Shown here: positions 1 to 64,000 of the stretch, piece by piece
How positions within the stretch are numbered: the first letter of the stretch is position 1
Layout: each line of letters opens with the position of its first letter
Sequence record: PP993145.1
Direction: 5' to 3' (one strand)
Origin: Escherichia phage phiP4
DNA: 64,000 nt
Notes under the pieces: model-generated
Databases searched by the model: none
The model's input: only the letters and a program-made list of their open reading frames with translations
What the model was told of the DNA's origin: nothing
Made by a program: the position numbers and the translations under genes

Positions 1-22
1 AGCGGCTAAAAAAGCACCGTTC

Positions 23-256
23 ATGATCAAAGGTTATATCGATACGCCGATTGGTCGCGTAGTAATCGCTAACCTGCTGAGTGTAGCGGTTGACCAGTAC
101 GCCCCGAGTAACCAGAAAGCGAAAGCGGTAGCGGGGGCGGCTATGGAAGCGGCAATGTTGGAAATGGTGCAAAGTTTTAACATCGCTGAGATGATCGATG
201 AAATGGTAAAAGGTATCGATATTTCTACTTTTACCAATAACACCGAAAACGAGTAA
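23..256 (+). CDS. hypothetical protein (77 aa)
   Basis: ORF track; upstream end of window, no recognisable motif. Confidence 0.4.
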   Translation: MIKGYIDTPIGRVVIANLLSVAVDQYAPSNQKAKAVAGAAMEAAMLEMVQSFNIAEMIDEMVKGIDISTFTNNTENE

Positions 257-376
257 TAACTAGCCCATTGTAAAGTTTTGTAAAGGCCGCCTTTTATGGT
301 GGCCTTTTTTGTTATAATGCCTTTACACCGTTTGAGGACGGTTGAAAATTTTCCCAAAAAATTTTGGAGGCTTAAA

Positions 377-607
377 ATGGTTGCTTTTTCTTCTTCTGAC
401 GCTCTTTTCACTGGAAAAGGCTGGGTATCAAATCGCTGGATTATTCAGGAAATGGTGCAAGAGTACGGCATTGCTAAAACTTATACTACCATTCAGGCGC
501 TTTATGATAATGATCAAATCGATCAGCAAACGGCGGGCTTTTTACTGGATACCCTGAAGGCGGAACACTGTACCAAAAAACAAGCCGCTAAAATTGTTTT
601 AATGTAA
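377..607 (+). CDS. hypothetical protein (about 76 aa; internal start of track ORF 296..607)
   Basis: GGAGG-type RBS a few nt upstream of ATG at 377. Confidence 0.4.
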   Translation: MVAFSSSDALFTGKGWVSNRWIIQEMVQEYGIAKTYTTIQALYDNDQIDQQTAGFLLDTLKAEHCTKKQAAKIVLM

Positions 608-656
608 TTAATAACGGGGCGAAAGTATCGCCCCACTAACTAGGGGAGTATCACAA

Positions 657-839
657 ATGATTATTTTTCGAGCTTTTTTAGCGGGTATCTTGGGAGCTAT
701 TTTGACCCTTTTCGCCACCGCTTACGGTATTCAGGATTCCTATTGCGGTTTGGTAAACACAAAACCTATGGTTACTATAGGCGCTGGTATCGCTGTATTT
801 TCTTATCTGCTGGGCTGCATGAATAGTAAAGGAGAATAA
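657..839 (+). CDS. small hydrophobic membrane protein (60 aa)
   Basis: ORF track; hydrophobic composition. Confidence 0.4.
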   Translation: MIIFRAFLAGILGAILTLFATAYGIQDSYCGLVNTKPMVTIGAGIAVFSYLLGCMNSKGE

Positions 840-841
840 AA

Positions 842-1054
842 ATGATCCGCAACGTTTCTCTTGCACGTTCGAAAGGTTTTAAGCTGGTGGACGCTAACAC
901 GTTCGAGCGTCCAGATTGCAAGATCGAATATGTAGCACGTAATAAAAATGCCTTTCGTGTTACCGAGAAAAAATTTGATAAGCGCGGCAACGTGATCCTT
1001 GAAACGGTTAGGCACTTTGCCACCTTTTACGCTGCATTTCGTGGGGTACTATGA
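842..1054 (+). CDS. hypothetical protein (70 aa)
   Basis: ORF track; tightly packed after previous ORF. Confidence 0.4.
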   Translation: MIRNVSLARSKGFKLVDANTFERPDCKIEYVARNKNAFRVTEKKFDKRGNVILETVRHFATFYAAFRGVL

Positions 1055-1290
1055 AAAGCGTTATTGTTGTTATCCTTGCAATGGCTGGCGGTTTTATCGC
1101 CACCTTATTTAAGAATGATCCCACTTCGTTGGGTATCTTTATGCTTTTATCGGGCTATCTGATCGGGAGGTTGTCAAATGATAGCGCAAATTAAAACGGC
1201 TTTTCGTTTTTGGGGCGTCCTGCCTTCAATTGGTTTTATTCTGATAATCATTAGTCAGCTAATGATTATCGTTGGCGTTATCTGGGAGCT

Positions 1291-1641
1291 ATGCAAATGA
1301 TCATTTACGAGGGCAATCGCTTTGTTGCTAATTGCCGCCCGGCATTGTTAGCAAACTATTTAAACCAGCTTTCACCAGCTTATAAGGGCGTTATTAATAT
1401 TTACGAGGGCAAGGCGCATTATAAAATCAATGCGGTCGTTGCCCGTGAACTAGCGTTTCAATTTTTAACCTTTGCATCTTGCGACGTTCAGGTTATGGGT
1501 GAGGCGTTAATTGCAGAAAATGAAGACGATTTTATTAATATTTTCCGTAAGGTATGCACCGAGCGCCTGATAATCAAAGGCGCATATATTCAATCCACGG
1601 CTGATAGTATTGAAACAGCGTTTCGAAAGGTGGCGCAATGA
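1291..1641 (+). CDS. hypothetical protein (116 aa)
   Basis: ORF track. Confidence 0.45.
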   Translation: MQMIIYEGNRFVANCRPALLANYLNQLSPAYKGVINIYEGKAHYKINAVVARELAFQFLTFASCDVQVMGEALIAENEDDFINIFRKVCTERLIIKGAYIQSTADSIETAFRKVAQ

Positions 1642-2017
1642 AACGATGGTTTAATCACTGGTACAAGCGGTTTTTAGTACGCCGTCGCAAGTCTAGGCAT
1701 CAAGATGAGTGGCGGGAGTGGGCAAAGCGTAACGGTTGCCCACTAATATAATAATCACGGGGCGCAACTATCAGGGAGTGCCCCCAATTTTCAAATGATA
1801 ATCATTCTCATTTGACCGCGCCCGCGATGGTTAGCCTGCTAATGGTTCGGGTGTTACGTGTCGCCTTGTGTGATCGTTAGCTCGCTAACTAATTTTCAAG
1901 CCTCCTCCAATTTTGCCCTTGTTTTAGTATCCCCACCAAAATTAAACGCGTTAGAATGCGTTTGAGAGCGTTTTAACGCTATATTAGAATTATTCGCTGC
2001 GTAGGAATACTGTATAT

Positions 2018-2117
2018 TTATCCAGTAGGATAAGCTGTGGATAAGTCTGTTAATAACGCCTCAAAATGGCTAGGGTTTTGTCAAGTCAAATCGTGCTGTT
2101 AATAAGTCTGTGGATAA
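2018..2117. promoter_or_regulatory. DnaA-box cluster: two perfect TGTGGATAA boxes (2036..2044, 2109..2117) plus a near-box TTATCCAGT (2018..2026)
   Basis: Exact 9-mer matches to the DnaA box consensus TTATCCACA (reverse complement) read directly. Confidence 0.6.
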
Positions 2118-2149
2118 CTTAAATAACAGTGTTTCTCACTTCCGTTCTT

Positions 2150-2350
2150 AAATGAGAATCATTATCATTTGTATTTCACTATCTAACTAATAATCATTCC
2201 ACTATCTAACTAATAATCATTCCACTTTCTAAATGAGAATCATTCCGCTTTTTAAATGAGAATCATTTCACTTTTTAAATGAGATTGATTCTCATTTCAC
2301 TTTCTAAATGCGAATTATTATCATTCTCATTCCGCTTTTTAAATGAGAAT
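2150..2350. repeat. cluster of palindromic iterons (AAATGAGAATCATT-type units, about 5 direct copies, plus tandem 24-bp units 2176..2223)
   Basis: Repeated units read directly; a related palindrome also at 1791..1813. Confidence 0.6.
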
Positions 2351-2400
2351 GATTCTTATTATCATTCGTATTTAGCGCAGAGCAATTGCTCTGCGCTTTT

Positions 2401-3000
2401 GTGCAAATCCGACATTGCTCCACGGGTGTTACGTGCGGGCGTGTATGTGCGAATCCGACAATTTTTGGTAGTGTGCAAATCCGACCCGAAAAATTTTTAT
2501 AGTGTGCAAATCCGACAATGAATTTTCCTAAAAACTCCAGCAATCCGATGCTGCGCATCAATCCTGTGGAATTAGCTAGAGTATGTGCAAATCCGACATG
2601 GGTTTATTTGTGCGAATCCGACAAGATTTTTGTGACTTCGATTGGAGGGTGTGTGATTGTGTGGGTTTGGGGAGAAGTTGAGAGAGCGAGAGAAAATAAG
2701 AGGAGAAGCTAGAGGGGCAGCAGTGGTGGCGTGCAACGCCTGATTTGCTGCGTTTTTGGGGAGAGTTGAAAAGATTTGGGTTAATTTGAGATTAGTGGAG
2801 ATAAAGTAAAATTTTATTAGCAAAATGGGGCAAAATAGCTTGACAAGTGAAAATTTCTGTGGCTCTAAAAACTCAGGCAATCACGGGCCTTCGGCCCGAA
2901 ATAATGCTGCCATTTTCAGGAGATTATATGTTCCTAAAAACTTAGGCAATTGTGCAAATCCGACCATAAATTTCTAGAAACACAATGTGCAAATCCGACA
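2401..3000 (+). repeat. eight same-orientation copies of the 14-bp motif GTGC(A/G)AATCCGACA at about 2401, 2448, 2474, 2504, 2585, 2600, 2953, 2987
   Basis: Motif copies read directly; irregular spacing of 15..350 bp; no ORF support. Confidence 0.6.
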
Positions 3001-3473
3001 GTAATTTCTGGAAATGTGTTTTCAAAAAATGTCTCCTAGAAATAACCGCCCTCCCCATAACCGCCCTGTATTAAACCGCCTAGTATATGTTCCTAGAAAC
3101 TTGGGAGAACCGCCCACTAGAAGCGTGAGATCTCGTGAGTATTTCGTGAGAACTCTGGAGTTTCTAGGAAAGTGTTGTGCCATCCTAGCAGATGAGCGGC
3201 AACCGGTGTATCATCTTGAATGTAAATTATGTGGTCAAAAGTTTTACCTTTAATTTAAGTATAAGATCCCCCAAGATTGGAAGAGATGCTCCACCCCTGG
3301 GATACGAATTGCGTGAGATGGTACAAAACTTCTTAAGATTTCCCTAGTCCTTCGACAAGCTACGGGGGAAATAGAAGTTTCCCATCCACCATCCGTATCC
3401 GGGTGGATCTCTTTATTCTATGTTATTTCATAGAGTTATTATAACATGCAGAAATCATAACGTCAAGTAGAGT

Positions 3474-4364
3474 TTATTCATCGAACATGAGATTTCCTTT
3501 CATCCCCATCTCCGCATACTCCATGAGTTCTTTGATGGATCTCACGGGGTAATCTACTTTACTAAAGTTATCATAGATCTTACATGAACTCTCATACAAC
3601 TCGTTAGGTATCTGCAATTTGTTATCTGTTAGCTTCTCATAACGTGCAGAAGAATTTGTACCGTCAAACAGAACTGCGATAACTGCGGCGATTTGTTTAG
3701 TAAGATCATCTGCTCCTAGAATTATTCTATTAATAGCAATCGTTACTTCATGCTTAGGTTTAGCAGGTGGAAGGATAGGTTTGAGATCCTTAGGTAAAGG
3801 TTCTGTTCCTAGGAATCCTTCTTTTGTGCGGAACCAATAATTATCTAGATCAGATATCGTCTTAGACTTATTCCAAATAGTGAAGCAGGGTTTATTTCCT
3901 TCACGATCTCTGTATTCACGAATTGGAAGGTAATGATCAGGGAATGAATTGAGTGCATCATGCATCGGTGAGCCTGTCTTTTTGAATGACAAACCATACA
4001 ACTCATTATAATTCATAACTTCATCTTCGTAAACATGGAAATCTTTATATGCTGGAAGATTAAACCATTCCTGAAGTGAATGAACTGCAAAACGTTGTGC
4101 CCAAGCATGCATCACTAGAACTCTGTATTCTTTTACTTCATCTTTTGGAGAAGTACCTTTAGCTGTTCTAGCTGAACGAATACAGAACATCTCAACAACA
4201 CGTTTCTCATTTAAAGAGAGTTCAGAATAACAACGTTCATGGCAACCTTCTAGCATTTCTAGAAGTTCACGTAGTTTCTCTACATCGACCGGTGGAAAAG
4301 GTCTTTCTTCAACTGCGAATTTACCAGTTACACCTTTTGGTTTTCTATTACTATAAAATCCCAT
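3474..4364 (-). CDS. hypothetical protein (296 aa)
   Basis: ORF track; first gene of the minus-strand block. Confidence 0.55.
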   Translation of the reverse strand: MGFYSNRKPKGVTGKFAVEERPFPPVDVEKLRELLEMLEGCHERCYSELSLNEKRVVEMFCIRSARTAKGTSPKDEVKEYRVLVMHAWAQRFAVHSLQEWFNLPAYKDFHVYEDEVMNYNELYGLSFKKTGSPMHDALNSFPDHYLPIREYRDREGNKPCFTIWNKSKTISDLDNYWFRTKEGFLGTEPLPKDLKPILPPAKPKHEVTIAINRIILGADDLTKQIAAVIAVLFDGTNSSARYEKLTDNKLQIPNELYESSCKIYDNFSKVDYPVRSIKELMEYAEMGMKGNLMFDE

Positions 4365-4966
4365 TAATTACCTCTCTTATCTTCATTAATAGCAGCTCCC
4401 AACGCTTCAAGGATAGCATCACTCATACTCCCAGGCTTAAGATTATTAAAGTGAGTAACATAAATGGGACTTCTAAAACCCTTAGCATCCGCAGGTGCTA
4501 CGCTTCGCATATCAGATTCAAAAGCTTCTTGAGTGTGTTTCAACTGTACAGAAGGGCCGTAATCTTCCCCAAACTTATATGACTGCGTACTACTTACCAC
4601 ACTCCCACAAGGAACATTGTGCAAATCCGGTGATTTATTTAGCATTGAGATTGTCCCTGACTGCCACGGATCTCTAATAGTCACTGGAGTACTAGGGCGG
4701 TTCACCTCAGTCTTCACAAGTTTATATCCTGCATCGATTAATACGTTAATTAGATTATCAGCTGGGATGCGAGCCTTACCAAAAATCTTACGAGCATCTT
4801 CGAGCTTATCCTCAAGATCTTTACACGCTCTAAGGTCAGTGTGTGCAAATGTTAGCTTCATGGATTTGAATTGTACAGTAGCAGTTAGATCTTTAAAGCT
4901 ATAATCCCATGTGTTCAGTTCATGGTCTGGTACTACTTGAATAGATTGTTGTACATTAAAAGTCAT
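4364..4966 (-). CDS. hypothetical protein (200 aa)
   Basis: ORF track; stop/start junction with neighbours. Confidence 0.55.
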   Translation of the reverse strand: MTFNVQQSIQVVPDHELNTWDYSFKDLTATVQFKSMKLTFAHTDLRACKDLEDKLEDARKIFGKARIPADNLINVLIDAGYKLVKTEVNRPSTPVTIRDPWQSGTISMLNKSPDLHNVPCGSVVSSTQSYKFGEDYGPSVQLKHTQEAFESDMRSVAPADAKGFRSPIYVTHFNNLKPGSMSDAILEALGAAINEDKRGN

Positions 4967-5151
4967 TATTTATTCTCCAGTTTGTCTAATAGCTTATGAG
5001 CTGCTAGATTATATTGTTTGAGTTCACGATTAAGGATTTGATTCTCACACTTTAGCTCTAGATTCTTATTATTAAGAATATTGCAGATTAGTAGAAGTGC
5101 TAATATTAGTAACAGAGAACCTACGAGCATTAAAAGAAAAAGAGTTTCCAT
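4966..5151 (-). CDS. small membrane protein (61 aa)
   Basis: ORF track; hydrophobic N-terminus. Confidence 0.45.
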   Translation of the reverse strand: METLFLLMLVGSLLLILALLLICNILNNKNLELKCENQILNRELKQYNLAAHKLLDKLENK

Positions 5152-5591
5152 TATTTTATCTCCATTCTTAACTTTGAAAACTTATTATACCAAACTATAT
5201 GATTATCGTCAATTACAAATTTATGATAACATGCTGGTACGGTATAAGTTCCATAATCTGTGACACGCTGCACAACCTTGTGTGCACACAGTCGACAACC
5301 ATGCCCTTCTAAATGAGATCTAGCAGTTTGCCAGTAATAACCATCATGATCTGGACAATAGATCTCGACTTGCTGTTGCATTGTTTTGTAATTTACACGC
5401 TCATATCCAAAGAAAGCTCCATGAACTGCAACAGCTTTCTTGATAAATATAAGGTTTAGTGCTTCTTGTTGAAAGTCGGGATGTAGCTGCTTAATCTTAG
5501 TTCTATTAATAGATCCATCCGATTTGATGAACCTATTTATTGGAAAGTTGTTAGCTTCCTCGATTAGTAATTCATTTACTTTTTCTCTCAT
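5151..5591 (-). CDS. hypothetical Cys/His-containing protein (track ORF 5151..5693; start moved to ATG at 5591)
   Basis: Track ORF overlaps the upstream ORF by 100 nt; internal ATG at 5589..5591 removes the overlap. Confidence 0.45.
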   Translation of the reverse strand: MREKVNELLIEEANNFPINRFIKSDGSINRTKIKQLHPDFQQEALNLIFIKKAVAVHGAFFGYERVNYKTMQQQVEIYCPDHDGYYWQTARSHLEGHGCRLCAHKVVQRVTDYGTYTVPACYHKFVIDDNHIVWYNKFSKLRMEIK

Positions 5592-5592
5592 A

Positions 5593-5817
5593 TTATATAC
5601 TCTCACAGCTAAGGTAAAAACATTCGTAAGCATCACCAGTAAACTCTTTATCTTGTAGTATACATTTAGCCTGGTCTTCTGGTACTCCGGCATCTAATAA
5701 TTGTTGTTTACTTGGCTTTTCAGCGAATACTTTTACAAAATATTCACCATCCTGATTATACTCATTTATATCTCTAGTAAGGACATATAATTGCATCTGA
5801 AGTTCCTTGAAACACAA
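5593..5817 (-). CDS. hypothetical protein (74 aa)
   Basis: ORF track. Confidence 0.4.
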   Translation of the reverse strand: MCFKELQMQLYVLTRDINEYNQDGEYFVKVFAEKPSKQQLLDAGVPEDQAKCILQDKEFTGDAYECFYLSCESI

Positions 5818-5850
5818 AAGGCCAGAACAATTAAGTCCTGGCCTCTAGAA

Positions 5851-6222
5851 TTAATGAAGTTGTTTACCACTTCTTAAAATAGTGGCCGTTTCCATAAGAT
5901 TTAACGTTGTATCACGCTTTTTGATTTGTTTGTCGAGTTCATCGGTACGTTTGCCAATGTAAGCGTTAATAGCCATATTCATAGCGGAGGCGAGATCTTC
6001 TTTGGTTATCTCTTCGTCATCTAAGGCTAATTTAGCCAAAGAATCGAAAGTACTAGAAAGTCCTATAAGATCAGAAGCTTCCCCAGCCAAAATAGGGTTA
6101 ACATTATCTATTGTTACTTCTAGCATAGAGTTAACAATATCTTCTCCGTCTACTAGACCAGATTCAATATTACTCTCCCATTCCTTCATCTGCTCCAGCA
6201 ATGGATTTTTCTTTTCTGTCAT
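5851..6222 (-). CDS. hypothetical acidic protein (123 aa)
   Basis: ORF track. Confidence 0.5.
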   Translation of the reverse strand: MTEKKNPLLEQMKEWESNIESGLVDGEDIVNSMLEVTIDNVNPILAGEASDLIGLSSTFDSLAKLALDDEEITKEDLASAMNMAINAYIGKRTDELDKQIKKRDTTLNLMETATILRSGKQLH

Positions 6223-6631
6223 GGTAGAGGTTTCCTGTGTCAGTTGGTAAGAAGGACGATTGAGCTTTAGGCGGATGTTGTTTAGTAATCCAGTTAAGAA
6301 TCAGTACACGACTAGGAACAATATCAGTGTTGCACCAAAAATCATGAACCCATTGACGAGCATCCTCAAACTTACCAAATTTATATGCTTTCTTAAATAA
6401 TTCAAACCCAAAACAATCTGGTGTAAAGTCTACTTCACGATATTGAATTACTTTAGAACCAGTTAGGTCTTGGATCGCTGCATTAATTTCTGTATGCGAG
6501 AATTTTGTTTCGTGAAACTTATTAAAGAATCGGTAGTTGAAGCGTCCGTTCGTTTCGACAAACAACTGGATGAAGAGATCGTTAAATTGGTTATCAAACC
6601 AGTAATTCTGTAGTTGTTGTAGTGCTGTCAT
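6170..6631 (-). CDS. hypothetical protein (153 aa)
   Basis: ORF track. Confidence 0.5.
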   Translation of the reverse strand: MTALQQLQNYWFDNQFNDLFIQLFVETNGRFNYRFFNKFHETKFSHTEINAAIQDLTGSKVIQYREVDFTPDCFGFELFKKAYKFGKFEDARQWVHDFWCNTDIVPSRVLILNWITKQHPPKAQSSFLPTDTGNLYHDRKEKSIAGADEGMGE

Positions 6632-6828
6632 TTACGAACTCCGTTAATTGCCACGATGATGCCTTCGTACATAAAAGGAAGTAGCCCAGAAGTATAGAAG
6701 ATATTTTCCGTTATTCCTAGATGTCGAAAAAGTATATTAAATAACGCTGTTAGAAATACAATCTGAGGCAGTAATACAAAATATTCAGTTACAATCTTTG
6801 GTGCCTGATAAACAAGACGTTTTATCAT
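6628..6828 (-). CDS. small membrane protein (66 aa)
   Basis: ORF track; hydrophobic. Confidence 0.4.
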   Translation of the reverse strand: MIKRLVYQAPKIVTEYFVLLPQIVFLTALFNILFRHLGITENIFYTSGLLPFMYEGIIVAINGVRK

Positions 6829-6927
6829 TGTTTTTAAGTCTCCTTATTACTTTGGCCTGCTCCACAATAATAAAAACTGCAAGCACTAATAGTGCTATTA
6901 GCCCAGCAGTAACTGGTACTAAATCAA

Positions 6928-7254
6928 TCATGGGAGACGCCACACGTAATTAGCTGTCTGTAGGATCTTAGTGGTATCATCATGGTACATTACTACAGAC
7001 TTTGGTGAATAGCTATCAGCTAGTTCTTTACGAATCATTTCACACTCTTCACCAGTATCAATATTTTTAACTATCACTTTCATATTAAGTGGTGTTAATA
7101 CAGAAAGTGGTTTCCAAGAGTCCTCAATTTCAATCCCTACCTTTTTCTCGATTAACATGAGGACTTCTAATGTATCGTCCGGAATACTAATATTATTATT
7201 CACAAACTGTAATATCTCATGTAAGGTATTTAATTCATTAAAATTAAGCTTCAT
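6928..7254 (-). CDS. hypothetical protein (108 aa)
   Basis: ORF track. Confidence 0.5.
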   Translation of the reverse strand: MKLNFNELNTLHEILQFVNNNISIPDDTLEVLMLIEKKVGIEIEDSWKPLSVLTPLNMKVIVKNIDTGEECEMIRKELADSYSPKSVVMYHDDTTKILQTANYVWRLP

Positions 7255-7489
7255 CTTTAAGAATATCCTCTACCATATCACAAGACTGTTGCAATTCATC
7301 CGCAATTCGTTTAATATCGGTTTTTGTTACTTTACCAACTAACATCACCAGTAACATAGAAAAGATAATAAGTGGAACTGGAATAACAAATAAAGCTACC
7401 TTAACAACATTCTTTGGTGCCCATGTGTGGTACTTAGTAACCAGTACACCAACCACAATTAGATAAAACGCTAGAATAAACATCATCAT
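7244..7489 (-). CDS. membrane protein (81 aa)
   Basis: ORF track; two hydrophobic segments. Confidence 0.45.
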   Translation of the reverse strand: MMMFILAFYLIVVGVLVTKYHTWAPKNVVKVALFVIPVPLIIFSMLLVMLVGKVTKTDIKRIADELQQSCDMVEDILKDEA

Positions 7490-7767
7490 TTTTTAATCTC
7501 CGTAATTATCTGTGCACGCATTACTTTATTAGGTAATTTTGTATTCCCAGCTATTGCTTCAATATTGTTTAGTTTTTCTTTTAGAATATCTGAGCGTCTT
7601 TGCGCTAGTTCAATATCTTGTTCTTGTTCTATTAAGCGACAGTGGAGTCCACTATTAGTAATAAGCATACTCTCCATGTTTTTTCGTATGCTTACAATAC
7701 CAATAACCCCACCAATCGCTGCTAGTGTCATAAGCACTAGCAATCCAATGAGAATTTCAATTAACAT
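7486..7767 (-). CDS. membrane protein with N-terminal TM segment (93 aa)
   Basis: ORF track. Confidence 0.45.
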   Translation of the reverse strand: MLIEILIGLLVLMTLAAIGGVIGIVSIRKNMESMLITNSGLHCRLIEQEQDIELAQRRSDILKEKLNNIEAIAGNTKLPNKVMRAQIITEIKK

Positions 7768-7930
7768 TAAATACCCCTACATTTTTCGTTATCCGGGACT
7801 AATTTACACATTTCTACATTTAACTCATGGAGAGATTTGTCTACCTCAGTTAAGTGTACGTTAAGAGCAACTATATTATATATTAGTGTTCCTATAAGGA
7901 ATGACAGTATTGAAATTGATACCCTTTCCA

Positions 7931-8200
7931 TTATTTCTTACCTTTCAGTTGCTTAACTTCACGCTCAAAAGATGCTGCACGACGTTCGGCAGTTGCCTGA
8001 TGTTCTTTCGCAAAACGTGCTTCCTGTTTTGCTAGGTTGAACGCCATAGCATTCTTATTCAGGGAATCATACATCTTTTTCATTGCCGGGATAGACATCT
8101 TCATGAGCTGGCCTTCAAAACCCTGCATGTCGAGGAGAATTGCCAGAACGTTAGCCATTTCATTTTTAGTCATGTTTTCCATTAGAATTTCCTCTCTCAT
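7931..8200 (-). CDS. hypothetical protein (89 aa)
   Basis: ORF track; promoter 8215..8243 immediately upstream. Confidence 0.5.
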   Translation of the reverse strand: MREEILMENMTKNEMANVLAILLDMQGFEGQLMKMSIPAMKKMYDSLNKNAMAFNLAKQEARFAKEHQATAERRAASFEREVKQLKGKK

Positions 8201-8214
8201 TAACTTATGAACTT

Positions 8215-8243
8215 ATTATACAGAATTTTAAGGCTTAAAGCAA
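8215..8243 (-). promoter_or_regulatory. sigma70-type early promoter (TTGCTT-N17-TATAAT on minus strand)
   Basis: -10 complement ATTATA at 8215..8220, -35 complement AAGCAA at 8238..8243, 17-nt spacer. Confidence 0.6.
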
Positions 8244-8260
8244 CTGAATTTTTTAATTAC

Positions 8261-8689
8261 TTACCAATCGTTAACGAAACCTGAGAACTCAGAAGCCAAT
8301 ACTTGCTCAAATTTTTCTGCAATTTCAGGATGATTTTTGCAAATCAGTTCAATGCACGCTTCTGGCGTCATCCCATCATCTTCAGGATTACCATAGTATT
8401 TATCCCAAAGATCATCAGGAATGATGCGTTCAGCGAGGTCTTGGAAATAAACTGCCTGATACCGTGGAGCCTCTTCAGCAAAAAGTTCTTCGATCTCTTC
8501 GTCTGCCTCACCTCTGTAATCTGCCATTAATAGGGCATCAGTTGCGTAACATTCCCAGACCATCAAGCGTTCAGAGATAGGGTTAGACTTATCCTGAACG
8601 TAGGACTGGAACAAGGTTCGGAAAGTTGCCTTAACTTGTTCAAACTTATCTGCTGCTGCGAAAACTAGAGCTTTATCAACTTTGTTCAT
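8261..8689 (-). CDS. hypothetical acidic protein (142 aa)
   Basis: ORF track; promoter 8720..8748 upstream. Confidence 0.5.
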   Translation of the reverse strand: MNKVDKALVFAAADKFEQVKATFRTLFQSYVQDKSNPISERLMVWECYATDALLMADYRGEADEEIEELFAEEAPRYQAVYFQDLAERIIPDDLWDKYYGNPEDDGMTPEACIELICKNHPEIAEKFEQVLASEFSGFVNDW

Positions 8690-8719
8690 TTTGATTCCTT
8701 CTAATCAATTTATAAAGTA

Positions 8720-8748
8720 ATTATACAGAAACTTAAGCATTTTAGCAA
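8720..8748 (-). promoter_or_regulatory. sigma70-type early promoter (TTGCTA-N17-TATAAT)
   Basis: Hexamers and 17-nt spacer read directly. Confidence 0.6.
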
Positions 8749-8856
8749 ATAAAACTTTTAATTAAAATGCCTAATCCCGTGCCAATAGCAATACAAATGA
8801 TTATAAGTATTGCTATCGCTTGTATGACTCGTTTAATAATAGCCTCAGCTATATAC

Positions 8857-9378
8857 TTAGACATTTAACATCCAGCTAGTTTTATCATGTGAGGTATACT
8901 TACCACTCATGATGTCTTCCAGACGTACTGGTGATTTTGCATATTCGACACAAACGTTAATATAACGAGGATCCCCCATTAGCTCAAAGTGAGTATGCCC
9001 ATGTAAATTCTTCTTACCTCTCAGCTCCCCATGGTGTATTGGAGCATGGGAAAGCCAGAAGTTTTTATACTTAACTAGTGATTGTACGTTATCTACAACC
9101 CCTATTAAGTCTTTGAAAGATAATCCTTCTCGTTCTAAGTCGTGGTTTCCCAAAACTAACGTAGTTCTAACATTGCCAAAGAGTTTTTCGAACTTTTCCA
9201 AACCATTTCTAGATACAAATGCGTCTCCTAAAATATAGAATACTGTACGCTTATCTTTCACGGATGTAATAGTATCCATAATAAATTCGTCATGCTCTTC
9301 CATAGTAGAGAAGATTGGTCTGAATTTAGTAATATTTGCATGCCCCAAGTGGAGATCACTCCAAAAACAAACTTTCAT
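8857..9378 (-). CDS. calcineurin-like metallophosphoesterase (173 aa)
   Basis: Motifs GDAF..., GNHD, GHTH typical of the metallophosphatase fold. Confidence 0.65.
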   Translation of the reverse strand: MKVCFWSDLHLGHANITKFRPIFSTMEEHDEFIMDTITSVKDKRTVFYILGDAFVSRNGLEKFEKLFGNVRTTLVLGNHDLEREGLSFKDLIGVVDNVQSLVKYKNFWLSHAPIHHGELRGKKNLHGHTHFELMGDPRYINVCVEYAKSPVRLEDIMSGKYTSHDKTSWMLNV

Positions 9379-10253
9379 TAAAGAACCCTCTGTACACCAC
9401 AGCTATCTTCCCGGAGTGTAGTAAATGTGGTGATTTTGCCCGTTTCATCGTTAACTTGCGCAACCGTCAACTGCCCGTTGAAAACACCGCCAGTATCAAG
9501 ATAAACACGGTTTTTATAGAGAAGTGGATAAGGAACCCCAGTATGTCCGTGAAACACGAAATCTACCCCTTTAACTTCTGGTACTTCTACCGTGTATTTT
9601 TCTTTAAATCCTGCGTAACGCTGGAAATATGGGTGTTCTTCTCCATTTTTGGACAAGTGGAAGCCTATTTCTTGGATTACATCTCGATCCCATAAATATG
9701 GCTCAACATGGTATCCAGGATGGTCATGTGGGTCTTCCTTAGCTGCTTCTACTTGCGCAATAAGATTATCCCATACTGGGGTTTCTACCTCATTACCACA
9801 TTCTTTGTATGTAAAAGGTACACCACCGTGAACAACACCAAATTTCTTACCACGATGTCTAACAGTTAGGAATATTGGCATTTTTTCAGCCATATCTTCG
9901 GCAATATTTTTAATGGTGTCTGCATCCAGCTCATTCATAGCCCACATACCACCGTTATACATCCAATTAGCCCAATCTCCCACAATCATAAATTGATCAT
10001 GATTACCACGGACACTGATAAAACGTGGATTATACAGGAATTTGGCTAAAACTTGTAGGTTTTGTGTGCCTCGGTCTATTAAGTCTCCGACACATACTAC
10101 GCAATCTTTTTTGCTATTATACCCAGCTAATTTCAACGCATCTTCTAGCAAATCATTGCATCCATGAATATCACCAACGAAAAACAAGTTGGCCTCATCC
10201 GGCACTACTAGAGTTTTATGTACATTAAATTCTTTTTTCATAATTATTCCCAA
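9378..10253 (-). CDS. serine/threonine protein phosphatase (PPP family, 291 aa)
   Basis: Motifs GDIHG, GDLIDRG, RGNHD match the PPP signature GDxHG / GDxxDRG / GNHE. Confidence 0.7.
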   Translation of the reverse strand: MGIIMKKEFNVHKTLVVPDEANLFFVGDIHGCNDLLEDALKLAGYNSKKDCVVCVGDLIDRGTQNLQVLAKFLYNPRFISVRGNHDQFMIVGDWANWMYNGGMWAMNELDADTIKNIAEDMAEKMPIFLTVRHRGKKFGVVHGGVPFTYKECGNEVETPVWDNLIAQVEAAKEDPHDHPGYHVEPYLWDRDVIQEIGFHLSKNGEEHPYFQRYAGFKEKYTVEVPEVKGVDFVFHGHTGVPYPLLYKNRVYLDTGGVFNGQLTVAQVNDETGKITTFTTLREDSCGVQRVL

Positions 10254-10517
10254 ATAACAGTTAAAATAGTTGTGCCATAGTCATTAGATAGTTGGAGAGT
10301 ATAACCCTCTTTATAGAGGGCTTTTATAGCTTCATAACTAATTTCATCACGATTAAACTGCACAAAAGAACCCCCCAATCCCCACAGAAGAAACTATTCT
10401 CTTTTTAACATACTTATATGGTTTCTTTCTGCTATTAAGAAGTGCAGCTCTATTTATCCTGGCTAAACGTTTTGCTTGTTCCGCTAACATTTAATCCTCC
10501 AATCAATTTATATAACT

Positions 10518-10546
10518 ATTATACCAAAATTTTTAGCAAAAAGCAA
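10518..10546 (-). promoter_or_regulatory. sigma70-type early promoter (TTGCTT-N17-TATAAT)
   Basis: Hexamers and spacer read directly; conserved leader element follows. Confidence 0.55.
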
Positions 10547-10587
10547 GTAAAATAAAAGCCTGATCAGCTAAGATCAGGCTTTGTTTA

Positions 10588-10878
10588 TTAGTCCTCTGGA
10601 TTATCATCCAGGAAATTTTTAATAGCTTCGTGCATAGTTTCTTTACGAAGCTGACGTCCAATCAGAATATGATTAGCTTCTACTCGACCATTGGGTAAAC
10701 GATCCGCCAGAACTACTACAGGAACTTGGCGCACACCAAATTTCTGCATTAATTCTGTATTATCAGTCTCTTTATGGATTTCCAAATTATAGTCACTGAC
10801 TACTTTATCAAATACTGGCTCAAACATTTTGCAAGGGTTGCAAGTGGAACCTTTCAATAGATATACTAATTTACTCAT
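10588..10878 (-). CDS. thioredoxin-fold protein with C-N-P-C motif (96 aa)
   Basis: CxxC motif near N-terminus in a thioredoxin/glutaredoxin-like context. Confidence 0.5.
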   Translation of the reverse strand: MSKLVYLLKGSTCNPCKMFEPVFDKVVSDYNLEIHKETDNTELMQKFGVRQVPVVVLADRLPNGRVEANHILIGRQLRKETMHEAIKNFLDDNPED

Positions 10879-11302
10879 AGTTATTAATGGCCTCTAAGAA
10901 GTTTTTCATAGTTTTTACGGTTGCGGTGCTTAGATCAAGATTTACACCCAAACACTCGGTTAATGCTTCCTGATAAGGAGCCTTCAATCTGCCTTCTGGG
11001 ACTTCTACCTTTTTATACTCTTTATTTTTGACCTTTTTAATCATAGTCTCTAGTACAAGAAGCGGTAATTTAGCACCTTCAATATCAGTACCCAAAAGTT
11101 CAGTTAAAATTTTATTAAGATCAAGACGAGTTAACTTTTTGCCCTTAGACATAGATGCACCTACCTTTGTATCAATAGATTTTTCCGCTTTCTTTTCGAG
11201 CTTTTTGTACTCAGGAGAGTCATGATCACGGAGTGCAATGTTTAGCTCGTAATGTGGTATACGAAAATGTTCCGCCATTTGAGTATAGAAACGATCAGAC
11301 AT
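10871..11302 (-). CDS. hypothetical protein (143 aa)
   Basis: ORF track. Confidence 0.5.
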   Translation of the reverse strand: MSDRFYTQMAEHFRIPHYELNIALRDHDSPEYKKLEKKAEKSIDTKVGASMSKGKKLTRLDLNKILTELLGTDIEGAKLPLLVLETMIKKVKNKEYKKVEVPEGRLKAPYQEALTECLGVNLDLSTATVKTMKNFLEAINNYE

Positions 11303-11377
11303 AATATATACCTCTCTTAACTAATTTATGTATATATTATATAATAACTAGGGCTAAAAGTCAACTACTTTTTTATC

Positions 11378-11794
11378 TTAATCTACTACATGTATAAATC
11401 TTTTCCTAACTAGATACATAGTTATTGGGTAAATTGAGTACATAAGTATCGGGGAGAAAAGGGTGAAATACGCTGTAACTCCCCCAGCTAACATCAAAGG
11501 TATTAATGCTAGAGTAAGGGCCATAAGAATCATGCCGAATGAAACAGCCAAAGCTATGGATATAGGATTCTCTAGTTCCATCCATAACCAACAATATTTC
11601 GTATCTCTATGGCAATTGCATTTACAAACGCCGAATGAACCCATAATTATATACTCTAGTCCGTGAATAACCTTTATTAATAAGCTATTTCGGGTAGTTA
11701 ATGCAAGGATAGTAAAGACTATCATTAAAACGAATACTACTAGACTTATTTTCCAGATACCTAGCAGCATCATAGTGAATAGTTCTGCAAACAT
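11378..11794 (-). CDS. integral membrane protein (138 aa)
   Basis: ORF track; multiple hydrophobic segments. Confidence 0.5.
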   Translation of the reverse strand: MFAELFTMMLLGIWKISLVVFVLMIVFTILALTTRNSLLIKVIHGLEYIIMGSFGVCKCNCHRDTKYCWLWMELENPISIALAVSFGMILMALTLALIPLMLAGGVTAYFTLFSPILMYSIYPITMYLVRKRFIHVVD

Positions 11795-11871
11795 GGCTTT
11801 CTCCTATCTTTAAAAATTATTAAAGCCCCCTTTGCCTAAAAAGGCGGGAATATTCCCGCCTCAGTTATTAA

Positions 11872-12285
11872 TTAAACTAGTTCGACATGACCGCCATCAT
11901 AGGTACCACGTTTTATTTCATCGTGGTAATCTCCCGAAGCATTCCAATCAGCACCAAAACGAAGTTTAATGCCTAGTTCTTTACCAGCTTGTTCAAAAGC
12001 CTTTTTAACTGCCCAAAATGCTTCTAAATCATTCCAATCAATTTTGCCATTAATGTATGGAGCAAAATCAAGGGCATCCCCAGTAATATGCTTGCTTTTA
12101 CTAGGATCTTTTAAAAATGAAGTACCATTAGCAATATTCTGGGCACTTTGTGCTACTGTACGAATACCCTGTACGATTGTGAAATCATATGGAGATAATT
12201 CTAAAGCTCTACGAGCTACTTTTTGTAGCTCTGGCTTAACGGTAGCTAATTGTTTTTCGCTATTTTTACCAAATTTAAAACTCAT
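11872..12285 (-). CDS. endolysin, L-alanyl-D-glutamate peptidase (M15-type zinc peptidase, 137 aa)
   Basis: His/Asp zinc-ligand motifs (HITGDALDF ... DGGHVE); size and position next to a holin-like gene. Confidence 0.65.
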   Translation of the reverse strand: MSFKFGKNSEKQLATVKPELQKVARRALELSPYDFTIVQGIRTVAQSAQNIANGTSFLKDPSKSKHITGDALDFAPYINGKIDWNDLEAFWAVKKAFEQAGKELGIKLRFGADWNASGDYHDEIKRGTYDGGHVELV

Positions 12286-12938
12286 ATTGATCTACCTAAA
12301 GATCTCTGTTGTGGGGAACAGAGCTTTGTTAAATACTCGTTAAATTTCTCAGAATCGGCTGCATCTACAGGATTATCTTTCCAAGCAATACCAATATATC
12401 CAGCATAGATATTGTTTAGATTGAAATACGGACAAGTGTATATGTAATTAAAAGTAACGTTCTTAAACGCAGGTATATTTAACCCCATATATTTATTTAC
12501 TTTTACACTTAAATCCGATGCGTAGTTAAAGCCTTCCAAGTGACGTCTATATAGCTCAGACGTTTTATTTACCGCTTTATCGGCCAAGTCAGCCCTATCT
12601 AATTGCGCATTGCTTTCCCATGCAATAATGTTAGAATAATCATTAATGGCATCGGGTTTATACTTGACGACAAAAACAGCATCCGCACCCGTTTGAGAAA
12701 AGAGTACCATGCTCTTTTCTCTAGCTACATTAGGAAAGTTATCTATCCTTTGAGTTTGAACATCCTGTAGAACCGCAGACGTGGAGAAAGTCTTTAAGAA
12801 TGACATCACCTCGCTAGTATTACTAACAAATAAGAAAATAATGACAGCAACTAAGATAGTTAGCAGACGTTTAAGAAGCGATGCTGGATCTTTCGCTTCT
12901 TGGAGCAGTACCGTTAATAATTGTAAGAACTTTTCCAA
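12282..12938 (-). CDS. holin-like membrane protein (218 aa)
   Basis: N-terminal TM segment; immediately upstream of endolysin, 4-nt overlap. Confidence 0.45.
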   Translation of the reverse strand: MEKFLQLLTVLLQEAKDPASLLKRLLTILVAVIIFLFVSNTSEVMSFLKTFSTSAVLQDVQTQRIDNFPNVAREKSMVLFSQTGADAVFVVKYKPDAINDYSNIIAWESNAQLDRADLADKAVNKTSELYRRHLEGFNYASDLSVKVNKYMGLNIPAFKNVTFNYIYTCPYFNLNNIYAGYIGIAWKDNPVDAADSEKFNEYLTKLCSPQQRSLGRSI

Positions 12939-13094
12939 TTGTAACCTCCTCTAACCAGTACCATTATACTAATTTTGGAGGAAAATTACAATGTGTTTTT
13001 AAAGATCACTTCTGGAGCATAAAATTTTGTCGTTGTCAAGAAGAATTTTAGATAAAAGAAAAGCCAGGGTCGTTAAACCCTGGCTTAAAACTAC

Positions 13095-13694
13095 TTACTC
13101 TTCTTTATGCTCCTCTGATTGAGGTAACTGGGCTTTATTATATTGCTCAGATCGATATTTTGCCAAGATTTCAATACGCTTATGGATTTCTTTGCTATCT
13201 AGATAGATATTTTTGTTGTCTTTTACCATCTCGTCGATTTCGTCTATTGAGAAGAACGGATAGTAGACATCTAGCATCATATCTTCTACGAACTTGTTGT
13301 AAGATTCATAGGCTTTCTTGATTTCTTGACCCTTCTCACAGAATCCGCCAGAGAACGTGTGTCCCATTAGCGTAGCATGTGGATGTACTACCCACCCATG
13401 GCAGGATAAGAAAATTGTGCAGTAAGCAGAAGCACTAGGACCAACCAGATGTCCTATAACTGTTCCACGGCAATTAGCAATTAAGTTAGATAACTGTGCA
13501 GCAGTATCAACATAACCACCCGGGCCATTAATCATCAGATTAATTTCGTCGTCCTCATGTGCCTGCATAAGTACCATTGATAAATCACGGTATTCATCAG
13601 GTGGACCTAATTCTTCATCAAAGAAAAAGGTATACTCATTAGATTGGCGAATGGAGTGAAACAGGTTAGTCTTTTCTTCTTTTTTATTAGTCAT
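13095..13694 (-). CDS. ClpP-like serine protease (199 aa)
   Basis: INGPGGYV and GPSASA motifs resemble ClpP INSPGG / catalytic Ser region. Confidence 0.55.
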   Translation of the reverse strand: MTNKKEEKTNLFHSIRQSNEYTFFFDEELGPPDEYRDLSMVLMQAHEDDEINLMINGPGGYVDTAAQLSNLIANCRGTVIGHLVGPSASAYCTIFLSCHGWVVHPHATLMGHTFSGGFCEKGQEIKKAYESYNKFVEDMMLDVYYPFFSIDEIDEMVKDNKNIYLDSKEIHKRIEILAKYRSEQYNKAQLPQSEEHKEE

Positions 13695-13706
13695 AGCGAT
13701 CCTTGA

Positions 13707-14459
13707 TTATCCAACTAGTGGTTCTAGCTCTAAGTCACAGAAGTTATAAACTTCTAGTTTAAGGTTATTGATACCATCGAATTTATTAACTAATTCGTGA
13801 GTAATATATTTTGCAGGAATACCACTTTCAGATGGATGATCTGATTTAATAGTGAACTTCTGCTCAGCGGGCACTACATTTACTATCAAAGAATCCATAT
13901 CTAAATGGTTTGTTTCTCTGAGTAACTCTCCTTCATTGGGGAATCTAACATCTGTTATTACGGCGACATCTGGGTCGTCTTTAGCGATGGATTGCTCCAG
14001 AATTATGAGCCAAATGCGTTCATGCACCAGCTGCCTTCCTAGCTCTGTCCCTACGAGCTGTAACATTTTTCTCGGAGAAATAAATAAACTATAAAGTCCG
14101 TCTTCTTTATTCTCTGAGATAAGTTGTTGAGGATTAAGGTATTTTTCCTCAAAAATAGGCCAAACGTACGAGAAGTCTTCAAACTTATCGATACCGTACT
14201 TAAACCATACATCTCTGGCTCGCTCCAATTGAGATTGTGTGACCGTAAACCATTGGTCAATCTCTTTTCCTCTGCGCTCTCCTAGAAACTCTGGAGTTAC
14301 ACCGAGGATTACGGATGCAAGTTCATAAACTGGCTTAGCAAAACTATAACGACGAGAAAAACACGTTGGATACGTGTCATTACACCAATCGATAATTAAT
14401 TTTGCAACGGTATCTTTTCCCGAACCAGCTTCACCATGTAAACCGACTAATACTGACAT
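13707..14459 (-). CDS. deoxynucleoside monophosphate kinase (P-loop, 250 aa)
   Basis: Walker A GEAGSGKDT at N-terminus; T5-like dNMP kinase size. Confidence 0.6.
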   Translation of the reverse strand: MSVLVGLHGEAGSGKDTVAKLIIDWCNDTYPTCFSRRYSFAKPVYELASVILGVTPEFLGERRGKEIDQWFTVTQSQLERARDVWFKYGIDKFEDFSYVWPIFEEKYLNPQQLISENKEDGLYSLFISPRKMLQLVGTELGRQLVHERIWLIILEQSIAKDDPDVAVITDVRFPNEGELLRETNHLDMDSLIVNVVPAEQKFTIKSDHPSESGIPAKYITHELVNKFDGINNLKLEVYNFCDLELEPLVG

Positions 14460-14812
14460 TAATCTTTCCTATTGTTAATTGGTGGATAATATACTAAACA
14501 ACGTTTTTCTTGCAAATCTTGACGATAGAAGCAAACCATACTTGTCAGTCGTGAAATATATGAATATTCTGCCTCACGGCATTTTGCCAACATATTCCAA
14601 TCTTTATATGGTACAACAACTACTACGCCATCTTCTCCATTTGTAGCTAATTTCTTTTCAAACTTAAAGTCAAAGCTACAAGGTTGAAGTCCTTTAGGCC
14701 AATCTACATGAGCTGTTGGTAACTCATGTGAGGGTTCTGACTCTATTTCTTGTGCACAGCCTGTGATTGTGATTGCGGCTGCGAGCAGTATTCCAAGTTT
14801 CCAGTTAAACAT
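14459..14812 (-). CDS. putative lipoprotein (117 aa)
   Basis: Signal peptide with lipobox-like ITGC. Confidence 0.5.
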   Translation of the reverse strand: MFNWKLGILLAAAITITGCAQEIESEPSHELPTAHVDWPKGLQPCSFDFKFEKKLATNGEDGVVVVVPYKDWNMLAKCREAEYSYISRLTSMVCFYRQDLQEKRCLVYYPPINNRKD

Positions 14813-15192
14813 GCTAATCTTTCCTCGAACTCTTTACTCTGCTTTTTAGCAATTAATGTTACCAATCCAGGCTTTGCAGCTATAATGTCTTGACGACTAA
14901 GTGCTTTATCAAGCTGACTAATTTTCTTATCTAAGTCTGCTTGAGAAATATTATTCATCGTGAAATACTGATTCATTCTAGTCTCACGAAGTTCACTTTC
15001 AGCTTTCACCTTATTAAGGGAAGTCTCTAGAGAAGAAATCTTTTTAGTAGCTACTGCAAGATCTCCCGCTAAAGTCTCCACTTTATCTACTAAGTGATAA
15101 GCACCGAATCCGATGCCTATCGCTAGACCTGCTCCCAGGATATACCACTTACCGTGCCATATTCCTGAAAGAAGTTTTTGTATCAAATCCAT
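14743..15192 (-). CDS. membrane-anchored coiled-coil protein (149 aa)
   Basis: ORF track; N-terminal TM segment. Confidence 0.4.
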   Translation of the reverse strand: MDLIQKLLSGIWHGKWYILGAGLAIGIGFGAYHLVDKVETLAGDLAVATKKISSLETSLNKVKAESELRETRMNQYFTMNNISQADLDKKISQLDKALSRQDIIAAKPGLVTLIAKKQSKEFEERLACLTGNLEYCSQPQSQSQAVHKK

Positions 15193-15847
15193 GCGCTGCT
15201 AACCTGTCTTTATCTGATACTTTAATCATATCAGGCTCACCAGTTCCTAGTACACCGAAGATATACTGTTCGAGAACTTGGTGTAAACGGTATAAGTTAC
15301 TTTCAATTTCCTGCCACGGAATACCTGACTGATGGAAACGAATGTTAGTCTGAATTACGAAGTTACGAACATCATCGTTATCGTTCTTTTTAATACCTTT
15401 CACATATGCAATCGGTACGCGCAGTTCGGATAAGATACGTTCTGCTTTAGGTTTTGCTTCAGCTAGCAGATCACGCATTGTTTCACGAACATCTCCACGA
15501 CTCTTATCCATTAAGTAAGAGCGAGCATGCAATCCCATCTCTTCCATTTTATCGAACATAGTGTCGAGATTAAACGTTTTGAAGCTAAATGCTGGATGCC
15601 AGCAGTACAGCTCGTGTAACCAGTAAACTTCACCTGCAACAAACAGTGGATTTACGAAGTATTCGAAATCACCACGGAAAGATAGTGAACCATCACGAAA
15701 TACCTGGCGAGTATGCACAATGTTCTTTTCTGCATCATCGGTTACTTTAACCAGCAACTCCTCAGTTTTACGTTCCCACACACGATCTGGGTCGAACAAA
15801 CTGTTCTGCAAATCATACACATCGGCGAACTTAGAAATAATCCTCAT
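15149..15847 (-). CDS. hypothetical protein (232 aa)
   Basis: ORF track; promoter 15879..15907 upstream. Confidence 0.55.
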   Translation of the reverse strand: MRIISKFADVYDLQNSLFDPDRVWERKTEELLVKVTDDAEKNIVHTRQVFRDGSLSFRGDFEYFVNPLFVAGEVYWLHELYCWHPAFSFKTFNLDTMFDKMEEMGLHARSYLMDKSRGDVRETMRDLLAEAKPKAERILSELRVPIAYVKGIKKNDNDDVRNFVIQTNIRFHQSGIPWQEIESNLYRLHQVLEQYIFGVLGTGEPDMIKVSDKDRLAAHGFDTKTSFRNMAR

Positions 15848-15878
15848 ATTTAATCCTCTTGCCTCAATCTATAAACAT

Positions 15879-15907
15879 ATTATACAAAAGTTTGGGCATC
15901 TAAGCAA
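15879..15907 (-). promoter_or_regulatory. sigma70-type early promoter (TTGCTT-N17-TATAAT)
   Basis: Hexamers and spacer read directly. Confidence 0.6.
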
Positions 15908-16001
15908 CTAAAATTTTATTATAAAAATAGCCCAGTCGCAAAAGTGCAGGCTGGGCTTTGTCATTATTTGCTTTTGCTAGTAAGTTGATTTAGTATCAAT
16001 C

Positions 16002-16382
16002 TTATGTAATATTAGTTTCTCTAGCTTTGCGTAGTACCCCTGCGTTTCTCCACAATTTGATGTCAGCAACTGTTTCTTTATATGGAGCAATGGTAGAACC
16101 AATTGGGCCAGCAACTAATAACCCAAAGAACCCTACAATACGCATGTAGAACAAGCATTCTTTGGCTGTCATATTATTTACTGCTTTTTTCTGCTTTTCA
16201 TCTTTAAACTTCTGTTCTTGATCATCAATACGTAGATACTTAATAAACCATTCAGCAGAATATTCGTCCAAATGTCTAATAATAGCTATCGCATATACAG
16301 CACCGATTAAAAACCAAGTTGTAACAAGAATTAGTAATATAGTCATATTATCTCCAGTTATGGCTAGCAGCCACCTCACCAC
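16002..16382 (-). CDS. membrane protein (126 aa)
   Basis: ORF track. Confidence 0.5.
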   Translation of the reverse strand: MVRWLLAITGDNMTILLILVTTWFLIGAVYAIAIIRHLDEYSAEWFIKYLRIDDQEQKFKDEKQKKAVNNMTAKECLFYMRIVGFFGLLVAGPIGSTIAPYKETVADIKLWRNAGVLRKARETNIT

Positions 16383-16456
16383 TTACCGCACTAAGGGGCA
16401 CGACTCCCTTATCCGTAACAGTTGCAGGTGACGCAACTCGGTCCTACGCGAGTTCT

Positions 16457-16741
16457 TTAAGTATTCTGCATTTCAGCTTTAAATTTTTTCATATTACGAG
16501 TTTTTCTATAAAAGAAAAACACAGATGTTGGGCCTAGAAGAATATCTACAATAAATATCATAGATCTAGCACATCTGAGTAATGTTTTATCATCAAGAGG
16601 TGGCAGATCTAACGGTCGAGTTTTATGTATAACGTATAATATTACATCTTTATTCTTAGAAATATACAGATCATCAACCAAGCTGTAAATAGCAACCACA
16701 GATCCAATGACGAACCAAAGAGCAAATGGAGAGATAATCAT
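16457..16741 (-). CDS. membrane protein (94 aa)
   Basis: ORF track. Confidence 0.45.
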   Translation of the reverse strand: MIISPFALWFVIGSVVAIYSLVDDLYISKNKDVILYVIHKTRPLDLPPLDDKTLLRCARSMIFIVDILLGPTSVFFFYRKTRNMKKFKAEMQNT

Positions 16742-17034
16742 TTCAGATCCTTTTCATTAATTAGAATATTAGTAAACAGTGGAGTAAATCCTAGACTCAT
16801 AGTGGGTCCAAAGGTTTTCATAGCTACCCATAACTGCAGGGTAATCATCCCATCTTTAATCTCTGGATCTTTATATTCACCAATACGTTTTTTGGCAAAG
16901 GCAACTACATCTGGGTTATTTTTATTTTCCTGAATATAGTCATGCCAAAACTGAGTATTCTCACTACGTAGGAATGTTAAAACATCCTTAGTTGCTGGGA
17001 TCTGCACTGTGCTGTTGATGTTTAGTCTTTTCAC
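16738..17034 (-). CDS. hypothetical protein (98 aa)
   Basis: ORF track. Confidence 0.5.
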   Translation of the reverse strand: MKRLNINSTVQIPATKDVLTFLRSENTQFWHDYIQENKNNPDVVAFAKKRIGEYKDPEIKDGMITLQLWVAMKTFGPTMSLGFTPLFTNILINEKDLK

Positions 17035-17431
17035 GTTCTTCTCTCCGACGTTTACTTTCTTTCATCATATGAGCTGCTACAACTTCATGGTAGTAGTCAT
17101 TAATGTTACCTTCTGGCAAGAAATGCTTAATAGTCTCTAACTGACAAATAACTCGATGAAGATGGTTATTTGGTAGACACAATTTTATACCTGCAACAAA
17201 TCCTGAGAAGCCTGGAATACTGAACATGGGTTTGGCTTCTACTCTACCTTCAGAGTTGATGTTAAGCTCAATTGAAATACCCATTTTCATGCTATAAAGC
17301 TGGCAATATTCTCCATTACCAGACCTTGACCAAACAGTGAAGTCCTCATCAATTTGATCTTGGATTTCTGTAATTGCAAATTTAATTCTAGGGTCTAAAT
17401 TATTCATCTTCACCTTCAAAGTCGCAATCAT
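16988..17431 (-). CDS. hypothetical protein (147 aa)
   Basis: ORF track. Confidence 0.5.
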   Translation of the reverse strand: MIATLKVKMNNLDPRIKFAITEIQDQIDEDFTVWSRSGNGEYCQLYSMKMGISIELNINSEGRVEAKPMFSIPGFSGFVAGIKLCLPNNHLHRVICQLETIKHFLPEGNINDYYHEVVAAHMMKESKRRREEREKTKHQQHSADPSN

Positions 17432-17786
17432 AACGACAAGTAAAAGAATCAGAACTATTAGTACGTTGAGTGGTTATTTCACCGCGTTTGCTAATAGTAA
17501 CGGCTGGAGTAGAGAAGTTTTTATTAGTATATATTTCTACTTTACCATTACGTTCCTTAACATCACGAACTTTACCATACTCGGTAATAATGCCGTTCTG
17601 TTGGACTTTAACATTACCATTTTTCATAGAAACTTTGGTAGACGCCAGAGAACCGAAACTAACTGCGGAGATCATCAGTGCAATAATAAACTTATTCATC
17701 TTCATCCTCCCCACTACAATCACGACATACATCATAATCGTTGAAAGAACGTTCGTGGGCTTCACACCACCAAGAACAAGAATCAC
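17400..17786 (-). CDS. secreted protein with signal peptide (128 aa)
   Basis: ORF track; signal-peptide-like N-terminus. Confidence 0.45.
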   Translation of the reverse strand: MILVLGGVKPTNVLSTIMMYVVIVVGRMKMNKFIIALMISAVSFGSLASTKVSMKNGNVKVQQNGIITEYGKVRDVKERNGKVEIYTNKNFSTPAVTISKRGEITTQRTNSSDSFTCRYDCDFEGEDE

Positions 17787-17973
17787 AGAGAAACATTTCG
17801 GTTTTCTCCAGTGCTTGACCTAAAAGATCATCAGCTTCCTCAGCAGTAATCTTCAATCCGCACACATCTGCCACACGTTCTTTAATTAAACGACCTGCTT
17901 CGTGGTAAGACATACAGGTTCCCGCAACATCATGTTCAAGAACATGAACAGCACAGTCTAGACGAGTTTTCAT
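17692..17973 (-). CDS. Cys-rich hypothetical protein (93 aa)
   Basis: ORF track; promoter 18004..18032 upstream. Confidence 0.5.
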   Translation of the reverse strand: MKTRLDCAVHVLEHDVAGTCMSYHEAGRLIKERVADVCGLKITAEEADDLLGQALEKTEMFLCDSCSWWCEAHERSFNDYDVCRDCSGEDEDE

Positions 17974-18003
17974 TTCAAACCTCTCTCATCAATTTATAAA
18001 CAT

Positions 18004-18032
18004 ATTATAGCAAGAAAAGAGAGGTTTAGCAA
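18004..18032 (-). promoter_or_regulatory. sigma70-type early promoter (TTGCTA-N17-TATAAT)
   Basis: Hexamers and spacer read directly. Confidence 0.6.
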
Positions 18033-18049
18033 ATGAATTATTTCAGAAT

Positions 18050-18397
18050 TTAGTCATAGCACCACCATAACCCACGTTTACGCATGTCATGATCGCGATT
18101 ATAATCATAATTTTCTGGATCTTTCATCACGCGGTGGAGTTCTTGACGATTCCCTTGACGAACCATTTTATTAGAATGCCACTTAACATTCTTACTAATA
18201 GAATTCCAGTTATAACCATCCTTTTTCTCATTACGAATGGTTGCTTCCTTCATTTCTTTTTTGATGTCGTCCCAGGATTTGGCATAAATAACACGAATCC
18301 AGTAGCCATTTTCTTTGAGGAAAGAATATTCTTGAGAGAATTGTTCTTTAGACTTCCACCACTGATCACCAGATTGTCTACGATAAGTACGGCTCAT
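18050..18397 (-). CDS. hypothetical protein (115 aa)
   Basis: ORF track. Confidence 0.5.
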   Translation of the reverse strand: MSRTYRRQSGDQWWKSKEQFSQEYSFLKENGYWIRVIYAKSWDDIKKEMKEATIRNEKKDGYNWNSISKNVKWHSNKMVRQGNRQELHRVMKDPENYDYNRDHDMRKRGLWWCYD

Positions 18398-18518
18398 ATT
18401 ACCTCCATTAAGTCTTTTAAATTAACCTAATGTGGATGAATTTTATTATACATATATTATGTACCTTTATACAGAAAAACCCCAGACTACTTATTCAATA
18501 GCTGGGGTTTGTTATTAA

Positions 18519-18824
18519 TTACAGATCGGGGCGTTCATCTTCGAACGCTACGAAGCCATCAAATTCATCATTTGAAATACCACCAGTATAGGTGATGTCC
18601 GCAATCATCGCTTCCATTTTCCTGATCTCCGAGGTTTTCATACCTGCTTTACTATTCTTATAATATTTGCGAGGGTTCCCACACATCCAACAAGAACAGA
18701 TGCAAGGAGTAGTAGTGATAATACCTAACCGCTTAGGGCTTTCTTCATGTGGAAAGACTGTCCAATACTTCTTACGGTTGTTCTTCACACGTTGCCGGTG
18801 ATGGCGTCTTAATGCTCGATCCAC
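18519..18824 (-). CDS. Cys-rich hypothetical protein (101 aa)
   Basis: ORF track. Confidence 0.5.
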   Translation of the reverse strand: MDRALRRHHRQRVKNNRKKYWTVFPHEESPKRLGIITTTPCICSCWMCGNPRKYYKNSKAGMKTSEIRKMEAMIADITYTGGISNDEFDGFVAFEDERPDL

Positions 18825-18905
18825 ACATTTCTCCTAAAACTTGGGAGATAAACGGAGTTTGCTCGACTACCTTGCGTAGCTGGGAGAAATCGTATCCAAA
18901 CCCCA

Positions 18906-19274
18906 TTACATCGCCTGAGTAAATGTACGACTAATAACGTCGTTCTGTTGTTCACGAGTCAGTGCATTAAATCGAACAGCGTAGCCAGAGACACGGATGG
19001 TCAACTGAGGATATTTTTCAGGATGTTTCTGCGCATCCAAAAGCTGATCACGGCTTAACACATTGACATTTAGGTGCTGACCACCTTCGATTTGAGGGAC
19101 GACTTCCACCTTAACTTCACGGAAGGATTCAGGATCGAATTGCGGTGTGATACCTTCTAGATCTTCAACTAGAACTTTCTGTTTAAGTTCACCGTTGTCG
19201 GAGTATAGCTGAATAATCTGATTTTCATGAACAAGGTTAATTACGCCAGATTTAAGATTTTGATATGCTTTCAT
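18906..19274 (-). CDS. GrcA/YfiD-like autonomous glycyl radical cofactor protein (122 aa)
   Basis: C-terminal half closely matches E. coli GrcA as recalled, including the glycyl radical motif RVSGYAV. Confidence 0.75.
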
Positions 19275-19316
19275 TAGATCTCCCCGATGTTAGAATTTGG
19301 CTCAGCTTTTTATTCT

Positions 19317-19511
19317 TTATACTTTTCCATAGTATACGGAAACTGTCTTACCAGTTTGGTTCATGACATATGCTACTTCATCTTCTTTTAAAAAGATGGC
19401 TTGGTCTACTCCAACTATAGCCAATCTTTTATTTCTAGGATTAAAGCTTACACTTTTGCCTGTATGAATCTGTTCCCCATTCTTGGCTGACATTATTTTA
19501 ATTGTTAACAT
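19317..19511 (-). CDS. hypothetical protein (64 aa)
   Basis: ORF track. Confidence 0.4.
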   Translation of the reverse strand: MLTIKIMSAKNGEQIHTGKSVSFNPRNKRLAIVGVDQAIFLKEDEVAYVMNQTGKTVSVYYGKV

Positions 19512-19548
19512 AGCTGCTCCTAAATTTAGCTATCTCTAGCTATTTTAA

Positions 19549-19624
19549 TGGTAGTTAGTAGTGGATTTGAACCACTGTAATCGCTCCGTATGAAGGAGGT
19601 GCATAACCGCTCTGCCAACTAACT
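19549..19624 (-). tRNA. tRNA-Met (anticodon CAT)
   Basis: Hand fold: 7-bp acceptor, T-arm, anticodon loop TTCATAC, encoded CCA. Confidence 0.65.
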
Positions 19625-19720
19625 ATTATGTTTTACTAGACTAAGTAAGTATTCTTTATACTCTTTAGTCCAATTAGCTTTTTTAAACTTTCCTGGACGC
19701 ATAGTCTTAATTCCTAAATT

Positions 19721-19797
19721 TGGTACTCCGGGAGGGATTTAAACCCCCGATCTCTCGGTTATCAGCCGAGTGCTTTAGATCGCTAAGCTACCGAAGT
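19721..19797 (-). tRNA. tRNA-Ile (anticodon GAT)
   Basis: Hand fold: acceptor with one G-U, anticodon loop CTGATAA, encoded CCA. Confidence 0.65.
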
Positions 19798-19798
19798 A

Positions 19799-20026
19799 TT
19801 AACATTTTACAGCAGAACGTTTGCCATTTCTAGGCGCACCTGGAAGTCGTGCACGTTCTGCCATTATTCGCTTAATCTTTGAGATATTTTCTAGTGTTTG
19901 TTTTTCAGGCTTAATACCTGAAACACTACACCACTGACTACCATCCCATGCGGTAATGATCATAACACCATTACTCATGATCTTTTCTGTGAAAGTAATC
20001 CTCATTATAGCAACTCGTCTAAGCAA
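19799..20026 (-). CDS. hypothetical protein (75 aa)
   Basis: ORF track. Confidence 0.4.
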   Translation of the reverse strand: MLRRVAIMRITFTEKIMSNGVMIITAWDGSQWCSVSGIKPEKQTLENISKIKRIMAERARLPGAPRNGKRSAVKC

Positions 20027-20298
20027 GAGGTATATTTAAGTTTACCATCTTTATCTACTTTGATTTCGACTTCCGCTCGTGGTACTTGACGAACTACACC
20101 ATGAATCATCTTATAGCGAATGCCTTTAGCTGGTTCATGCTCTTTTGGAAATACTTGCTTAACCGTTACTACCTTGAAACCCTCACGCGGTGTTAACACT
20201 ACTACTTGATCACCTTTTTTGATCTTCCAAGAGCTAGGAAATTCATAGGTATAGCGTTGACCACCAGTTTGGAACACAACAGAAAGATAACGTTTCAT
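20005..20298 (-). CDS. hypothetical protein (97 aa)
   Basis: ORF track; promoter 20329..20357 upstream. Confidence 0.5.
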   Translation of the reverse strand: MKRYLSVVFQTGGQRYTYEFPSSWKIKKGDQVVVLTPREGFKVVTVKQVFPKEHEPAKGIRYKMIHGVVRQVPRAEVEIKVDKDGKLKYTSCLDELL

Positions 20299-20328
20299 TT
20301 GGTTTCCCTCTCATTAATTTATATAAAT

Positions 20329-20357
20329 ATTATAACAAGAAATAAGAGAGAAAGCAA
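20329..20357 (-). promoter_or_regulatory. sigma70-type early promoter (TTGCTT-N17-TATAAT)
   Basis: Hexamers and spacer read directly. Confidence 0.6.
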
Positions 20358-20365
20358 ATGAATTT

Positions 20366-20533
20366 TTAATAGAGTTTAGTCACTTCATAAACTATACTAC
20401 GAGATTCTTTATTACGTTCTATTAAATTAGCGTATGCTTTTTCAGCTTCGTTTTTAGTATTAAAGTCTATAACGTGGGAGGTATTAGCTCTGTTTGATTG
20501 ACTATACCAGATAACTACTAGGAGTTTAAACAT
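20366..20533 (-). CDS. hypothetical small protein (track ORF 20366..20560 trimmed to an internal ATG)
   Basis: Track start would overlap the tRNA at 20548..20634. Confidence 0.35.
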   Translation of the reverse strand: MFKLLVVIWYSQSNRANTSHVIDFNTKNEAEKAYANLIERNKESRSIVYEVTKLY

Positions 20534-20547
20534 ACTAGTCCTTAAAT

Positions 20548-20634
20548 TGGTGCTGGGCACAGGATTCGAACCTGCAGTGGGATTACTCCTCCTGATTACA
20601 AATCAGGTGCATTCAACCATTCTGCCAACCCAGC
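20548..20634 (-). tRNA. tRNA with long variable arm; anticodon loop TTTGTAA, formally anticodon TGT (Thr)
   Basis: Hand fold: 7-bp acceptor, CCA, 3-bp D-stem, 15-nt variable arm; identity ambiguous. Confidence 0.5.
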
Positions 20635-20642
20635 AGAACCCG

Positions 20643-20807
20643 TTATTTCAACGGGATTTCTTTTTCAATAACAGGAGACTTATCAGTCATAACTGTCATT
20701 GCCATTTGTTGTAGAAATTCAAAGGTGAAGGCTACACGTTCTTCACCAATCTCTACTTCTACACGTTTCTTTTGTTTATCGATCTTGACTTTTAGGTTAT
20801 CAGCCAT
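20643..20807 (-). CDS. small hypothetical protein (about 54 aa, below track threshold)
   Basis: Hand-translated ORF between two tRNAs, overlapping the stop of 20800..21021. Confidence 0.35.
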   Translation of the reverse strand: MADNLKVKIDKQKKRVEVEIGEERVAFTFEFLQQMAMTVMTDKSPVIEKEIPLK

Positions 20808-21021
20808 CTTCGGGTTCTCGTTGCTGTGCTACTTCTAGCCAGTCTGGTAGAAGAAACTTTGTACGAAATTCTTCGTAAGTTTCTTTGGGATAAAAGCTAA
20901 AACCTCCTTTCTCATCATTCAGGATAACAGAGCCGTCCGTTTGTTCGTATGCTCGGTATGTTTCTCCAATAACAATAACTCGTTTATCGGTACTTTTATT
21001 ACGAAACTCAAAAACGTGCAT
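20800..21021 (-). CDS. hypothetical protein (73 aa)
   Basis: ORF track. Confidence 0.45.
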   Translation of the reverse strand: MHVFEFRNKSTDKRVIVIGETYRAYEQTDGSVILNDEKGGFSFYPKETYEEFRTKFLLPDWLEVAQQREPEDG

Positions 21022-21037
21022 AACGTTTCCTTAAAGT

Positions 21038-21113
21038 TGGAGCGGCTAGAGGGAATCGAACCCTACTCAGCGAGGCTTGGAAGGCCTGCGACACAACCCG
21101 TGTGCTTAACCGC
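21038..21113 (-). tRNA. tRNA-Gly (anticodon TCC)
   Basis: Hand fold: acceptor GCGGTTA/TAGCCGC, anticodon loop CTTCCAA, CCA. Confidence 0.6.
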
Positions 21114-21121
21114 TTATTATT

Positions 21122-21197
21122 TGGCTGGAGAAGGAGGAATCGAACCTACCATTAACGGAGTCAAAGGCCGTTGTGCTAACCGTTACACTACTCTCCA
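21122..21197 (-). tRNA. tRNA-Gln (anticodon TTG)
   Basis: Hand fold: anticodon loop CTTTGAC, CCA. Confidence 0.6.
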
Positions 21198-21203
21198 ATT
21201 GTT

Positions 21204-21279
21204 TGGCTGGGATGCCACGGATCGAACGTGGAACCTTCGGAGTCAGAGGCCGACGATCTGCCAATTGATCTACATCCCA
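21204..21279 (-). tRNA. tRNA-Gln (anticodon CTG)
   Basis: Hand fold: paralogous to previous tRNA, anticodon loop CTCTGAC, CCA. Confidence 0.6.
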
Positions 21280-21288
21280 AGAATGCTA

Positions 21289-21525
21289 TTAGCTAGATGC
21301 TGTTTCTACTGGCTGAGAAACAGCAGGCTGTTCTAACGTATCTGGTGCTGATACAGAGAAAAGAGCTTGTAATGCTGCAATATCACGCTCGTAAGTATCA
21401 ATACGAGTAGTAAGAGTATCTACCATCTGTTTATGGTAGGATAAGTTATTCTGAGATTCATCTCGAAGAGTTTGCAGTTCTGCAAGACGTGTTAACATAA
21501 TTTCACTAATTAAAGCATTACTCAT
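21289..21525 (-). CDS. hypothetical protein (78 aa)
   Basis: ORF track. Confidence 0.5.
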   Translation of the reverse strand: MSNALISEIMLTRLAELQTLRDESQNNLSYHKQMVDTLTTRIDTYERDIAALQALFSVSAPDTLEQPAVSQPVETASS

Positions 21526-21715
21526 TTGTTTCTCCTAAGTTTTCCTGTTCTTCTAAACGTTTGCCTTCATGATCTACTCGAATAACTCCGCATCCTTCGC
21601 AAATCACAACTGCACCATAACCTTCTTTGACCTCAGCTTCTGTAATCAAACCAGAAAGATCACCAGTATCTCTGCCCCACATATCAATGGAGCATTGTTT
21701 GCAGAAATCAGCCAT
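21518..21715 (-). CDS. hypothetical Cys-containing protein (65 aa)
   Basis: ORF track. Confidence 0.5.
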   Translation of the reverse strand: MADFCKQCSIDMWGRDTGDLSGLITEAEVKEGYGAVVICEGCGVIRVDHEGKRLEEQENLGETNE

Positions 21716-21740
21716 ATTTTATTTCCTATTTAAGTTAATT

Positions 21741-21817
21741 TGGGGTGGCTAGTGGAATTCGAATCCACATAGGCCTGATTCACAATCAGGATCATTAACC
21801 AATTATGATATAGCCAC
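21741..21817 (-). tRNA. tRNA-His (anticodon GTG)
   Basis: Hand fold: perfect acceptor GTGGCTA/TAGCCAC, anticodon loop TTGTGAA, CCA. Confidence 0.7.
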
Positions 21818-22186
21818 AATTGAAAACTCGCAGGGTTAGCGAAACCTTCCTCAATTAGCATGTTCTAGAATACTAATCAAGTTATCTCCTATTGCACGCA
21901 GCTCAAGACGAGTACGAATTTTCAATTGTGGCGGCTCTCAGAAACTCTTCTACTCTAGCTTTAGCAGCTTACTCCCGAACGCATGTCGGGGAAGTCTTAC
22001 CAAGAGCATCAAATAGCACCGTTACACTTTGAGCCATAGATGTATCAAGAAGCAGAAGGATTTGAACCTTCACGAGATAGACCAGTTATCTCAGCCGCTT
22101 TATGAGGTATGTTGCAGGGAGTGGATGTTCCCTATAAACCTTTTAGGCAGCCCCGTCTACCGATTCCGGCATACTTCAAGAATTTT

Positions 22187-22360
22187 TTATAAACCAGCAG
22201 AAGCCTCATTTAAAGCATCAACAATAGCTTCACGTTGGGTCATTCCATACCCGGTGGAATCTAGGTGTGGCAAATAAGCCATCCATCCCTTATCTGTTTC
22301 ATGAAGACATGCTTTAAATTTTTTACCATCCTTCATTGTTACAGTAACTGTTTTGCTCAT
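22187..22360 (-). CDS. small protein (57 aa) with HicB-like antitoxin fold signature
   Basis: Hand-translated MSKTVTVTMKDGKKFKACLHETDKGWMAYLPHLDSTGYGMTQREAIVDALNEASAGL; AAGGAA-type RBS. Confidence 0.4.
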   Translation of the reverse strand: MSKTVTVTMKDGKKFKACLHETDKGWMAYLPHLDSTGYGMTQREAIVDALNEASAGL

Positions 22361-22380
22361 AAGATTTCCTTATAGTTAAT

Positions 22381-22470
22381 TGGCAGAAGATAATGGAGTC
22401 GAACCATCACCGTATCGCTACAGCGGGCTGGTTTTCAAGACCAGTTACGTACCACTACGTCCTATCTTCT
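22381..22470 (-). tRNA. tRNA-Ser (anticodon TGA)
   Basis: Hand fold: class II, long variable arm, anticodon loop CTTGAAA, CCA. Confidence 0.65.
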
Positions 22471-22483
22471 AGTATTTATTATA

Positions 22484-22831
22484 CTAATAGTCACTCGTAC
22501 TAGTGAAGTTTTCTACTTTTCCACAGATTTTACAAGTCCTACGATGATAGTAGGTAATTTTTACTTTAGACCAGCCATCGTGATCATTACCTAGGTTTTC
22601 TGTTACTCCCCAAGTATGAGAACACTCATTTTCAATTTGCTTAGTAAGAGCGTTATAGCGAGTATAAAACTCCTCCTGAGCAATAGCAAATTCTTTCTGT
22701 AGTTTATCACGAGCAATAATAGCACGTTCCAGATATGTTAAATCAGGCATTCCAGCTTTTTCAGCAACATCTATAATCTTATCTTCATCTAAAGATGCTA
22801 AAAACTCTAGAGCTTTATCTTTTGTTAGCAT
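22484..22831 (-). CDS. hypothetical protein (115 aa)
   Basis: ORF track. Confidence 0.5.
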   Translation of the reverse strand: MLTKDKALEFLASLDEDKIIDVAEKAGMPDLTYLERAIIARDKLQKEFAIAQEEFYTRYNALTKQIENECSHTWGVTENLGNDHDGWSKVKITYYHRRTCKICGKVENFTSTSDY

Positions 22832-22850
22832 TATTATTACCTCAAGTGTT

Positions 22851-22941
22851 TGGCGGAAGAGGAGAGATTTGAACTCTCAAGCCGTTTTACCAGTCAGCCA
22901 CTTTCCAAGCGGTTTTCGTCACCAATTCGATTTGCTCTTCC
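22851..22941 (-). tRNA. tRNA-Ser (anticodon GGA)
   Basis: Hand fold: class II, long variable arm, anticodon loop TTGGAAA, CCA. Confidence 0.6.
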
Positions 22942-22974
22942 AATAATAAGATGATGCCTCTATCACACCAGGCA

Positions 22975-23053
22975 GTTACGCCTCGCTGGGATTCGAACCC
23001 ATTAAAACAGCTCAACCGAGATAGTAGGTTTAATTTACTCTGACCATCAAATT
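22975..23053 (-). pseudogene. tRNA-like remnant: T-arm (GGGTTCGAATCCC) with 3-prime acceptor half but no pairing 5-prime half
   Basis: The 13-mer GGGATTCGAACCC is duplicated 79 nt apart; no complementary acceptor strand found. Confidence 0.3.
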
Positions 23054-23130
23054 TGGTGCGTGACAAGGGATTCGAACCCTCAAAACCCGACTTCTAAGGA
23101 CGGTATGTATGCCAATTCCATCAATCACGC
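23054..23130 (-). tRNA. tRNA with Leu-type anticodon TAG but class I (short variable loop) architecture
   Basis: Hand fold: 7-bp acceptor GCGTGAT/GTCACGC, discriminator A, CCA, anticodon loop CTTAGAA, 5-nt variable loop. Confidence 0.5.
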
Positions 23131-23135
23131 ATATT

Positions 23136-23214
23136 TGGTGGAGAATAACGGAATCGAACCGTTCTGATGTCCTCGGTGCAAGCGAGGTGTCCACTCCATG
23201 CAGACCCATTCCCC
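23136..23214 (-). tRNA. tRNA-Ala (anticodon TGC)
   Basis: Hand fold: acceptor with G3:U70 pair, anticodon loop CTTGCAC, CCA. Confidence 0.65.
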
Positions 23215-23452
23215 AAATTCTTTAGTTTACTAAGGCTATTAGCTCGGCGTAACTACAGCACCTTCGCTTCGAGCGGAAGGAACTGCGTCATCTCGCAAAC
23301 CCAATACACTATTCAGTTGCCGCTGAATCTAGTGGACCAATCTAGAACTTCTCCCGAATCAGGGGGATCGTGCTTTTTGGCAGCCAGTCCTAGGTCGAGC
23401 TAATACCTTAGTGAACTATGATGAGGATTTCTCCTCATCAATTTATATAAAT

Positions 23453-23481
23453 ATTATAACAAGAAATTAAGCATCAAGCAA
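23453..23481 (-). promoter_or_regulatory. sigma70-type early promoter (TTGCTT-N17-TATAAT) upstream of a tRNA sub-cluster
   Basis: Hexamers and spacer read directly. Confidence 0.6.
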
Positions 23482-23500
23482 CTGCGTTTTTTCTTGAAAT

Positions 23501-23579
23501 TGGTAGATCGCCTGGGACTCGAACCCAGAACCTTCCGATTAAAAGTCGGATGCTACTAAACCTATTGAGCTAGCGATCT
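23501..23579 (-). tRNA. tRNA-Lys (anticodon TTT)
   Basis: Hand fold: perfect acceptor AGATCGC/GCGATCT, anticodon loop CTTTTAA, CCA. Confidence 0.7.
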
Positions 23580-23580
23580 A

Positions 23581-23748
23581 TTAGTAACCATTATACACTT
23601 CTTTAATAGAGTGGACTTTTAAGTAAGGGTGATTAGTACTAAACTCTACCATTACTTCATCCCAATTTTTACCATAATGAGCAAGTAAGGATTTTGATGT
23701 ATTCTTACCTAATCGTTTATCACTTACTACTAATCGAAATACTTTCAT
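23581..23748 (-). CDS. small hypothetical protein (about 55 aa, below track threshold)
   Basis: Hand-translated ORF between tRNA-Lys and the next tRNA. Confidence 0.35.
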   Translation of the reverse strand: MKVFRLVVSDKRLGKNTSKSLLAHYGKNWDEVMVEFSTNHPYLKVHSIKEVYNGY

Positions 23749-23768
23749 TTCGAAATCCTCTATTAAAA

Positions 23769-23846
23769 TGGAAGCGGGTGCAGGAATCGAACCTACCTCT
23801 TTCTAGCTTATGAGACTAGCGATCTCTACCAGAGATCTAACCCGCG
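23769..23846 (-). tRNA. tRNA with anticodon CAT (Met, initiator-like or Ile2)
   Basis: Hand fold: anticodon loop CTCATAA; position 1:72 unpaired (C/U), as in initiator tRNAs; CCA. Confidence 0.55.
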
Positions 23847-23852
23847 ATTATT

Positions 23853-23929
23853 TGGTCAGTGCGGCAGGACTCGAACCTGCGACCCGAAGCATCCAAGGCT
23901 CCCACGCTACCAACTGCGCTACGCACTGT
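23853..23929 (-). tRNA. tRNA-Pro (anticodon TGG)
   Basis: Hand fold: perfect acceptor CAGTGCG/CGCACTG, anticodon loop CTTGGAT, CCA. Confidence 0.7.
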
Positions 23930-24138
23930 TAATTTTTGTTAACTCACTTTATAAGATATATTATACAGAGAATTAAGCAGAATAGCAAATGAATTTTTAA
24001 TAAATTTACTTATTGTGTAGGCCACCTAGAGGCTATGAACCCCACGGCTGACAAAGAAGTTTGCGAGACTTCTCTTAAATGCCAGAATAGACCCGCCGAT
24101 CTATCGGAACCTACATAATAAGTAAACTTTATAGTGTC

Positions 24139-24258
24139 ATTCTAGACAGGACTCGAACCTGTTATCACTTGTGCGGACTTACGAGAACCATTCTTTCACT
24201 CGAATCGAACGAGCTTCTGCCCTCGCCAAGCTGGTTTCCCCATCAACCACGCTAGAAT
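24139..24258 (-). other. composite tRNA-like element (120 nt) with two T-arm hairpins and a D-arm-like hairpin
   Basis: Outer 7-bp acceptor-like pairing ATTCTAG/CTAGAAT spans 120 nt; no canonical anticodon arm found by hand. Confidence 0.3.
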
Positions 24259-24380
24259 GTTTGATTGTTTTCAGTGCAAGAGTCCGAGTCTTGGACACGA
24301 CCGCTTCGCAAGTACATAGGCAGCTTATCATGAGTCAGCACTTCCGAATTGCTAGCTCCGTGTTCTGCACTGAAATTTTA

Positions 24381-24728
24381 TTAGTTTAACCGTAAAGTAT
24401 TATCTACTTCACCATTAATTGTTCGGCATTCTTCTGGGATTGCCGGGGTAGCCTTATATTCCCACCACTCAGCACCATCATATTCCCCACGTTCTAACCA
24501 AGTTCCATCGGCAAACCATACATTACCATAAAGTAATTGTCCACCGTATCCAGAATCATATTCAAAGTCTAGGTTATTAAGAAAATCCTCAATATCTTCT
24601 TCTGTATAACCTAAAGGTAATACCCAAACTTTTTTATCCCCATAATACCCGAATTCTATTTTAATACACTTAACTTCAGAATTAGTATTTTTTAAGGCAA
24701 GTAACAACTCTTCTTTAGCATTACGCAT
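24381..24728 (-). CDS. hypothetical protein (115 aa)
   Basis: ORF track. Confidence 0.5.
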   Translation of the reverse strand: MRNAKEELLLALKNTNSEVKCIKIEFGYYGDKKVWVLPLGYTEEDIEDFLNNLDFEYDSGYGGQLLYGNVWFADGTWLERGEYDGAEWWEYKATPAIPEECRTINGEVDNTLRLN

Positions 24729-24753
24729 AATATATTCTCATACTGAATTAATT

Positions 24754-24830
24754 TGGCGCGACCGATGGGATTCGAACCCACATTCTCTCCCGTGACAGGG
24801 GAGTACCATTACCAAGCCAGCCCCGGTCGC
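24754..24830 (-). tRNA. tRNA-Asp (anticodon GTC)
   Basis: Hand fold: perfect acceptor GCGACCG/CGGTCGC, anticodon loop CTGTCAC, CCA. Confidence 0.7.
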
Positions 24831-24839
24831 ATGATCTGT

Positions 24840-25025
24840 TTATTCAGCTTTGAGTTTTTCAATAGCTGCATTAAGTTCTTTAAGAAACTCTTTTCGTACA
24901 TTAAGACGATTGAGACTTACTAGTATATCATGTTTAAGTTCTTCGATGTATTTCTTCTCAACTTCAATATTGTTGATAGTGCTATCACGATGAACTTCTA
25001 ACTGTGCAATTACATTCTTGGACAT
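24840..25025 (-). CDS. hypothetical coiled-coil protein (61 aa)
   Basis: ORF track. Confidence 0.4.
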   Translation of the reverse strand: MSKNVIAQLEVHRDSTINNIEVEKKYIEELKHDILVSLNRLNVRKEFLKELNAAIEKLKAE

Positions 25026-25052
25026 GCTTATTTCCTCAGTTATTAATGAAAA

Positions 25053-25125
25053 TGGTATCTGTGGCTGAATTCGATGTCAGCAATGATAGCTGGTTGGCTA
25101 CCGGTTTACTTAACTCTACACAGAA
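25053..25125 (-). other. non-canonical tRNA-like element (no U33 in candidate anticodon loop, 8-nt T-loop)
   Basis: 6-bp acceptor with encoded CCA; anticodon loop CAACCAG lacks U33. Confidence 0.3.
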
Positions 25126-25127
25126 TT

Positions 25128-25210
25128 TGGCGGGCCGTGTAGGATTCGAACCTACGTTGTCTTTCGACATGGATTAACAGTCCACCGCCAAACCGCTTGG
25201 CTAACGACCC
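25128..25210 (-). tRNA. tRNA with 13-nt variable arm and anticodon GTT (Asn as read; Tyr-like architecture)
   Basis: Hand fold: acceptor GGGTCGT/ACGGCCC, 3-bp D-stem, anticodon loop CTGTTAA, CCA. Confidence 0.5.
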
Positions 25211-25362
25211 TAAATTTATATTGCTGACTAGGATTTTCACCTAGACGGAGTTAGCACCGTAGCGTGTAGCGGCATACCTCTCCAAACCGTGCCTCATCTT
25301 TCAATTACGGAGACAGTGTTCCTACGCGTGCCTGAATTGATTTAACAATTCTTTCAGCAAAT

Positions 25363-25438
25363 TGGACGACCGCATGAGATTTGAACTCACATAAAAAGGA
25401 TTTGCAATCCTTCGCCTAAGCCATTCAGCCAACGGTCG
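25363..25438 (-). tRNA. tRNA-Cys (anticodon GCA)
   Basis: Hand fold: perfect anticodon stem AAGGA/TCCTT, loop TTGCAAA, CCA. Confidence 0.7.
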
Positions 25439-25505
25439 ATTTATTATCTTTCATAACGTGCAGCTACATGGTCGGAACCACAACACTTAAATCTAACTAA
25501 TCGTT

Positions 25506-25748
25506 TCATTTAACACGCTCCGGTAGATCTTCTAGTTTATATTCAGTAGCCACATTAGCAGCATCTAAAAGTAATCCCATGTGTTTAAGGATTTTAGTGA
25601 TAGATTCGCCTTTGGCTTCTTCTACGAAAGAACGTAGATGAACAAAGTCAATTCCACCGTCCATACCAGAGAAAATATTTAGTAAGCGAAGCATTACCAG
25701 CTTACGTTCATTCAATTCTTGTTCTGTCATGTTGCTTCTCCAGTTCAA
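25506..25748 (-). CDS. hypothetical protein (80 aa)
   Basis: ORF track; promoter 25760..25788 upstream. Confidence 0.5.
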   Translation of the reverse strand: MNWRSNMTEQELNERKLVMLRLLNIFSGMDGGIDFVHLRSFVEEAKGESITKILKHMGLLLDAANVATEYKLEDLPERVK

Positions 25749-25759
25749 TTTATATAATT

Positions 25760-25788
25760 ATTATACAGAACTTTTGGAAACTAAGCAA
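25760..25788 (-). promoter_or_regulatory. sigma70-type early promoter (TTGCTT-N17-TATAAT)
   Basis: Hexamers and spacer read directly. Confidence 0.6.
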
Positions 25789-26068
25789 CTACATTTTTTA
25801 AGAATTTGATGCCTTTCTTTTTCTTCTTATATTTCCACGTTAAGGGATTCTGTCGATTATGAACGCTTGAGATCTTCGTCTCGTCAAAGTTCTTCAATAT
25901 CATGTAATCACAAGATAATTGTTCTAGTGGAATGTGATCACCGTCAAAAGCGTATACATAAGGCTGTTGACTAGCACGATAATGATAGACTTTGTTAATT
26001 CTACGTTTCAGCGACTTATCCGCGCAGTAAATAAAGAAGTTTTCAGGATGCATCAGCAGCTCCTTCAA
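25781..26068 (-). CDS. hypothetical protein (95 aa)
   Basis: ORF track. Confidence 0.45.
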   Translation of the reverse strand: MKELLMHPENFFIYCADKSLKRRINKVYHYRASQQPYVYAFDGDHIPLEQLSCDYMILKNFDETKISSVHNRQNPLTWKYKKKKKGIKFLKNVVA

Positions 26069-26070
26069 TT

Positions 26071-26145
26071 TGGTGCACCCTGTTCGTATCGAACGAACCT
26101 CTCAAGCTCTTCAGGCAAGCGCTAATCCATCTCAGCTAAAGGTGC
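26071..26145 (-). tRNA. tRNA-Phe (anticodon GAA), weakly paired anticodon stem
   Basis: Hand fold: good acceptor and perfect T-arm; anticodon stem has two U-U mismatches; CCA. Confidence 0.45.
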
Positions 26146-26152
26146 AAATTTT

Positions 26153-26197
26153 TGGCAAACCTACTAGGACTCGAACCTAGACCGTACGGTTTTGGAG
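26153..26197 (-). other. minihelix-like element: T-arm plus acceptor-like stem with encoded CCA, no D or anticodon arm
   Basis: T-arm CTAGG-TTCGAGT-CCTAG followed by TAGGTTT-G-CCA; only a 5-bp partner 45 nt upstream. Confidence 0.25.
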
Positions 26198-26237
26198 ACC
26201 GACATGCTGTCCAGTAACACTCTAGGAATGCAGGAAT

Positions 26238-26314
26238 TGGCGTCCTGTGAGGGGATCGAACCCGCAAATCCTACCTTGAAAGGGTAGTGACTTTACCAGT
26301 TTGTCTAACAGGAC
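26238..26314 (-). tRNA. tRNA-Glu (anticodon TTC)
   Basis: Hand fold: perfect acceptor GTCCTGT/ACAGGAC, anticodon loop CTTTCAA, CCA. Confidence 0.65.
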
Positions 26315-26320
26315 TTAAAT

Positions 26321-26408
26321 TGGTGGGGAAAGATGGAGTCGAACCACCCGAGTCGCAATGACAACTGATTTACAGTCAGCTCTGCTACCACTTACAGAAT
26401 ATTTCCCC
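26321..26408 (-). tRNA. tRNA-Tyr (anticodon GTA)
   Basis: Hand fold: class II, acceptor GGGGAAA/TTTCCCC, anticodon loop CTGTAAA, CCA. Confidence 0.7.
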
Positions 26409-26487
26409 ATATTTAGAAGTATTCAAAAAATTCTCATTTAAACACTTTTAAATATGTTTCCAAATTAGATAAATATTATATCAAGTT

Positions 26488-26526
26488 TTATAGCACTGAG
26501 CAAGTCAAATTTTAAAGAACTTGCTC
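26488..26526 (-). terminator. 13-bp perfect hairpin (GCACTGAGCAAGT ... ACTTGCTCAGTGC), terminator-like, downstream of 26540..26815
   Basis: Perfect inverted repeat followed by A/U-rich sequence; overlaps a promoter-like -35. Confidence 0.4.
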
Positions 26527-26539
26527 AGTGCTGTATTAG

Positions 26540-26815
26540 TTAGTCGAACTTAGGAGTGACAGTTAAGGAGAATGGAAGTTCGAAAACTTCTTCACCCTCA
26601 TCACTAACAGTAATTACACGACCTTTAAGTTCAGACATTGAAATATCAATATCAGCTTTTGCATCTGGAGCCATGCCAGCTTCAACACATTTAGCTTTAA
26701 TTTCCGGTAGAAGTTCTACATCGTAGAAATAAAGCCATTCAATCTCACCTTCCCAGCCTTCCCAGGATTTACAGATTGCACTTTCAATACCAGCTGCTAT
26801 AACACGATTTTGCAT
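26540..26815 (-). CDS. hypothetical acidic protein (91 aa)
   Basis: ORF track. Confidence 0.5.
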   Translation of the reverse strand: MQNRVIAAGIESAICKSWEGWEGEIEWLYFYDVELLPEIKAKCVEAGMAPDAKADIDISMSELKGRVITVSDEGEEVFELPFSLTVTPKFD

Positions 26816-26905
26816 TCGTTAACTCCTCCATCAATTTATATAACTATTATACCAGAAATTTAAAGCAAAAGGCAAGTACATTTTTAAAAATTCTGTTTGG
26901 AAGAG

Positions 26906-27112
26906 CTAAACTCCAGACTCTTCAGCCAAGTCTAGACTAATAAGAGATATAGCCATAATTGCTGCTCCATGTTCTTTTTCTCCAGTTTCTTTAGCTAGAG
27001 TTATAATATCAAGAAATTGCTTATGAAAATCTGCAACCTCTTGAGTTAAACCCGCCTCAGCAATCATACCTTTAAGCATGAAACGTTGTGCGGTAATTTC
27101 AGGATTAGCCAT
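26906..27112 (-). CDS. hypothetical protein (68 aa)
   Basis: ORF track. Confidence 0.45.
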   Translation of the reverse strand: MANPEITAQRFMLKGMIAEAGLTQEVADFHKQFLDIITLAKETGEKEHGAAIMAISLISLDLAEESGV

Positions 27113-27272
27113 GTTGTTTCTCCAGTTTCATCTTTAATAGTCTACAAATAAAATCAATGTCTTCATCCGTGCCTAGATCTCTATCTTCAAGAGTTGCCTT
27201 GAAGTTTTTAGTCAATTCCATGAGAATAACTTCTCTAGAACGACGTGTTGGCGGAGGTGGATGTCTATACAT
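27105..27272 (-). CDS. small hypothetical protein (about 55 aa, below track threshold)
   Basis: Hand-translated ORF with 8-nt overlap onto the start of 26906..27112. Confidence 0.35.
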   Translation of the reverse strand: MYRHPPPPTRRSREVILMELTKNFKATLEDRDLGTDEDIDFICRLLKMKLEKQHG

Positions 27273-27287
27273 CTTATTTCCTTAATT

Positions 27288-27364
27288 TGGTAGGGGTGGT
27301 GGGATTCGAACCCACAAAACCTGAATTTTAAGTCCAGTACCTATGCCAATTCGATTACACCCCC
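27288..27364 (-). tRNA. tRNA with Leu-type anticodon TAA but class I (short variable loop) architecture
   Basis: Hand fold: acceptor GGGGGTG/CACCCCT with G1-U72, discriminator A, CCA, anticodon loop CTTAAAA. Confidence 0.5.
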
Positions 27365-27465
27365 ATGTAATCAGTTTATTAGTTGATACATATTATAGCC
27401 TAGTGAAAATCCTACTACTAATCCCACAAACCAACCAATATAATAATCTTTTAGTTTCACAGGTA

Positions 27466-27651
27466 TTATCCTCGTTCAATATCTAGGGAAATACCGCAGT
27501 TAGGATTAATACCTGTACCATTGCAATTTGCGCAAACCCAGATATTGCAAAAAGTATCTCCTGCTTCTGCATCAGAACTTTCACCAATTCCCCTACACTC
27601 AGGGCAGGCACATTCCTCTAGCTCTTGCTTGAGTTCTTGAAACTTGGACAT
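27466..27651 (-). CDS. Cys-rich zinc-ribbon-like small protein (61 aa)
   Basis: Paired CxxC motifs (CPEC ... CANC). Confidence 0.45.
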   Translation of the reverse strand: MSKFQELKQELEECACPECRGIGESSDAEAGDTFCNIWVCANCNGTGINPNCGISLDIERG

Positions 27652-27659
27652 ATAGTCTC

Positions 27660-27848
27660 CTAGTTAATTACTTTTGAGGCTTCTAAAGCATTGACGTAGT
27701 AAACATCTTCTACATTATACATATAGTCTACTACTTTGTCCATAGCATGGAGTTCAGATGTAGCCTTTACTAGTCTGTACCCTTGCTTAAACTCGTCCGA
27801 ATGTTCTCTATCTTGTGCAAATTTAACAGAAACTATGAATAATTCCAT
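27660..27848 (-). CDS. hypothetical protein (62 aa)
   Basis: ORF track. Confidence 0.4.
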   Translation of the reverse strand: MELFIVSVKFAQDREHSDEFKQGYRLVKATSELHAMDKVVDYMYNVEDVYYVNALEASKVIN

Positions 27849-27867
27849 TAGTTGTCCTTATTTAATT

Positions 27868-27945
27868 TGGTGGCTCCCCGAGGATTCGAACCTACGTACC
27901 TTCCGGTTATGAGCCGGGTGCTCATACCATATGAGCTTGAGAACC
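27868..27945 (-). tRNA. tRNA with anticodon CAT (third CAT tRNA; Met or Ile2), imperfect T-stem
   Basis: Hand fold: acceptor GGTTCTC/GGGAGCC, D-arm GCTC/GAGC, anticodon loop CTCATAA, CCA. Confidence 0.5.
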
Positions 27946-27951
27946 AAAATC

Positions 27952-28040
27952 TGGCGGAAGAAGTGGGAATCGAACCCACAAGGCTATATTTCAAGCCGAC
28001 AGATTAGCAATCTGCTGCAATACCGTTATGCTATTCTTCC
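27952..28040 (-). tRNA. tRNA-Ser (anticodon GCT)
   Basis: Hand fold: class II, perfect acceptor GGAAGAA/TTCTTCC, anticodon loop TTGCTAA, CCA. Confidence 0.65.
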
Positions 28041-28061
28041 GAATTTATAAGATATATTATA

Positions 28062-28580
28062 TTAGAAATTTAGCTTCATAGCAAGAAAATTTTTCAAGTT
28101 TTCGGTAGACATCTCATCCACATCTACAGGAGAAACAAAGCCGTTTAATTTTCTAGCAAATTTTTCACCTGCAGGGTCATTATCCCCGACAGCTACCAAT
28201 TTAAAAGGTAATAATTTCAGTTGCTTTAATAACGCTTTTCCTGGAGAAGAACCCAACATTGCCAGGGCTGGATAACCAGCGTTATGTAACGCAACTGCCT
28301 TAAATACAGATTCAGCAATCAATACTACTTTTTCATCTCCATTGAGAGTTTCTAGTCCCCATACACACTGGATAGTAGAATAAGTAAAATATTTAGCTTC
28401 AAATGGGCACTTACCATGACCTTTTGGAGCAGAAGGATTATACGTCTGATAGCCTCTCAACATCCCAGAGAAGTCATACAACGGGACTGTTAGCCATCCT
28501 TCCGGACTTAACCAGCAATGATATTTATCTGTATCAAATCCTCTAGATAAGAGGTGCTGTGTTAGCTCATCAACATTCAT
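28062..28580 (-). CDS. hypothetical protein (track ORF 28062..28631; start moved to ATG at 28580)
   Basis: Promoter -10 at 28611..28616 lies inside the track ORF; ATG at 28580 has a GAGAGG RBS. Confidence 0.5.
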   Translation of the reverse strand: MNVDELTQHLLSRGFDTDKYHCWLSPEGWLTVPLYDFSGMLRGYQTYNPSAPKGHGKCPFEAKYFTYSTIQCVWGLETLNGDEKVVLIAESVFKAVALHNAGYPALAMLGSSPGKALLKQLKLLPFKLVAVGDNDPAGEKFARKLNGFVSPVDVDEMSTENLKNFLAMKLNF

Positions 28581-28610
28581 ATTTGGTTCCTCTCTCAAAT
28601 TTATAGATAT

Positions 28611-28639
28611 ATTATACAGAGAATTTAGCATTCAAGCAA
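28611..28639 (-). promoter_or_regulatory. sigma70-type early promoter (TTGCTT-N17-TATAAT)
   Basis: Hexamers and spacer read directly. Confidence 0.6.
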
Positions 28640-28755
28640 TCAAATTTTTTAACTTTTTAGAGGAAAATCATATGGCACTTAAGGGTAGCAGATAAGTGGT
28701 GAGGACCAAAATTTGTGACCCCACTAAAAATCCGGGGGTAATTTTTAAAGACCCC

Positions 28756-28784
28756 TTGACATTTTCTCGGGGGTAGTGTAAAGT
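28756..28784 (+). promoter_or_regulatory. promoter-like element (TTGACA-N17-TAAAGT) for the + strand island
   Basis: Perfect -35 TTGACA, 17-nt spacer, weaker -10. Confidence 0.4.
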
Positions 28785-28846
28785 ATACGTTATGGATGAG
28801 TGATCAAAGAGACACACATTTTCTATATACTAGGAGGTGTCAAAAA

Positions 28847-29833
28847 ATGACAGAAGAAGTAGCTAAGAGTCCTGAGACCGTCGCTAGCGTTGCAGCAGAA
28901 CTGCACCGTCACGAGGAATCGGATAAGAAAAAGTGGGAGAAGGTCAGAGCCTACGAAGAGAAACATCGCGAACACGACGATGAAGAAGATGACGATGATG
29001 AACATTGTCATAAATATGGAAAACATAAAATGCAAGAACCAGTAAACGTATTCACTAGTGGCTTCCCTGGCCTACTGGGTGGTTACCCAGCAAACGCAGG
29101 TGCTTTCGGTGGTGAAGGTATGGGACTATTCGGAGCTATCCTAATCGGTGCTCTATTAACAGGCGGATTCGGTGGTTTCGGTGGATTCGGTGGACGTGGT
29201 GTAGTTGGTGATGGTACCGCAGTTGATGCAGTACTTCAGAACCAAGATACCGCTAGTATTCTAGCAGCTATTAACACTACTCGTACAGAAGCTAACCAGG
29301 GTACTGGAGCTGTTTTAAGCGCAGTTAACAATGGTTTTAGCCAGACATCCCAAAACCAGAGCCGTGATACTCAGTCTGTACTAACTACGATCTATGGTAC
29401 AGGTGCTAATCTGTCTAATCAGATCTGCCAGGAAACTCGCAACGTTATTCAGGGTCAGTTCGATCTTTCTCGCCAGATTGATCAATCTTTCGCAGCTAAC
29501 CAGATAGCTCGTGCACAAGATAAGTTTGATTCTGCACAGATCGCTTTCCAGCAGACTTTACAAACTAATAACCAGTTTGCCGCTGTTCAGGCTCAGATGT
29601 GTGCTAACCAGAACTCTCTGGAACGTCAGATCGCTGAATGTTGCTGTGAACTTCAGACTGCGATCGCTGGTGTAACTACTGCGCGTATCCAGGATGAGTT
29701 AGACGCATGTCGCCTACGTGAAGCAATCGCTGCTGGTAGCGGTGCTAACGGTCAGGTAATTAATCAAATCGCTTTAAGTCTTGGTGCTATCACTCAGACT
29801 CTGGCTGGTCTGCAGGCTAAACTGCCGGCTTAA
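28847..29833 (+). CDS. low-complexity protein: acidic N-terminus, Gly-Phe repeat hydrophobic segment, Gln/Asn-rich body, Cys cluster (track ORF 28796..29833)
   Basis: AGGAGG RBS before ATG at 28847; GGFGGFGGFGG and ECCCE motifs read directly. Confidence 0.5.
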   Translation: MTEEVAKSPETVASVAAELHRHEESDKKKWEKVRAYEEKHREHDDEEDDDDEHCHKYGKHKMQEPVNVFTSGFPGLLGGYPANAGAFGGEGMGLFGAILIGALLTGGFGGFGGFGGRGVVGDGTAVDAVLQNQDTASILAAINTTRTEANQGTGAVLSAVNNGFSQTSQNQSRDTQSVLTTIYGTGANLSNQICQETRNVIQGQFDLSRQIDQSFAANQIARAQDKFDSAQIAFQQTLQTNNQFAAVQAQMCANQNSLERQIAECCCELQTAIAGVTTARIQDELDACRLREAIAAGSGANGQVINQIALSLGAITQTLAGLQAKLPA

Positions 29834-29854
29834 TATTAAGGGGAGGAGCCCATT

Positions 29855-30259
29855 ATGAGTAAATATGGTTTTGTAAATAACGGACTTAATCAAAGTATGG
29901 GCTCCCAGCAGCCCATGCCGGGTCTGGATAACCCCTACTTACAACAGTTGCAACAGCGTTTAGCAGAAGCGCAACAGATGCAGCAACAACTCCAGCAAAA
30001 CCCTGGAAGTGTGAGTCCTATGCAAATGATGCAGCAAATGAGCGGGCAGTCGCAAATGCCTCAACAAATGCAGCAACAGGTGCCGCAGCAGCAAACCCAA
30101 CAACCGCAGGTTTCTGCGGAAGGACAGGCAGTACTAGCCCTTTTCGAAGACTTCGCAAAGACAGAGGATGGGAAACAGCTTGTATCACTTATGGGTAAGT
30201 TTAATAGCTTCTGCCAAAGCCAAGTTGCAAAAGCTCAAAATGGTGGTAATAACTCCTAA
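29855..30259 (+). CDS. Gln/Met-rich low-complexity protein (134 aa)
   Basis: GGAGG RBS; polyQ-like composition. Confidence 0.5.
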   Translation: MSKYGFVNNGLNQSMGSQQPMPGLDNPYLQQLQQRLAEAQQMQQQLQQNPGSVSPMQMMQQMSGQSQMPQQMQQQVPQQQTQQPQVSAEGQAVLALFEDFAKTEDGKQLVSLMGKFNSFCQSQVAKAQNGGNNS

Positions 30260-30268
30260 GGAGGAATT

Positions 30269-30463
30269 ATGTGTTGCAGAAAATCTGTTTCGTGCTGCCC
30301 AATGCCTGTAACACGTTGTTGCTCTCCAGCAATGTTTACGCAAATACCGGCGTTCAATCCGTTTGCCTTTAAACCTATTCTTATCCTGCCCCCTAGAGTA
30401 GATTTTCAGTCAAGATTGGCCTCCCGTATGGGTGGTTGCTGTACACCGAGAGTGTGGTTCTAA
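30269..30463 (+). CDS. Cys-rich small protein (64 aa)
   Basis: AGGAGG RBS upstream; multiple CC pairs. Confidence 0.45.
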   Translation: MCCRKSVSCCPMPVTRCCSPAMFTQIPAFNPFAFKPILILPPRVDFQSRLASRMGGCCTPRVWF

Positions 30464-30477
30464 ACCAAAAAACAAAA

Positions 30478-30510
30478 GCCCCTGCCGAAAGGTAAGGGGC
30501 TTTTTCTTTT
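30478..30510 (+). terminator. rho-independent terminator (GCCCCT ... AGGGGC + T-run)
   Basis: GC stem followed by TTTTTCTTTT. Confidence 0.6.
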
Positions 30511-30518
30511 GCCTTAAA

Positions 30519-30554
30519 TACAGAAAAGCCCGCGCTCTCGGAGGAAACGCGGGC
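30519..30554 (-). terminator. rho-independent terminator for the minus-strand SPFH gene (GCCCGCG ... CGCGGGC + U-run)
   Basis: GC stem followed on minus strand by TTTTCTG. Confidence 0.6.
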
Positions 30555-30579
30555 TTGGTTCGAAGATTACGTGTAACTA

Positions 30580-31527
30580 TTACTTGTTACGCATATCCAT
30601 GATCATTTGACCATCGTAGCCAGTACCTACCACAGTCTGAGGCACACCACCTTGATACTTCTGAGCACGAATCATTTCAACTTCCAGTTGCTTCCAGCGA
30701 ATCATCTCAGGAGTAATGGTACGTTGCAATGCGGCGTTAGCTTCAGCTTCTTTTTTAGCTGCGTACAGTTTAGCATCTGCGTCACGTTCGTTAGCAATAG
30801 CCTGGTTATTACGGGCTTCACGGTCTGCTTCTGCCTGTTTAACTTTTTGCTGTGCTTCTTGTTCAACACGAGCCAACTCAGCTTTTGCAGCATTAACTTG
30901 CTCTTCACGAACTTTGGTATTCTGTACCTGTTCCATGATTACTGGTGGCAGAGTAATATCCTGAAGGAATACCTGCTTAACTGTGTAACCATATGGGCGT
31001 GCATACTCTTCAACTTCTTGTTGAATTGCAGTTTGCAATTGAGCCTGAATTTTAGCATCAAACAAATCTTGTGCTTTAGGTACAGACTTACCAAACTCAC
31101 GAATAGTAGACAGTAATTTTTCAGTTACATATTTGTCTAACGCTTGATCCTGAGTACCCGCATTAATACGGTTAATCGGTGCCTTAGAACCATCAAACTG
31201 CAACATAACAGTCAGGTCAACAGTGGATTTAAACTTATCCTGGCTAGGAACCTGAAGTTTATCTAATTTTACAGCAATATCTTTTGTACTAAAAGTATCG
31301 AAAGATGCAAATGGGTTTACAAGATGGAAACCCGGTAATACTGGGTTAGGATCTACTTTACCCAGAAATGTTTGGGTTTTAACCGTACCATCAGAAACAA
31401 TAGTATATGAATTAAAGGCTAGAATCAAGCCTGCTAAACCAACTACAGCACCAATACCCCAACGTTTAATAGTACGAATTACTTTCTGCTCAGAAGTCAG
31501 TTCTTTCATATTTTTAGTATTAAACAT
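30580..31527 (-). CDS. SPFH/band-7 (stomatin/prohibitin/HflK-C-like) membrane protein (315 aa)
   Basis: N-terminal TM segment, SPFH-like core, C-terminal Ala/Glu/Gln-rich coiled coil. Confidence 0.65.
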   Translation of the reverse strand: MFNTKNMKELTSEQKVIRTIKRWGIGAVVGLAGLILAFNSYTIVSDGTVKTQTFLGKVDPNPVLPGFHLVNPFASFDTFSTKDIAVKLDKLQVPSQDKFKSTVDLTVMLQFDGSKAPINRINAGTQDQALDKYVTEKLLSTIREFGKSVPKAQDLFDAKIQAQLQTAIQQEVEEYARPYGYTVKQVFLQDITLPPVIMEQVQNTKVREEQVNAAKAELARVEQEAQQKVKQAEADREARNNQAIANERDADAKLYAAKKEAEANAALQRTITPEMIRWKQLEVEMIRAQKYQGGVPQTVVGTGYDGQMIMDMRNK

Positions 31528-31561
31528 ATATTTCCTTTGTTTTAGTTACAGTTAATAAAAT

Positions 31562-31636
31562 TGGCCGAGGTGACAGGATTCGAACCTGCATAAAGGAATT
31601 TAGAAGACTCCTGCCTCTCCCTTAGACTACACCCCG
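31562..31636 (-). tRNA. tRNA-Arg (anticodon TCT)
   Basis: Hand fold: acceptor CGGGGTG/CACCTCG, anticodon loop CTTCTAA, CCA. Confidence 0.65.
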
Positions 31637-32138
31637 TTTAAGTATTTTTAAGAACTCTCGTAAAAACTCTTAAAAATACAGACGATACCGGGAGAGTCAT
31701 AAGTCTCACTCATTAAGTATTTCAAGACAAAATACAGTAACGTCTATTATTTTCCAGTTTAAGTCAAGGTGACTTAGTGGTTATGTCCTGCGGTATATTG
31801 AGGACTCGGTTAGGCTTGGGGTCATGACTTCCCGCCTTTTGCTGCTACTCAACAGGAGTTATCGCGAATTACCTGTGCTATTGTGCACCATTAGTGACAT
31901 CTCTCATGTCAGCATTTCCCACTTTGTGGATAGCTTGAAAAACTACTCCGATATGGAGAAAGAACTTCACTATCCTAGAATACCTTCTAAAGTTCTTCTT
32001 TAGCCTGGACATAGTTAAATCGTAATAAAACTATTCAGCAGACTGGTTGGTTAGTCTGGAACCAACTACCGCGTGGTTTAGGCAGTGCGCAACTAACCTC
32101 GGAAGCTTTTACGTTAAAAGCATCAGTTATCCAGTTCT

Positions 32139-32210
32139 TACCGACCGTAGGATTCGAACCTACATCTTCCACCAGTTACGGCTTGATAATACCAATTATA
32201 CTAGGACGGC
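32139..32210 (-). other. tRNA-like element with acceptor and perfect T-arm but no recognisable anticodon arm
   Basis: T-arm GTAGG-TTCGAAT-CCTAC; acceptor 6/7 paired; no CCA. Confidence 0.3.
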
Positions 32211-32470
32211 AGTGTTACTACATAAGTGATTTCCACACCCCACTATTTATAAATTAGAGAAGAGTTTAAGGGAGAGGTTTCAGACGCCTCATTTTACACG
32301 TTCTAGCCACTAACCGGGATTGCCGCCCCCTGTGTACTAGTTTTACAACTAACCCACCGACTCTATTCAATGCGCTCCGGTTGGGATTCTGCACTCAGCG
32401 TAATCGGCTCGCTGTTCCCTAATTTATGAATATATTATACATAATTTATAAGCATTTAGCAAATGAATTT

Positions 32471-32905
32471 TTAGAAAAATTCACTAGCAATCAAAGCAGT
32501 TGTTTTACCGTCATAACGTCCAGGAAATTCTGCCTTAATAGTTTTCATTAAAAGAGCTTTGGTAATTCCTGGATTTAATTTAACCAGTTCTGCAAAATAC
32601 TCACGAATTTCAGTTTCAGTCAGTTGACTTGGCTGATACTCTTGCAGCATGGAATAAAGCAGTTGCTCATAGTCTACATCAGTAGGAACTTTCATACCAA
32701 CTTTAATAGCGCGCTGTTTTGCATTTTCTAGAGCCTTAATCTGAGCTTTCAGATAGGCTACGAACTCGGTTCGAGTAACAATGTCTTTATCAATACGTTG
32801 CAGATCACCAATCATGGTCTGAAGATTAAGTGCCCGCTCTTTATCACCGTGAGTACGTGCTAGACTAAGCAGTCCACGAAGGGTCATTAGGATATTTTCA
32901 CCCAT
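32471..32905 (-). CDS. hypothetical protein (144 aa)
   Basis: ORF track. Confidence 0.5.
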   Translation of the reverse strand: MGENILMTLRGLLSLARTHGDKERALNLQTMIGDLQRIDKDIVTRTEFVAYLKAQIKALENAKQRAIKVGMKVPTDVDYEQLLYSMLQEYQPSQLTETEIREYFAELVKLNPGITKALLMKTIKAEFPGRYDGKTTALIASEFF

Positions 32906-33075
32906 TATTTCATCCCCAATGCTTGGTTAAAAGATTGTTCTGTCATAACTGCTGAGACTTTGGCGAAATCAAACTTTTTAGGGTTCGTAGTGATTTCAGC
33001 AACGTTAGAAGTTTTAACAGTTTTCGTAGTACGAATACCGCGAGTGTTAACACCAATAATTACAACTGATTTCAT
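32905..33075 (-). CDS. small hypothetical protein (about 56 aa, below track threshold)
   Basis: Hand-translated ORF with GAGAGG RBS, promoter at 33107 upstream, ATGA overlap with next gene. Confidence 0.4.
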   Translation of the reverse strand: MKSVVIIGVNTRGIRTTKTVKTSNVAEITTNPKKFDFAKVSAVMTEQSFNQALGMK

Positions 33076-33143
33076 ATTTCGCTTCCTCTCATTAATTTAT
33101 GAAAGTATTATACAGAAATTTAAGTAGTTAAGCAAGTAAATTT

Positions 33144-33611
33144 TTAAGTTTTAGTGACAACAGGTTTATAGAATGTATGTCCCTTAATCTTAGTTGTTTT
33201 CTTAAATTTCTTTGTCCAGTAAGGTTTATCTTTACCACTATGGAAGTATAGTGCTCCATGTGTAGGATCTTGTGGTAAATCAACGTAGTATATCACTCTA
33301 GCTAAATTCTTAGCTGTTTGCCAAGCCTCATCAGTTTTATCAACTTTTGGTCTCTTAGATACCCAAGAGAACTGGTTAGACTGATATACTACTTTACAGT
33401 AGGAATCTGGGAATTTACCGGAGTTTACACGGTTTTTAGTAACATGTGCAATCGCCGTCATTCCCTTTATGCCCTCACCACGACTTTCGAAATAGATATT
33501 TTTAGCAATGCAATCTATTTCTTTTGCATCGTGCGATGCCTGACTACTAAAGCTGAAGGTAAGGGCAGCTACTAAAAGCAAAGCTGCCTTCATTCTTTTT
33601 ACTCCTGCCAA
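33144..33611 (-). CDS. secreted cell-wall hydrolase (SleB/CwlJ-like Hydrolase_2 domain) (155 aa)
   Basis: Signal peptide plus conserved block NIYFESRGEG ... AIAHVTKNR. Confidence 0.55.
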   Translation of the reverse strand: MAGVKRMKAALLLVAALTFSFSSQASHDAKEIDCIAKNIYFESRGEGIKGMTAIAHVTKNRVNSGKFPDSYCKVVYQSNQFSWVSKRPKVDKTDEAWQTAKNLARVIYYVDLPQDPTHGALYFHSGKDKPYWTKKFKKTTKIKGHTFYKPVVTKT

Positions 33612-33916
33612 TCATATTCAACACGATTGGGATTTTCTTTATACCCTAAGTCAAGCAAATCATTACGCATATTTTGCTTAGCTACTGGGTTCGAGGTTAC
33701 TAGTACCACTTTCTTTGGTCTCTGCCCAAATTCTAAGAGTAAACGAAGAATTTGATAACCTTCCATACCATCTACAGCCAAGTCATTATCCATATAAACG
33801 AAATGGCCTGTGGTATCAGTTTTATTCAGAAACTCTACAGCGGCTTCTGGGGTTCGAATGATAATGTCCATTCCGTGAAGATTACGCACATCATCAATCA
33901 AAATATGAAAAGTCAT
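33599..33916 (-). CDS. hypothetical protein (105 aa), possible receiver-like fold
   Basis: ORF track; weak resemblance only. Confidence 0.4.
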   Translation of the reverse strand: MTFHILIDDVRNLHGMDIIIRTPEAAVEFLNKTDTTGHFVYMDNDLAVDGMEGYQILRLLLEFGQRPKKVVLVTSNPVAKQNMRNDLLDLGYKENPNRVEYDWQE

Positions 33917-34358
33917 AATAGCCTCGTTTCATCAATTTAAAAATATATTATACAGATAACTTAGTAAATTAGCAAATACATTTTTAAATTGTGAAACTAG
34001 TAAACCGATAAACAGCCTAGAGGCGCCACAGGCCATATCTTATGAGCCATGTACCTTTGATCTAGGGTTTGAATCATCAACGAATACTTTGCATCTTTTA
34101 GCTTTAGAAGTTTAGAAGTTTGAGTTCTTTAAACTTTTCAGCTTTCATACTTAAATGTTGATCTTTGAAGTTGTGTCGGTAATATCAACGACGCTTTGTT
34201 TTTACGTGTCAGATTAAATGTCTGATGTAATAAACATAATCTCCAATAGATTATACTTTATAGTATGGTCAGCGGTCTTATTTAACCTCGTATTTCAACC
34301 GCTGCTGCGAGGTAAGATGCTTGGGCTTTCGTCTACCGATTTACTAGCTTTTAAATTA

Positions 34359-34997
34359 TTACTCTACTTCAATGAAGGTAGAGGCGTTAGACTCGGACAG
34401 AACAAAGTCAACATTTGTTGCAAAGTCCTGGTATTCCTCGTCATGCTGCTTAATCAGCTTCTCCAGTTCCAGCGGATCAATCAAGAATGGAGTATTCTTG
34501 AGTTCCAGCAGATTGAGCTGCATTTTAACTTCATCTTCGGAAGTTTTCTTATCGCGGGTAGCCATGCTATCCTGCAAACGCTCATATTTAGCATCAAACT
34601 GTGCTTTCTGCGTATTAAACTTAACCGTAGCGGCATGGAACTGCTTACGCATGTTAGCCAGCAGTTGAGCTTTAAGCTCCATAGAACGCTTAGCTTCAAT
34701 TGCTTCCGCAACAGTCATTTTACGAGAACCGATCTCAACGATTGTTTCTGCATTGCTCTTAATCAGAGCAGACTTGATACGATCACGCTGAGACATCATA
34801 TCCAGCAGAGATTGGAAATCAGTCTTAATACGAGTAGACAGGTCATCTACTTCGATTGCAGCTCCAACTACAACCTGGTTTTTATCCTTACCTTCACCAA
34901 CAGCAATCAGAAGCTGCTGTTCAGTAGCTTTACGGATTTTAGCTTCCAGAGATTTGATAGTTGCCAGAGCGCGAGTTTTAGAGATACGAGTAGTCAT
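34359..34997 (-). CDS. coiled-coil protein (212 aa)
   Basis: ORF track; the overlapping + strand ORF 34218..35030 is rejected. Confidence 0.5.
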   Translation of the reverse strand: MTTRISKTRALATIKSLEAKIRKATEQQLLIAVGEGKDKNQVVVGAAIEVDDLSTRIKTDFQSLLDMMSQRDRIKSALIKSNAETIVEIGSRKMTVAEAIEAKRSMELKAQLLANMRKQFHAATVKFNTQKAQFDAKYERLQDSMATRDKKTSEDEVKMQLNLLELKNTPFLIDPLELEKLIKQHDEEYQDFATNVDFVLSESNASTFIEVE

Positions 34998-35050
34998 TAT
35001 TTGCTTCCTTATATGAAGTTTGAGATTTGAATTTATTTAAAGTTGGTCTA

Positions 35051-35245
35051 TTACAGACCAATTGCCAGCAGAGTGCGCAGAACAGTATCGTTACTGTTAT
35101 CAATTTTAGGATTAGCACGATTTAGCAGATCAAAGATTTTCTGGACACCTGATTGACGTTCAGCCATACGACGGATACCCAGATTACGAGTAGCTTTCTT
35201 ACCATTTTTACGAACATTTTTACGAACATTTTTAGATACTGGCAT
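35051..35245 (-). CDS. small basic protein (64 aa)
   Basis: ORF track. Confidence 0.4.
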   Translation of the reverse strand: MPVSKNVRKNVRKNGKKATRNLGIRRMAERQSGVQKIFDLLNRANPKIDNSNDTVLRTLLAIGL

Positions 35246-35315
35246 ATTTGTTTTCCTTTTATTGTTTTCTCAAATTTATGAATATATTATACAGAATTTT
35301 GGAGCCGGAAGCAAA

Positions 35316-36017
35316 TCAAATTTTCATTTTTTCGATCATAGCTGCAACACAATAGCTCTCAACTAAGGCATCGAATGCTGGATCATGCTTAACTGGATAG
35401 ATTCCATAACGAATAGTGTCCATTTTCTCCATTTTAGCGGTTGCCCAGCTAATACCTTCAGCCTCTAGCTCTTTGTAACTATATCCAGCTTGCATCCAGA
35501 GATTACGAAGAGATCGAACATTGCCCAAATTCCAGAATTTCCACGGAACTACCTCTTCATTGGTTCCAGCATGGAAAGTGTTTGCAGAGTAGATAGTCAT
35601 ATCAAACTCTGGGCCATTGCCATAATACAAAGCATTATCGCCTAGAGCCAACTCCATAATATTTTGAGCCATAGAGTAGGCAGCATAGTTAGAGCCGAGT
35701 TTATTAGTACAATGATGTTTACCGTTTTGGAATGCAATCAGCTTTGGATTACGCTCGTTCATAGCTTGCATAATGTGGATAGCAGACGGGCTGTCTTTAG
35801 CTTGATCCATCCAGAATGCTAGAGTAGATGCTGTAACTTTAGCACCAGAGTTAAGCTGATCTTGTACATCCAAAGTAACAAATACTAGATCAGGGTCTTT
35901 ATCAATTCCATGCATAGCCACAAAAGCGAAAGAAGGCATTGCGATATGAGTAGTACCACAATCTCCTGGAGTTCCTAGAGATTCAATATCTAGCATACCA
36001 AATGGTTTTACTTTCAT
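35316..36017 (-). CDS. DEDDh-type 3-prime to 5-prime exonuclease-like protein (233 aa)
   Basis: Motif I LDIESLG, motif II GPEFD, motif III HDPAFDA resemble DnaQ-like Exo I/II/III. Confidence 0.45.
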   Translation of the reverse strand: MKVKPFGMLDIESLGTPGDCGTTHIAMPSFAFVAMHGIDKDPDLVFVTLDVQDQLNSGAKVTASTLAFWMDQAKDSPSAIHIMQAMNERNPKLIAFQNGKHHCTNKLGSNYAAYSMAQNIMELALGDNALYYGNGPEFDMTIYSANTFHAGTNEEVVPWKFWNLGNVRSLRNLWMQAGYSYKELEAEGISWATAKMEKMDTIRYGIYPVKHDPAFDALVESYCVAAMIEKMKI

Positions 36018-36045
36018 AACTTATCCTTTATTGTGTAGAAAACTA

Positions 36046-36282
36046 TTAAAGAGCTGTCTCTTTAATAGACTCCCACTTCTTGGGGTCTTTAAAACCAGGA
36101 AGCATATCCTCACTGACATCCCAGTTCTCTTCCATAGAGAAGTCGGGCCATTCATTCCAGCTACCTTCCAGCTCTTCATAACAGGTGTCCATTACCTCAT
36201 GACTAGAAAGTCGTGTATAATCCCTAGCTGACTTATGGGTGCTAGCACGGTTAAAATCATTCTTTGCCACAAAATTACGCAT
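36046..36282 (-). CDS. hypothetical acidic protein (78 aa)
   Basis: ORF track. Confidence 0.4.
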   Translation of the reverse strand: MRNFVAKNDFNRASTHKSARDYTRLSSHEVMDTCYEELEGSWNEWPDFSMEENWDVSEDMLPGFKDPKKWESIKETAL

Positions 36283-36288
36283 AGTTTC

Positions 36289-36313
36289 TCCAAATAAGAG
36301 GGGCTTTCGCCCC
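36289..36313 (-). terminator. hairpin GGGGC-TTTC-GCCCC with U-rich tail on minus strand
   Basis: Read directly; lies downstream of 36324..36539. Confidence 0.45.
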
Positions 36314-36323
36314 CTGATTTAAA

Positions 36324-36539
36324 TCACTTGCCCAGCAGTTTAAAGATATTTTCCATAATAGTTTGGGCAGATTTTTCACTCTTGTTGGTTTCAGCCAACT
36401 TTAAAGCGAGTTCTTCCTGCTGTTTCTGAATATCAGCTGCGATTTTTTGATCAGCCTCAATACGAGCTTGAAGCTCATCAGTGATAGTGGTAAAGGAAGC
36501 AACGATTTCAGTAACGGAACGTGGTTTCTTAGAGAACAT
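36324..36539 (-). CDS. hypothetical protein (71 aa)
   Basis: ORF track. Confidence 0.4.
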   Translation of the reverse strand: MFSKKPRSVTEIVASFTTITDELQARIEADQKIAADIQKQQEELALKLAETNKSEKSAQTIMENIFKLLGK

Positions 36540-36602
36540 AAAAATATCCTTGATTAGTTAGAGAATTAGTAGATTGTAGGGGCTTCTGCCCCTATTTATC
36601 TA

Positions 36603-37118
36603 TTACTTCGCTTTACGCTTGCTAGCTGGTTTAGCAGATTTACGAGCAGAATCACCCGTGAACTTAATGCCTACACCGTAACACAGAGCGCGAACGTTAT
36701 CTTTACTATACTCTACGCCAAAGATATTTGGCTTAACAGAACCAAACTGTCCACGAGCATCACGTAGTACGTCTGCCGTTGGTTTACGCTTCTGGTTAAC
36801 TGCTTTCTCATAGTCTTTCATAGCCATACCATTACGAGAGAACAATTCAGCCCCAGCGTTGAAGCTCAGGGAAACTGGGGCAGATTTGTGGCCGTAATTT
36901 TCTACATACATAACCATTTTGTAGGATTTACGGGTGGCATTTTTAGCTTTAGGCTTCTGACGAATCGGAGCCGGATTATTCAGTGCTTGTGCAGCCTGAG
37001 CATCGGTAGGATGCTTACGCAGGTGGCGTTCCAGACGAGCTTTGCGATTAGCTTCGGTCTGCGGGAAAGTTTTAACTGCCGGAGCTGCTTGAGTTTTTGC
37101 GTTTTTCTGTTTAGCCAT
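36603..37118 (-). CDS. Lys/Ala-rich basic protein, possible DNA-binding (171 aa)
   Basis: Strongly basic termini (AKQKNAKTQAAPAVK ... KPASKRKAK). Confidence 0.5.
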   Translation of the reverse strand: MAKQKNAKTQAAPAVKTFPQTEANRKARLERHLRKHPTDAQAAQALNNPAPIRQKPKAKNATRKSYKMVMYVENYGHKSAPVSLSFNAGAELFSRNGMAMKDYEKAVNQKRKPTADVLRDARGQFGSVKPNIFGVEYSKDNVRALCYGVGIKFTGDSARKSAKPASKRKAK

Positions 37119-37193
37119 TATTTGTTTTCCTTTTTGTTTATCAATTTATGAAGTATATTATACGAGAATTTGAAGCGTTTAGCAAATGAATTT

Positions 37194-37643
37194 TTAATTT
37201 ATTAACTGTAAGCTTCTTTTAATTTCAGACCTTACCTGCATCAAAAGAACTCCTAAAGTATTATCCCCGATGCCTCGGCAAACACCCCAATATGTATCTC
37301 CCCAGGTATTTCCTTCGATCAAAGTTGCATTTTTTGTTGCTAACAGTTTGTCTCTCAAATCAGGGATTGCAAACTTTAACCGTAAAAGCTCTAGCATTAC
37401 ATCATCTTTTACCTTATCCCAGTCAGAGCGCAGAGTTAATTTACGTCCTCTACGTTTGGCAACACCTGCATTTAGGGAGCGCAGTACATGAGCTACATCA
37501 TCTTTTTGGTCGGATTTCATAGCCTGAAAAGCGTGTTCTACAGTATCAGCATGCCATATTTCATTTAGATATTCGAAAGTAATTGGTGATAAATAAAAGT
37601 TTGATAAGAAACTATAAGCACCTTTAAATTCAGTAATCTTCAT
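37194..37643 (-). CDS. NADAR (YbiA-like, DUF1768) domain protein (149 aa)
   Basis: Motif FLSNFY ... EHAFQAMK typical of the NADAR family. Confidence 0.55.
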   Translation of the reverse strand: MKITEFKGAYSFLSNFYLSPITFEYLNEIWHADTVEHAFQAMKSDQKDDVAHVLRSLNAGVAKRRGRKLTLRSDWDKVKDDVMLELLRLKFAIPDLRDKLLATKNATLIEGNTWGDTYWGVCRGIGDNTLGVLLMQVRSEIKRSLQLIN

Positions 37644-37924
37644 TTTTTACGCCCCGCATCTTTAGCCTCTTCGGCTGTATAGATATACTGATAAGCCCCT
37701 TTGGAGTAGGCTGGAGCAGTACACATTTTCTTACGCTCAATCTCTTCTTGAGCTTTTCTTTCGCGTTCAGCTAATTCTTCGTCCAGATAAACTAAACGTT
37801 GTTCTGGAGGGGGTGGAAGACGTGTTTCTGGCTCACCAATATTAGCCTTTCTTATTTGACGAGGTGATTGTGCACGTTTTCTCAATGGTTTAAATCCTAA
37901 TGAATTTGAGTTATAAATCCGCAT
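37640..37924 (-). CDS. hypothetical protein (94 aa)
   Basis: ORF track. Confidence 0.45.
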   Translation of the reverse strand: MRIYNSNSLGFKPLRKRAQSPRQIRKANIGEPETRLPPPPEQRLVYLDEELAERERKAQEEIERKKMCTAPAYSKGAYQYIYTAEEAKDAGRKK

Positions 37925-38001
37925 AAAGCCCTCCTCACTTTCAATACGAATATTATACTAAATTAGAGGGCTTTAAGCAAGAGAATTTTTTAATTTATTT
38001 A

Positions 38002-38490
38002 TCACATCTCAGCCATTTCAGCTTCAGTAATAACTGTATTACATAAGGCATCTACAGCTTCATTACCACTAATACCAGAATGTCCTTTAACCTTAATAAA
38101 GGTAGGGTTAGTATTATGAAAGTTGATATACTGCTGTGTTAATTTAAATGCTTCCTGCCAAAGTTCTAGATTAAGAGGAACTTCACCATCTGCTTTCTTC
38201 CAGCCTTTCCTTTGCCAAGAAAACATCCAACTTTCCATGCCATTTTTGCAATAAGCAGAGTCAGTATAGATAGCAATTGGTCTATTATCTTTTTTAACAG
38301 ACCAACGTAGAGCTTCTACAATAGCTGTGAGTTCCATCTCATTATTTGTAGTTTTAGGACTATAACCAGATTTAGAGCCTAAACGATCGTCGTTATCATC
38401 ATAGACAATAAAACCCCAAGCACCTGGACCCGGGTTAGCCTTACAAGCACCATCTGTGTAAATGTGGAAAACCGACATTATACCTCCCAA
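38002..38490 (-). CDS. ribonuclease H (RNase HI-like, 162 aa)
   Basis: Catalytic signature IYTDGAC ... YTDS ... GHSG..GNEAVDAL. Confidence 0.7.
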   Translation of the reverse strand: MGGIMSVFHIYTDGACKANPGPGAWGFIVYDDNDDRLGSKSGYSPKTTNNEMELTAIVEALRWSVKKDNRPIAIYTDSAYCKNGMESWMFSWQRKGWKKADGEVPLNLELWQEAFKLTQQYINFHNTNPTFIKVKGHSGISGNEAVDALCNTVITEAEMAEM

Positions 38491-38759
38491 CTAATTTTAA
38501 GACCCATGTCTACAAAGGCGGCTTCTCGGTAGTATTGTGAGAGATGATACCCCTTATCCGATAAGGTTTTTAGTACCGATTTAGCTGCTCCTGGCATTTC
38601 TCTAGGATTATATAGCCACCTAGCGTAAGGATTATCTCGAATAATTACTTCTGTATTTCCAGACTTAGCAGCTTCTACAATCTTTTCTTCTATAAACTTT
38701 AGAAGTGCGGGGACTTCTGTTAATCCTGCAAGTTCTTGAGCTTCTTTGGCTGAAATCAT
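38478..38759 (-). CDS. hypothetical protein (93 aa)
   Basis: ORF track. Confidence 0.45.
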   Translation of the reverse strand: MISAKEAQELAGLTEVPALLKFIEEKIVEAAKSGNTEVIIRDNPYARWLYNPREMPGAAKSVLKTLSDKGYHLSQYYREAAFVDMGLKISWEV

Positions 38760-38775
38760 GGCTTTTCACCTTCTG

Positions 38776-38958
38776 CTACACTTCTAGTTTTTGATGGAAT
38801 GGGGGGTTAGGTTTTATAGCCTCTAATTCTCTATCTAAGAATTCCTCTATTGCTCTATCTACAAAGTAGTCATAGGGTAAATGATAATATTCTGATAGAG
38901 TAAGAAGTTTGTGTTCTTGCCCTTCTGTTAAATAAACTTTCTTTCTAAAGAGTCCCAT
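38776..38958 (-). CDS. hypothetical protein (60 aa)
   Basis: ORF track. Confidence 0.4.
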   Translation of the reverse strand: MGLFRKKVYLTEGQEHKLLTLSEYYHLPYDYFVDRAIEEFLDRELEAIKPNPPFHQKLEV

Positions 38959-39052
38959 ATGTGTATCTCCAATTTATAAAATATATTATATTTAAATTTC
39001 ACTAAATAAGCAAATGAAATTTAAATATAATAGCCCCGAAGGGCTACTTAAG

Positions 39053-39892
39053 TTAAGAGGACATTTTAGCTTTAAGAGCTGGATGTGGGTCATATCCTTC
39101 AAGGTGGAAGGACCAAGCCGCAGTATTATTCTCTAATAAATCATAGAGATCTACAAATTCTGGCATTACTAGAGTTGGCAAAGGACGTGGTTTACGTTTC
39201 ATTTGCTCCTCTACTTGCTCTATATGATCACTGTAAATATGTGTATCTCCACCACTAAAGATGAGATAACGAGGTTTTAATCCAGTCAATTTTGCTAGGA
39301 TATGTGTTAATAAAGCATAACTAGCAATATTGAAAGGTAGGCCTAGAAAACAGTCTACAGAACGTTGTGTCCATTTAAGATCTAAGTATCCATCATTACT
39401 TACGTAACACTGGAAACCATAGTGACATGGTGGTAATGCCATCTTATCTAGTTCGGCAACGTTCCATGCAGATACTAGGTGTCTACGACCATGTGGATTA
39501 TTCTTGAGACCCTCAATGAGTTCTAGGATCTGATCTCGTCCACCAAAGTTGCGCCATTGTTTACCATATACTGGTCCTAGATTACCGTTGTCATAGCCCA
39601 TACTTATAGCTTGGTCTTCATAATTTGGAGTCCAGATAGTCCACTGTCCTTCGTCACGCCCAAATGTGAATACTCGCAGATCATGGAGATTTGTAGATCC
39701 AGATAAAAACCACAGGAGTTCTCCAACTACTGATTTCCAAGCTAGACGTTTAGTGGTTACGGCGGGGAATCCCTCACGTAGGTCGAACTTAGCATAGGAA
39801 TCAAAAATTGAAACTGTGCCTGTTCCTGTACGATCGTTACGTGGTTCACCCAGTAAAATTACATCTGTTAGAATTTTTAAATATTGTTGCAT
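39053..39892 (-). CDS. thyA: thymidylate synthase (279 aa)
   Basis: Conserved ThyA blocks including active-site region PPCH and RR...W motifs. Confidence 0.8.
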   Translation of the reverse strand: MQQYLKILTDVILLGEPRNDRTGTGTVSIFDSYAKFDLREGFPAVTTKRLAWKSVVGELLWFLSGSTNLHDLRVFTFGRDEGQWTIWTPNYEDQAISMGYDNGNLGPVYGKQWRNFGGRDQILELIEGLKNNPHGRRHLVSAWNVAELDKMALPPCHYGFQCYVSNDGYLDLKWTQRSVDCFLGLPFNIASYALLTHILAKLTGLKPRYLIFSGGDTHIYSDHIEQVEEQMKRKPRPLPTLVMPEFVDLYDLLENNTAAWSFHLEGYDPHPALKAKMSS

Positions 39893-40425
39893 TAATAAGT
39901 AACCAATTCCTGTACAAATCGCAGGCTGTTATCACTGTTTGCGCCAGTTGCGTAAACTAAACGAGTAGATTCATAGTTGTAATCTAGAATCGTATTATCT
40001 AGATGTACATCTGCCTCTAGTTTTTGATCACTAAAGATTGTGGATACAAAAGCACTTTCAATATGTCCATGAATATACATTTCGTACAGTAATGTTGCAC
40101 CACCTAAAACCACTGTCTGTTGATCTTTCAGAAATGTAGGTAAAGCATCCCCAATCTTAGAAATTGGAGTGTAAATATCATGTGTAATATCGTCTGGTAG
40201 TGGACGATCAGCACGAATAAATAGGTCAGAAGCTCCAATCATACGTTCCCTAACGGCGTATGGAAGAGCTAAATAAGTACCCGCACCAATGATGATGTTA
40301 TCTGGATTCAACACGTCCAGTTGAGAATAGAAAGCATCTAGTTCTTCTTTGAAGGAACCCCATGGAAGTTTACCGCGGAGGCCGAACTCCCCATTCGGCC
40401 CAACTGCATACATTGCTGTAATCAT
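39892..40425 (-). CDS. dihydrofolate reductase (177 aa)
   Basis: N-terminal DHFR signature (GPNGEFG..GKLPW); adjacent to thymidylate synthase. Confidence 0.75.
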   Translation of the reverse strand: MITAMYAVGPNGEFGLRGKLPWGSFKEELDAFYSQLDVLNPDNIIIGAGTYLALPYAVRERMIGASDLFIRADRPLPDDITHDIYTPISKIGDALPTFLKDQQTVVLGGATLLYEMYIHGHIESAFVSTIFSDQKLEADVHLDNTILDYNYESTRLVYATGANSDNSLRFVQELVTY

Positions 40426-41567
40426 AAGAAATCTCCAAATTCATTACCCAGATCTTTCAGAGTATCAGTAGAGGTCTCAGTTACCTGACCTACACGGTAA
40501 GCTGCACCAATCTGGATTTCTTGCGGAGCAGGCTGTAGAGAAGTAGTATCCAACCAGTTCATGATCCACGGAATAGGGTTTTTGGTGATTACTGGTAAGT
40601 GACTAGGCCATTCTACACCGATGTGCATAAATGCATTACGCCCCACAAAGTACAGATATTCTTCTAGAAGTTCTGCATTCAAGCCAATCAGACTACGACC
40701 TTTGAAAATGAAATGACCCCATTCAATTTCAGTTTTCAGAGTTTTCAGGAGCTGTGCTGGTGCTTTAGCCACTGCTTCATCTACCAGATCTTTGTCAAAC
40801 TGCTGGAACATAATCTGGATGATTGCTTTAGACATCTGAGTGTGTAGAGCTTCATCTTTAGCAATTAATTGTAGGTTTTTAGCAATACCTTGCAGAATAT
40901 CGTTCTCTGCTAATGCAAAGGTACATGCAAAGGATGCATAAAACTGCATTGCTTCCAGACCATAGATCGCAAAGTAAGCGTCTAATAGTTTAGCCTGAGT
41001 TTCACGTTTAACTTCAGGGAACTCAGTTTCTGGATATGTATTGTCGCCACGATGATCGCGTACTGCGATGAAATACTGACCTAACTGGTACAGTTCATCG
41101 AATAGTTCAACAGAATCAGCGATGCGTGCGAATGCTTCTTGGTTTTTGGTTACAGAATCAATAAATTCTGCTGGATCAGTTAGCACATTACGAATAATAT
41201 TGCTATAAGCACGACTATGCAGATCTTCGAAGTAGCTCCACTGCTTGAGCATACCTTCCAATTCTGGACGACTTACAAGCGGCATAATAGCTGCTTCAGG
41301 AGCACGACTGATAAAGGAATCTGTTTGAGTTTGCCATGCTAAGTTCAGGAGTGTAATTTCCTGAATTTCCCGTGGGAGATTAGGCCATTGTTTCTTATCT
41401 GCTTCCAGACTGATTTCAGTTTCAGTCCAAAATTGAGAGCGTTGCAGAAGTGCCAGACGTTCTAGTTCTGGATGTGCTACACGTACATAATCTGCGATAC
41501 CGAGAGAATCGCCCAGGAAAAGATCAGCGTTAGTATGGTCCCAATTCAGGTTTAGTAAAGTAGTCAT
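40422..41567 (-). CDS. nrdB: ribonucleotide reductase class Ia small subunit (381 aa)
   Basis: Ferritin-like di-iron protein downstream of the large subunit; C-terminal FGDFL-type tail. Confidence 0.8.
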   Translation of the reverse strand: MTTLLNLNWDHTNADLFLGDSLGIADYVRVAHPELERLALLQRSQFWTETEISLEADKKQWPNLPREIQEITLLNLAWQTQTDSFISRAPEAAIMPLVSRPELEGMLKQWSYFEDLHSRAYSNIIRNVLTDPAEFIDSVTKNQEAFARIADSVELFDELYQLGQYFIAVRDHRGDNTYPETEFPEVKRETQAKLLDAYFAIYGLEAMQFYASFACTFALAENDILQGIAKNLQLIAKDEALHTQMSKAIIQIMFQQFDKDLVDEAVAKAPAQLLKTLKTEIEWGHFIFKGRSLIGLNAELLEEYLYFVGRNAFMHIGVEWPSHLPVITKNPIPWIMNWLDTTSLQPAPQEIQIGAAYRVGQVTETSTDTLKDLGNEFGDFL

Positions 41568-41673
41568 TGATTTTCCTCTTTCTCACTATTTCAGGAATAT
41601 TATAGCAAATCTGGTAGCGATTAGCAAGTAAAATTTCAAAGAAAAAGGAGACCCGAAGATCTCCTTGTTTTTA

Positions 41674-44003
41674 TTAAATAGTACAACCACCGGATGCACA
41701 ACCTGCTGCTTCTTCTCCAGCACCTCCACCATTTGCAGTATTGAAGTTAGCATAGTAGAAAGTTTTCCACCCATACTTAACAGCAGTCATGAAATCACGA
41801 ACTACTACTGGGCCAGGAATGATTTCATTCTCAAACTTGGTGTAGTCATAGTACATATTCGTACTGATAGACTGGCTGAAGAATTTCTGCATAGTTGCTA
41901 CCCACTTGATCCACTCGATACGATCTACATCATAAGCCAGTTTATAGCTCATTAACGTTTCCCAATCGGTTGCACCTGGAGCAATTGCAATTACTTTATT
42001 CACTGCACTACCCTTGATAGATACAATCTTACGAGGCGGTTCAATAGAGTTAGTAACACCTAACAGAACAGAAGAACTTTCTCCTGGCATCTGAGCAGTC
42101 AGAACAGAGTTACGCATACCATATTTCAGAATATCTGCACGCAGAGACTCCCAATCCATTTCTAGACCTACGGATACCAGTTCATCAACAGTTTTCTTGT
42201 AAGTGTCGATTACCAGAATTCCTTTAGATGGTTTAGTACGATCAAACCACTCACATGCACCCTGTTCTTTAGCTAGGCGTACAGAGGCTTTATGCAGAAA
42301 GTAAGACAGTTTTTCAGCCTCACGGTGAATCCAGTTACGGGCTTCAATACCTTCATAAGCCAGACCTTCTGCTGCCATTGCACCTGCTGCGTTCATCAGG
42401 CCAATACCAACATTACGACGTTTCTTAGCCGTATATTCCATAGTTGGGAACGGATAATCCTGAATTTCAATAATTGTATCAACGAATTTCAGGAGGATGT
42501 AGCAAGTTTTTTCCCACTCAGCCAGAGATTCCATGCGTCCAAGTACAACACCACCTAAGTTACACAGAGATACTTCACCAATATCCTCCGGCTTCATTTG
42601 ATCAAGCTGCTCTTTTGTCTTATACAGCTCTGTGATATGATGGAACGGGCGTGTAGGCTGAGTAATTTCAACACAAAGGTTTGTCATACGGATCGGATCA
42701 AGGAAGTTACCGTGACGGTTAGATTCCCCGATGTGATGAGCGTACATACGTCCTGTTTCCATTCGGATACGTAGCCAAGTATCTAGGATTTCTTTTGCAG
42801 AGACTTTAGGAGCTGCAGGAACTGTTTTTCCTTCGTGGTCGATCTTTGTAAGAGATGCCACACGTTTCTCCGCTGCCACGTAGATTTCTTCAAATTTAGC
42901 CTCGTCATCACTATAAAACGCTTCATGAACTTCTGGAGCATAGAAGTATGACATTAGCGTAATATCTTCGTTTTTAAGATAACGTTTTAACAAAAGATTG
43001 TTAAAGCTCAGAGAATAATCCATCTTATCGATTTTATTCTCATCTGTAGCACGTTGTTGCTTAACCTGCATCAATTGAATGATTTCAGGGTCGAAGTACG
43101 GATAAGACACTGTGGCAGAACCACCACGAGTTTGCTGAGTATTGGCCTTTACTGAGCGGTCAATGTGTCGATAATATGGCAGTTTTCCGGAATGCGGGAA
43201 TGCCCCATTTCGCACCGGATCAGCAATTGATCGGCTTTCAAGATGATACCCGATTCCCGCTCTGGCTGCGACCATTTTGAAGACGATGTGCTCGGCGGTG
43301 TCGATTGAATCCAACGTGTCAGTGGAATCCACGAGGCAGCAACTAGCAAATCCACGGTCACTAGAGCGCAGACCAACCAGTGGCGGCGTAGGAACGTTGA
43401 TTTTGTGGAGTGACATTGCATTGTAGAGGTCGATTGCATCTAGAATTGTCCAGTTAGGTTGAGATAACATCGCCATTGCCATACCCATGTAGGCAAACTG
43501 CGGGGTTTCATAAATTTCACCAGTGGCTATGTTACGACGGGAATACTTATCAAAGAACTGTTTCAGCCCACCACTAGTAAAAAGACGGTCACGATCGTGG
43601 TCTATAACCTGATTCAGAGCTTCAAATTGCTCATCGGTAATCCATGCACTCATGTCTTCCCATGCACCTACGCTAACCATATGGTCATGGAAGAAGCGTA
43701 GAGAGGGTGGTTCGAAAGAATCATAAAGGCGTTTACGCATTTGCGCAAGACGTAATTCCTTTGCTGGCACATCGTATGCTGGATTATCTTTGATAAGACT
43801 TTCAGCAGCTTTAATTAATGCATCCATCAGAGTGTCGGAATCTACAACCCCTTTAGGCAGAGTTTTTTGAGCAGCCATAGTAATGGCTGACCAACTTACA
43901 TCAACTGTTTTGCAACCATACTCTGCCCAACCATTGAGTTTTTCAGGAGCAAAGTCTTCTACAGTACCGTCACGTTTAATTACTTTTTCAATGCGATGGC
44001 TCA
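41674..44003 (-). CDS. nrdA: ribonucleotide reductase class Ia large subunit (track ORF 41674..44109; start moved to ATG at 44003)
   Basis: ATP-cone start (MSHRIEKVIKRDGT) preceded by AAAGGAA RBS; catalytic core; C-terminal Cys pair. Confidence 0.8.
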
Positions 44004-44146
44004 TTTGGCTTTCCTTTTTATAGTTATCAGGATTTAAGGAATATTCTACTTTATTATCGGTCATTAGGCAAATAAAATTTTCTGATAGAAAAGGCCCGAG
44101 TATTTTCATACCCAGGCCCTGTATATTACCAGTCTAGCTTTTTAGC

Positions 44147-44368
44147 TTATTCAATTACTTTAGCTCTAGCTACTTCTTTTAATAGAATATCTATGGAGGT
44201 GCTCAGCTCGTTATAGTTGAATGGTTTATTTGGATTTGAGGTTACAATTTTCCACGCTAGGGTTGTCTTAGGACTTTCTTCCCCTTCCTTACGTGTAATC
44301 ATATTAGCAGCACTCAGTGAAGTACGATGTATTTTAGTTTTACGGCTCAGATGAACGACGTTTCCCAT
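44147..44368 (-). CDS. hypothetical protein (track ORF 44147..44437 trimmed to an internal ATG)
   Basis: Trim removes overlap with the PhoH gene. Confidence 0.4.
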   Translation of the reverse strand: MGNVVHLSRKTKIHRTSLSAANMITRKEGEESPKTTLAWKIVTSNPNKPFNYNELSTSIDILLKEVARAKVIE

Positions 44369-44369
44369 A

Positions 44370-45131
44370 TTACACCTTCCCCATGTCTTTAAAAATATCA
44401 TAGAATGCTTTAGACTCAACAGAACGAACGTTATCAATCAATTCGATCATTGAGAATGGGGCATTTTCGTATTTTTCATAGACTTCCATAAGGAGTGCTA
44501 GACCTGAGTCACCTTTAATGTCTTTCTGAGCTATATCTCCGCAGATAATTAAACGGCAGTCTTGTCCTACACGAGTTAGGAGACAAATCATTGCCTCAAC
44601 GGAAATATTCTGAGCTTCATCGACAATTACATAGGAGTTGTTGAAAGTTCTGCCACGAGCATGTTCGATAGCCAAAAATTTAATTTTCTGACGTTCGACA
44701 TATCCTTTATATGCATGATCGCCGATGGCCCATTTCATACCATCAGCTATTGGCTCCAACCAAGGCTCTAGCTTTTCCGCTAGATCACCAGGAAGCATAC
44801 CAAGAGACTTACCTAGAGGTTCATTAGGACGTACGAGAATCACTTGCTCAATATCTGAGTGAATGTCTACGAGTTCCTGAGCTGCAAGAACGGACGGAAT
44901 AAAGGTTTTACCAGTACCTGGCTCGCCGATACCCACAGTCACTGTGTTGTTCTTGATCATATTGATATATGATTTTTGCTCGCGGTTTTTACCTACTAGG
45001 GATTTAGCAACTGGGTTAGCGTAATCATTAGAAAAATCAGCCTGAATTACGTTGTTCTCATATTTGTTGCCACGCTTTCTTGAACCATTGCGGTTCTCTC
45101 TTTTTTGACGTGCTTTTCCCATAAATAACAC
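44370..45131 (-). CDS. phoH: PhoH-like ATPase (253 aa)
   Basis: Walker A GEPGTGKTF and Walker B-like ICGD, characteristic PhoH layout. Confidence 0.75.
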   Translation of the reverse strand: MLFMGKARQKRENRNGSRKRGNKYENNVIQADFSNDYANPVAKSLVGKNREQKSYINMIKNNTVTVGIGEPGTGKTFIPSVLAAQELVDIHSDIEQVILVRPNEPLGKSLGMLPGDLAEKLEPWLEPIADGMKWAIGDHAYKGYVERQKIKFLAIEHARGRTFNNSYVIVDEAQNISVEAMICLLTRVGQDCRLIICGDIAQKDIKGDSGLALLMEVYEKYENAPFSMIELIDNVRSVESKAFYDIFKDMGKV

Positions 45132-45416
45132 TCCTATAGTGTACTTCGCTAACAGAGGATCAACAAAAAGATCTTGTTTATCAACTTACAAATATATTAT
45201 ACCAATATATACAGTAAAAAGCAACTACAATTTTAAATAAGCCTATGATATTGCATTTAAATAAAAAATTTGCTTGCTTTTAACGTGAGATGTGTGATAC
45301 TAGATAATCATTTTATATCGCGTGCACGAGTGCGTGATTATACAATTTTTAATAGAGATTGGCAAATAAAATTTTTTGACTCAGATCATGTTACAGAACT
45401 TTATAGTAAAATATTG

Positions 45417-45445
45417 TTGACATCCGCCCTCGAATGAGTTATAAT
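45417..45445 (+). promoter_or_regulatory. sigma70 promoter TTGACA-N17-TATAAT upstream of nrdD
   Basis: Perfect consensus hexamers with 17-nt spacer. Confidence 0.65.
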
Positions 45446-45474
45446 AGTAGTCTTAGTTAGAGAAGGAGAGTATA

Positions 45475-47349
45475 ATGAATCGCAATGAAGAACTAAAGTA
45501 TAAAGAAATGCAGGCGTTAATTAGAAACTGCAAAGAGATTATCGAAGGGTCAGCAGATGAAGAGCTGCTGTTTAATAATGCTAATAAACCCTCAGAACGT
45601 TTCCCTACACAAAGGGATATGCTTGCAGGTGAGTTGAGTAAGTATCTGATTCTAGAAGAAATGCCAATTCAGATTCGAAATGCTCATATGATTGGGGATA
45701 TTCATTTCCATGATGCTGATTATGCTGCATTAGGCATGACTAACTGTTGCCTGGTAGCTCTGGAAGATATGTTAAAGAATGGTATGAAGGTTGGTAATGC
45801 TGAAATTAGCACTCCAAACTCTATCACTACTGCGGCGGCTATCACTGCTCAGATTATCACTCAAGTTAGCTCCCATCAGTATGGTGGTACTTCTGTAGAT
45901 CGCCTTGATGAAGTATTAGCCCCTTATGTTCGTAAATCCTATGACAAAAATCATGCGTTTGCAAAACGTTGGACTAAGGATGAAGCCAAAGCATCTGTAA
46001 TGGCTACGGAGATGACTGAAAAAGAAGTCTATGACGCTTGTCAGGGTTTAGAATATGAAATCAATACCATGTTTAACTCTAATGGTCAGAGTCCATTTAT
46101 TACCTTTGGTTTTGGTCTAGGAACTTCCTGGGAAGCACGTCTAGTACAGAAAGCAATACTGAAAGTACGCATGGATGGTTTAGGTATCAATAAACGTACA
46201 GCTATCTTCCCAAAACTGGTATTTGTACTTCGTGATGGCGTAAATATGAAACCAGGAGATGTTAATTATGACATCAAGAAGTTAGCTATGAAATGTACTG
46301 CTGAACGTATGTATCCAGATTATATCAGCTATGACAAAGTTGTAGAAGTTACTGGAGACTACAAAGTTTCTATGGGCTGCCGTTCATTCCTAGCTGCTAC
46401 AGAAGATGGTGAAACTGCCGGTCGTAATAACTTAGGTGTTGTTTCTGTAAACTTGCCTAGAATTGCTATCGAAGCTGAAGGAAATATTGACCTATTCTTT
46501 GATTTGCTTGAGCTACGTGTGGATACAGCATTAAAAGCGTTGGAGTGGAGAGTTGATCGCTTAAAATATATCCAAGCTAAAGCTGCACCCATCCTCTATA
46601 TGTCAGGAGCTTTTGGGTTACGCTTGGAGCCTGATGAATATGTATTCGATCATTTCTATAACCGTGCTTCTGTATCCCTAGGGTATATTGGTTGCCATGA
46701 AATGCTACAGTTCATGTTTGGCAAAGATGTAGACACAATGTCCGAGACCTGCATCAAGTTTGTTCAGCGTGTATTGCAGTACATGCGAGATAGGGTAGAT
46801 CAGAAGAAGGAAGAAACTAAGTTAGGTTATAGCCTATATGCTACACCATCGGAATCCCTATGCGATCGTTTTTGTCGTCTAGACCGTGAGTATTTCCCGG
46901 AGCATGAAGATATTCTGTCCAAAGGATACTACACTAACTCGCACCACCTTGATGTAGAACGTAAAGTTGCTCCTAACGTCAAATTTGATTATGAATCTAA
47001 CTTTACTCCGATTGCTTCTGGTGGGTGCATTTCCTATGTAGAACTACCAGATATGAAACGATTCCCAGATGCACTGGAATGGGTTATTAATTATGCCGCT
47101 AGTAAAGTTCATTACTTCGGTATCAATACTCCAGTGGATTCTTGTGGTAAATGTGGATTCTTAGGTGAAACAATAGCATCCGAGGATGGATTTAAGTGCC
47201 CTATCTGTGGTAATCATGACCCCGAAACTCTTGAAGTAACTCGTCGAGTTTGTGGGTATCTTGGAAATCCGGGTGCTCGTCCCTTTAACCCCGGCAAACA
47301 GCACGAGGTGATGGGCAGAGTGAAACATCAGGATATTCGAGCTAAATAA
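45475..47349 (+). CDS. nrdD: anaerobic ribonucleoside-triphosphate reductase (class III RNR, 624 aa)
   Basis: C-terminal glycyl radical motif RVCGYLG and Cys-rich zinc site (CGKCG ... CPICG). Confidence 0.8.
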   Translation: MNRNEELKYKEMQALIRNCKEIIEGSADEELLFNNANKPSERFPTQRDMLAGELSKYLILEEMPIQIRNAHMIGDIHFHDADYAALGMTNCCLVALEDMLKNGMKVGNAEISTPNSITTAAAITAQIITQVSSHQYGGTSVDRLDEVLAPYVRKSYDKNHAFAKRWTKDEAKASVMATEMTEKEVYDACQGLEYEINTMFNSNGQSPFITFGFGLGTSWEARLVQKAILKVRMDGLGINKRTAIFPKLVFVLRDGVNMKPGDVNYDIKKLAMKCTAERMYPDYISYDKVVEVTGDYKVSMGCRSFLAATEDGETAGRNNLGVVSVNLPRIAIEAEGNIDLFFDLLELRVDTALKALEWRVDRLKYIQAKAAPILYMSGAFGLRLEPDEYVFDHFYNRASVSLGYIGCHEMLQFMFGKDVDTMSETCIKFVQRVLQYMRDRVDQKKEETKLGYSLYATPSESLCDRFCRLDREYFPEHEDILSKGYYTNSHHLDVERKVAPNVKFDYESNFTPIASGGCISYVELPDMKRFPDALEWVINYAASKVHYFGINTPVDSCGKCGFLGETIASEDGFKCPICGNHDPETLEVTRRVCGYLGNPGARPFNPGKQHEVMGRVKHQDIRAK

Positions 47350-47354
47350 GCTAA

Positions 47355-47400
47355 TCAGCCGGGTTGCTAGTCGACCTGGCTTTTATTTTATTTGCTTTCA
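47355..47400 (+). terminator. rho-independent terminator after nrdD (imperfect GC hairpin + TTTTATTTTATTT)
   Basis: Hairpin followed by T-run; overlaps the next promoter. Confidence 0.5.
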
Positions 47401-47420
47401 GCCAAAAATTTATATATAAT
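47392..47420 (+). promoter_or_regulatory. sigma70-type early promoter (TTGCTT-N17-TATAAT)
   Basis: Hexamers and spacer read directly; conserved leader follows. Confidence 0.6.
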
Positions 47421-47448
47421 AGATTTATAAATTTGATGAGAGAAAGAT

Positions 47449-47661
47449 ATGAGAGTTCACAAGGTAGATAAAGAACGTATCTATTTTATTATGGATTCTG
47501 GGGCGTATGGTTCCATTCTCCGTGGGGATATAACTAAATTATGTTTAGTAAATACTTGGATGAACGAAGGGAAGATTGATCCTAGGGTGGGATTGTGCTT
47601 ATCCGAACCCGCCCTTTCTATTGCTAATGCAGAAATTGAAATGTTTGAGGAACAAGAATGA
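47449..47661 (+). CDS. hypothetical protein (70 aa)
   Basis: ORF track. Confidence 0.5.
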   Translation: MRVHKVDKERIYFIMDSGAYGSILRGDITKLCLVNTWMNEGKIDPRVGLCLSEPALSIANAEIEMFEEQE

Positions 47662-47861
47662 AAAACGTAAAACATCTTAAATATCGCTTAATTTACAACG
47701 GACGTATGGAAACAGAAGATCTGGCCCAGTTAGCTATTAATTCTAATGAGGTTACAGTGCGTGCGCTGGCAATTGAAAAGTTGCGTGCCTCTTATGAAAA
47801 TCGTGTTATGGAACTAGAGGAGAAACTTTATGGCATTCTCGAAGCTGATGCTACCAGATAA
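47658..47861 (+). CDS. hypothetical protein (67 aa)
   Basis: ORF track; ATGA overlap with previous. Confidence 0.5.
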   Translation: MKNVKHLKYRLIYNGRMETEDLAQLAINSNEVTVRALAIEKLRASYENRVMELEEKLYGILEADATR

Positions 47862-48051
47862 GGGTTTAAACGACGCTTTGGAAAACGCATTAATGCAGCA
47901 GTGGGAAACTGGCTATAAGGATGGTGTTGAATCCTGTGCTACTATGCTAGAAGTTATTGCTAATACCTTAATGGAGAAAGGCAATAAAGAATTAGCTGAG
48001 CTATTAGACAGTATTGGGCAAAACTTCAGAGAACAGGTGAAAAATGCGTAG
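47830..48051 (+). CDS. hypothetical protein (73 aa)
   Basis: ORF track. Confidence 0.45.
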   Translation: MAFSKLMLPDKGLNDALENALMQQWETGYKDGVESCATMLEVIANTLMEKGNKELAELLDSIGQNFREQVKNA

Positions 48052-48859
48052 ATTAATTATTATTAGTGGTGCAGGTTTGAGTGTTGAAAGTGGTGTACGA
48101 GCTTTTCGTACTGATACTGCTAGTGGTAAAGCATTGTGGGATGATTATGATCTAGAAGAGGTATGTAATATTCATGCCTTTCGTGGTAATTTTTATCATA
48201 AAACCCATATGTTTTACAACAAGCGTCGTGAAGAGCTAAAAACTGTTGAACCCAATCTTGCGCATTTGCGTATTGGTGAATGGTATAAACAATATCCAGG
48301 CCAAGTAGTAAACTTGACTACCAACGTTGATGACCTTATTGAGCGTGCTGGCGTTCCACATAGTGACATTCTGCACATTCACGGATATTTAAAAGAGGTT
48401 GTTGTAGCTGATAGCTACAATAGTAGCAATAAACGGATTATTGATGTAGGGTACAATTCTATTGATCCAGACGATTATAAATGGGTTAAACCTAATGTAA
48501 TCTTTTTTGGGGAGCATGCTCCAGCGTACGCAGAAATGTACAATGTTTTTGATGGTATTACCAGTCAAGATATGATCGTTGTGGTTGGTTGCTCTAACCA
48601 AGTAATTAACTTCTACTGGGAATTATTTCCTGTTCTTAATTTGACTGCTGCCAAGCTAATGGTTGTTAACTACTATGATAGTGCCCTAGCGGCGGAACCG
48701 AGCTATCAAGGTATGACTCGTAGTGAGATGTACCAGCTGGAAGAACGCGGTATCCCTTACTGGAGTAAAGGTGCGGTAGATGCTTTCAGTGATCCTGATT
48801 TTATTGCTCGTGTAGAAGCTCATTTAGAGGGTAGACCTTATGTGTCAGGAAATAAGTAA
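48044..48859 (+). CDS. Sir2-family (sirtuin-like) NAD-dependent protein (271 aa)
   Basis: N-terminal GAGLSVESGVRAFR resembles the sirtuin NAD-binding motif GAGIS.ESGI..FR. Confidence 0.6.
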   Translation: MRRLIIISGAGLSVESGVRAFRTDTASGKALWDDYDLEEVCNIHAFRGNFYHKTHMFYNKRREELKTVEPNLAHLRIGEWYKQYPGQVVNLTTNVDDLIERAGVPHSDILHIHGYLKEVVVADSYNSSNKRIIDVGYNSIDPDDYKWVKPNVIFFGEHAPAYAEMYNVFDGITSQDMIVVVGCSNQVINFYWELFPVLNLTAAKLMVVNYYDSALAAEPSYQGMTRSEMYQLEERGIPYWSKGAVDAFSDPDFIARVEAHLEGRPYVSGNK

Positions 48860-49352
48860 TACTCCAATTATTTTTCTAGACATTGATGGGGTGCTCAATT
48901 CGAGCATCTCCCAATATCATGCGCCTGATGATGAAAAGATTTTCTTTGGAAGTGATTGGGTTTTCAAACCGCTTCTCAAGGCTTTTCAGGACTTTATTCG
49001 TCCTTCTCCAATAATGATTGTTGGAGTATCATCTTGGTTCTCTGTCAGAAATGAGATGGAGAACGTTCAGATTATGACCGGATTAGGTCTTATCGATCGT
49101 TTTCTTGGTACAACGGATTTTACTGGGGGTGGATTATCTAGGGGTAATTCTGTTCTTCGCTTCGTTGAAAAGCATAAGCTCAAACATTGGTGTGTGCTTG
49201 ATGATGCGGGTGCTATGATGTATCAGTATCCAACGGTTATAGTCAACGGTAGGACTGGAATAAATCTTCAAGATTTAAGAGCTGTTAGCTATATGTTAGA
49301 ATTTAGTCCGGATCTTGAAATGTGTAAATCCTTACAACAATTTAAGGTGTAA
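48840..49352 (+). CDS. HAD-superfamily phosphatase-like protein (170 aa)
   Basis: Motif I FLDIDGVLN near the N-terminus. Confidence 0.5.
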   Translation: MCQEISNTPIIFLDIDGVLNSSISQYHAPDDEKIFFGSDWVFKPLLKAFQDFIRPSPIMIVGVSSWFSVRNEMENVQIMTGLGLIDRFLGTTDFTGGGLSRGNSVLRFVEKHKLKHWCVLDDAGAMMYQYPTVIVNGRTGINLQDLRAVSYMLEFSPDLEMCKSLQQFKV

Positions 49353-49354
49353 AT

Positions 49355-49783
49355 ATGTTCAACAATGTATTCTCTAAAGAAGCTAACCCAATTTTGGTTA
49401 ACTTTTGGCGTACTCTCCCAGCTAGCCTGTATAATGAGACTATTAACTCTTTGAAAATATGGTGTGAGAATAACGAAATCTCCTTTGCTTTTAAAGATGA
49501 TATTGATGAGGCTCCCTGTATTGGTTTAATTGTTCAGGTAGAGGAGGGTCTTGAAGAGATTGTCGGCTGGAAAGAGTTAGATGAAATGGGCTTAGTTTTT
49601 GCATTAAACTATAAGCTGTTTATGCCTGCTAAGCATCGCCTCGTTGTTAACTATAAAACTAGTGAATCTCCTGGTTTTCAGGTTAATGAACGTTATGGTT
49701 GGTCTTACTCACCGGAAGAAGTAAATGAGGGGATTCAGAAACTTCGACGTTTCGGGTATATGATCCCAGGTTTAACTGCTTAA
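49355..49783 (+). CDS. hypothetical protein, tandem paralog A (142 aa)
   Basis: Shares blocks with the next ORF (DEAPCIG/DDPCVG, MGLVFALN/MGLIVALN, PGL C-terminus). Confidence 0.5.
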   Translation: MFNNVFSKEANPILVNFWRTLPASLYNETINSLKIWCENNEISFAFKDDIDEAPCIGLIVQVEEGLEEIVGWKELDEMGLVFALNYKLFMPAKHRLVVNYKTSESPGFQVNERYGWSYSPEEVNEGIQKLRRFGYMIPGLTA

Positions 49784-49792
49784 GGAGGCAGA

Positions 49793-50185
49793 ATGGAACA
49801 AGTATATTGGCGTCAGATTGATCCTAGTTTGGTGAAACGTGCGGAGAAGCTGCTACAACGTTGGTTGGGGGTAAGACAAGCCTCCTTCACTTTTCCGGAG
49901 CAGCAAATAGATGATCCCTGTGTTGGTGTTTTCCTATCCGGCTACGCGGGGGGATGGGAGTTGGATTGGAATGAATTGTCTGCTATGGGCTTGATTGTTG
50001 CCCTAAACTTCTCTTTGTTCCATCCACGTGGTTTGGCCATATGTCGTGTGCCGGATGATGGTTGTTCGCCATATCTTTTACAGGTGGAAGATGATATTTG
50101 GGAGTACACTCCAGATATTCTCGCAGAAGCTAAAGAACAATTAAATCGTGTTGGGATTTATGTTCCGGGCCTAAATGATGAATGA
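49793..50185 (+). CDS. hypothetical protein, tandem paralog B (130 aa)
   Basis: Paralogous to the previous ORF. Confidence 0.5.
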   Translation: MEQVYWRQIDPSLVKRAEKLLQRWLGVRQASFTFPEQQIDDPCVGVFLSGYAGGWELDWNELSAMGLIVALNFSLFHPRGLAICRVPDDGCSPYLLQVEDDIWEYTPDILAEAKEQLNRVGIYVPGLNDE

Positions 50186-50276
50186 TTTTTATTAGCTCAA
50201 CTCTGATTACCGAGTCATTTTGGCTCGGTTTTATCCGTACTCAAGACCAATGATAGCACCATCCGGAAAATTTTAC

Positions 50277-50305
50277 TTGCAGGATGCCCAAAATCTTGAT
50301 ATAAT
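50277..50305 (+). promoter_or_regulatory. sigma70-type promoter (TTGCAG-N17-TATAAT) about 500 nt upstream of the large ATPase gene
   Basis: Hexamers and spacer read directly. Confidence 0.5.
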
Positions 50306-50804
50306 ATTTATATTGAATTGAGAGACATTAGTAAAAATTGATTTTGCTAATTTTTCTTGTTTACAATCCGCGATACGGAACAGTTAGGCTGCCCCATTAA
50401 GGGTTGTTTTAACTGTTACGTGTTAGTTTTTAAACAAATAGTTAATAGAATACTTAGCGATCTACATCCCGTAGGAACCCTGGTAAGGCCTCGAAGCAAC
50501 CTAGTGTGAGGTGGTTGTGAAGTGAGACGGGAGGAGTGAAAAACTCCGAGAAGTGATGACGTAAGGTATACTGCATCTAGTATGAGCTAGTACATGAAGC
50601 ATTAGGTGAGCAAATCTGGCTTAGCGGCCATCCTCAAGGATTTGTGCGGTATAGTGAAGCGGCAGTGTAGCGTGAAAGTGGAAGTTGCCACCCCACTTCA
50701 GTATTTGCAATTAATTTGTTGAGAAATTGACAGTAACAGTTGTTCTATTCTTTCTGAATAGTCCTAAAGAAAACTTATTTCATTTCCAACACAGGAGTAT
50801 TGTT

Positions 50805-53594
50805 GTGTTCTCAATCCTACAAGGTCATGCAGGATTTCATCGCGACTTAGCCACAGGCATTTGGCGAGAAGTTAAAGCAGAAGACTATCTTTTTGCTAAA
50901 AGATTTTCCTCAAAGCATCCTGAAGGTAAACCAGCTTCAATGCCCTTCAAGTTTGATGTAATTGATGAAGTTGATCCTCAAACCCTAGTAGAAATGCTCC
51001 CTCTTATGAGACGTTTAACGTCTGACCCTCATATCGTTGCGGTACGAGGTCGATGTCTTGCACCTAAAAATAATGTGCGACGTAAGAAGGGCAACTTTAA
51101 TGTATCTAATCCAAGTCATATAATTGCAATGGATGTGGATGGTATTGTAGATACAGGTGGTTGTAACAAGTTTGATCTTGTTGGCATGGCTCGACATATT
51201 ATTAGAATGTTAAATAGTATTAGTGAGGATATGTTTCCTCTTGATGCAGGGTTTATCGCTCATGCATCGTCTTCGGCTGGGCTAAAACCAGGTATCCGAA
51301 TGCACTTAATACTAGAATCTAATGTTAAGGTAACTCAGGGTCAAATCAAGTTCTTATTTACATCTATCAACGAAAGTAGTAGACAAAAGTATGGCTTTGA
51401 TATTGCCGACTTAGCTTATTACTCTTCCGTACAGCTCCATTATTTCGCAGATCCGTTATTTACTGATGGTATAGTAGATCCGTTTAAAGCGGAGGGTGCT
51501 TCACGTCTGGTATTTGTTAAGGGTTCTAAAGTAAATTTACCAAATAATCTGGTTGACTATGAAACAACTAGAGGTGAGTTTAAGGAGGAGTTTTACTCTT
51601 TACTCGATCAAATTAAAGGTAAAAAAGCTGCCTCTGATAAAGTAGAGGAAACTATCAGCGAACTAGAAGAAGCTGAGGATGGAGTGTATCTACGTATCAT
51701 ACCTAAACTCTATCACAGAGCTTTAGAGGATGGTGTTGATTTTGCATGGCTAGAAAAAGAAATCCGTCCAGCCTTATCAGAATATATTGCAACTAAAGAT
51801 AATAGTCGTAATATTCAAGATTACTTTAATAATGGTCGTAAACAGGCTCTGAAGGCGTTTGTTAATAATTCTAAACGCGATATACCTGATGTTTTAAAAG
51901 GTATTCCACTTAAAAAGCTAGAAACTAATTCTCTAGAAACTGATAACTTCTTGAAATTAAATACTGTACCACCAGAAGGTTATATGACTTTTGTAAAAGC
52001 AAGTCTAGGTACAGGTAAAACTACGGCGGTTGTGCGTTGGTTAGATTCAGGAGTTATTAAAGGTAATTTCTTAGCAATTACCAACACTCGAGCACTGGTA
52101 TCTTCAAATGCTAAGAAATTTAGTGCAGGACAATATGATAAGTCTGTAGATATGCTTAATTTTAAGCGTGGCGCTATTGACCGTATGTCCACAACTATTC
52201 ACTCTTTGCATAAGTTCAAGAGTTTTATTGGTCAAATTGATGCAATCTTTATCGATGAATGTGATGCTGTAATGAATGACCTATTATTCGCCCCGGTTGT
52301 TAAACAACGTCGTGAATGTATTCAGGTTCTTCGGGATATTCTTGCAACTGCAAAAATTATTATATTATCTGATGGGGATATTAGTGCAGAAACAATTGAA
52401 GCATATGGTTCTTTGATTGAGTTCGATAAACCGGTTGCATTTTATAATCATCACCGTAAAATGCTATCAAAAGCTCATGCTTATGAGTTCCCGGATGAAT
52501 CCAGTATTTGGGTTGCACTTCAGACTTCTCTAGAAATGGGTGAGAAATCTATTCTGGTATCTGATTGTGGTCCTGATGAACTGAATGAGAAGGGTATGGC
52601 ACTGCGTCGTAATACGGGTGCATTAGTTAAGGAAATCCACTCAAACTCTACGTCTGATGTAGATATTCGACGTATTCTGGATTACACAACTAATGAGCTA
52701 ATTGACCAACAAATTGATTGCTTATTATGTAGTCCATCCGTAACGAGTGGTGTTGACTTCAACTACTTTGATAACGTATTCGTTATTACTAGAACTAGTA
52801 ATCAAGCGCCAAACATGCGTTTCCAAGCAATCAGGCGCGACCGTGGCGCTCAGAACATTTATTATTTTATTGATAAATCTACTAGTGGATTCTCTGCAGG
52901 TTCTGAACAATATAACATTGATGAAGGTTGGCTGGAGTTAGCACAGCAATTATACGCACGTCGTAGGGAGCTGGAGTCTAGGAACTATACTAGTACTTTA
53001 CGTTATTACTTGCTTGATCAGGGTGCAACTATTGATATTTTCAGTGAAAGCTGGGGAACTATCGAAGGTGCAGGAAAAGAGTATACGGAAGAGCGAATCA
53101 AAGCTATTTTGTATTCAACTCCTGATTATTGTGCTCCACGCCATGCAGATGCGTATGAAGCTAAACTACTTCTTGTTCGCTATTATCATCTTGAGTCTAT
53201 TAAAGATGTAACAGTTGAGCACGTTGAACAATATATCAAGGATAAACCGAATGATCGAGCGGCATTCTTCCATAAAATGCACGAGATGTTCTGGGAAGAT
53301 ATTAAGAAGTGTTCAAATGTCACTATCAAACCATTCATAGAAGCTCTGAAAGGTAAGAAGAAAGATTTCTTCCTTAAAACAGGCCAGAGTGCTAACCCAA
53401 AATATGCAAGAATGTATCTTGGTATGATGGGTATTGGTAAGGATATGAACACGGAGAATATTGTAGACTGGTACAGAACCTATTGTAAAATCGAGTGTAT
53501 GCCAATCCCGTATAAGTTTATGACTGATGAGGAGAAACATATGCATGATGAAGCAATGGCAGAGCTAGGTGCTAGAAATGACAGTGAAGAATAA
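50805..53594 (+). CDS. large P-loop NTPase, putative replication helicase or origin-binding protein (track ORF 50727..53594; GTG start at 50805)
   Basis: Walker A SLGTGKTT, Walker B-like FIDECD; AGGAG RBS before GTG. Confidence 0.6.
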   Translation: MFSILQGHAGFHRDLATGIWREVKAEDYLFAKRFSSKHPEGKPASMPFKFDVIDEVDPQTLVEMLPLMRRLTSDPHIVAVRGRCLAPKNNVRRKKGNFNVSNPSHIIAMDVDGIVDTGGCNKFDLVGMARHIIRMLNSISEDMFPLDAGFIAHASSSAGLKPGIRMHLILESNVKVTQGQIKFLFTSINESSRQKYGFDIADLAYYSSVQLHYFADPLFTDGIVDPFKAEGASRLVFVKGSKVNLPNNLVDYETTRGEFKEEFYSLLDQIKGKKAASDKVEETISELEEAEDGVYLRIIPKLYHRALEDGVDFAWLEKEIRPALSEYIATKDNSRNIQDYFNNGRKQALKAFVNNSKRDIPDVLKGIPLKKLETNSLETDNFLKLNTVPPEGYMTFVKASLGTGKTTAVVRWLDSGVIKGNFLAITNTRALVSSNAKKFSAGQYDKSVDMLNFKRGAIDRMSTTIHSLHKFKSFIGQIDAIFIDECDAVMNDLLFAPVVKQRRECIQVLRDILATAKIIILSDGDISAETIEAYGSLIEFDKPVAFYNHHRKMLSKAHAYEFPDESSIWVALQTSLEMGEKSILVSDCGPDELNEKGMALRRNTGALVKEIHSNSTSDVDIRRILDYTTNELIDQQIDCLLCSPSVTSGVDFNYFDNVFVITRTSNQAPNMRFQAIRRDRGAQNIYYFIDKSTSGFSAGSEQYNIDEGWLELAQQLYARRRELESRNYTSTLRYYLLDQGATIDIFSESWGTIEGAGKEYTEERIKAILYSTPDYCAPRHADAYEAKLLLVRYYHLESIKDVTVEHVEQYIKDKPNDRAAFFHKMHEMFWEDIKKCSNVTIKPFIEALKGKKKDFFLKTGQSANPKYARMYLGMMGIGKDMNTENIVDWYRTYCKIECMPIPYKFMTDEEKHMHDEAMAELGARNDSEE

Positions 53595-53811
53595 AAAATG
53601 GGAAACAAGGAAGTTCCCAGTAAAAGAGCGTAAAGTTCCTGTTTACGACACTTCGGAAAAGCTATGTAGGGTGGTACCACATAGATTAGCTGGCATCCCT
53701 AACATATCCGAGTGGTTACTTAAACAACGGAAAACAAACGTGTCTCTTCGCATCGGCTTTGAGTTAGATAAAGTCTATGCTGAACTTGCTTCTTTGCTCA
53801 AGGAATCGTAA
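53569..53811 (+). CDS. hypothetical basic protein (80 aa)
   Basis: ORF track; overlaps the 3-prime end of the ATPase gene. Confidence 0.35.
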   Translation: MLEMTVKNKKWETRKFPVKERKVPVYDTSEKLCRVVPHRLAGIPNISEWLLKQRKTNVSLRIGFELDKVYAELASLLKES

Positions 53812-53819
53812 AAATTTAT

Positions 53820-53848
53820 TTGCTTTCAGGAAAATTTTTCTGTATAAT
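53820..53848 (+). promoter_or_regulatory. PN25-like strong early promoter (TTGCTT-N17-TATAAT) with leader ATTCATAAATTTGAGAGAGGAGTT
   Basis: Near-exact match to the phage T5 PN25 promoter and leader as recalled. Confidence 0.75.
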
Positions 53849-53879
53849 AGATTCATAAATTTGAGAGAGGAGTTTAAAT

Positions 53880-54584
53880 ATGGCTGGTTCTCGTAGAAAG
53901 AAACACATTCATGAAATCCCGGATGAGGTCTTTAAAAAGGTTATAGAGCATCTGGAGAACGGGGGCACTAAGAAAGCAGCATGTGAAATGCTCGGCGTAT
54001 CATCCAATCCAACTATGGAAAGGATGATTGAAGAATGGCAAGACCGCCAGATTCAAGTTGCCGAAATGAAGAAAAAGAAACGTGGCACACTTATTGAGGG
54101 CATCGAGTTAGCTAACGTTATTGAGCAGTATTTATCTGGTGATTCTTTCGAAGAAATTGCCGATCGTAATTACCGCTCTGTAGCAATGGTTAAATCTGTT
54201 CTGGAACGATATGGTGCTCTACTTCGTTTGAACGATATTGTAGATCCATTGAATCCCCCAATTATTCCTGATGATGCTGTAGCAGAAGAATTTGCAGTTG
54301 GTGAGCTTGTTTGGGTTCCTGGATACCAGTGTATCGGTGAAATCAAAAAAGCAATGGATAATCCTGTTGGTTGTTACCGTGTATGGCTTCTATCGGAAGG
54401 CAAACAACAGAACGTCCATTATATGAATTACGAGCTGGCCTCTGTTAAACATCTGGAAAAGCTAGGGGTTGACGTAAAGTCTCTGGGATATAAATGGACT
54501 CGTGAAGAAATTATTACGTTGATTAACGAAGCTGTTAAGGCTGCCCTGAAACTTGATAAAGAAAAAGGAAAACGCCGTGAGTAG
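53880..54584 (+). CDS. early protein (234 aa) expressed from the PN25-like promoter
   Basis: ORF track; strong RBS GAGAGG. Confidence 0.6.
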   Translation: MAGSRRKKHIHEIPDEVFKKVIEHLENGGTKKAACEMLGVSSNPTMERMIEEWQDRQIQVAEMKKKKRGTLIEGIELANVIEQYLSGDSFEEIADRNYRSVAMVKSVLERYGALLRLNDIVDPLNPPIIPDDAVAEEFAVGELVWVPGYQCIGEIKKAMDNPVGCYRVWLLSEGKQQNVHYMNYELASVKHLEKLGVDVKSLGYKWTREEIITLINEAVKAALKLDKEKGKRRE

Positions 54585-54828
54585 GCTAACTGATTTGCTT
54601 AAAGATGGGGAAGTAAAAACTCTCTATCGTAGAAGCTGGGATAATGATAATAATGGCTTAGTATTACTAACTCTAGATGCTGACTCAGATGTAGTTACCC
54701 AACATACCTGGGTAGCTGGTAATTATCCCTATAGTGAGGTTGTTACGTTAACAGTATGCGAAGCTATTGCCGACGATTGGGAGGTTGCCAGCATCGATGA
54801 TATGCTCGCTGTTGGCCTGGTGGAGTAA
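54553..54828 (+). CDS. hypothetical protein (91 aa)
   Basis: ORF track. Confidence 0.5.
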   Translation: MIKKKENAVSRLTDLLKDGEVKTLYRRSWDNDNNGLVLLTLDADSDVVTQHTWVAGNYPYSEVVTLTVCEAIADDWEVASIDDMLAVGLVE

Positions 54829-54845
54829 CTACAGAAAAATTTCAG

Positions 54846-54874
54846 TTGCTTAATCCTATAATTCTTGATATAAT
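54846..54874 (+). promoter_or_regulatory. sigma70-type early promoter (TTGCTT-N17-TATAAT)
   Basis: Hexamers and spacer read directly. Confidence 0.55.
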
Positions 54875-54931
54875 ATTCTCATAGTTTGAAAGAACTATTC
54901 TGTTTAATTCTTAATTAAGGAAATATAAAAT

Positions 54932-55342
54932 ATGACTACTCCAACTCAGTGGACTGATGAACTGTTCGAAAAAATGTCTTCCGAATACGTTGCTCGTATG
55001 GAGCAATTCCCCGAGGATGAACGTCCGGGTGTTAGCATGGAAATTGTTAGCGAAATTGCCCAGGAAAATGGTGTAACTCCGAACGGTTTTCGTATGAAGC
55101 TGACTAAAGCAGGTTTGTATATCAAGAAAGCTGCTGGCTCCGCTTCTAAATCTAGCGCATCTACTGGAGAAAAAGCTTCTGGTGGTTCTCGTACTTCCAA
55201 AGCTCAAGCTCATGCCGATCTTCGTTCAGCATTCTCTGATGCTGGCCTAGCACCAGATTTTCTGGATGATGCAATTATCGACAAACTGACCGGTAAAGCG
55301 GCCGCTCATCTGGCAGAAGCAATCCGAGCTATCACTAAGTAA
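54932..55342 (+). CDS. hypothetical protein (136 aa)
   Basis: ORF track. Confidence 0.55.
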   Translation: MTTPTQWTDELFEKMSSEYVARMEQFPEDERPGVSMEIVSEIAQENGVTPNGFRMKLTKAGLYIKKAAGSASKSSASTGEKASGGSRTSKAQAHADLRSAFSDAGLAPDFLDDAIIDKLTGKAAAHLAEAIRAITK

Positions 55343-55379
55343 TTTTTAGATAAATCCACCAACAAAAGGAACTACAGTT

Positions 55380-55676
55380 ATGACCAAAGCTGAAATTATC
55401 GCACAATGTGAAAAATTTGGTGAGTTTTATCTTCATTACGAGAAACTTCGTCAGAAAGGAACCACGTACCTTCAGGGTACGATGGAATTTGATCCAGCCC
55501 AAGATAAATATCTGGCTGAGCGTATTAAACGTGAACGTATTCGTAAAGCGAAAGATGATGAGATCCTTGTCTTCTCTCGTACTAATGATAGCTTCCGTTT
55601 TATTCCTGTCGAGAAAGTCCGTCGTGTGACTAGCCTCCAATCAGAGTTAGATCGTGCTTCTCCAGTAGGCCGATAA
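55380..55676 (+). CDS. hypothetical protein (98 aa)
   Basis: ORF track. Confidence 0.5.
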   Translation: MTKAEIIAQCEKFGEFYLHYEKLRQKGTTYLQGTMEFDPAQDKYLAERIKRERIRKAKDDEILVFSRTNDSFRFIPVEKVRRVTSLQSELDRASPVGR

Positions 55677-55726
55677 GAAACCAATTAGCCCCTATATGGG
55701 GCTTTTTGTGTATTTGGGATATGTAA

Positions 55727-56035
55727 ATGAGCGAACAGGTAAATCAAAACTATGAAGGACACGTTGATGACCAGTCCATCATACTTTGGGAGAAGGAGGG
55801 AGAACAAGTAAGATTAACAGTATCTGAATTTCGTGGGAATCTATACATGGGTATTCGTTACTGGCTTCTTGATATTAATGATGAATGGTTTCCAACGAAA
55901 TCTGGCTTCTCTTTTCCTTACACCCTAGAAACAACATCACAGCTTTTCTACGCGTTTACACAGATTCTTAGCGAATCTGAGGTTTTGCATGAAGTACAGA
56001 AACGAGCTGAAGAACTCAAAGCCAAGAATGCCTAG
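55727..56035 (+). CDS. hypothetical protein (102 aa)
   Basis: ORF track. Confidence 0.5.
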   Translation: MSEQVNQNYEGHVDDQSIILWEKEGEQVRLTVSEFRGNLYMGIRYWLLDINDEWFPTKSGFSFPYTLETTSQLFYAFTQILSESEVLHEVQKRAEELKAKNA

Positions 56036-56062
56036 TTCTTGGCTTTTTCTTTATAAATGTAT

Positions 56063-56091
56063 TTGCTTTCAACTCAGTTTTGTTATATAAT
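56063..56091 (+). promoter_or_regulatory. sigma70-type early promoter (TTGCTT-N17-TATAAT)
   Basis: Hexamers and spacer read directly. Confidence 0.6.
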
Positions 56092-56122
56092 ATTTATATA
56101 AATTAATGAGAGATATAAATAA

Positions 56123-57094
56123 ATGACTAATGTAAAAGAATTTATTAAACGCTGTCAAGAAGCATATTATCAAGGCATGTCTTTAATCTCTGATGAAGAA
56201 TATGATCGTCTTATTAAAAGATTCCCACTAGAGGAAGAGATTGGGCCTAAGGGTGATATTCCACATCTGTATCGTATGTATTCTTTACAGAAAGTTTATT
56301 ATAATCGTGGAGATAAACCTCCGTTTAACCCATTAGGTCAGGTAGAAACTGATAAGTTAGATGGTTGTGCGATTTCTCTGCTATATATTAATGGAGAATT
56401 TGTTCAAGCATTAACTCGTGGTAATGGTATTCTAGGGAATGATGTCACAAGCAACGTAAGATTGCTGAACATCCCTAAAAAGATCTCCCAAAAAGTACCT
56501 ACTCAAATCACTGGTGAAGTTCTAATTACAAAAGAAGTAGAAAATAAACGTAACTTTGCCTCTGGTGCTATTAACCTCAAAGATAGTGATGATTTCGTAC
56601 AACGTATCGGAGAAGGTGGTTTAATCTTCGTTGCATACGGTATCCAGTGTTCTGCTGAATCTGTAGGTATTACAGAAGCATATTTAAAAGATATGCTTTG
56701 GCTGGAGAATGAGAACTTCTTAACAGTTGTTAATGTGCGTTCCTTCTTTAAATGGATTCCGACGGACGGTAAAGTTGTTCGTATTAATGATAACAACAAA
56801 TTCTTTCGTGAAGGCTGGACTAATAAATTTCCTCGTGGCGCATTCGCTATTAAAGAAGATGAAGAAGGCGAAATTACAACTCTTACTAAAGTTGAATGGC
56901 AGGTAGGGGCTTCTGGTAAAGTAACTCCAGTTGGTTATTTCGAACCGGTAATTATTGATGATGCTACAATTGTTAAAGCGACTCTTAATAACGTTGATTA
57001 TATTAACTCTCTTGATCTAGAGATCGGTTGCCAGATTCGAGTAATTCGTGCTGGTGGTGTAATCCCGTGTATAGTAGAGCGAGTATACGATTAA
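56123..57094 (+). CDS. NAD-dependent DNA ligase, N-terminal adenylation/OB part of a split enzyme (323 aa)
   Basis: LigA-like Ia domain and KxDG adenylation motif (DKLDG). Confidence 0.75.
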   Translation: MTNVKEFIKRCQEAYYQGMSLISDEEYDRLIKRFPLEEEIGPKGDIPHLYRMYSLQKVYYNRGDKPPFNPLGQVETDKLDGCAISLLYINGEFVQALTRGNGILGNDVTSNVRLLNIPKKISQKVPTQITGEVLITKEVENKRNFASGAINLKDSDDFVQRIGEGGLIFVAYGIQCSAESVGITEAYLKDMLWLENENFLTVVNVRSFFKWIPTDGKVVRINDNNKFFREGWTNKFPRGAFAIKEDEEGEITTLTKVEWQVGASGKVTPVGYFEPVIIDDATIVKATLNNVDYINSLDLEIGCQIRVIRAGGVIPCIVERVYD

Positions 57095-57237
57095 TACATA
57101 ACCCTTTGCTACCCATCTACCATATCGGAATTATAAAGTGGTTATTGACATTTTCGCCGCTTAGGTATATACTATTATCATTCAGTTGAGGGATAGAAAG
57201 TTATGGCGAGGGTAAGCAAAGTTAGTTAAAATTGTAG

Positions 57238-57266
57238 TTGCTAAATGCTTAAATACTTGCTATAAT
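57238..57266 (+). promoter_or_regulatory. sigma70-type early promoter (TTGCTA-N17-TATAAT) between the two ligase halves
   Basis: Hexamers and spacer read directly. Confidence 0.6.
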
Positions 57267-57293
57267 ATTTATATAAATTGATAAGGAAGAAAT

Positions 57294-58067
57294 TTGATGA
57301 AAATCGAAATTCCAACACAATGTCCCTCTTGTGGTTCTAAGCTAGATCTTGTCAACGGACAATTATTCTGTCGGAATAAGTCCAACTGTCCAGCGCAATC
57401 AAGTAAGTTAATTGAGAACTTCTGTACAAAAATGAAGTTAAAGGGCTTTGGTCCGAAAACTATTGAGAAGCTGGAGCTGACGAAGATTTCAGAACTATTT
57501 TACCTAACCGAAGAAGATTTGGTTAGAGCCGTGGGTAGCAAGGTTGCCGCTAAGTTAATTAGCGAATTAAATACTAAAGTTCGCGGAGACATTGACTTTG
57601 GTTCAGTTCTCGGTTCTTTAGGAATCCCTCTAATCGGAGAGGTTGCAGCAAAGAAATTATCCCAAAATTGCACTAGCTTCCACGATGTGAAGGCTGACGG
57701 CAAGGCTGGAGAAAACTACAAAGCCTGGCTAAATTCCCCACAAGGCAAGGATGTTATCGAACTACCGTGGAAATTCTCAACTGGTGCTAAAGCTAAAACC
57801 GTCGTTACTGATGATTTAGTTGCCCAGCCAAATGGAATCGTGGTATGTATTACCGGATCTTTGCAAGATTTTGCAAATCGAACGGATGCAACAAACTATT
57901 TAGAAAGTCTAGGATATACGGTTAAGAAATCCGTTACCAAAGACGTCAAATACCTAATCTGTGAGGATGAATCAAAACGTTCCTCCTCATCTTATAAGAA
58001 AGCCGAAACGAATGGGATAGAAATCCTGTCGATTAAAGAACTATTGGAGAAAAATAATAATGTCTAA
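57294..58067 (+). CDS. NAD-dependent DNA ligase, C-terminal zinc-finger/HhH/BRCT part of a split enzyme (257 aa)
   Basis: Cys4 zinc finger CPSCGSKL ... CRNKSNCPAQ followed by HhH-like and BRCT-like regions. Confidence 0.7.
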   Translation: MMKIEIPTQCPSCGSKLDLVNGQLFCRNKSNCPAQSSKLIENFCTKMKLKGFGPKTIEKLELTKISELFYLTEEDLVRAVGSKVAAKLISELNTKVRGDIDFGSVLGSLGIPLIGEVAAKKLSQNCTSFHDVKADGKAGENYKAWLNSPQGKDVIELPWKFSTGAKAKTVVTDDLVAQPNGIVVCITGSLQDFANRTDATNYLESLGYTVKKSVTKDVKYLICEDESKRSSSSYKKAETNGIEILSIKELLEKNNNV

Positions 58068-58827
58068 ACTGAACTGGAACGTAGAAGGTGTAACCGAGTC
58101 TCTGAAAGCAAAAGCCACTGCTCTGGGTGTTGCTGTAATCTCTCAAGAACAAGTAGCTGCTATCGCTGCTGAACTGGCCGCTGAAACTGGCAAAGATGTT
58201 ACCGCTCGCTCTGTTGGCTCTAAACTGCGTAAAGAAGGTTTTGAAGTACAGAAAGCTAATGAAGTACAGAAATCTCCGTGGACTCCTGAGCAGGAAGCTG
58301 AACTGGTTGATTTCCTGAACGCTCATGCTGGTCAGTATACCTATGCTGAAATCGCTGCTGCTGTAGCTGGTGGTCAGTTCGGTGCTAAGCAGGTACAGGG
58401 TAAGATCCTGAGTCTGGAAATGACCGCTTCTGTTAAGCCAACCGAAAAAGCTGCTGCTGTTCGTTCCTTCACTCCGGATGAAGAAACTGATTTTGTTAAT
58501 CAGGTTGTTGCCGGTGCTACTATTGAAGCTATCGCTGCTCACTTCGGTCGCAATATTAAGCAGATCCGTGGTAAAGCTCTGAGCCTGCTTCGTGAAGGTC
58601 GTATCGCTGCTATGCCGGTACAGGAAACTTCAAGTGCTAAAACTCGTGAAGATCTGTTAGAAGGTCTGGATCTGGTTAACATGACTGTTGCTGAGATCGC
58701 TGAGAAAACTGGTAAGTCTGAGCGTGGTGTTAAATCTATGCTGTCTCGTCGTGGTCTGGTTGCTAAGGACTATGATGGTGCCGCTAAGCGTGCTAAACTG
58801 GATGCAAAAGCTGCGGCTGCTGAATAA
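58060..58827 (+). CDS. Ala-rich abundant early protein, possible DNA-binding protein (255 aa)
   Basis: Codon usage shifts to high-expression codons (GCT, CGT, CTG, GAA). Confidence 0.5.
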   Translation: MSKLNWNVEGVTESLKAKATALGVAVISQEQVAAIAAELAAETGKDVTARSVGSKLRKEGFEVQKANEVQKSPWTPEQEAELVDFLNAHAGQYTYAEIAAAVAGGQFGAKQVQGKILSLEMTASVKPTEKAAAVRSFTPDEETDFVNQVVAGATIEAIAAHFGRNIKQIRGKALSLLREGRIAAMPVQETSSAKTREDLLEGLDLVNMTVAEIAEKTGKSERGVKSMLSRRGLVAKDYDGAAKRAKLDAKAAAAE

Positions 58828-58858
58828 TCTGGTAAATTAAACCTAAGGGGAGGGGGCT

Positions 58859-60382
58859 ATGCTCCTTCCCCTTTTTGCATTTAGAAGGCACGAAAGCGTG
58901 CAAAGGAGAATGACCTTGTTTAACGTGCAAGCTGTAGTGTTGAAGATGCTTCTAGCTTCCGAACAGAAGCAAATAGCATTGGAAACATTCTCAAAACTGC
59001 ATAAAGATCATTTTAATGACGCTTTCTCCTCAATTTACCAAGCCGTCCAGAATTATTATAAAAAATATAACACAATGCCGTCCATTGACGCACTTATGCT
59101 TGAAGCTAATAGGAACGCCCGCCTTTCTCAAGCCCTAGTCGTCTTAGCTAACACTCAAATTCCAGAAGTGAGCATGGAACAGGCACTTGAAGTCCTAGAG
59201 GCCGAATATACACAGGATTTATTCCTGAAGCTTCTAGAAACAGACGTGCTTCAAGATTTAACAATGCTGGATCAGGGAGAAATTCTCAACCGAGTTGCCT
59301 CCCTTCACTTAAAATTAGAAGAGAAAGTAACGAATACTGGAAAAGTATTCAACGCAGATAACATGCGTATTTTCCAGAGAGAAGAAGATACCAAACTGAA
59401 CTTAATCGCTCTTGGTATTTGTAATGAGTTCGACGCTCAAATTGGTTTAGCTCGCACAGAAACGTTACTGCTTGGTGGTTGGCGTGGTACTGGTAAATCC
59501 ATTATCTGTTCAAACATACAGGTTCAGCAATATTTGAATGGGGATATTGCTCCATACTTCTCAATTGAGATGAAAGAACATGAAGTATTTAGACGTAATC
59601 TAGCCATGTTAGCTGGTGTATCAGCATTAGCAATGCGTAATAATACTCTAGAAGGTGCAGCTCTATTGAGATTAGCCAGAACTAGAGCTAGAATGTTTAA
59701 TGGGGGTGAAGAGCTTTTCGATAACTTCGTTAAACAGTATACAATGGCTAAGATGAGTGATTTCTACGATATGGAGAGTAAGCTAATAGAAGGGTATGAG
59801 CTACATACTCCTATGATTATTGTTTATGACCCTGAGCTGTCTATTACAACAGTTGACGTAGAATTAAATAAATTAGTTGCTAGATATGGAGATAAAGTTA
59901 CAGTAGCTTTACTGGACTATATTAACCAAACCCGACTTCCAGACTCTAAAACCATTGATATGTATGACTGGAAAGAACAGATGGTTGTTAGCTCGTCTTT
60001 CAAATCTATCTGCCAGAAACATAACGTGGCTGGTGTAGCTCCTTACCAGATCGATCAAGATGGTAGAACACGTATGTCAAAGGGGATTCTTGATTCCGCA
60101 GACATGGCTGCTAATCTTAATGCTGCAAAAGCTGATAATGGTCAAGGTGCCATTATGTTTGACTTCGTTAAGACTCGTTCTTCTGATAGCGTGAAGTTTA
60201 TGCCTAAAATGAACTGGGAAACTCTGCGAATGGATAACACTACCAACCTAGCAATGGAAGATATATCTCAAATGGAAGCTGAGTTCGTTATCCCTATTGA
60301 GAAGGATAAGCCGGCTCAACCTAAACGTGCTAAGAAAGACAAAACTGAAAATTCAACAGGTGAACAGGCCAGCGATATATGA
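58859..60382 (+). CDS. DnaB-like replicative helicase (507 aa)
   Basis: Walker A GWRGTGKS; GGAGG RBS; position upstream of primase. Confidence 0.6.
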   Translation: MLLPLFAFRRHESVQRRMTLFNVQAVVLKMLLASEQKQIALETFSKLHKDHFNDAFSSIYQAVQNYYKKYNTMPSIDALMLEANRNARLSQALVVLANTQIPEVSMEQALEVLEAEYTQDLFLKLLETDVLQDLTMLDQGEILNRVASLHLKLEEKVTNTGKVFNADNMRIFQREEDTKLNLIALGICNEFDAQIGLARTETLLLGGWRGTGKSIICSNIQVQQYLNGDIAPYFSIEMKEHEVFRRNLAMLAGVSALAMRNNTLEGAALLRLARTRARMFNGGEELFDNFVKQYTMAKMSDFYDMESKLIEGYELHTPMIIVYDPELSITTVDVELNKLVARYGDKVTVALLDYINQTRLPDSKTIDMYDWKEQMVVSSSFKSICQKHNVAGVAPYQIDQDGRTRMSKGILDSADMAANLNAAKADNGQGAIMFDFVKTRSSDSVKFMPKMNWETLRMDNTTNLAMEDISQMEAEFVIPIEKDKPAQPKRAKKDKTENSTGEQASDI

Positions 60383-61269
60383 GTAGAATAACAGAACTAC
60401 TTGATCTGAAAGGCATTGAATATAAAGACACAGGTGGGGACATCCTCATCTGTTGTCTCAATCCAGATCATGACGATAAACACCCAAGTTTGCGTATTGA
60501 TCCTGAAACAGGTATTATGCACTGCTTGAGTTGTGGCTTCGGTAAAGGTATACCGAGCATTTACCATTATTTTAATGAGACTCAGTACCGACAGTCTCCA
60601 AGACTATCGCAGGTACGTAAAAAGATTTCAGAGATTAGGAATGGATCTACGAATCTTGCAATTCCTGAATCTGCTTACCTTTTCGAAGGTGATTTCCGAG
60701 GTATAAGTTCTAAGACCTTGAAGAAATATTTTGCTTTCCAACATCAAGCAGACTGGGAAGGCAGAATTGTATTCCCAATCACAGATGCTGTTGGACGCAA
60801 TATCCTATTTTTGGGTCGTTCTATAAACAGTTCTGCCCCTCCTAAATACTTAGTAAAACCAAAACAAGTTTCACCACCGATTTTCCCTGTACGATATAAT
60901 ACTCCAGTTCTTATTCTAGTTGAAGGTATCTTTGATATGCTGAACCTAGAGGATAATGGTATAGACTATGCTTCTTGCTGCTTTGGTACACATCAGTTTA
61001 CTTCGGATAACATTGCAGATAAGTTCAGTCCTTATATTATTGCTGGTGTAAAAGTTGTTGTTATCTTACTAGATAATGATGCTTCTGGTAATAAAGCTGC
61101 ACAAGCATTGGCCAAGTTAATTCGTACAAAAACGCGTTTAACACCTGTAGTTGCTAACTTTCTTCTGCCCGAAGGCAAAGATCCTGGTGATTTAAACAAA
61201 GATGAAATTGATATGTTAGCAAAACGTATTGAAATTTTAGTTGCTGAATCGCTTAAAGATTTGGTATAA
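60379..61269 (+). CDS. DNA primase (zinc-binding + TOPRIM, 296 aa)
   Basis: Zinc motif CCLNPDHDDKHPS...CLSCG and TOPRIM-like LVEG ... LLDNDASG. Confidence 0.7.
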   Translation: MSRITELLDLKGIEYKDTGGDILICCLNPDHDDKHPSLRIDPETGIMHCLSCGFGKGIPSIYHYFNETQYRQSPRLSQVRKKISEIRNGSTNLAIPESAYLFEGDFRGISSKTLKKYFAFQHQADWEGRIVFPITDAVGRNILFLGRSINSSAPPKYLVKPKQVSPPIFPVRYNTPVLILVEGIFDMLNLEDNGIDYASCCFGTHQFTSDNIADKFSPYIIAGVKVVVILLDNDASGNKAAQALAKLIRTKTRLTPVVANFLLPEGKDPGDLNKDEIDMLAKRIEILVAESLKDLV

Positions 61270-61331
61270 TATATTGGTAAGTTAGAGAAGAAACACTGAA
61301 GTTATACTTACTTACCAAGAGGAGATTAAAT

Positions 61332-63899
61332 TTGAAAATCGCAGTAGTTGATAAAGCTCTAAATAACACTCGTTACGATAAACATTTCCAGCTATACGGC
61401 GAGGAAGTTGATGTATTCCATATGTGTAATGAGAAGTTATCCGGTCGTTTGCTCAAAAAGCATATTACTATCGGGACTCCGGAAAACCCATTTGATCCGA
61501 ATGATTATGATTTTGTTATACTGGTAGGTGCCGAACCTTTCCTGTACTTTGCTGGTAAGAAAGGCATTGGTGACTATACTGGTAAACGTGTAGAGTATAA
61601 TGGATATGCTAACTGGATTGCGAGCATCAGCCCAGCCCAGTTACACTTCAAACCTGAAATGAAACCAGTTTTCGATGCAACAGTAGAGAATATCCACGAT
61701 ATTATCAATGGTCGTGAGAAGATTGCAAAAGCTGGTGATTACCGTCCTATTACTGACCCTGACGAGGCGGAAGAATATATCAAGATGGTGTATAATATGG
61801 TTATCGGACCTGTAGCATTTGACTCCGAAACCTCAGCACTATACTGTCGAGATGGTTATCTGCTTGGTGTTTCTATGTCTCACCAAGAATATCAGGGTGT
61901 ATATATCGATTCTGATTGTCTCACAGAGGTTGCAGTATATTATCTCCAGAAAATTCTGGATAGTGAAAACCACACTATTGTTTTTCACAACCTGAAGTTT
62001 GATATGCACTTTTATAAGTACCATCTGGGACTTACTTTTGATAAAGCACATAAAGAACGCAGGCTCCATGATACAATGTTGCAGCATTATGTTCTAGATG
62101 AGCGTCGTGGTACTCATGGCTTGAAATCTCTAGCAATGAAGTATACCGATATGGGTGACTATGATTTTGAACTAGATAAGTTCAAGGAGGATTATTGCAA
62201 AGCACATAAAATCAAGAAAGAAGATTTCACCTATGATTTAATTCCGTTTGATATTATGTGGCCTTACGCTGCAAAAGATACCGATGCCACCATACGTTTG
62301 CACAACTTCTTCTTACCAAAAATTGAGAAGAATGAAAAACTTTGCAGTCTGTATTATGATGTTCTAATGCCTGGTTGCGTGTTCCTGCAACGTGTTGAGG
62401 ATCGTGGTGTACCTATTTCTATTGATCGTTTAAAAGAAGCTCAGTACCAGTTAACCCATAATCTGAATAAAGCTCGTGAGAAACTGTATACTTATCCAGA
62501 AGTCGTTCAGCTAGAGAAAGACCAGAACGAAGCGTTTAACCCAAACTCTGTTAAGCAGCTACGTGTTCTTCTGTTTGATTATGTTGGGTTAACTCCAACA
62601 GGTAAATTGACAGATACTGGAGCGGACTCTACAGATGCAGAAGCTCTGAACGAATTGTCTACGCAGCATCCAATTGCTAAGACCCTACTAGAGATTCGTA
62701 AGCTGACTAAGCTGATCTCTACTTACGTTGAGAAGATTCTTCTGAGCATTGATGCTGATGGTTGCATTCGTACTGGCTTCCATGAGCATATGACTACTTC
62801 TGGTCGTCTGAGTTCTTCTGGTAAACTGAACCTGCAACAGTTACCTCGTGATGAATCCATTATCAAGGGTTGTGTAGTAGCCCCTGTAGGATACCGTGTA
62901 ATTGCATGGGACTTAACAACTGCGGAAGTTTATTATGCTGCTGTTCTATCTGGTGATAGAAATATGCAACAGGTATTTATCAACATGAGAAATGAACCTG
63001 ATAAATACCCTGACTTCCACTCTAACATCGCACACATGGTGTTTAAACTCCAATGCGAGCCTCGTGATGTTAAAAAGTTATTCCCAGCTCTGCGTCAGGC
63101 TGCTAAGGCAATTACCTTCGGTATTTTGTATGGTTCTGGCCCGGCTAAAGTAGCTCATTCTGTTAATGAAGCTCTTCTGGAACAAGCTGCTAAGACAGGT
63201 GAACCGTTTGTAGAGTGTACTGTTGCAGATGCTAAAGAGTACATTGAAACTTACTTCGGTCAGTTCCCGCAGCTTAAGCGTTGGATTGATAAATGTCATG
63301 ACCAGATCAAGAATCATGGGTTTATCTATAGTCACTTTGGTCGTAAACGTCGTCTGCATAATATCCATTCCGAAGACCGTGGTGTTCAGGGTGAAGAAAT
63401 CCGTTCTGGATTTAACGCAATCATTCAGTCTGCTTCTTCTGACAGTCTCCTTTTAGGTGCTGTAGATGCAGATAATGAGATCATTTCTCTTGGCCTAGAA
63501 CAAGAGATGAAGATTGTTATGCTGGTTCATGACTCCGTAGTTGCTATTGTTCGTGAGGATTTGATCGACCAATACAATGAAATCCTGATTCGTAATATCC
63601 AAAAAGACCGTGGTATCAGTATTCCTGGCTGTCCGATTGGTATTGATTCAGATTCTGAAGCCGGAGGTTCTCGTGACTATTCTTGTGGTAAGATGAAGAA
63701 ACAGCACCCATCAATCGCTTGTATTGATGATGATGAATATACTCGTTATGTCAAGGGTGTATTACTTGATGCAGAGTTCGAGTATAAGAAACTAGCTGCA
63801 ATGGATAAAGAGCATCCAGATCATAGCAAATACAAGGATGATAAGTTTATTGCTGTATGTAAAGATTTGGATAACGTGAGAAGGATTCTCGGTGCTTGA
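61332..63899 (+). CDS. DNA polymerase, family A, with 3-prime to 5-prime exonuclease domain (855 aa)
   Basis: Exo motifs (FDSETSALY, YAAKD) and Pol A motifs (FGILYG, VHDS); length matches T5 DNA polymerase. Confidence 0.85.
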   Translation: MKIAVVDKALNNTRYDKHFQLYGEEVDVFHMCNEKLSGRLLKKHITIGTPENPFDPNDYDFVILVGAEPFLYFAGKKGIGDYTGKRVEYNGYANWIASISPAQLHFKPEMKPVFDATVENIHDIINGREKIAKAGDYRPITDPDEAEEYIKMVYNMVIGPVAFDSETSALYCRDGYLLGVSMSHQEYQGVYIDSDCLTEVAVYYLQKILDSENHTIVFHNLKFDMHFYKYHLGLTFDKAHKERRLHDTMLQHYVLDERRGTHGLKSLAMKYTDMGDYDFELDKFKEDYCKAHKIKKEDFTYDLIPFDIMWPYAAKDTDATIRLHNFFLPKIEKNEKLCSLYYDVLMPGCVFLQRVEDRGVPISIDRLKEAQYQLTHNLNKAREKLYTYPEVVQLEKDQNEAFNPNSVKQLRVLLFDYVGLTPTGKLTDTGADSTDAEALNELSTQHPIAKTLLEIRKLTKLISTYVEKILLSIDADGCIRTGFHEHMTTSGRLSSSGKLNLQQLPRDESIIKGCVVAPVGYRVIAWDLTTAEVYYAAVLSGDRNMQQVFINMRNEPDKYPDFHSNIAHMVFKLQCEPRDVKKLFPALRQAAKAITFGILYGSGPAKVAHSVNEALLEQAAKTGEPFVECTVADAKEYIETYFGQFPQLKRWIDKCHDQIKNHGFIYSHFGRKRRLHNIHSEDRGVQGEEIRSGFNAIIQSASSDSLLLGAVDADNEIISLGLEQEMKIVMLVHDSVVAIVREDLIDQYNEILIRNIQKDRGISIPGCPIGIDSDSEAGGSRDYSCGKMKKQHPSIACIDDDEYTRYVKGVLLDAEFEYKKLAAMDKEHPDHSKYKDDKFIAVCKDLDNVRRILGA

Positions 63900-64000
63900 T
63901 TTCAAATTGCCCGTATATGCTTTACGGGCGTTTGTATCAATTGAGCAAGAAGGTGATTATTCCGTAATTACAACAAGGTATAATAAATATGTGCTAGATA

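What the first reader, a model, noticed from the sequence alone, without database searches (positions are those of the whole stretch)
25128..25210. Tyr-like long-arm tRNA carrying anticodon GUU
The body has a 3-bp D-stem and 13-nt variable arm like tRNA-Tyr, and the loop CTGTTAA differs from the Tyr loop CTGTAAA by one transposition, giving an Asn anticodon. A canonical tRNA-Tyr(GTA) is present separately at 26321..26408.
Basis: seen in the sequence. Interest (0 to 1): 0.6.

Follow-up and report, generated by a model that had tools for sequence, protein, structure and literature searches.

The report
Phage asparagine tRNA with extra arm
This is a real asparagine tRNA gene of a T5-like phage that carries an extra helical arm normally seen only in leucine, serine and tyrosine tRNAs; the same design recurs in many unrelated large phages but almost never in cellular genomes, and it may help phage tRNAs survive bacterial tRNA-cutting defences.

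Summary
Window 25128-25210 (- strand) encodes an 83-nt tRNA with anticodon GUU, discriminator G73, an encoded CCA end and a 13-nt variable region that forms a 3-bp stem closed by a GAAA loop. It is not an artefact: the identical sequence occurs in more than 200 T5-like phage genomes.

It belongs to a large family. I collected 111 distinct long-arm tRNA-Asn(GUU) genes from T5-like, T4-like, Marfavirus, Phapecoctavirus, jumbo and uncultured phages. 109 of 111 have G73. The extra-arm helix shows compensatory changes at every pair.

About 16% of phage tRNA-Asn genes matching the anticodon-arm motif are of this type. In 185,579 cellular species the long form turned up in only about 17 loci, mostly inside phage-like tRNA arrays. 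None of 5,426 E. coli genomes has it.

The arm's geometry is tyrosine-type, but the identity elements (GUU plus G73) are those of AsnRS, not TyrRS (which needs A73). The arm is too short and wrongly based for SerRS. By sequence the body is not Tyr-like.

The most likely reading is a functional Asn-decoding phage tRNA. Host tRNA-Asn is a published target of the PARIS nuclease AriB and of P2 OLD. That the arm blocks such nucleases is plausible but untested. I found no published description of this class.

The parts
25128..25210 (-). Whole tRNA-Asn(GUU) gene, 83 nt, with the CCA end encoded
   Evidence: ARAGORN; Rfam tRNA 59 bits; cloverleaf minimum-energy fold; identical in more than 200 phage genomes
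25204..25210 (-). Acceptor stem, 5' strand GGGUCGU (G1-C72, G2-C71, G3-C70)
   Evidence: All 7 positions pair with 25132-25138
25187..25201 (-). D-arm GCCA-AGCGGUU-UGGC (four pairable stem positions, 7-nt loop containing GG)
   Evidence: Relatives in T4-like phages have a 3-bp class II-style D-arm, GCU-GAGCGGUUUA-AGC
25169..25185 (-). Anticodon arm GUGGA-CUGUUAA-UCCAU. The loop is identical to E. coli tRNA-Asn. The stem differs only at pair 28:42 (U-A instead of C-G)
   Evidence: The AriB cleavage context U36-A-A-U-C|C41 is unchanged (PMC12409363). C28U/G42A alters the P2-OLD CNG motif (PMC12445682)
25176..25178 (-). Anticodon GUU (Asn; reads AAC and AAU)
25156..25168 (-). Extra (variable) arm, 13 nt: stem GUC/GAC, GAAA tetraloop, then three unpaired bases AAC
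   Evidence: Family-wide covariation: all 4 helix pairs show two-sided changes and 0 of 500 shuffles reach the observed score. The arm folds better than shuffled controls, p = 2e-19
25139..25155 (-). T-arm GUAGG-UUCGAAU-CCUAC
25132..25138 (-). Acceptor stem, 3' strand ACGGCCC
25131..25131 (-). Discriminator G73, an AsnRS identity element. It is not the A73 that TyrRS and LeuRS need
   Evidence: Sequence; G73 in 109 of 111 family members; identity rules from PMC9976931
25128..25130 (-). Encoded 3' CCA
   Evidence: CCA is encoded in 68 of 111 family members
20548..20634 (-). Companion long-arm tRNA-Thr(UGU), 87 nt, with variable region AGGAGUAAUCCCACU of the same arm geometry. It is a second class I isoacceptor with an added arm in this cluster
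   Evidence: It is 85/87 identical to the copy in phage Bas33

Best explanation
The gene encodes a functional asparagine-decoding tRNA of a T5-like phage.

Shown:
- It is a well-formed cloverleaf with anticodon GUU, a host-identical anticodon loop, G73 and an encoded CCA.
- It is the only tRNA-Asn in a cluster of about 25 tRNAs.
- It belongs to a widespread, almost phage-exclusive family of tRNA-Asn genes that carry a selected extra helix in the variable region.

Inferred from published identity rules:
- It is charged with asparagine by the host AsnRS, which reads the three anticodon bases and G73.
- It is not charged by TyrRS, which needs A73.
- It is not charged by SerRS, which needs a longer, differently based arm.

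Inferred biological role: it keeps AAC/AAU decoding going when host tRNA-Asn is attacked. E. coli tRNA-Asn(GUU) is a published substrate of the PARIS nuclease AriB and of P2 OLD. Both are Toprim nucleases that cut the anticodon stem at or next to positions 40/41, three to four nucleotides from where the extra arm emerges.

Proposed mechanism for the arm, not shown: it acts as a shape antideterminant that blocks docking of such nucleases. This is tolerated because AsnRS does not read the variable region. In this particular allele the C28U/G42A change also removes part of the P2-OLD CNG motif.
For: Gene and fold.

Not an artefact and conserved: 207 records at least 99% identical, and full-length relatives in Straboviridae, Marfavirus, Phapecoctavirus and a Pseudomonas jumbo phage.

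Family of 111 unique sequences:
- G73 in 109 of 111.
- The arm hairpin is far more stable than shuffled controls (p = 2e-19).
- GNRA loops in about 72 of 111.
- 47 distinct stem sequences.

Formal covariation: all 4 arm pairs show two-sided changes, 95.5% of cells are paired against 32-42% when the partners are slid, and 0 of 500 shuffles reach the observed score.

Phage enrichment:
- In an unbiased viral sample, 19 of 120 loci were long-arm and the length distribution was bimodal.
- No match in 5,426 E. coli genomes or in 72,556 plasmids.
- Cellular copies sit in dense tRNA arrays.

Identity rules: Asn = anticodon plus G73; G73 is an antideterminant for TyrRS and LeuRS; Ser identity rests on the long arm (PMC9976931).

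Arm geometry is Tyr-type, not Ser-type.

Host tRNA-Asn is cleaved by AriB between positions 40 and 41, and phage tRNAs rescue cells (PMC12409363). P2 OLD also cleaves tRNA-Asn and depends on CNG motifs that include C28 and G42 (PMC12445682).

Indirect in-vivo support:
- Phage Bas33 carries the sister 86-nt long-arm Asn and an 87-nt long-arm Thr(UGU) that is 85/87 identical to the window's. It lacks Lys(UUU).
- Bas33 was rescued from PARIS by T5 tRNA-Lys alone, whereas T7 also needed tRNA-Thr.

Most family members keep a fully host-like anticodon arm, GCGGA-CUGUUAA-UCCGU (39 of 111). The arm is therefore the conserved feature that differs from the host.
Against: - No aminoacylation, expression or nuclease-resistance data exist for this allele.
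- The PARIS rescue experiments used T5's own tRNA-Asn. That is a different 78-nt class I allele at the same locus, with a disrupted anticodon stem.
- The Bas33 inference is weak for Asn, because T4 and T7 were rescued without any phage tRNA-Asn.
- tRNA-Lys(UUU), the prime AriB target, never has a long arm in these loci (0 of 64 in tRNA-rich loci; 0 of 49). Arm addition is therefore not a general answer to AriB.
- The family occurs in phages of very diverse hosts, where PARIS or OLD exposure is unknown.
- This copy also has G1-C72, G2-C71, C11-G24 and G73, which overlap E. coli SerRS determinants. Some serylation cannot be excluded by sequence alone.
- Class II synthetases such as AsnRS approach tRNA with the variable region facing the enzyme (my own background knowledge). 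Tolerance of the arm is therefore assumed, not shown.
Confidence: 0.6

Rival explanations
1. The extra arm is selected for something other than nuclease evasion. It could be a handle for a phage or host factor (processing from polycistronic tRNA transcripts, a modification enzyme, or a tRNA-binding cofactor such as the YqeY-like protein encoded nearby). It could also stabilise the tRNA core. On this reading the tRNA is still an ordinary AsnRS substrate.
For: - Strong purifying selection on the helix shows there is a function but does not say which.
- The GAAA/GNRA tetraloop is over-represented (about 72 of 111). Such loops are classic protein or RNA docking sites.
- The family spans phages of very different hosts.
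- A weak YqeY-like ORF lies at 32471-32905. T5 annotates its homolog as 'tRNA amidotransferase'.
- tRNA-Lys(UUU), the main AriB target, never gains an arm.
Against: - No candidate partner was identified.
- T5 has the YqeY-like gene but a short-arm Asn, so the two do not strictly co-occur.
- GAAA loops are also the commonest loop in phage tRNA-Ser and tRNA-Leu arms. They may simply be stable caps.
Confidence: 0.22
2. The tRNA acts mainly as a decoy or competitor. It binds the defence nuclease non-productively and so protects host tRNA-Asn, rather than serving in translation itself.
For: - PMC12409363 explicitly raises competition or inhibition by overexpressed viral tRNAs as a possibility.
- The AriB recognition sequence U36AAUC|C41 is retained.
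Against: - All elements needed for translation are conserved across 111 divergent sequences: a 7-bp acceptor stem, G73, the T-loop and an intact GUU loop.
- It is the only tRNA-Asn in the cluster.
- For P2 OLD, phage tRNA-Thr did not protect host tRNA from depletion.
Confidence: 0.07
3. Ser-accepting tRNA with an Asn anticodon. SerRS recognises the long arm plus G73 and G1-C72/G2-C71, so AAC/AAU codons are partly read as serine.
For: - SerRS ignores the anticodon and relies on the long arm, G73 and the first acceptor pairs (PMC9976931).
- This copy has G1-C72, G2-C71, C11-G24 and G73.
Against: - The arm is 13 nt with 3 bp and 3 unpaired 3' bases. Phage tRNA-Ser arms are 14-26 nt with 4-7 bp and 0-2 unpaired bases. 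The window's own tRNA-Ser arms are about 20 nt.
- The Ser-like acceptor features are not conserved in the family: U1-A72 in 74 of 111, and C2-G71 in 47 of 111.
- GUU and G73 are conserved, as expected for AsnRS.
- From memory: E. coli tRNA-Tyr, which has a similar 3-bp arm, needs arm lengthening to become a SerRS substrate (Himeno et al. 1990).
Confidence: 0.04
4. Tyr-derived or Tyr-charged tRNA. On this view a tRNA-Tyr gene suffered an anticodon mutation and now inserts Tyr at Asn codons, or it is a decaying duplicate.
For: - The arm geometry is Tyr-type.
- One substitution converts GUA to GUU.
- Some family members have a D-arm, CCCGAGCGG...GGG, that resembles my recollection of the bacterial tRNA-Tyr D-arm.
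Against: - G73 in 109 of 111, against A73 in 63 of 64 tRNA-Tyr. A73 is essential for TyrRS and G73 blocks it.
- Only 57% identity to the window's tRNA-Tyr.
- Isotype profiles do not favour Tyr.
- Strong conservation and covariation exclude a decaying duplicate.
Confidence: 0.03
5. Plain codon supplementation. The tRNA simply boosts Asn decoding for an AT-rich, Asn-rich phage, and the arm is a neutral historical accident.
For: Asn codons make up about 5.1% of codons in the window's long ORFs, and the window is 39% GC.
Against: - Neutrality is contradicted by compensatory changes at every arm pair and by maintenance across very distant phages.
- The length distribution is bimodal with no intermediates.
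- Supplementation does not explain why the design is nearly absent from cells.
Confidence: 0.04

Closest known systems
Canonical bacterial tRNA-Asn(GUU), e.g. E. coli asnT/U/V/W
   Same: Identical 7-nt anticodon loop CUGUUAA; discriminator G73; anticodon stem differs at a single pair; same AsnRS identity set.
   Different: - The host tRNA is 76 nt with a 5-nt variable loop (AUGUC), U1-A72 and a 4-bp D-stem with an 8-nt loop.
- The phage tRNA is 83 nt with a 13-nt helical arm and G1-C72.
- Overall identity is only about 61%.
Bacterial class II tRNA-Tyr(GUA)
   Same: The variable-arm geometry matches: about 13 nt, a 3-bp stem and 3 unpaired 3' bases. G1-C72, G34 and U35 are shared, and the loops differ only at position 36.
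   Different: The anticodon is GUU, not GUA. The discriminator is G73, not the essential A73. There is no elevated sequence similarity.
[quoted passage not shown]
   Same: It has the same anticodon as a host tRNA cut by these Toprim nucleases and sits in the same T5-type tRNA cluster. It carries a C28U/G42A-type change in the anticodon stem.
   Different: - The published resistant tRNAs are class I molecules that escape through anticodon-stem substitutions or a shortened stem.
- T5's own tRNA-Asn is a different 78-nt allele.
- Here, and especially in relatives with a fully host-like anticodon arm, the distinguishing feature is an added helix. Neither paper mentions that (the word 'variable' appears 0 times in each).
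Bacterial class II tRNA-Ser
   Same: Long arm, often GAAA-capped; G73; G1-C72/G2-C71 in this copy.
   Different: Ser arms are longer (4-7 bp) with 0-2 unpaired bases at the 3' base. Ser anticodons differ. The acceptor features are not conserved across the Asn family.
Non-canonical tRNAs from metagenomes (allo-tRNAs with 8/4 or 9/3 acceptor/T-stem arrangements; PMC5389517)
   Same: They are also unusual tRNA architectures found largely by sequence mining, some in phages, and some have a mismatch between body type and anticodon (listed).
   Different: Here the acceptor/T arrangement is the normal 7/5 and the identity elements match the anticodon. Only the class of the variable region is switched.

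Membership tests
tRNA (Rfam RF00005) | Cloverleaf that scores above the family gathering threshold | tested here: met
   59 bits against a threshold of 29, E = 7e-11; ARAGORN call; cloverleaf minimum-energy fold
tRNA-Asn | Anticodon GUU in a 7-nt loop with U33 and A37 | tested here: met
   Loop CUGUUAA, identical to E. coli tRNA-Asn
tRNA-Asn | Discriminator G73 (AsnRS identity element, together with the anticodon) | tested here: met
   G at 25131; 109 of 111 family members; identity rule from PMC9976931
tRNA-Asn | Short (4-5 nt) variable loop, i.e. class I architecture | tested here: not met
   13-nt helical variable arm; the host tRNA has 5 nt
tRNA-Asn | U1-A72, typical of bacterial tRNA-Asn and required by GatCAB in hosts that lack AsnRS | tested here: not met
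   This copy has G1-C72. 74 of 111 family members keep U1-A72, including Pseudomonas phage PA1C. It is not required in AsnRS-containing enterobacteria
tRNA-Asn | Aminoacylation with asparagine | not testable with these tools
   Needs a charging assay
Bacterial class II (long-arm) tRNA | Variable region longer than 10 nt that forms a stem-loop | tested here: met
   13 nt with a 3-bp stem and GAAA loop; covariation across the family
Bacterial class II (long-arm) tRNA | 3-bp D-stem (13:22 not Watson-Crick) | tested here: inconclusive
   A13-U22 is pairable in this copy. 76 of 111 family members have an unpairable 13:22
Bacterial class II (long-arm) tRNA | Isotype is Leu, Ser, Tyr or Sec | tested here: not met
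   Anticodon GUU (Asn)
tRNA-Tyr | Anticodon GUA and discriminator A73 | tested here: not met
   GUU and G73 here; A73 in 63 of 64 phage tRNA-Tyr
tRNA-Tyr | Tyr-type arm: about 3 bp with about 3 unpaired 3' bases | tested here: met
tRNA-Ser | Long arm of 4-7 bp or more with 0-2 unpaired bases at its 3' base | tested here: not met
   3 bp and 3 unpaired bases
Defence-evading (nuclease-resistant) phage tRNA | Same anticodon as a host tRNA cleaved by a defence nuclease | tested here: met
   E. coli tRNA-Asn(GUU) is cleaved by AriB and by P2 OLD (PMC12409363, PMC12445682)
Defence-evading (nuclease-resistant) phage tRNA | Sequence or structure change at or near the cleavage site | tested here: met
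   The 28:42 pair is U-A instead of C-G, and an extra helix starts at position 44. The 36-41 hexamer is unchanged
Defence-evading (nuclease-resistant) phage tRNA | Demonstrated resistance to cleavage and rescue of infection | not testable with these tools
   Only indirect evidence: Bas33, which carries long-arm Thr and Asn, needs only tRNA-Lys for rescue. T5's tested tRNA-Asn is a different allele

The most novel reading that the evidence does not exclude
Switching the class of the variable arm may be a general phage counter-defence. Phage tRNA clusters add a Tyr-type extra arm to class I tRNAs whose host versions are attacked (Asn, and sometimes Thr-UGU). They delete the arm from tRNA-Leu. 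This happens only where the cognate synthetase ignores the variable region: AsnRS and LeuRS do, SerRS and TyrRS do not. The result is a change in tRNA shape that shape-reading defence nucleases no longer fit, with charging intact. Long-arm tRNA-Asn would then be a fourth, virus-specific class II tRNA family in the bacterial world.
Probability: 0.3. Interest if true: 0.8.

Novelty: new variant of a known kind. Interest (0 to 1): 0.62.

Why it matters
- **Textbook rule.** In bacteria only Leu, Ser, Tyr and Sec tRNAs are supposed to carry a long variable arm. This is a conserved, covarying, almost phage-exclusive tRNA-Asn that breaks the rule, present in hundreds of sequenced phages and routinely annotated without comment.
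- **A new escape route.** Host tRNA-Asn is a known target of PARIS and P2 OLD. Published escape routes are point changes in the anticodon stem. An added helix would be a new, structural route that is easy to test with existing reagents.
- **AsnRS tolerance.** It offers a natural experiment on how much variable-region change AsnRS tolerates, which is useful for designing orthogonal or nuclease-proof tRNAs.
- **Annotation.** Isotype classifiers and annotation pipelines mis-size or mis-score such genes. One example is the Bas34 'tRNA-Asn', which is really a broken chimera.

Tried and rejected
- **Sequencing artefact.** Rejected: identical in more than 200 independent genomes.
- **Alternative fold or coding region.** The minimum-energy fold is the cloverleaf. 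Only chance ORFs of 57 aa or less overlap the gene.
- **Recent derivation from the phage's tRNA-Tyr.** Rejected: 57% identity, no better than other tRNAs.
- **Home-made isotype HMMs.** The first run was biased, because the short-Asn reference set shared the search pattern. With the anticodon arm masked the scores were uninformative, 10-13 bits for many isotypes. The origin of the body is unresolved.
- **Bas34 as a test of the arm.** Bas34 is PARIS-sensitive despite carrying a 'tRNA-Asn'. I rejected it as a test because its gene is an Asn/fMet-like chimera with three acceptor-stem mismatches, and ARAGORN does not call it.
- **PARIS rescue data as direct evidence.** Rejected: T5's tRNA-Asn is a different, short allele.
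- **Linked arm loss in tRNA-Leu and arm gain in Asn.** Not linked (Fisher p = 0.38).
- **Promoter and terminator scan.** At chance level.
- **Literature.** Ten searches, the cap, found no description of a long-arm phage tRNA-Asn. Older subscription papers on T5 tRNA genes are not in the library, so prior mention cannot be excluded.
- **Supplementary files of PMC12409363.** Not held.

Full report
**What is there.** ARAGORN finds 22 tRNA genes on the minus strand between 19.5 and 31.6 kb. One is tRNA-Asn(gtt) at exactly 25128-25210. Rfam's tRNA model scores it at 59 bits, E = 7e-11. The minimum-energy fold is a clean cloverleaf with an extra hairpin (-30.5 kcal/mol, z = -2.3).

Read 5' to 3' the RNA is GGGUCGU UA GCCA-AGCGGUU-UGGC G GUGGA-CUGUUAA-UCCAU GUC-GAAA-GAC-AAC GUAGG-UUCGAAU-CCUAC ACGGCCC G CCA.

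Two details are off. This copy's D-stem can form four Watson-Crick pairs, not three. And the two anticodon loops differ by one substitution at position 36, not by a transposition. No credible ORF overlaps the gene.

**Source and reality of the sequence.** The window is a T5-like phage (Demerecviridae). Its flanks are 97-98% identical to Escherichia phages ESCO30 and slur09 and to many Salmonella phages. The identical 83-nt gene is present in 207 phage records at 99% identity or more. That removes the sequencing-artefact explanation.

**It is a family, not a one-off.** Full-length relatives of 83-87 nt, all called tRNA-Asn(gtt), occur in the following:
- Proteus phage PM135 (Novosibvirus)
- Serratia phage X20 and Citrobacter phage CF1 (Straboviridae)
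- Klebsiella phages Roth51 and Marfa
- Escherichia phage nepoznato (Phapecoctavirus)
- Pseudomonas jumbo phage PA1C

It found only 30 loci in one genome from each of 185,579 bacterial and archaeal species, none of them enterobacterial.

After parsing anchored on the T-loop I had 111 distinct long-arm tRNA-Asn sequences:
- Arm length is 11-24 nt, with a mode of 15.
- The discriminator is G73 in 109 of 111.
- The 1:72 pair is U-A in 74 and G-C in 35.
- The arm folds much better than shuffled controls (mean -3.5 against -0.6 kcal/mol, Wilcoxon p = 2e-19).
- The loop is GAAA in 54 and GNRA in about 72.
- There are 47 different stem sequences.

A gap-free alignment of the 38 members with a 15-nt arm shows two-sided compensatory changes at all four arm pairs (23, 22, 9 and 4 sequences). 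95.5% of cells are paired, against 32-42% when the partners are slid. None of 500 shuffles reaches the observed score. The extra helix is therefore under selection.

**How phage-specific is it.** A second viral scan that admitted both arm classes gave 101 standard and 19 long-arm loci, or 16%. The distribution was strictly bimodal. The long-arm genes always sat in multi-tRNA loci.
- No E. coli genome (5,426 searched) has a relative. The canonical 76-nt host tRNA-Asn is in 5,425 of them.
- No plasmid has a relative.
- The roughly 17 genuine cellular occurrences lie mostly inside dense arrays of 20-36 tRNA genes (Micromonospora, Verrucosispora, Methyloprofundus and other MAGs), sometimes next to a normal tRNA-Asn. 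That context resembles phage or mobile-element tRNA arrays rather than core tRNA loci. I did not test those regions for prophage genes.

**Which amino acid.** Published identity rules (PMC9976931) say three things:
- E. coli AsnRS reads the three anticodon bases and G73.
- TyrRS needs A73 and U35, and G73 acts against TyrRS and LeuRS.
- SerRS ignores the anticodon and reads mainly the long arm, helped by G73 and G1-C72/G2-C71.

This tRNA has GUU and G73. I compared arm geometry across the phage tRNAs in the same loci:
- Ser arms are 14-26 nt with 4-7 bp and usually one unpaired 3' base.
- Tyr arms are 12-14 nt with 3 bp and three unpaired bases (A73 in 63 of 64).
- Leu arms have two unpaired bases (A73 in 98 of 98).
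- Long-arm Asn has 3-4 bp and three or four unpaired bases (G73 in 109 of 111).

The arm does not look like a SerRS handle. The Ser-like acceptor pairs of this copy are not conserved in the family.

By sequence the body is not Tyr-like:
- It is 57% identical to the window's tRNA-Tyr, within the 51-64% range seen against all other tRNAs in the cluster.
- Isotype profiles with the anticodon arm masked are uninformative.

I therefore read it as an AsnRS substrate. That is an inference, not a measurement.

**What it is for.** Two recent papers make host tRNA-Asn(GUU) a defence target.
[quoted passage not shown] T5 tRNA-Lys, Thr and Asn together neutralise PARIS. AriB also contacts the D-loop and unidentified distal parts of the tRNA (PMC12409363).
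- P2 OLD cuts tRNAs that have paired CNG motifs at 28-30 and 40-42, including tRNA-Asn (PMC12445682).

Neither paper mentions variable arms. In the window's tRNA the AriB site U36-A-A-U-C|C41 is unchanged. The only stem difference from E. coli is C28U/G42A, which touches the OLD motif. In 39 of 111 family members the whole anticodon arm is identical to E. coli's. The feature that consistently separates these phage tRNAs from host tRNA-Asn is thus the added helix, which leaves the core three to four nucleotides from the cleavage site. That is the basis for proposing the arm as a shape antideterminant.

**Limits of the experimental link.** T5 itself carries a different allele at the same locus, with an identical downstream flank. 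It is a 78-nt class I tRNA-Asn with a mismatched anticodon stem. T5 also has a 75-nt tRNA-Thr(UGU). The published rescue experiments did not test the long-arm allele.

I checked two BASEL phages used in that paper.
- **Bas34 (SelmaRatti, MZ501103).** Its annotated 'tRNA-Asn' is really the 5' three-quarters of a long-arm Asn fused in the T-loop to an initiator-like 3' end. That leaves three acceptor-stem mismatches, and ARAGORN does not call it. It is probably dead. That may explain why Bas34's own tRNA-Asn did not protect it, and it says nothing about the arm.
- **Bas33 (HildyBeyeler, MZ501074).** It has an intact 86-nt long-arm Asn and an 87-nt long-arm Thr(UGU) that is 85/87 identical to the window's. 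It lacks Lys(UUU). The paper reports that T5 tRNA-Lys alone rescued Bas33, whereas T7 also needed tRNA-Thr. This is indirect evidence that long-arm tRNAs work and persist under AriB attack. It is stronger for Thr than for Asn.

**Evidence that cuts the other way.** tRNA-Lys(UUU), the main AriB target, never has a long arm in these loci. The family also infects hosts for which PARIS or OLD exposure is unknown. A different selected role for the arm therefore remains a serious rival. It could be a handle for processing, for modification, or for a cofactor such as the weakly YqeY-like protein at 32471-32905.

**Wider pattern.** In phage tRNA clusters tRNA-Ser (107 of 107) and tRNA-Tyr (56 of 59) keep their arms. 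About 44% of tRNA-Leu genes have lost theirs, including both Leu genes in this window. A minority of Thr, Cys, Ile and Trp genes have gained one. Arm loss in Leu is not correlated with arm gain in Asn (p = 0.38). The plasticity matches the synthetases that do not read the arm: LeuRS, and AsnRS. This suggests, but does not prove, that phages are free to change tRNA shape exactly where charging allows it.

**Verdict.** The Tyr-like interpretation holds only for the geometry of the arm. The gene itself is already annotated as tRNA-Asn in many GenBank records. The existence of a widespread, selected, phage-restricted class II-type tRNA-Asn is not described in any paper I could search (ten searches), though older subscription literature on T5 tRNAs was out of reach. 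I rate it a new variant of a known kind, of moderately high interest, with a clear set of decisive experiments.

Noticed in passing
window 20548-20634 (-): tRNA-Thr(UGU) is 87 nt, with a 15-nt helical variable arm (AGGAGUAAUCCCACU) of the same geometry as the Asn arm. Host tRNA-Thr(UGU) is the prime target of P2 OLD and a prime target of AriB. T5's own copy is a 75-nt class I allele. The long-arm form is in about 100 T5-like phage records and in an Aeromonas jumbo phage.
   Followed up: partly
window 23054-23130 (-) and 27288-27364 (-): Both tRNA-Leu genes (UAG, UAA) are 77 nt and lack the long variable arm that bacterial tRNA-Leu always has. T5's tRNA-Leu(UAG) is 85 nt. Across phage tRNA clusters about 44% of tRNA-Leu genes are short, while Ser and Tyr keep their arms.
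   Followed up: partly
L264:9953-10030 (T5, NC_005859) compared with window 25128-25210: T5-like phages carry at least three different tRNA-Asn alleles at the same locus, with the same downstream flank: a 78-nt short allele with a disrupted anticodon stem (T5), the 83-nt long-arm allele (this window) and an 86-nt long-arm allele (Bas33, JNwz02). This looks like cassette-like replacement, as expected in an arms race.
   Followed up: partly
L266:16599-16681 (Escherichia phage SelmaRatti = Bas34, MZ501103): The annotated 77-nt tRNA-Asn is a chimera. A long-arm Asn 5' part is fused in the T-loop to an initiator-tRNA-like 3' end, and the Asp, Pro and fMet genes in between are deleted. The acceptor stem has three mismatches and ARAGORN does not call it. 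It is probably non-functional, which may explain a puzzle noted in PMC12409363.
   Followed up: yes
window 25050-25127 (-): Immediately 3' of tRNA-Asn is a structured RNA-like segment (-17.9 kcal/mol, z = -3.3). It corresponds to T5 'rna3, putative tRNA-like RNA'. It has no Rfam match.
   Followed up: partly
window 27871-27945 (-), 21041-21114 (-), 32139-32210 (-), 22047-22178 (-): Rfam finds further tRNA-like genes that ARAGORN missed:
- 27871-27945: 40 bits, loop CUCAUAA, like T5 tRNA-Ile(CAU).
- 21041-21114: a UCC loop, like T5 tRNA-Gly.
- 32139-32210: 35.5 bits.
- 22047-22178: a weak 132-nt hit where T5 annotates tRNA-like stable RNAs.
   Followed up: no
window 32471-32905 (-): A 144-aa ORF with a weak YqeY-like Pfam match (E = 4e-4, below the curated cutoff). 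T5 annotates its homolog (T5.081) as 'tRNA amidotransferase'. From my background knowledge, YqeY/GatB-tail domains bind tRNA-Asn and tRNA-Gln, so this is a possible tRNA cofactor encoded next to the tRNA cluster.
   Followed up: partly
L133, L134, L138, L157 (Verrucosispora and Micromonospora chromosomes): Arrays of 23-36 tRNA genes within 8 kb contain an 89-90-nt long-arm tRNA-Asn and mostly short tRNA-Leu genes. This is the same non-canonical architecture set as in phage clusters, here in actinomycete chromosomes.
   Followed up: no
L263:75-149 (E. coli O19:H7 730V1 chromosome): An extra 75-nt tRNA-Asn(GUU) with an unusual body (GGGUCAG... acceptor, anticodon stem UCGG/CCGA) and discriminator A73. 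It is unlike the canonical host tRNA-Asn and may be prophage-borne.
   Followed up: no

What the first reader, a model, noticed from the sequence alone, without database searches (positions are those of the whole stretch)
26153..26197. Orphan T-arm plus CCA elements (minihelix-like) in the tRNA cluster
Here, and at 22975..23053 and 25053..25125, canonical T-arms with 3-prime acceptor strands occur without complete tRNA bodies. They may be decayed tRNA duplicates or deliberate minihelices, for example RNase P or tRNA nucleotidyltransferase substrates used as processing punctuation.
Basis: inference. Interest (0 to 1): 0.5.

Follow-up and report, generated by a model that had tools for sequence, protein, structure and literature searches.

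The report
One tRNA, two tRNA-like phage RNAs
The three supposed "orphan tRNA pieces" in this T5-like phage are three different things: an ordinary tryptophan tRNA, an already-annotated tRNA-like RNA (T5 "RNA3"), and a conserved, unannotated ~100-base folded RNA that contains a tRNA-type T-arm and whose function is unknown.

Summary
The window is a T5-like phage (Tequintavirus) with its tRNA cluster on the minus strand.

Site 1 (26153..26197, the finding's own coordinates) is the 3' half of a complete tRNA-Trp(CCA) at 26153..26229. ARAGORN calls it and it scores 36.3 bits on the Rfam tRNA model. It is not an orphan.

Site 3 (25053..25125) is the ortholog of the 73-nt "RNA3, putative tRNA-like RNA" annotated in T5 and BF23. 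It has an acceptor stem, A73-CCA, a degenerate T-like arm and one extra hairpin. It is already known, and selection on its structure is unproven.

Site 2 (22975..23053) is part of a 98-nt element (23049..22952) lying between tRNA-Leu(UAG) and tRNA-Ser(GGA). No record annotates it, including the curated BF23 record. In T5 an HNH endonuclease gene takes its place, and Rfam has no match. Four lineages share one fold: a closing helix, an 8-bp long-range helix, a canonical T-arm running straight into a loop-capped helix, and a possible pseudoknot. Of 27 pairs, 12 show compensatory changes (0/500 shuffles reach this). It has no CCA and no free acceptor end.

It is therefore a selected structured RNA, not a decayed tRNA. 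Its closest analogue in layout is the tRNA-like module of bacterial YrlA Y RNAs. Function is inferred only.

The parts
26153..26229 (-). Site 1: complete tRNA-Trp(CCA). The finding's 26153..26197 is its 3' half (anticodon loop to CCA).
   Evidence: ARAGORN. Rfam RF00005 36.3 bits, E=8e-07, full model 1-71, with U.U mismatches at acceptor pairs 2-71 and 3-70. Same position as tRNAW in T5 and BF23.
22952..23049 (-). Site 2: 98-nt conserved structured RNA element between tRNA-Leu(UAG) and tRNA-Ser(GGA), unannotated in every record examined.
   Evidence: Fold supported by covariation in 4 lineages: 99.7% of cells paired, 12/27 pairs with changes on both sides, 0/500 shuffles reach this. RNAalifold recovers it. 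No Rfam match. Annotated 'none' or only 'hypothetical protein' in the listed records (the single 'tRNA-Ser' under SEL21 is a mis-annotated 7.7-kb feature) and not annotated in the curated BF23 record.
23045..23049 (-). P1 5' strand (UGAUG), pairs with 22952..22956.
   Evidence: 5/5 pairs kept in all 12 variants, 2 with compensatory changes. L051 extends P1 to 10 bp.
23038..23042 (-). P2 5' strand (CAGAG), a tentative pseudoknot with 23008..23012 (AGCUG). It may extend to 23035 and 23015.
   Evidence: 75-81% of cells paired. Three pairs are invariant, one is compensatory, and Tequintavirus has tandem A.G/G.A. A local CGG/CUG hairpin is the alternative.
23020..23028 (-). P3 5' strand (CCU-A-CUAUC, with A 23025 bulged), pairs with 22957..22964.
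   Evidence: 8 pairs, 100% paired, 5 with compensatory changes.
23016..23017 (-). Invariant GG, candidate D-loop-like partner of the T-loop.
   Evidence: Invariant columns 39-40 of alignment A3. The docking role is an inference.
22987..23001 (-). T-arm: stem UGGG/CCCA, loop UUCGAAU (22991..22997).
   Evidence: Invariant loop. 2 of the 4 stem pairs are compensatory: CAGG/CCUG in Klebsiella phages, CGGG/CCCG in the Pectobacterium phage.
22967..22986 (-). P5: loop-capped helix that starts directly after the T-stem (GCGAGGCG-UAAC-UGCCUGGU).
   Evidence: 7 pairs, 98.8% paired, 3 compensatory. The length varies: 20 nt here, 31 nt in L051.
22952..22964 (-). Continuous 13-nt 3' strand of P3 and P1 (GAUAG-AGG-CAUCA).
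   Evidence: Variants L056 and L058 diverge immediately after CAUCAU, which marks the 3' boundary.
25053..25125 (-). Site 3: ortholog of T5/BF23 'RNA3' (tRNA-like). Acceptor stem 25119..25124 with 25058..25063, hairpin 25085..25102, T-like arm 25064..25081 (8-nt loop), ACCA 25053..25056.
   Evidence: 99% identical to T5 33877..33949, annotated 'rna3, putative tRNA-like RNA', and to BF23 'tRNA-like RNA with unknown functions'. The MFE equals this fold, z=-3.0. 97.8% of cells paired, but only 1 pair covaries.
24138..24188 (-). It is the 3' half of the T5 'RNA2' ortholog.
   Evidence: Rfam tRNA model 18 bits, E=0.17, with the D and anticodon arms deleted in the alignment. T-arm census.
22047..22178 (-). 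Related element: ortholog of T5 'RNA1' (tRNA-like), a tRNA body with a 45-nt insert in the anticodon loop and no CCA.
   Evidence: Rfam tRNA 26.5 bits, E=0.0007. T5/BF23 annotation.

Best explanation
The finding merges three unrelated objects in the minus-strand tRNA operon of a T5-like phage.

(1) 26153..26229 is a functional-looking tRNA-Trp(CCA).

(2) 25125..25053 is the known T5/BF23 'RNA3'. It is a tRNA-shaped RNA (acceptor stem, A73-CCA, degenerate T-like arm, one extra hairpin) sitting between tRNA-Asn and a small ORF. Most likely RNase P cuts at its 5' end as it would for a tRNA, so that RNA3 separates tRNA-Asn from the downstream mRNA (inferred).

(3) 23049..22952 is a discrete, selected, structured non-coding RNA. 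It is co-transcribed with tRNA-Ala and tRNA-Leu from the P13b-type early promoter and is flanked by AU-rich linkers. It would be released when tRNA-Leu is trimmed at its 3' end and RNase P cuts at the 5' end of tRNA-Ser (inferred).

The fold of the site-2 element is shown by covariation. A composite P1/P3 helix brings the two ends together. A canonical T-arm runs without a spacer into a loop-capped 7-8-bp helix, P5. Together these form a closed 12-13-bp stack the size of the tRNA acceptor/T-arm limb. An invariant GG is available to dock on the T-loop (inferred).

The most likely mode of action is mimicry of the tRNA elbow, to bind a factor that recognises tRNA shape, without being chargeable (inferred). 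The partner is unknown.
For: Identity of the phage and operon.

Site 1.

Site 3: same length, position and 99% identity to the annotated RNA3. The MFE equals the tRNA-like fold with z=-3.0. One compensatory T-stem pair. KKP 3953 retains only the acceptor hairpin plus ACCA upstream of the same ORF.

Site 2, conservation: it lies directly after tRNA-Leu(UAG) in Tequintavirus/Epseptimavirus, Klebsiella Sugarlandvirus-type and Pectobacterium DU_PP_V phages, and occurs in an unrelated AT-rich metagenome contig.

Site 2, fold: 99.7% of cells paired, 12/27 pairs with changes on both sides, 0/500 shuffles, slid controls 31-47% paired with at most 2 such pairs. RNAalifold finds P1, P3, T and P5 on its own. 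The single-sequence MFE of the Klebsiella and Pectobacterium versions already contains P3, T and P5. Many G.U pairs fix the transcribed strand as the minus strand.

Site 2, boundaries: three different tRNA-Leu alleles sit upstream of an identical element, and variants break exactly after P1b.

Site 2, exclusions: no resemblance to any tRNA of the cluster, no Rfam family.

Promoter: P13b is annotated upstream of RNA2H, tRNA-Ala and tRNA-Leu in T5 and BF23.
Against: No expression or end-mapping data were available for the site-2 element.

Only four lineages are known, and the Tequintavirus-to-Klebsiella correspondence in the P3 5' strand rests on my anchoring to the AAAC-UA motif. However, the Tequintavirus/L051 and Klebsiella/Pectobacterium compensations need no such choice.

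The window sequence's own MFE fold differs from the model and is not significant (z=-0.6). The model is 1.9 kcal/mol above the MFE.

P2 is weak.

The element is dispensable in the laboratory sense: T5 and 26 other records have the hegC gene in its place, and roughly half of T5-like genomes appear to lack it.

For RNA3, the variants are 97-100% identical. Three single substitutions break pairs, so selection on its structure is not demonstrated.
Confidence: 0.7

Rival explanations
1. All three sites are decaying tRNA duplicates (pseudogenes) with no function of their own, as the first reader proposed as one option.
For: RNA3 has tRNA-like proportions (7-bp acceptor stem, U8-A9, 73 nt, ACCA) but a lost D-stem and off-size loops. 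Three substitutions break pairs. KKP 3953 has lost most of it. T5 records flag several cluster tRNAs as pseudo or non-suppressing.
Against: Site 1 is a full tRNA. The site-2 fold is maintained by 12 compensatory pairs across four lineages and is not a cloverleaf. No site resembles any tRNA of the cluster beyond chance. No related genome has a tRNA at site 2 or site 3.
Confidence: 0.15
2. The elements are processing punctuation: tRNA-shaped signals whose only role is to recruit RNase P, RNase E or the CCA-adding enzyme, so that neighbouring tRNAs and mRNAs are cut apart (as with plant mitochondrial t-elements).
For: RNA3 lies 2 nt after tRNA-Asn and 27 nt before an ORF with a GAGGAAAT ribosome-binding site. 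It has an 11-12-bp acceptor/T stack plus ACCA, the minimal RNase P substrate shape by established knowledge. KKP 3953 keeps just the acceptor hairpin plus ACCA. The RNA2 3' unit is a minihelix.
Against: The site-2 element is flanked on both sides by real tRNAs, which already provide RNase P and 3'-trimming sites. It has no free acceptor end, and its conserved long-range helix and invariant single-stranded motifs are more than a cleavage signal needs. In the Pectobacterium phage and in L056/L058 it precedes an ORF, so a role there cannot be excluded.
Confidence: 0.3
3. The conservation of site 2 acts at the DNA level. It would be a homing-endonuclease target or recombination hotspot, kept uniform by gene conversion rather than an RNA gene.
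For: T5 and 26 other records carry the HNH gene hegC (F-TflI) exactly in place of the element. 171 records are >=99% identical. The flanks are mosaic.
Against: A DNA target does not predict compensatory base-pair changes, strand-specific G.U pairs, or a variable-length hairpin that keeps its pairing. The two explanations are not exclusive.
Confidence: 0.1
4. Site 2 encodes a small protein. A 59-aa TTG ORF spans 22887..23066, and a few records annotate 'hypothetical protein' there.
For: ORF list. 'Hypothetical protein' annotation in a few records.
Against: The ORF overlaps tRNA-Leu and tRNA-Ser. The homologues differ by indels of 6, 1 and 11 nt that do not preserve a frame. The substitutions are paired in RNA helices.
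Confidence: 0.02

Closest known systems
T5/BF23 'RNA3' and its sibling 'tRNA-like stable RNAs' RNA1 and RNA2 (misc_RNA features of GenBank AY543070 and NC_042564)
   Same: Site 3 is RNA3 itself: same length, same position, 99% identity. RNA1 and RNA2 orthologs are also present in the window. The site-2 element shares their setting: a non-tRNA RNA with a T-arm embedded in the same early tRNA operon.
   Different: The site-2 element is not among the annotated RNAs, is absent from T5, is not cloverleaf-derived in layout, and has no acceptor end. The function of all of them is listed as unknown.
tRNA-like module of bacterial Y RNAs (YrlA; Chen et al. 2014, PMC4201824)
   Same: The ends of the RNA are joined in a closing helix. 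A T stem-loop with a canonical T-loop is followed directly by a loop-capped 'acceptor' stem, so the RNA cannot be charged. YrlA-type RNAs are also reported in phages.
   Different: There is no local D stem-loop after the capped stem; a long-range helix (P3) and a possible pseudoknot take its place. No Ro60-binding motif was recognised. There is no match to any Rfam family, in a search that covers all Rfam families. Linkage to an rsr gene was not examined.
tRNA acceptor/T-arm minihelix (the minimal substrate shape for RNase P, CCA-adding enzyme, TruB and TrmA; established knowledge)
   Same: RNA3 and the RNA2 3' unit have an acceptor stem stacked on a T-type arm. RNA3 also has A73-CCA. In site 2, the T-arm plus P5 stack is 12-13 bp long, like a minihelix.
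   Different: The site-2 stack is closed by a loop and embedded in a larger fold. RNA3 carries an extra hairpin and an 8-nt loop in place of the 7-nt T-loop. The RNA2 unit lacks CCA.
tmRNA tRNA-like domain
   Same: A T-arm within a larger non-tRNA RNA, and a D-loop analogue without a D stem.
   Different: tmRNA has an open, alanine-accepting acceptor stem with CCA and a coding region. ARAGORN finds no tmRNA here.
Plant mitochondrial t-elements / the tRNA punctuation model (PMC1920247, listed; not read in detail)
   Same: tRNA-shaped elements next to ORFs that define RNA ends. This is the closest analogue for what RNA3 may do.
   Different: Those are organellar systems using RNase P and RNase Z. 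No processing data exist for the phage elements.

Membership tests
Canonical tRNA (Rfam RF00005 / ARAGORN) | Full cloverleaf scoring at or above the 29-bit gathering threshold, with a 7-nt anticodon loop | tested here: met
   Site 1: 36.3 bits, model 1-71, anticodon loop CU-CCA-AA.
Canonical tRNA (Rfam RF00005 / ARAGORN) | Same feature, applied to site 2 and site 3 | tested here: not met
   No tRNA-model match even at E<=10 on the isolated stretches. No ARAGORN call.
T5/BF23 RNA3 | 73-74-nt segment starting 2 nt after tRNA-Asn, homologous to T5 33877..33949 | tested here: met
   Site 3: 73 nt, 2 nt after tRNA-Asn, 99% identity to T5 and BF23.
tRNA minihelix (acceptor stem + T-arm + 3' NCCA) | Open acceptor stem of about 7 bp stacked on a 5-bp T-stem | tested here: met
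   Site 3: 6 bp plus U.U, and 5 bp. The RNA2 3' unit at 24138..24188 also meets this.
tRNA minihelix (acceptor stem + T-arm + 3' NCCA) | Canonical 7-nt T-loop (UUCRANN) | tested here: not met
   Site 3 has an 8-nt loop, CAUCGAAU, which varies among phages.
tRNA minihelix (acceptor stem + T-arm + 3' NCCA) | Free 3' end with discriminator base plus CCA, applied to site 2 | tested here: not met
   In site 2 the strand after the T-arm forms hairpin P5, and no CCA is present in any lineage. Site 3 does have A-CCA.
YrlA-type Y RNA | T stem-loop followed by a loop-capped acceptor-like stem, inside a closing helix | tested here: met
   Site 2: the T-arm 3' strand abuts P5, and P1/P3 close the molecule. 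Layout compared with PMC4201824.
YrlA-type Y RNA | Conserved local D stem-loop after the capped stem | tested here: not met
   After P5 come GU and the 3' strand of long-range P3. There is no local hairpin.
YrlA-type Y RNA | Match to a curated Y RNA covariance model | tested here: not met
   No match to any Rfam family at E<=1 on the whole cluster, or at E<=10 on the element alone. These searches cover all Rfam families, Y RNA models included.
YrlA-type Y RNA | Genomic linkage to a Ro60 (rsr/TROVE) gene and binding to Ro60 | not tested
   The window's proteins were not scanned for TROVE domains. Binding needs an experiment.
tmRNA | tRNA-like domain with an alanine acceptor end plus a tag reading frame | tested here: not met
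   ARAGORN reports no tmRNA in the window.

The most novel reading that the evidence does not exclude
The site-2 element founds a new family of phage-encoded, non-chargeable tRNA-elbow mimics: a permuted, YrlA-like tRNA shape with a capped acceptor limb. The phage would use it to occupy or redirect a host factor that recognises tRNA shape, for example RNase P, TruB/TrmA, a Ro60-PNPase-type decay machine, or a tRNA-directed defence nuclease. This would add a decoy layer to the known role of T5 tRNAs in counter-defence.
Probability: 0.25. Interest if true: 0.75.

Novelty: new variant of a known kind. Interest (0 to 1): 0.5.

Why it matters
T5-like phages are model systems and are widely used as biocontrol and therapy candidates. 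Their tRNA clusters have recently been linked to evasion of tRNA-targeting host defences, as cited in PMC10644984 and PMC11464382.

The cluster also holds non-tRNA RNAs that have been labelled 'function unknown' since their first annotation. This work shows that one more such RNA exists. It was missed because the reference phage T5 has lost it to a homing-endonuclease gene. It is present in about 250 deposited genomes, including BF23, and its fold is clearly under selection.

That gives a concrete, testable object: defined ends, defined helices, and natural deletion alleles (T5 and the hegC carriers). It can be used to ask what tRNA-shaped decoys do during infection.

The work also corrects the record for the finding itself. 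Its headline coordinates are an ordinary tRNA-Trp, and one of its other sites is an already-annotated RNA.

Tried and rejected
1. Rfam at permissive thresholds on each isolated site found nothing for sites 2 and 3.

2. Single-sequence MFE of the window's site-2 element gives a different, non-significant fold (z=-0.6). Its helices, for example CGGUUG/UAACUG around the T-arm, are not conserved in L051 or the Klebsiella phages, so I rejected it.

3. My first register for P1 in L051 (7 bp) was superseded by a 10-bp helix in register with the 5-bp P1 of the other lineages.

4. The CUC-GGUU-GAG hairpin inside the element is broken by G->A in L051, so I rejected it.

5. The scan with CCAAATTTGATGNTCAG in IMG/VR returned mostly chance hits; only L031 was informative.

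6. The genome-contig scan with a T-arm/P5 pattern returned 33 hits, all ordinary tRNAs or coding sequence in GC-rich bacteria, with no homologue among them.

7. Searching L051 against deposited phages matched only its tRNAs, so its lineage stays unknown.

8. Global alignment of RNA3, the site-2 core and the RNA2 minihelix against all 26 cluster tRNAs gave no score above the shuffled controls.

9. Literature searches for T5 stable or tRNA-like RNAs found no description beyond the GenBank annotations. The original Ksenzenko-laboratory papers are not in the library.

10. The simple sigma-70 scan did not pick up the P13b-type promoter (T5 promoters have -35 TTGCTW). I therefore rely on the T5/BF23 annotation for the promoter.

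11. No covariance model was built. Only sequence already fetched could have been searched with it, and an alignment fitted to the model would not have been independent evidence.

Full report
**What the window is.** A 5-kb stretch around the finding is 94-97% identical to many T5-like phages (Tequintavirus/Epseptimavirus, Demerecviridae). ARAGORN finds 22 tRNA genes, all on the minus strand between 19.5 and 31.6 kb. Rfam's tRNA model adds four more. Everything below is read on the minus strand.

**Site 1, the finding's own coordinates (26153..26197).** This is the 3' half of a complete tRNA-Trp(CCA) at 26153..26229. ARAGORN calls it. The Rfam tRNA model aligns it end to end at 36.3 bits (threshold 29), with a normal D-arm, anticodon loop CU-CCA-AA, T-arm and G73-CCA. 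Acceptor pairs 2-71 and 3-70 are U.U, which probably made the 5' strand invisible by eye. T5, BF23, chee24 and other relatives all have a tRNA-Trp between tRNA-Phe and tRNA-Glu. The T5/BF23 allele is a quite different sequence. The 'orphan' description is wrong here.

**Site 3 (25053..25125).** The hand-annotated T5 record AY543070 has 'rna3, RNA3, putative tRNA-like RNA': 73 nt, starting 2 nt after tRNA-Asn. The BF23 tRNA-region record and DT571/2 annotate the same feature. The window segment has the same length and position and is 99% identical, so it is RNA3.

- *Fold.* A 6-bp acceptor stem plus U1.U72, then U8-A9, a 14-nt unpaired stretch where the D-arm would be, a 6-bp hairpin with a 6-nt loop, a 5-bp stem with an 8-nt loop CAUCGAAU, and A73-CCA.
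- *Stability.* This fold is the MFE, with z=-3.0 against shuffles.
- *tRNA likeness.* Neither ARAGORN nor Rfam scores it as a tRNA, even at E<=10.
- *Variation.* Across the eight distinct variants I hold, the helices form in 97.8% of cells. The sequences are 97-100% identical, though. One T-stem pair is compensatory (G-C to A-U), one change is wobble-compatible, and three single changes break pairs. Selection on the structure is therefore plausible but not shown.
- *Natural deletion.* In Salmonella phage KKP 3953 most of RNA3 is gone. A CUGUG-AUUCAGU-CACAG hairpin followed by AUACCA remains in front of the same ORF. This hints that the acceptor stem plus ACCA is the part that matters.
- *Context.* RNA3 lies 27 nt upstream of a 61-codon ORF with a GAGGAAAT ribosome-binding site. 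A role as an RNase P-type processing signal is thus a reasonable inference. It remains untested.

**Site 2 (22975..23053).** This stretch lies in the 111-nt spacer between tRNA-Leu(UAG) (23054..23130) and tRNA-Ser(GGA) (22852..22942). It contains a canonical T-arm, UGGG-UUCGAAU-CCCA.

- *Annotation.* Nothing meaningful is annotated here in any listed record. The curated BF23 record leaves it blank.
- *T5.* In T5 the whole spacer is replaced by the HNH endonuclease gene hegC (F-TflI). The hegC arrangement occurs in 27 deposited records, and the element in about 248.
- *Distribution.* Homologous spacers sit directly after tRNA-Leu(UAG) in Klebsiella Sugarlandvirus-type phages and in Pectobacterium phage DU_PP_V. 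A metagenome scan added a much more divergent copy on an AT-rich contig, L051, which has no relative among deposited phages.

**The fold of the site-2 element.** I aligned 12 distinct variants by segmenting on invariant anchors (TCAG, AAA..TA, CTGTTTTAA, TTCGAA, GGTGT), with N used as a gap filler. The model has these parts:

- P1: UGAUG/CAUCA, 10 bp in L051.
- P3: CCU-(A)-CUAUC with GAUAG-AGG.
- The T-arm.
- P5: a hairpin that begins immediately after the T-stem (GCGAGGCG-UAAC-UGCCUGGU).
- P2: a possible pseudoknot, CAGAG/AGCUG.

The nested model pairs 99.7% of cells. Twelve of 27 pairs change on both sides, and none of 500 column shuffles reaches that. Sliding the partners by 1-3 columns gives 31-47% paired and at most two such pairs.

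By helix, the pairs with compensatory changes are: P3 5 of 8, T-stem 2 of 4, P5 3 of 7, P1 2 of 5. P5 varies in length (20-31 nt) while keeping its pairing.

RNAalifold recovers P1, P3 (including the 3-bp extension I had missed), T and P5. The single-sequence MFE structures of the Klebsiella and Pectobacterium versions already contain P3, T and P5. Numerous G.U pairs show that the functional strand is the tRNA strand.

*Caveats.* Only four lineages are known. The correspondence between Tequintavirus and Klebsiella in the 5' strand of P3 depends on my anchor, whereas the Tequintavirus/L051 and Klebsiella/Pectobacterium compensations do not. P2 (75-81% paired, one compensatory pair) cannot be distinguished from a local CGG/CUG hairpin. 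The window's own MFE is a different, non-significant fold.

**What site 2 is not.**

- Not a tRNA or a decayed copy of one. It matches no tRNA model, resembles no tRNA of the cluster beyond chance, and no tRNA occupies the position in any related genome.
- Not a minihelix. No lineage has CCA.
- Not a small protein gene. The homologues differ by frame-breaking indels.
- Not found in bacterial genomes by the pattern scan. Those hits are ordinary tRNAs.

**How it probably works (inferred).** The T5 and BF23 annotations place the early promoter P13b upstream of RNA2H, tRNA-Ala and tRNA-Leu, so the element is part of that polycistronic precursor. It is flanked by AU-rich linkers (AAUU; UCUUAUUAUU) and by tRNAs. 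Normal tRNA processing, meaning 3' trimming of tRNA-Leu and RNase P cleavage at tRNA-Ser, would release a ~100-nt RNA whose ends are locked in P1/P3.

The T-stem and P5 can stack into a closed 12-13-bp limb the size of the tRNA acceptor/T-arm limb. The invariant GG (23017..23016) could dock on the T-loop as G18-G19 do in tRNA.

The nearest described architecture is the tRNA-like module of bacterial YrlA Y RNAs. There, a T stem-loop is followed by a loop-capped acceptor-like stem inside a closing helix. M. smegmatis YrlA is even cut by RNase P in that loop (PMC4201824).

The resemblance is one of layout only. The D stem-loop, the Ro60-binding motif and a covariance-model match are all missing, so I do not file the element as a YrlA.

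**Chance, and the wider class.** The T-loop core GGTTCGANTCC occurs 20 times, all on the minus strand, against 0.03 expected. Only two copies lie outside tRNAs: site 2, and 24149..24159. The latter belongs to a real 51-nt minihelix-like unit at 24138..24188 (acceptor stem, U8-A9, T-arm, no CCA). That unit is the 3' half of the ortholog of T5 'RNA2'. The 'RNA1' ortholog at 22047..22178 is a tRNA body with a 45-nt insert in the anticodon loop. The cluster therefore holds a graded series of tRNA-shaped non-tRNAs. Three are annotated in T5/BF23, and one (site 2) is not.

**Verdict.** The headline site is an ordinary tRNA, one site is a known annotated RNA, and one site is a conserved structured RNA that appears to be undescribed.

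- *Novelty:* a new variant of a known kind (tRNA-like non-coding RNAs in phage tRNA operons).
- *Interest:* 0.5. The structure evidence is solid and the object is testable, but the function is unknown and the element is dispensable in some phages.

Noticed in passing
window 22852..22942 (-): tRNA-Ser(GGA) is missed by ARAGORN and scores only 23.3 bits (below the 29 threshold) on the Rfam tRNA model. It is annotated as tRNAS2 in T5, BF23 and chee24. One T5 record flags it as pseudo, and another notes that it does not become an amber suppressor.
   Followed up: partly
window 27871..27945, 32139..32210, 21041..21114 (-): Three further tRNAs found by Rfam models but not by ARAGORN (40.3, 35.5 and 30.9 bits, the last on the tRNA-Sec model). 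They correspond in position to T5 tRNA-Ile2/Met, a pseudo-tRNA inside 'RNAX', and tRNA-Gly(UCC).
   Followed up: no
window 22047..22178 (-): Ortholog of T5 'RNA1'. It has a complete acceptor stem, D-arm and T-arm, but a 45-nt insert in the anticodon loop, a long variable arm and no CCA (tRNA model 26.5 bits).
   Followed up: partly
window 24138..24266 (-): Ortholog of T5 'RNA2', made of two tandem tRNA-like units. The 3' unit (24138..24188) is a 51-nt minihelix with a canonical T-arm and no D or anticodon arms. The 5' unit (24190..24266) has a canonical T-arm but only an insignificant match to the tRNA-Sec model (11.9 bits, E=8.8).
   Followed up: partly
window 23054..23130 (-); loci L016, L011, L005: The window's tRNA-Leu(UAG) is 77 nt and lacks the long variable arm, whereas the T5 allele is an 85-nt class II tRNA. 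Three different tRNA-Leu alleles sit upstream of an identical site-2 element, so a recombination breakpoint lies at the CCA/element junction. Variants L056 and L058 break right after the element's last helix.
   Followed up: partly
L051 (metagenome contig ERZ808232 NODE-7939), minus strand ~300..245 and ~120..75: Its copy of the element is flanked by two minihelix-like units (acceptor-type stem plus T-arm, 12-17 nt in between, no proper CCA). The contig is AT-rich and has no relative among deposited phages.
   Followed up: partly
L064 (Salmonella phage KKP 3953) 598..680 (-): RNA3 is internally deleted there. Only a CUGUG-AUUCAGU-CACAG hairpin followed by AUACCA remains upstream of the same ORF. 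A partial duplicate of the tRNA-Asn 3' end lies next to it.
   Followed up: partly
L005 8172..8257 and L006 7957..8042 (-) versus window 26146..26237: T5 and BF23 carry a tRNA-Trp allele unrelated in sequence to the window's. In BF23 the anticodon loop reads CUACAAA instead of CUCCAAA, which explains why an ARAGORN-based reannotation reported no tRNA-Trp in BF23 (PMC10644984).
   Followed up: partly
L009 (Klebsiella phage) 2578..2657 (-): The 80-nt spacer after tRNA-Asn holds a structured segment closed by UUAGGG/CCCUAA. It is unrelated in sequence to RNA3 and is not a tRNA.
   Followed up: no
window 25211..25362: About 150 nt of apparently non-coding sequence between tRNA-Cys and tRNA-Asn. 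T5 and BF23 have a 519-nt ORF there (T5.069 / ORF trn 2.8).
   Followed up: no
window 23220..23420 and 24000..24120 (-): Orthologs of the T5 stable RNAs 'RNA2H' and 'RNAIV' (function unknown). They have no T-arm and no Rfam match.
   Followed up: no

Follow-up and report, generated by a model that had tools for sequence, protein, structure and literature searches.

Can a tRNA that carries a leucine anticodon on a body without the long variable arm serve a coliphage as an ordinary leucine tRNA? This question is raised by a gene of Escherichia phage phiP4 (PP993145.1), located in a stretch of 64,000 nucleotides that was analysed as a whole and is referred to below as the window. A preliminary description of this DNA had placed at 27288-27364 a tRNA that combines the Leu-type anticodon UAA with a class I body, and had listed the loop CTTAAAA, a 5-nt variable loop and a discriminator A among its details. 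The points at issue are the structure of the gene and its leucine ancestry, its setting and distribution among phages and bacteria, and the manner in which its product would be charged and used in the host.

Structure of the tRNA-Leu(UAA) gene

ARAGORN and Rfam agree on a tRNA with the leucine anticodon UAA at this position, and place it on the minus strand, which the preliminary description had left unstated. The ARAGORN call coincides exactly with 27288-27364 (-), has a length of 77 nt and puts the anticodon taa at position 35. The Rfam tRNA model (RF00005) covers 27291-27364 at full length with 57.4 bits and an E value of ~2e-10 to 2e-12, and CUUAAAA falls in the anticodon loop of its covariance-model alignment. 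Read on the minus strand, the gene runs GGGGGUG UA AUC G AAUUGGCAUA GGU A CUGGA CUUAAAA UUCAG GUUUU in its 5' part, followed by GUGGG UUCGAAU CCCAC CACCCCU A CCA in its 3' part, and the anticodon loop, the 5-nt variable loop and the discriminator A listed earlier are each found in this reading. The acceptor stem of 7 bp opens with G1:U72 and is followed by U8 and A9. The D stem has 3 bp (A10:U25, U11:G24 and C12:G23), with G13 and A22 mismatched, and the D arm, with its large D loop, is of the class II style; the anticodon and T stems have 5 bp each, the T arm being GUGGG-UUCGAAU-CCCAC.

The description of a class I body with a Leu-type anticodon is likewise borne out, both in the sequence and in the Rfam alignment, by a variable loop of 5 nt (GUUUU) in the place of an arm of more than 10 nt, the hallmark of class II. 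The anticodon UAA, on which ARAGORN and the covariance model agree, falls within the leucine anticodons (NAG or YAA, with A35). A type I (armless) tRNA-Leu is defined by a leucine anticodon, the leucine identity set and a variable loop of 4-5 nt, and all three are found here. A spacing-constrained class I pattern comprising the D, anticodon and T loops gave 1 match in the window and 0 matches in 100 shuffles. The MFE fold of the single sequence is not a cloverleaf (z -1.2). Such a result is often seen when a tRNA sequence lacks its modifications and has a weak D stem, and the MFE fold was set aside because the covariance model and the covariation among 89 homologs (see below) outweigh single-sequence folding. 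The locus is a real phage tRNA-Leu(UAA) gene, with a class II leucine body in which a 5-nt loop replaces the arm; its parts are collected in Table 1. Its anticodon loop contains the run A36-A37-A38, a motif linked to host TrmL and to i6A37 modification (PMC9976931).

Table 1. Coordinates in the window of the tRNA-Leu(UAA) gene, its parts, its neighbors and its paralog
Feature	Position	Strand	Basis
tRNA-Leu(UAA), 77 nt, type I (armless), CCA encoded	27288..27364	-	ARAGORN, Rfam, sequence, phage records
Encoded CCA end	27288-27290	-	sequence
Discriminator A73	27291	-	sequence
Variable loop GUUUU, 5 nt; last U is U48, Levitt partner of A15	27316..27320	-	sequence, alignment
Anticodon loop CUUAAAA	27326-27332	-	sequence, Rfam alignment
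Anticodon UAA (77-mer 35-37; Sprinzl 34-36)	27328..27330	-	ARAGORN, Rfam, sequence
Leu-type D loop AAUUGGCAUA (A14 A15 U16 U17 G18 G19 C20 A20a ...)	27342..27351	-	Leu-tRNA alignment
55-aa ORF (T5.074 / BF23 trn2.3 homolog), starts 15 nt after tRNA CCA	27105..27272	-	synteny with T5, BF23
Pair of small ORFs, one of 61 aa (CxxC motifs), one of 62 aa	27466..27848	-	T5/BF23 slot comparison
Armless tRNA-Leu(UAG), paralog	23054..23130	-	ARAGORN, alignment; sequence identical to BF23 tRNAL1

Leucine ancestry and identity elements

The sequences aligned were the UAA tRNA, its UAG paralog and armless leucine tRNAs of Proteus, Aeromonas, Vibrio and Pseudomonas phages, together with the class II leucine tRNAs leuZ and leuW of E. 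coli, T4 Leu and T5 Leu1. In this alignment, the class I and class II leucine tRNAs are separated by one clean gap of 10 nt in the variable arm, and G1, U8, A14, A15, G18, G19, A20a, U33, A35, U48, the T loop and A73 are invariant across both classes. The leucine identity set of E. coli (Giege and Eriani 2023, PMC9976931) comprises A73, U8:A14, the Levitt pair A15:U48, G18G19, A20a and, in addition, the tertiary pairs that join the D loop to the T loop. According to the same source, the anticodon and the long arm are unneeded for leucine identity, and an E. coli tRNALeu truncated so as to lack the arm stays active. The phage tRNA carries every element of this list, discriminator A73 included, and its elbow is complete, with U8:A14, A15:U48, G18G19 at the leucine spacing, A20a, and U54, U55, C56 and A58 of the T loop.

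Among the class II leucine tRNAs, leuZ and T4 tRNA-Leu(UAA) have the same anticodon as the phage tRNA, T4 has the same loop CUUAAAA as well, and leuZ has the same G1:U72 pair. Common to all three are A14 A15 Y Y G18 G19 N A20a, the 3-bp D stem, U48, the T loop and A73, and the T4 tRNA is 70% identical to that of the phage over 77 common columns. The differences are in size, since leuZ and the T4 tRNA have 87 nt and a variable arm ~10 nt longer than the 5 nt of the phage tRNA, and in position 32, which is U in leuZ and C in the phage. Human mitochondrial tRNALeu(UUR) resembles the UAA tRNA in being of type I, in its anticodon UAA and in an identity that depends on A73 and A14 (PMC9976931), but differs in its organellar origin, its fragile anticodon stem and the dedicated mitochondrial LeuRS that serves it.

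The UAG paralog and tRNAL1 of BF23

The preliminary description had also noted that the D-loop string AATTGGCATA is shared with a UAG tRNA of the same window, and had suggested that the two are paralogs. Both points hold: the D loop, along with the variable loop, is common to the two tRNAs, which are each other's best match, at 74% identity, among the 23 window tRNAs compared. This value is only slightly above that found for unrelated tRNAs (~71%), and the acceptor stems differ completely; because of this small margin and these stems, the two genes are taken as members of one armless leucine family with no recent duplication behind them. Much of the sequence that they have in common is what LeuRS identity requires.

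tRNAs with a CUA anticodon and A73 are open to mischarging by LysRS or GlnRS. According to a GenBank note (AJ604530), tRNAL1 of phage BF23, the identical counterpart of the UAG tRNA, suppresses amber codons effectively once its anticodon has been changed to CUA; this feature note is the sole source, as literature searches for suppressor experiments on T5 and BF23 tRNAs gave nothing specific. Amber suppression by tRNAL1 means that E. coli expresses, matures and charges an armless body of the Leu type and that its ribosomes use it, the inserted residue being unspecified in the note. In common with the UAA tRNA, tRNAL1 has the armless 77-nt build, the D loop AAUUGGCAUA, the variable loop GUUUU, A73 and CCA, whereas its anticodon (UAG), its acceptor stem and its position in the cluster are different.

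At the syntenic position, T5 has a class II tRNA-Leu(UAG) of 85 nt, so that the class II gene of T5 and the class I gene of BF23 and the window occupy the same place, adjoining tRNA-Ala(UGC). Of the records in the phage collection, 163 contain the class I allele and 54 the class II allele of the T5 type, and the two forms accordingly act as interchangeable alleles.

Two further features of the UAG paralog were observed. Its anticodon stem contains a U:U mismatch (77-mer positions 31 and 41; Sprinzl 30:40), and its position 37, at which tRNAs that read CUN usually carry m1G37, is A instead of the G37 of host leuW; A37 is also present in the UAG tRNAs of T5 and of Vibrio and Proteus phages.

Genomic setting and distribution among phages

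Between 19.5 and 31.7 kb of the window, ARAGORN finds 22 tRNA genes on the minus strand, in a region 95-98% identical to that of many Salmonella and Escherichia T5-like phages (Demerecviridae). The UAA gene itself is present with at least 99% identity in 291 phage records and with 95-99% in 33 further records, and its annotation is tRNA-Leu wherever the matching records annotate tRNAs. The close succession of the CCA and the 55-aa ORF, taken with the synteny with T5 and BF23, shows that the UAA tRNA sits in a co-directional early transcription unit of tRNAs and small ORFs.

The UAA gene is absent from T5 and BF23, which have in its slot the HNH homing endonuclease gene hegA, bounded by the T5.074 homolog and tRNA-Ile2(CAU). 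In the window, this slot (36379-37062 of T5, NC_005859) is filled by the UAA tRNA and the 61-aa and 62-aa ORFs. The tRNA/small-ORF cassette and the hegA cassette are alternatives at one site, and the UAA gene is dispensable, because T5 and BF23 do without it. The UAA tRNA was absent from the 5,426 complete E. coli genomes searched, which therefore hold no host or prophage copy.

Several other tRNAs of the cluster deserve mention. Rfam adds two that ARAGORN missed, at 27871-27945 (-), with 40.3 bits, and at 32139-32210 (-), with 35.5 bits; the former has the anticodon CAT and a weak T stem, and its position matches that of tRNA-Ile2(CAU) of T5 and BF23. At 20548-20634 (-) lies a tRNA of 87 nt with the Thr anticodon UGU and a variable region of ~15 nt, AGGAGTAATCCCACT, made of a GGA/TCC stem and a GTAA loop, which gives it a class II-like body and makes it the mirror of the armless leucine tRNA. 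It has the threonine identity pairs G1:C72 and C2:G71, together with A73, and the 87-nt gene is also annotated in phage slur09. The tRNA-Asn(GUU) at 25128-25210 (-) is 83 nt long, with a variable region of 13 nt, GTCGAAAGACAAC (GTC/GAC stem, GAAA loop). An origin of these two genes from T5 genes by simple insertion was rejected because the alignments are poor, both of the ordinary 75-nt Thr tRNAs of T5 and BF23 to the 87-nt Thr tRNA of the window and of the 78-nt Asn tRNA of T5 to the 83-nt tRNA-Asn(GUU).

Armless leucine tRNAs in other viruses and in bacteria

A scan of viral contigs with the class I pattern returned at least 120 contigs, for which the figures given here are sample proportions and not totals; the contigs come from IMG/VR and may include prophage or host fragments. 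The loci were chosen for an armless leucine tRNA, and among the matches listed, their 1121 ARAGORN tRNAs include 203 leucine tRNAs, 179 of which are short, and serine and tyrosine tRNAs that are long-armed in every case (74/74 and 28/28, respectively). The short leucine tRNAs among the matches listed carry UAA, UAG, CAA, GAG, CAG and AAG, all of them leucine anticodons. The Leu-type D-loop signature occurs in 142 class I leucine tRNAs, 9 class II leucine tRNAs and 27 other tRNAs, and A73 in 142 of the 142 CCA-ending class I leucine tRNAs (both counts again among the matches listed).

Conservation of the fold is equally apparent in the unique 77-nt viral homologs, 89 among the matches listed, which all have U8, A14, A15, G18, U48 and A73, with A20a in 88 of them. 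All stems covary among these homologs, in which canonical pairs amount to 94%, compared with 41-48% for shifted 3' partners, and 13:22 is unpaired in 88 of the 89, so that the 3-bp D stem is kept as in class II leucine tRNAs.

Because the first viral loci were selected for an armless leucine tRNA, an unbiased control sample of 119 viral loci was taken by means of a T-arm pattern with G73, a discriminator that leucine tRNAs never carry. In this sample, 20 of the 58 leucine tRNAs are armless, and the arm is kept by all 62 serine and all 18 tyrosine tRNAs, likewise among the matches listed; about one third of the viral leucine tRNAs of the control sample are of type I. The viral pattern matches the known requirements of the synthetases. 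Literature searches for phage tRNALeu of type I found nothing specific, and the searchable literature gave no description of the viral pattern in which leucine tRNAs lose the arm and serine and tyrosine tRNAs keep it.

The two forms can also coexist in one genome. One viral contig (L012, IMGVR_UViG_3300015244_001483) has three armless leucine tRNAs, CAA, UAG and UAA, at 151-603 (~450 nt), as well as a class II tRNA-Leu(UAG) at 1787-1871.

In bacteria, a pattern scan with one genome per species found at least 117 armless tRNALeu(UAA) genes, most of those listed standing alone on chromosomes of Actinomycetota (among them Nocardia, Gordonia, Mycobacterium, Rhodococcus, Arthrobacter and Rothia). 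The armless tRNALeu(UAA) is conserved across many Mycobacteriales and Micrococcales (loci L132-L251, e.g. L134 of Nocardia mikamii and L135 of Mycobacterium sp.), and a few such genes lie inside cyanobacterial tRNA arrays (L167, L243 and others). The type I tRNALeu of Actinomycetota share with the phage UAA tRNA the short variable loop, the Leu-type D arm, A73 and U48; that of Streptomyces coelicolor has the anticodon CAA, whereas the genes of Mycobacteriales and Micrococcales have UAA, as does the phage tRNA. They differ from the phage tRNA in being chromosomal and in being served by an actinobacterial LeuRS, the leucine-specific domain of which is reported to be necessary for type I charging (Fan et al. 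2019, PMC6614811). An armless leucine body is atypical of E. coli and Salmonella, common among phages and standard in Actinomycetota.

Codon usage

The preliminary description had proposed that UUA and CUA, as A/T-rich leucine codons, are favoured by the phage, and the comparison of 48 long ORFs of the window with 48 annotated genes of E. coli K-12 agrees with this proposal. UUA makes up 23.1% of the leucine codons in the window vs 12.1% in E. coli and CUA 19.6% vs 2.6%, whereas the share of CUG is 19.0% vs 53.6%. Given this excess, the two leucine tRNAs of the phage read exactly the codons that it over-uses. In 21 pairs of orthologs from the window and T5, with a mean identity of 90%, the window UUA codons stand at leucine of the T5 protein in 60 of 62 cases and the CUA codons in 34 of 37; the remaining leucine codons align with T5 leucine to much the same extent, and no sign of codon reassignment was seen in these pairs.

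Predicted charging and use in the host

From the gene order and the annotation of T5 and BF23, the UAA tRNA would be transcribed with the adjoining early genes and tRNAs by the host RNA polymerase from phage early promoters, and it would then be trimmed to a 77-nt tRNA that ends in its genome-encoded CCA. The five window ORFs of at least 400 aa include no aminoacyl-tRNA synthetase, and charging would therefore fall to the host LeuRS. On the identity elements, the BF23 note and the codon evidence, we infer that this enzyme leucylates the UAA tRNA by way of A73 and the elbow (U8:A14, A15:U48, G18G19 and A20a), and that it would ignore the anticodon and the variable arm. The charged tRNA would decode UUA and, probably by wobble, UUG. 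Together, the armless UAA and UAG tRNAs would supply UUA and CUA, which are heavily used by the phage (~39% G+C) and rarely by its enterobacterial host, and the UAA tRNA may also sustain translation once the host tRNAs are depleted.

Suppression by the BF23 paralog speaks for charging in general rather than for leucine in particular, because the inserted amino acid is not given. Moreover, E. coli LeuRS has been described as charging type II tRNALeu only and failed to charge the tRNALeu(CAA) of Streptomyces coelicolor, which is of type I (Fan et al. 2019, PMC6614811), and earlier work of the same group, cited there, has its leucine-specific domain favouring a large variable region. In view of these reports, the phage UAA tRNA may be a poor substrate of E. 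coli LeuRS. The phage also has a near-full tRNA set, and codon supplementation may therefore not be the sole or the main selective reason for the gene. Taking these points together, the best explanation of the locus, held with fairly high confidence, is a functional type I tRNA-Leu(UAA) that supplements codons and is charged by host LeuRS, the charging being the predicted part.

Counter-defence and other interpretations

A selective reason of another kind would be counter-defence. In this proposal, which adds to the decoding role and does not replace it, the armless shape evades the tRNA-cleaving nucleases of host defence systems or toxins, and the phage would be left with a leucine tRNA proof against cleavage while tRNALeu of the host is attacked or degraded. 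Retron-Eco7 and Septu (PtuAB) cut E. coli tRNATyr, a class II tRNA, in its variable loop, and T5 tRNATyr resists them owing to its distinctive variable loop (PMC13096335); in addition, the tRNAs of T5-like phages are known counter-defence tools (BF23 paper). Like the UAA tRNA, T5 tRNATyr comes from a T5-like phage, belongs to a normally class II family and has an altered variable region, but it keeps a long arm, and for T5 tRNATyr the role in counter-defence has been shown experimentally (PMC13096335). The proposal is further favoured by the frequency of armless leucine tRNAs in viral contigs (20/58 in the control sample, among the matches listed), by the circulation of both class I and class II tRNA-Leu(UAG) alleles in T5-like phages (163 and 54 records), and by anticodon loops that differ from those of the host, with C32 for U32 in the UAA tRNA and A37 for G37 in the UAG tRNA.

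Several observations weigh against it. Literature searches found no bacterial nuclease that acts on tRNALeu via the variable arm, and the bacterial Schlafen that has been studied cuts the anticodon arm of class I tRNAs. The serine and tyrosine tRNAs of phages always keep the arm (among the matches listed), for which synthetase requirements are a simpler account than defence pressure, and in Actinomycetota, where the argument from evasion is inapplicable, the armless tRNALeu is a normal chromosomal gene. Evasion by arm loss, though plausible by analogy, is, on balance, unlikely. The same low probability attaches to the fuller scenario in which phages would have shed the arm repeatedly in order to hide the leucine tRNA from nucleases or toxins that recognize the class II shape, the arm being one that LeuRS, unlike SerRS and TyrRS, could do without, with the UAA and UAG tRNAs as efficient substrates of LeuRS; if it is true, such efficient type I charging would contradict the published type II-only statement for the E. 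coli enzyme.

Two related leads were also followed. A role of bacterial Schlafen as a nuclease of type II tRNAs, by analogy with human SLFN11, was rejected for lack of support, as the targets of the system studied are class I tRNAs, those for Lys, Met and Ala among them. The paper of van den Berg et al. on anticodon-loop evasion contains nothing on variable arms or on leucine tRNA bodies.

It is very improbable that the UAA tRNA has a non-leucine identity, i.e. that a class I tRNA with a leucine anticodon is charged with another amino acid and acts as a recoding or mistranslating tRNA. Precedents for such a tRNA exist in the yeast mitochondrial tRNAThr(UAG) and the Ashbya tRNAAla(UAG), which are of class I and are not leucine acceptors (PMC7609411), and the reported preference or requirement of E. 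coli LeuRS for type II substrates (PMC6614811) points in the same direction. The phage tRNA, however, has the full leucine identity set, an acceptor stem with G3:C70 and not the alanine element G3:U70, and an anticodon loop of 7 nt as opposed to the 8 nt of the yeast mitochondrial tRNAThr(UAG) (PMC7609411). The phenylalanine elements G34, U20 and U59 are missing, the corresponding nucleotides being U34, C20 and A59. A35 and A36 rule out the anticodon-reading LysRS, GlnRS, IleRS and ThrRS by their identity sets. Furthermore, UUA and CUA stand at conserved leucine positions relative to T5, which is itself without the UAA tRNA, and six different leucine anticodons are found on the same armless body in other viruses. 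The recoding interpretation was rejected on the identity elements and on the alignment of codons to residues with T5.

That the locus is a non-decoding tRNA-like element or a decaying gene, be it processing punctuation, a homing-endonuclease target or a pseudogene, is hardly credible: the variable slot with hegA in T5 and BF23, the annotated tRNA-like stable RNAs of unknown function in the tRNA regions of T5-like phages and the non-cloverleaf MFE fold would fit such a reading, but against it stand a perfect cloverleaf with the universal tRNA nucleotides, the leucine identity set and an encoded CCA, an identity of at least 99% in 291 genomes, and, in phages of Aeromonas, Proteus, Vibrio and Pseudomonas, divergent homologs that keep the structure via compensatory changes.

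Implications

The UAA tRNA most likely serves in decoding like any ordinary tRNA, with leucine supplied to it by the host LeuRS, and its role fits the usual view that phage tRNAs cover codons poorly read by the host. The effect on annotation is little, the gene being already tRNA-Leu in hundreds of T5-like records, and the novelty is limited to the setting, as earlier discussion of type I tRNALeu has concerned mitochondria and Streptomyces and not enterobacterial phages. The type I leucine tRNAs of E. coli and Salmonella phages provide natural substrates for probing a LeuRS that has been described as type II-only, and armless leucine tRNAs are possibly compact scaffolds for orthogonal or suppressor tRNAs. 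If the loss of the arm also protects from tRNA-cleaving defences, it would represent a new tactic in the tRNA arms race between phages and their hosts.
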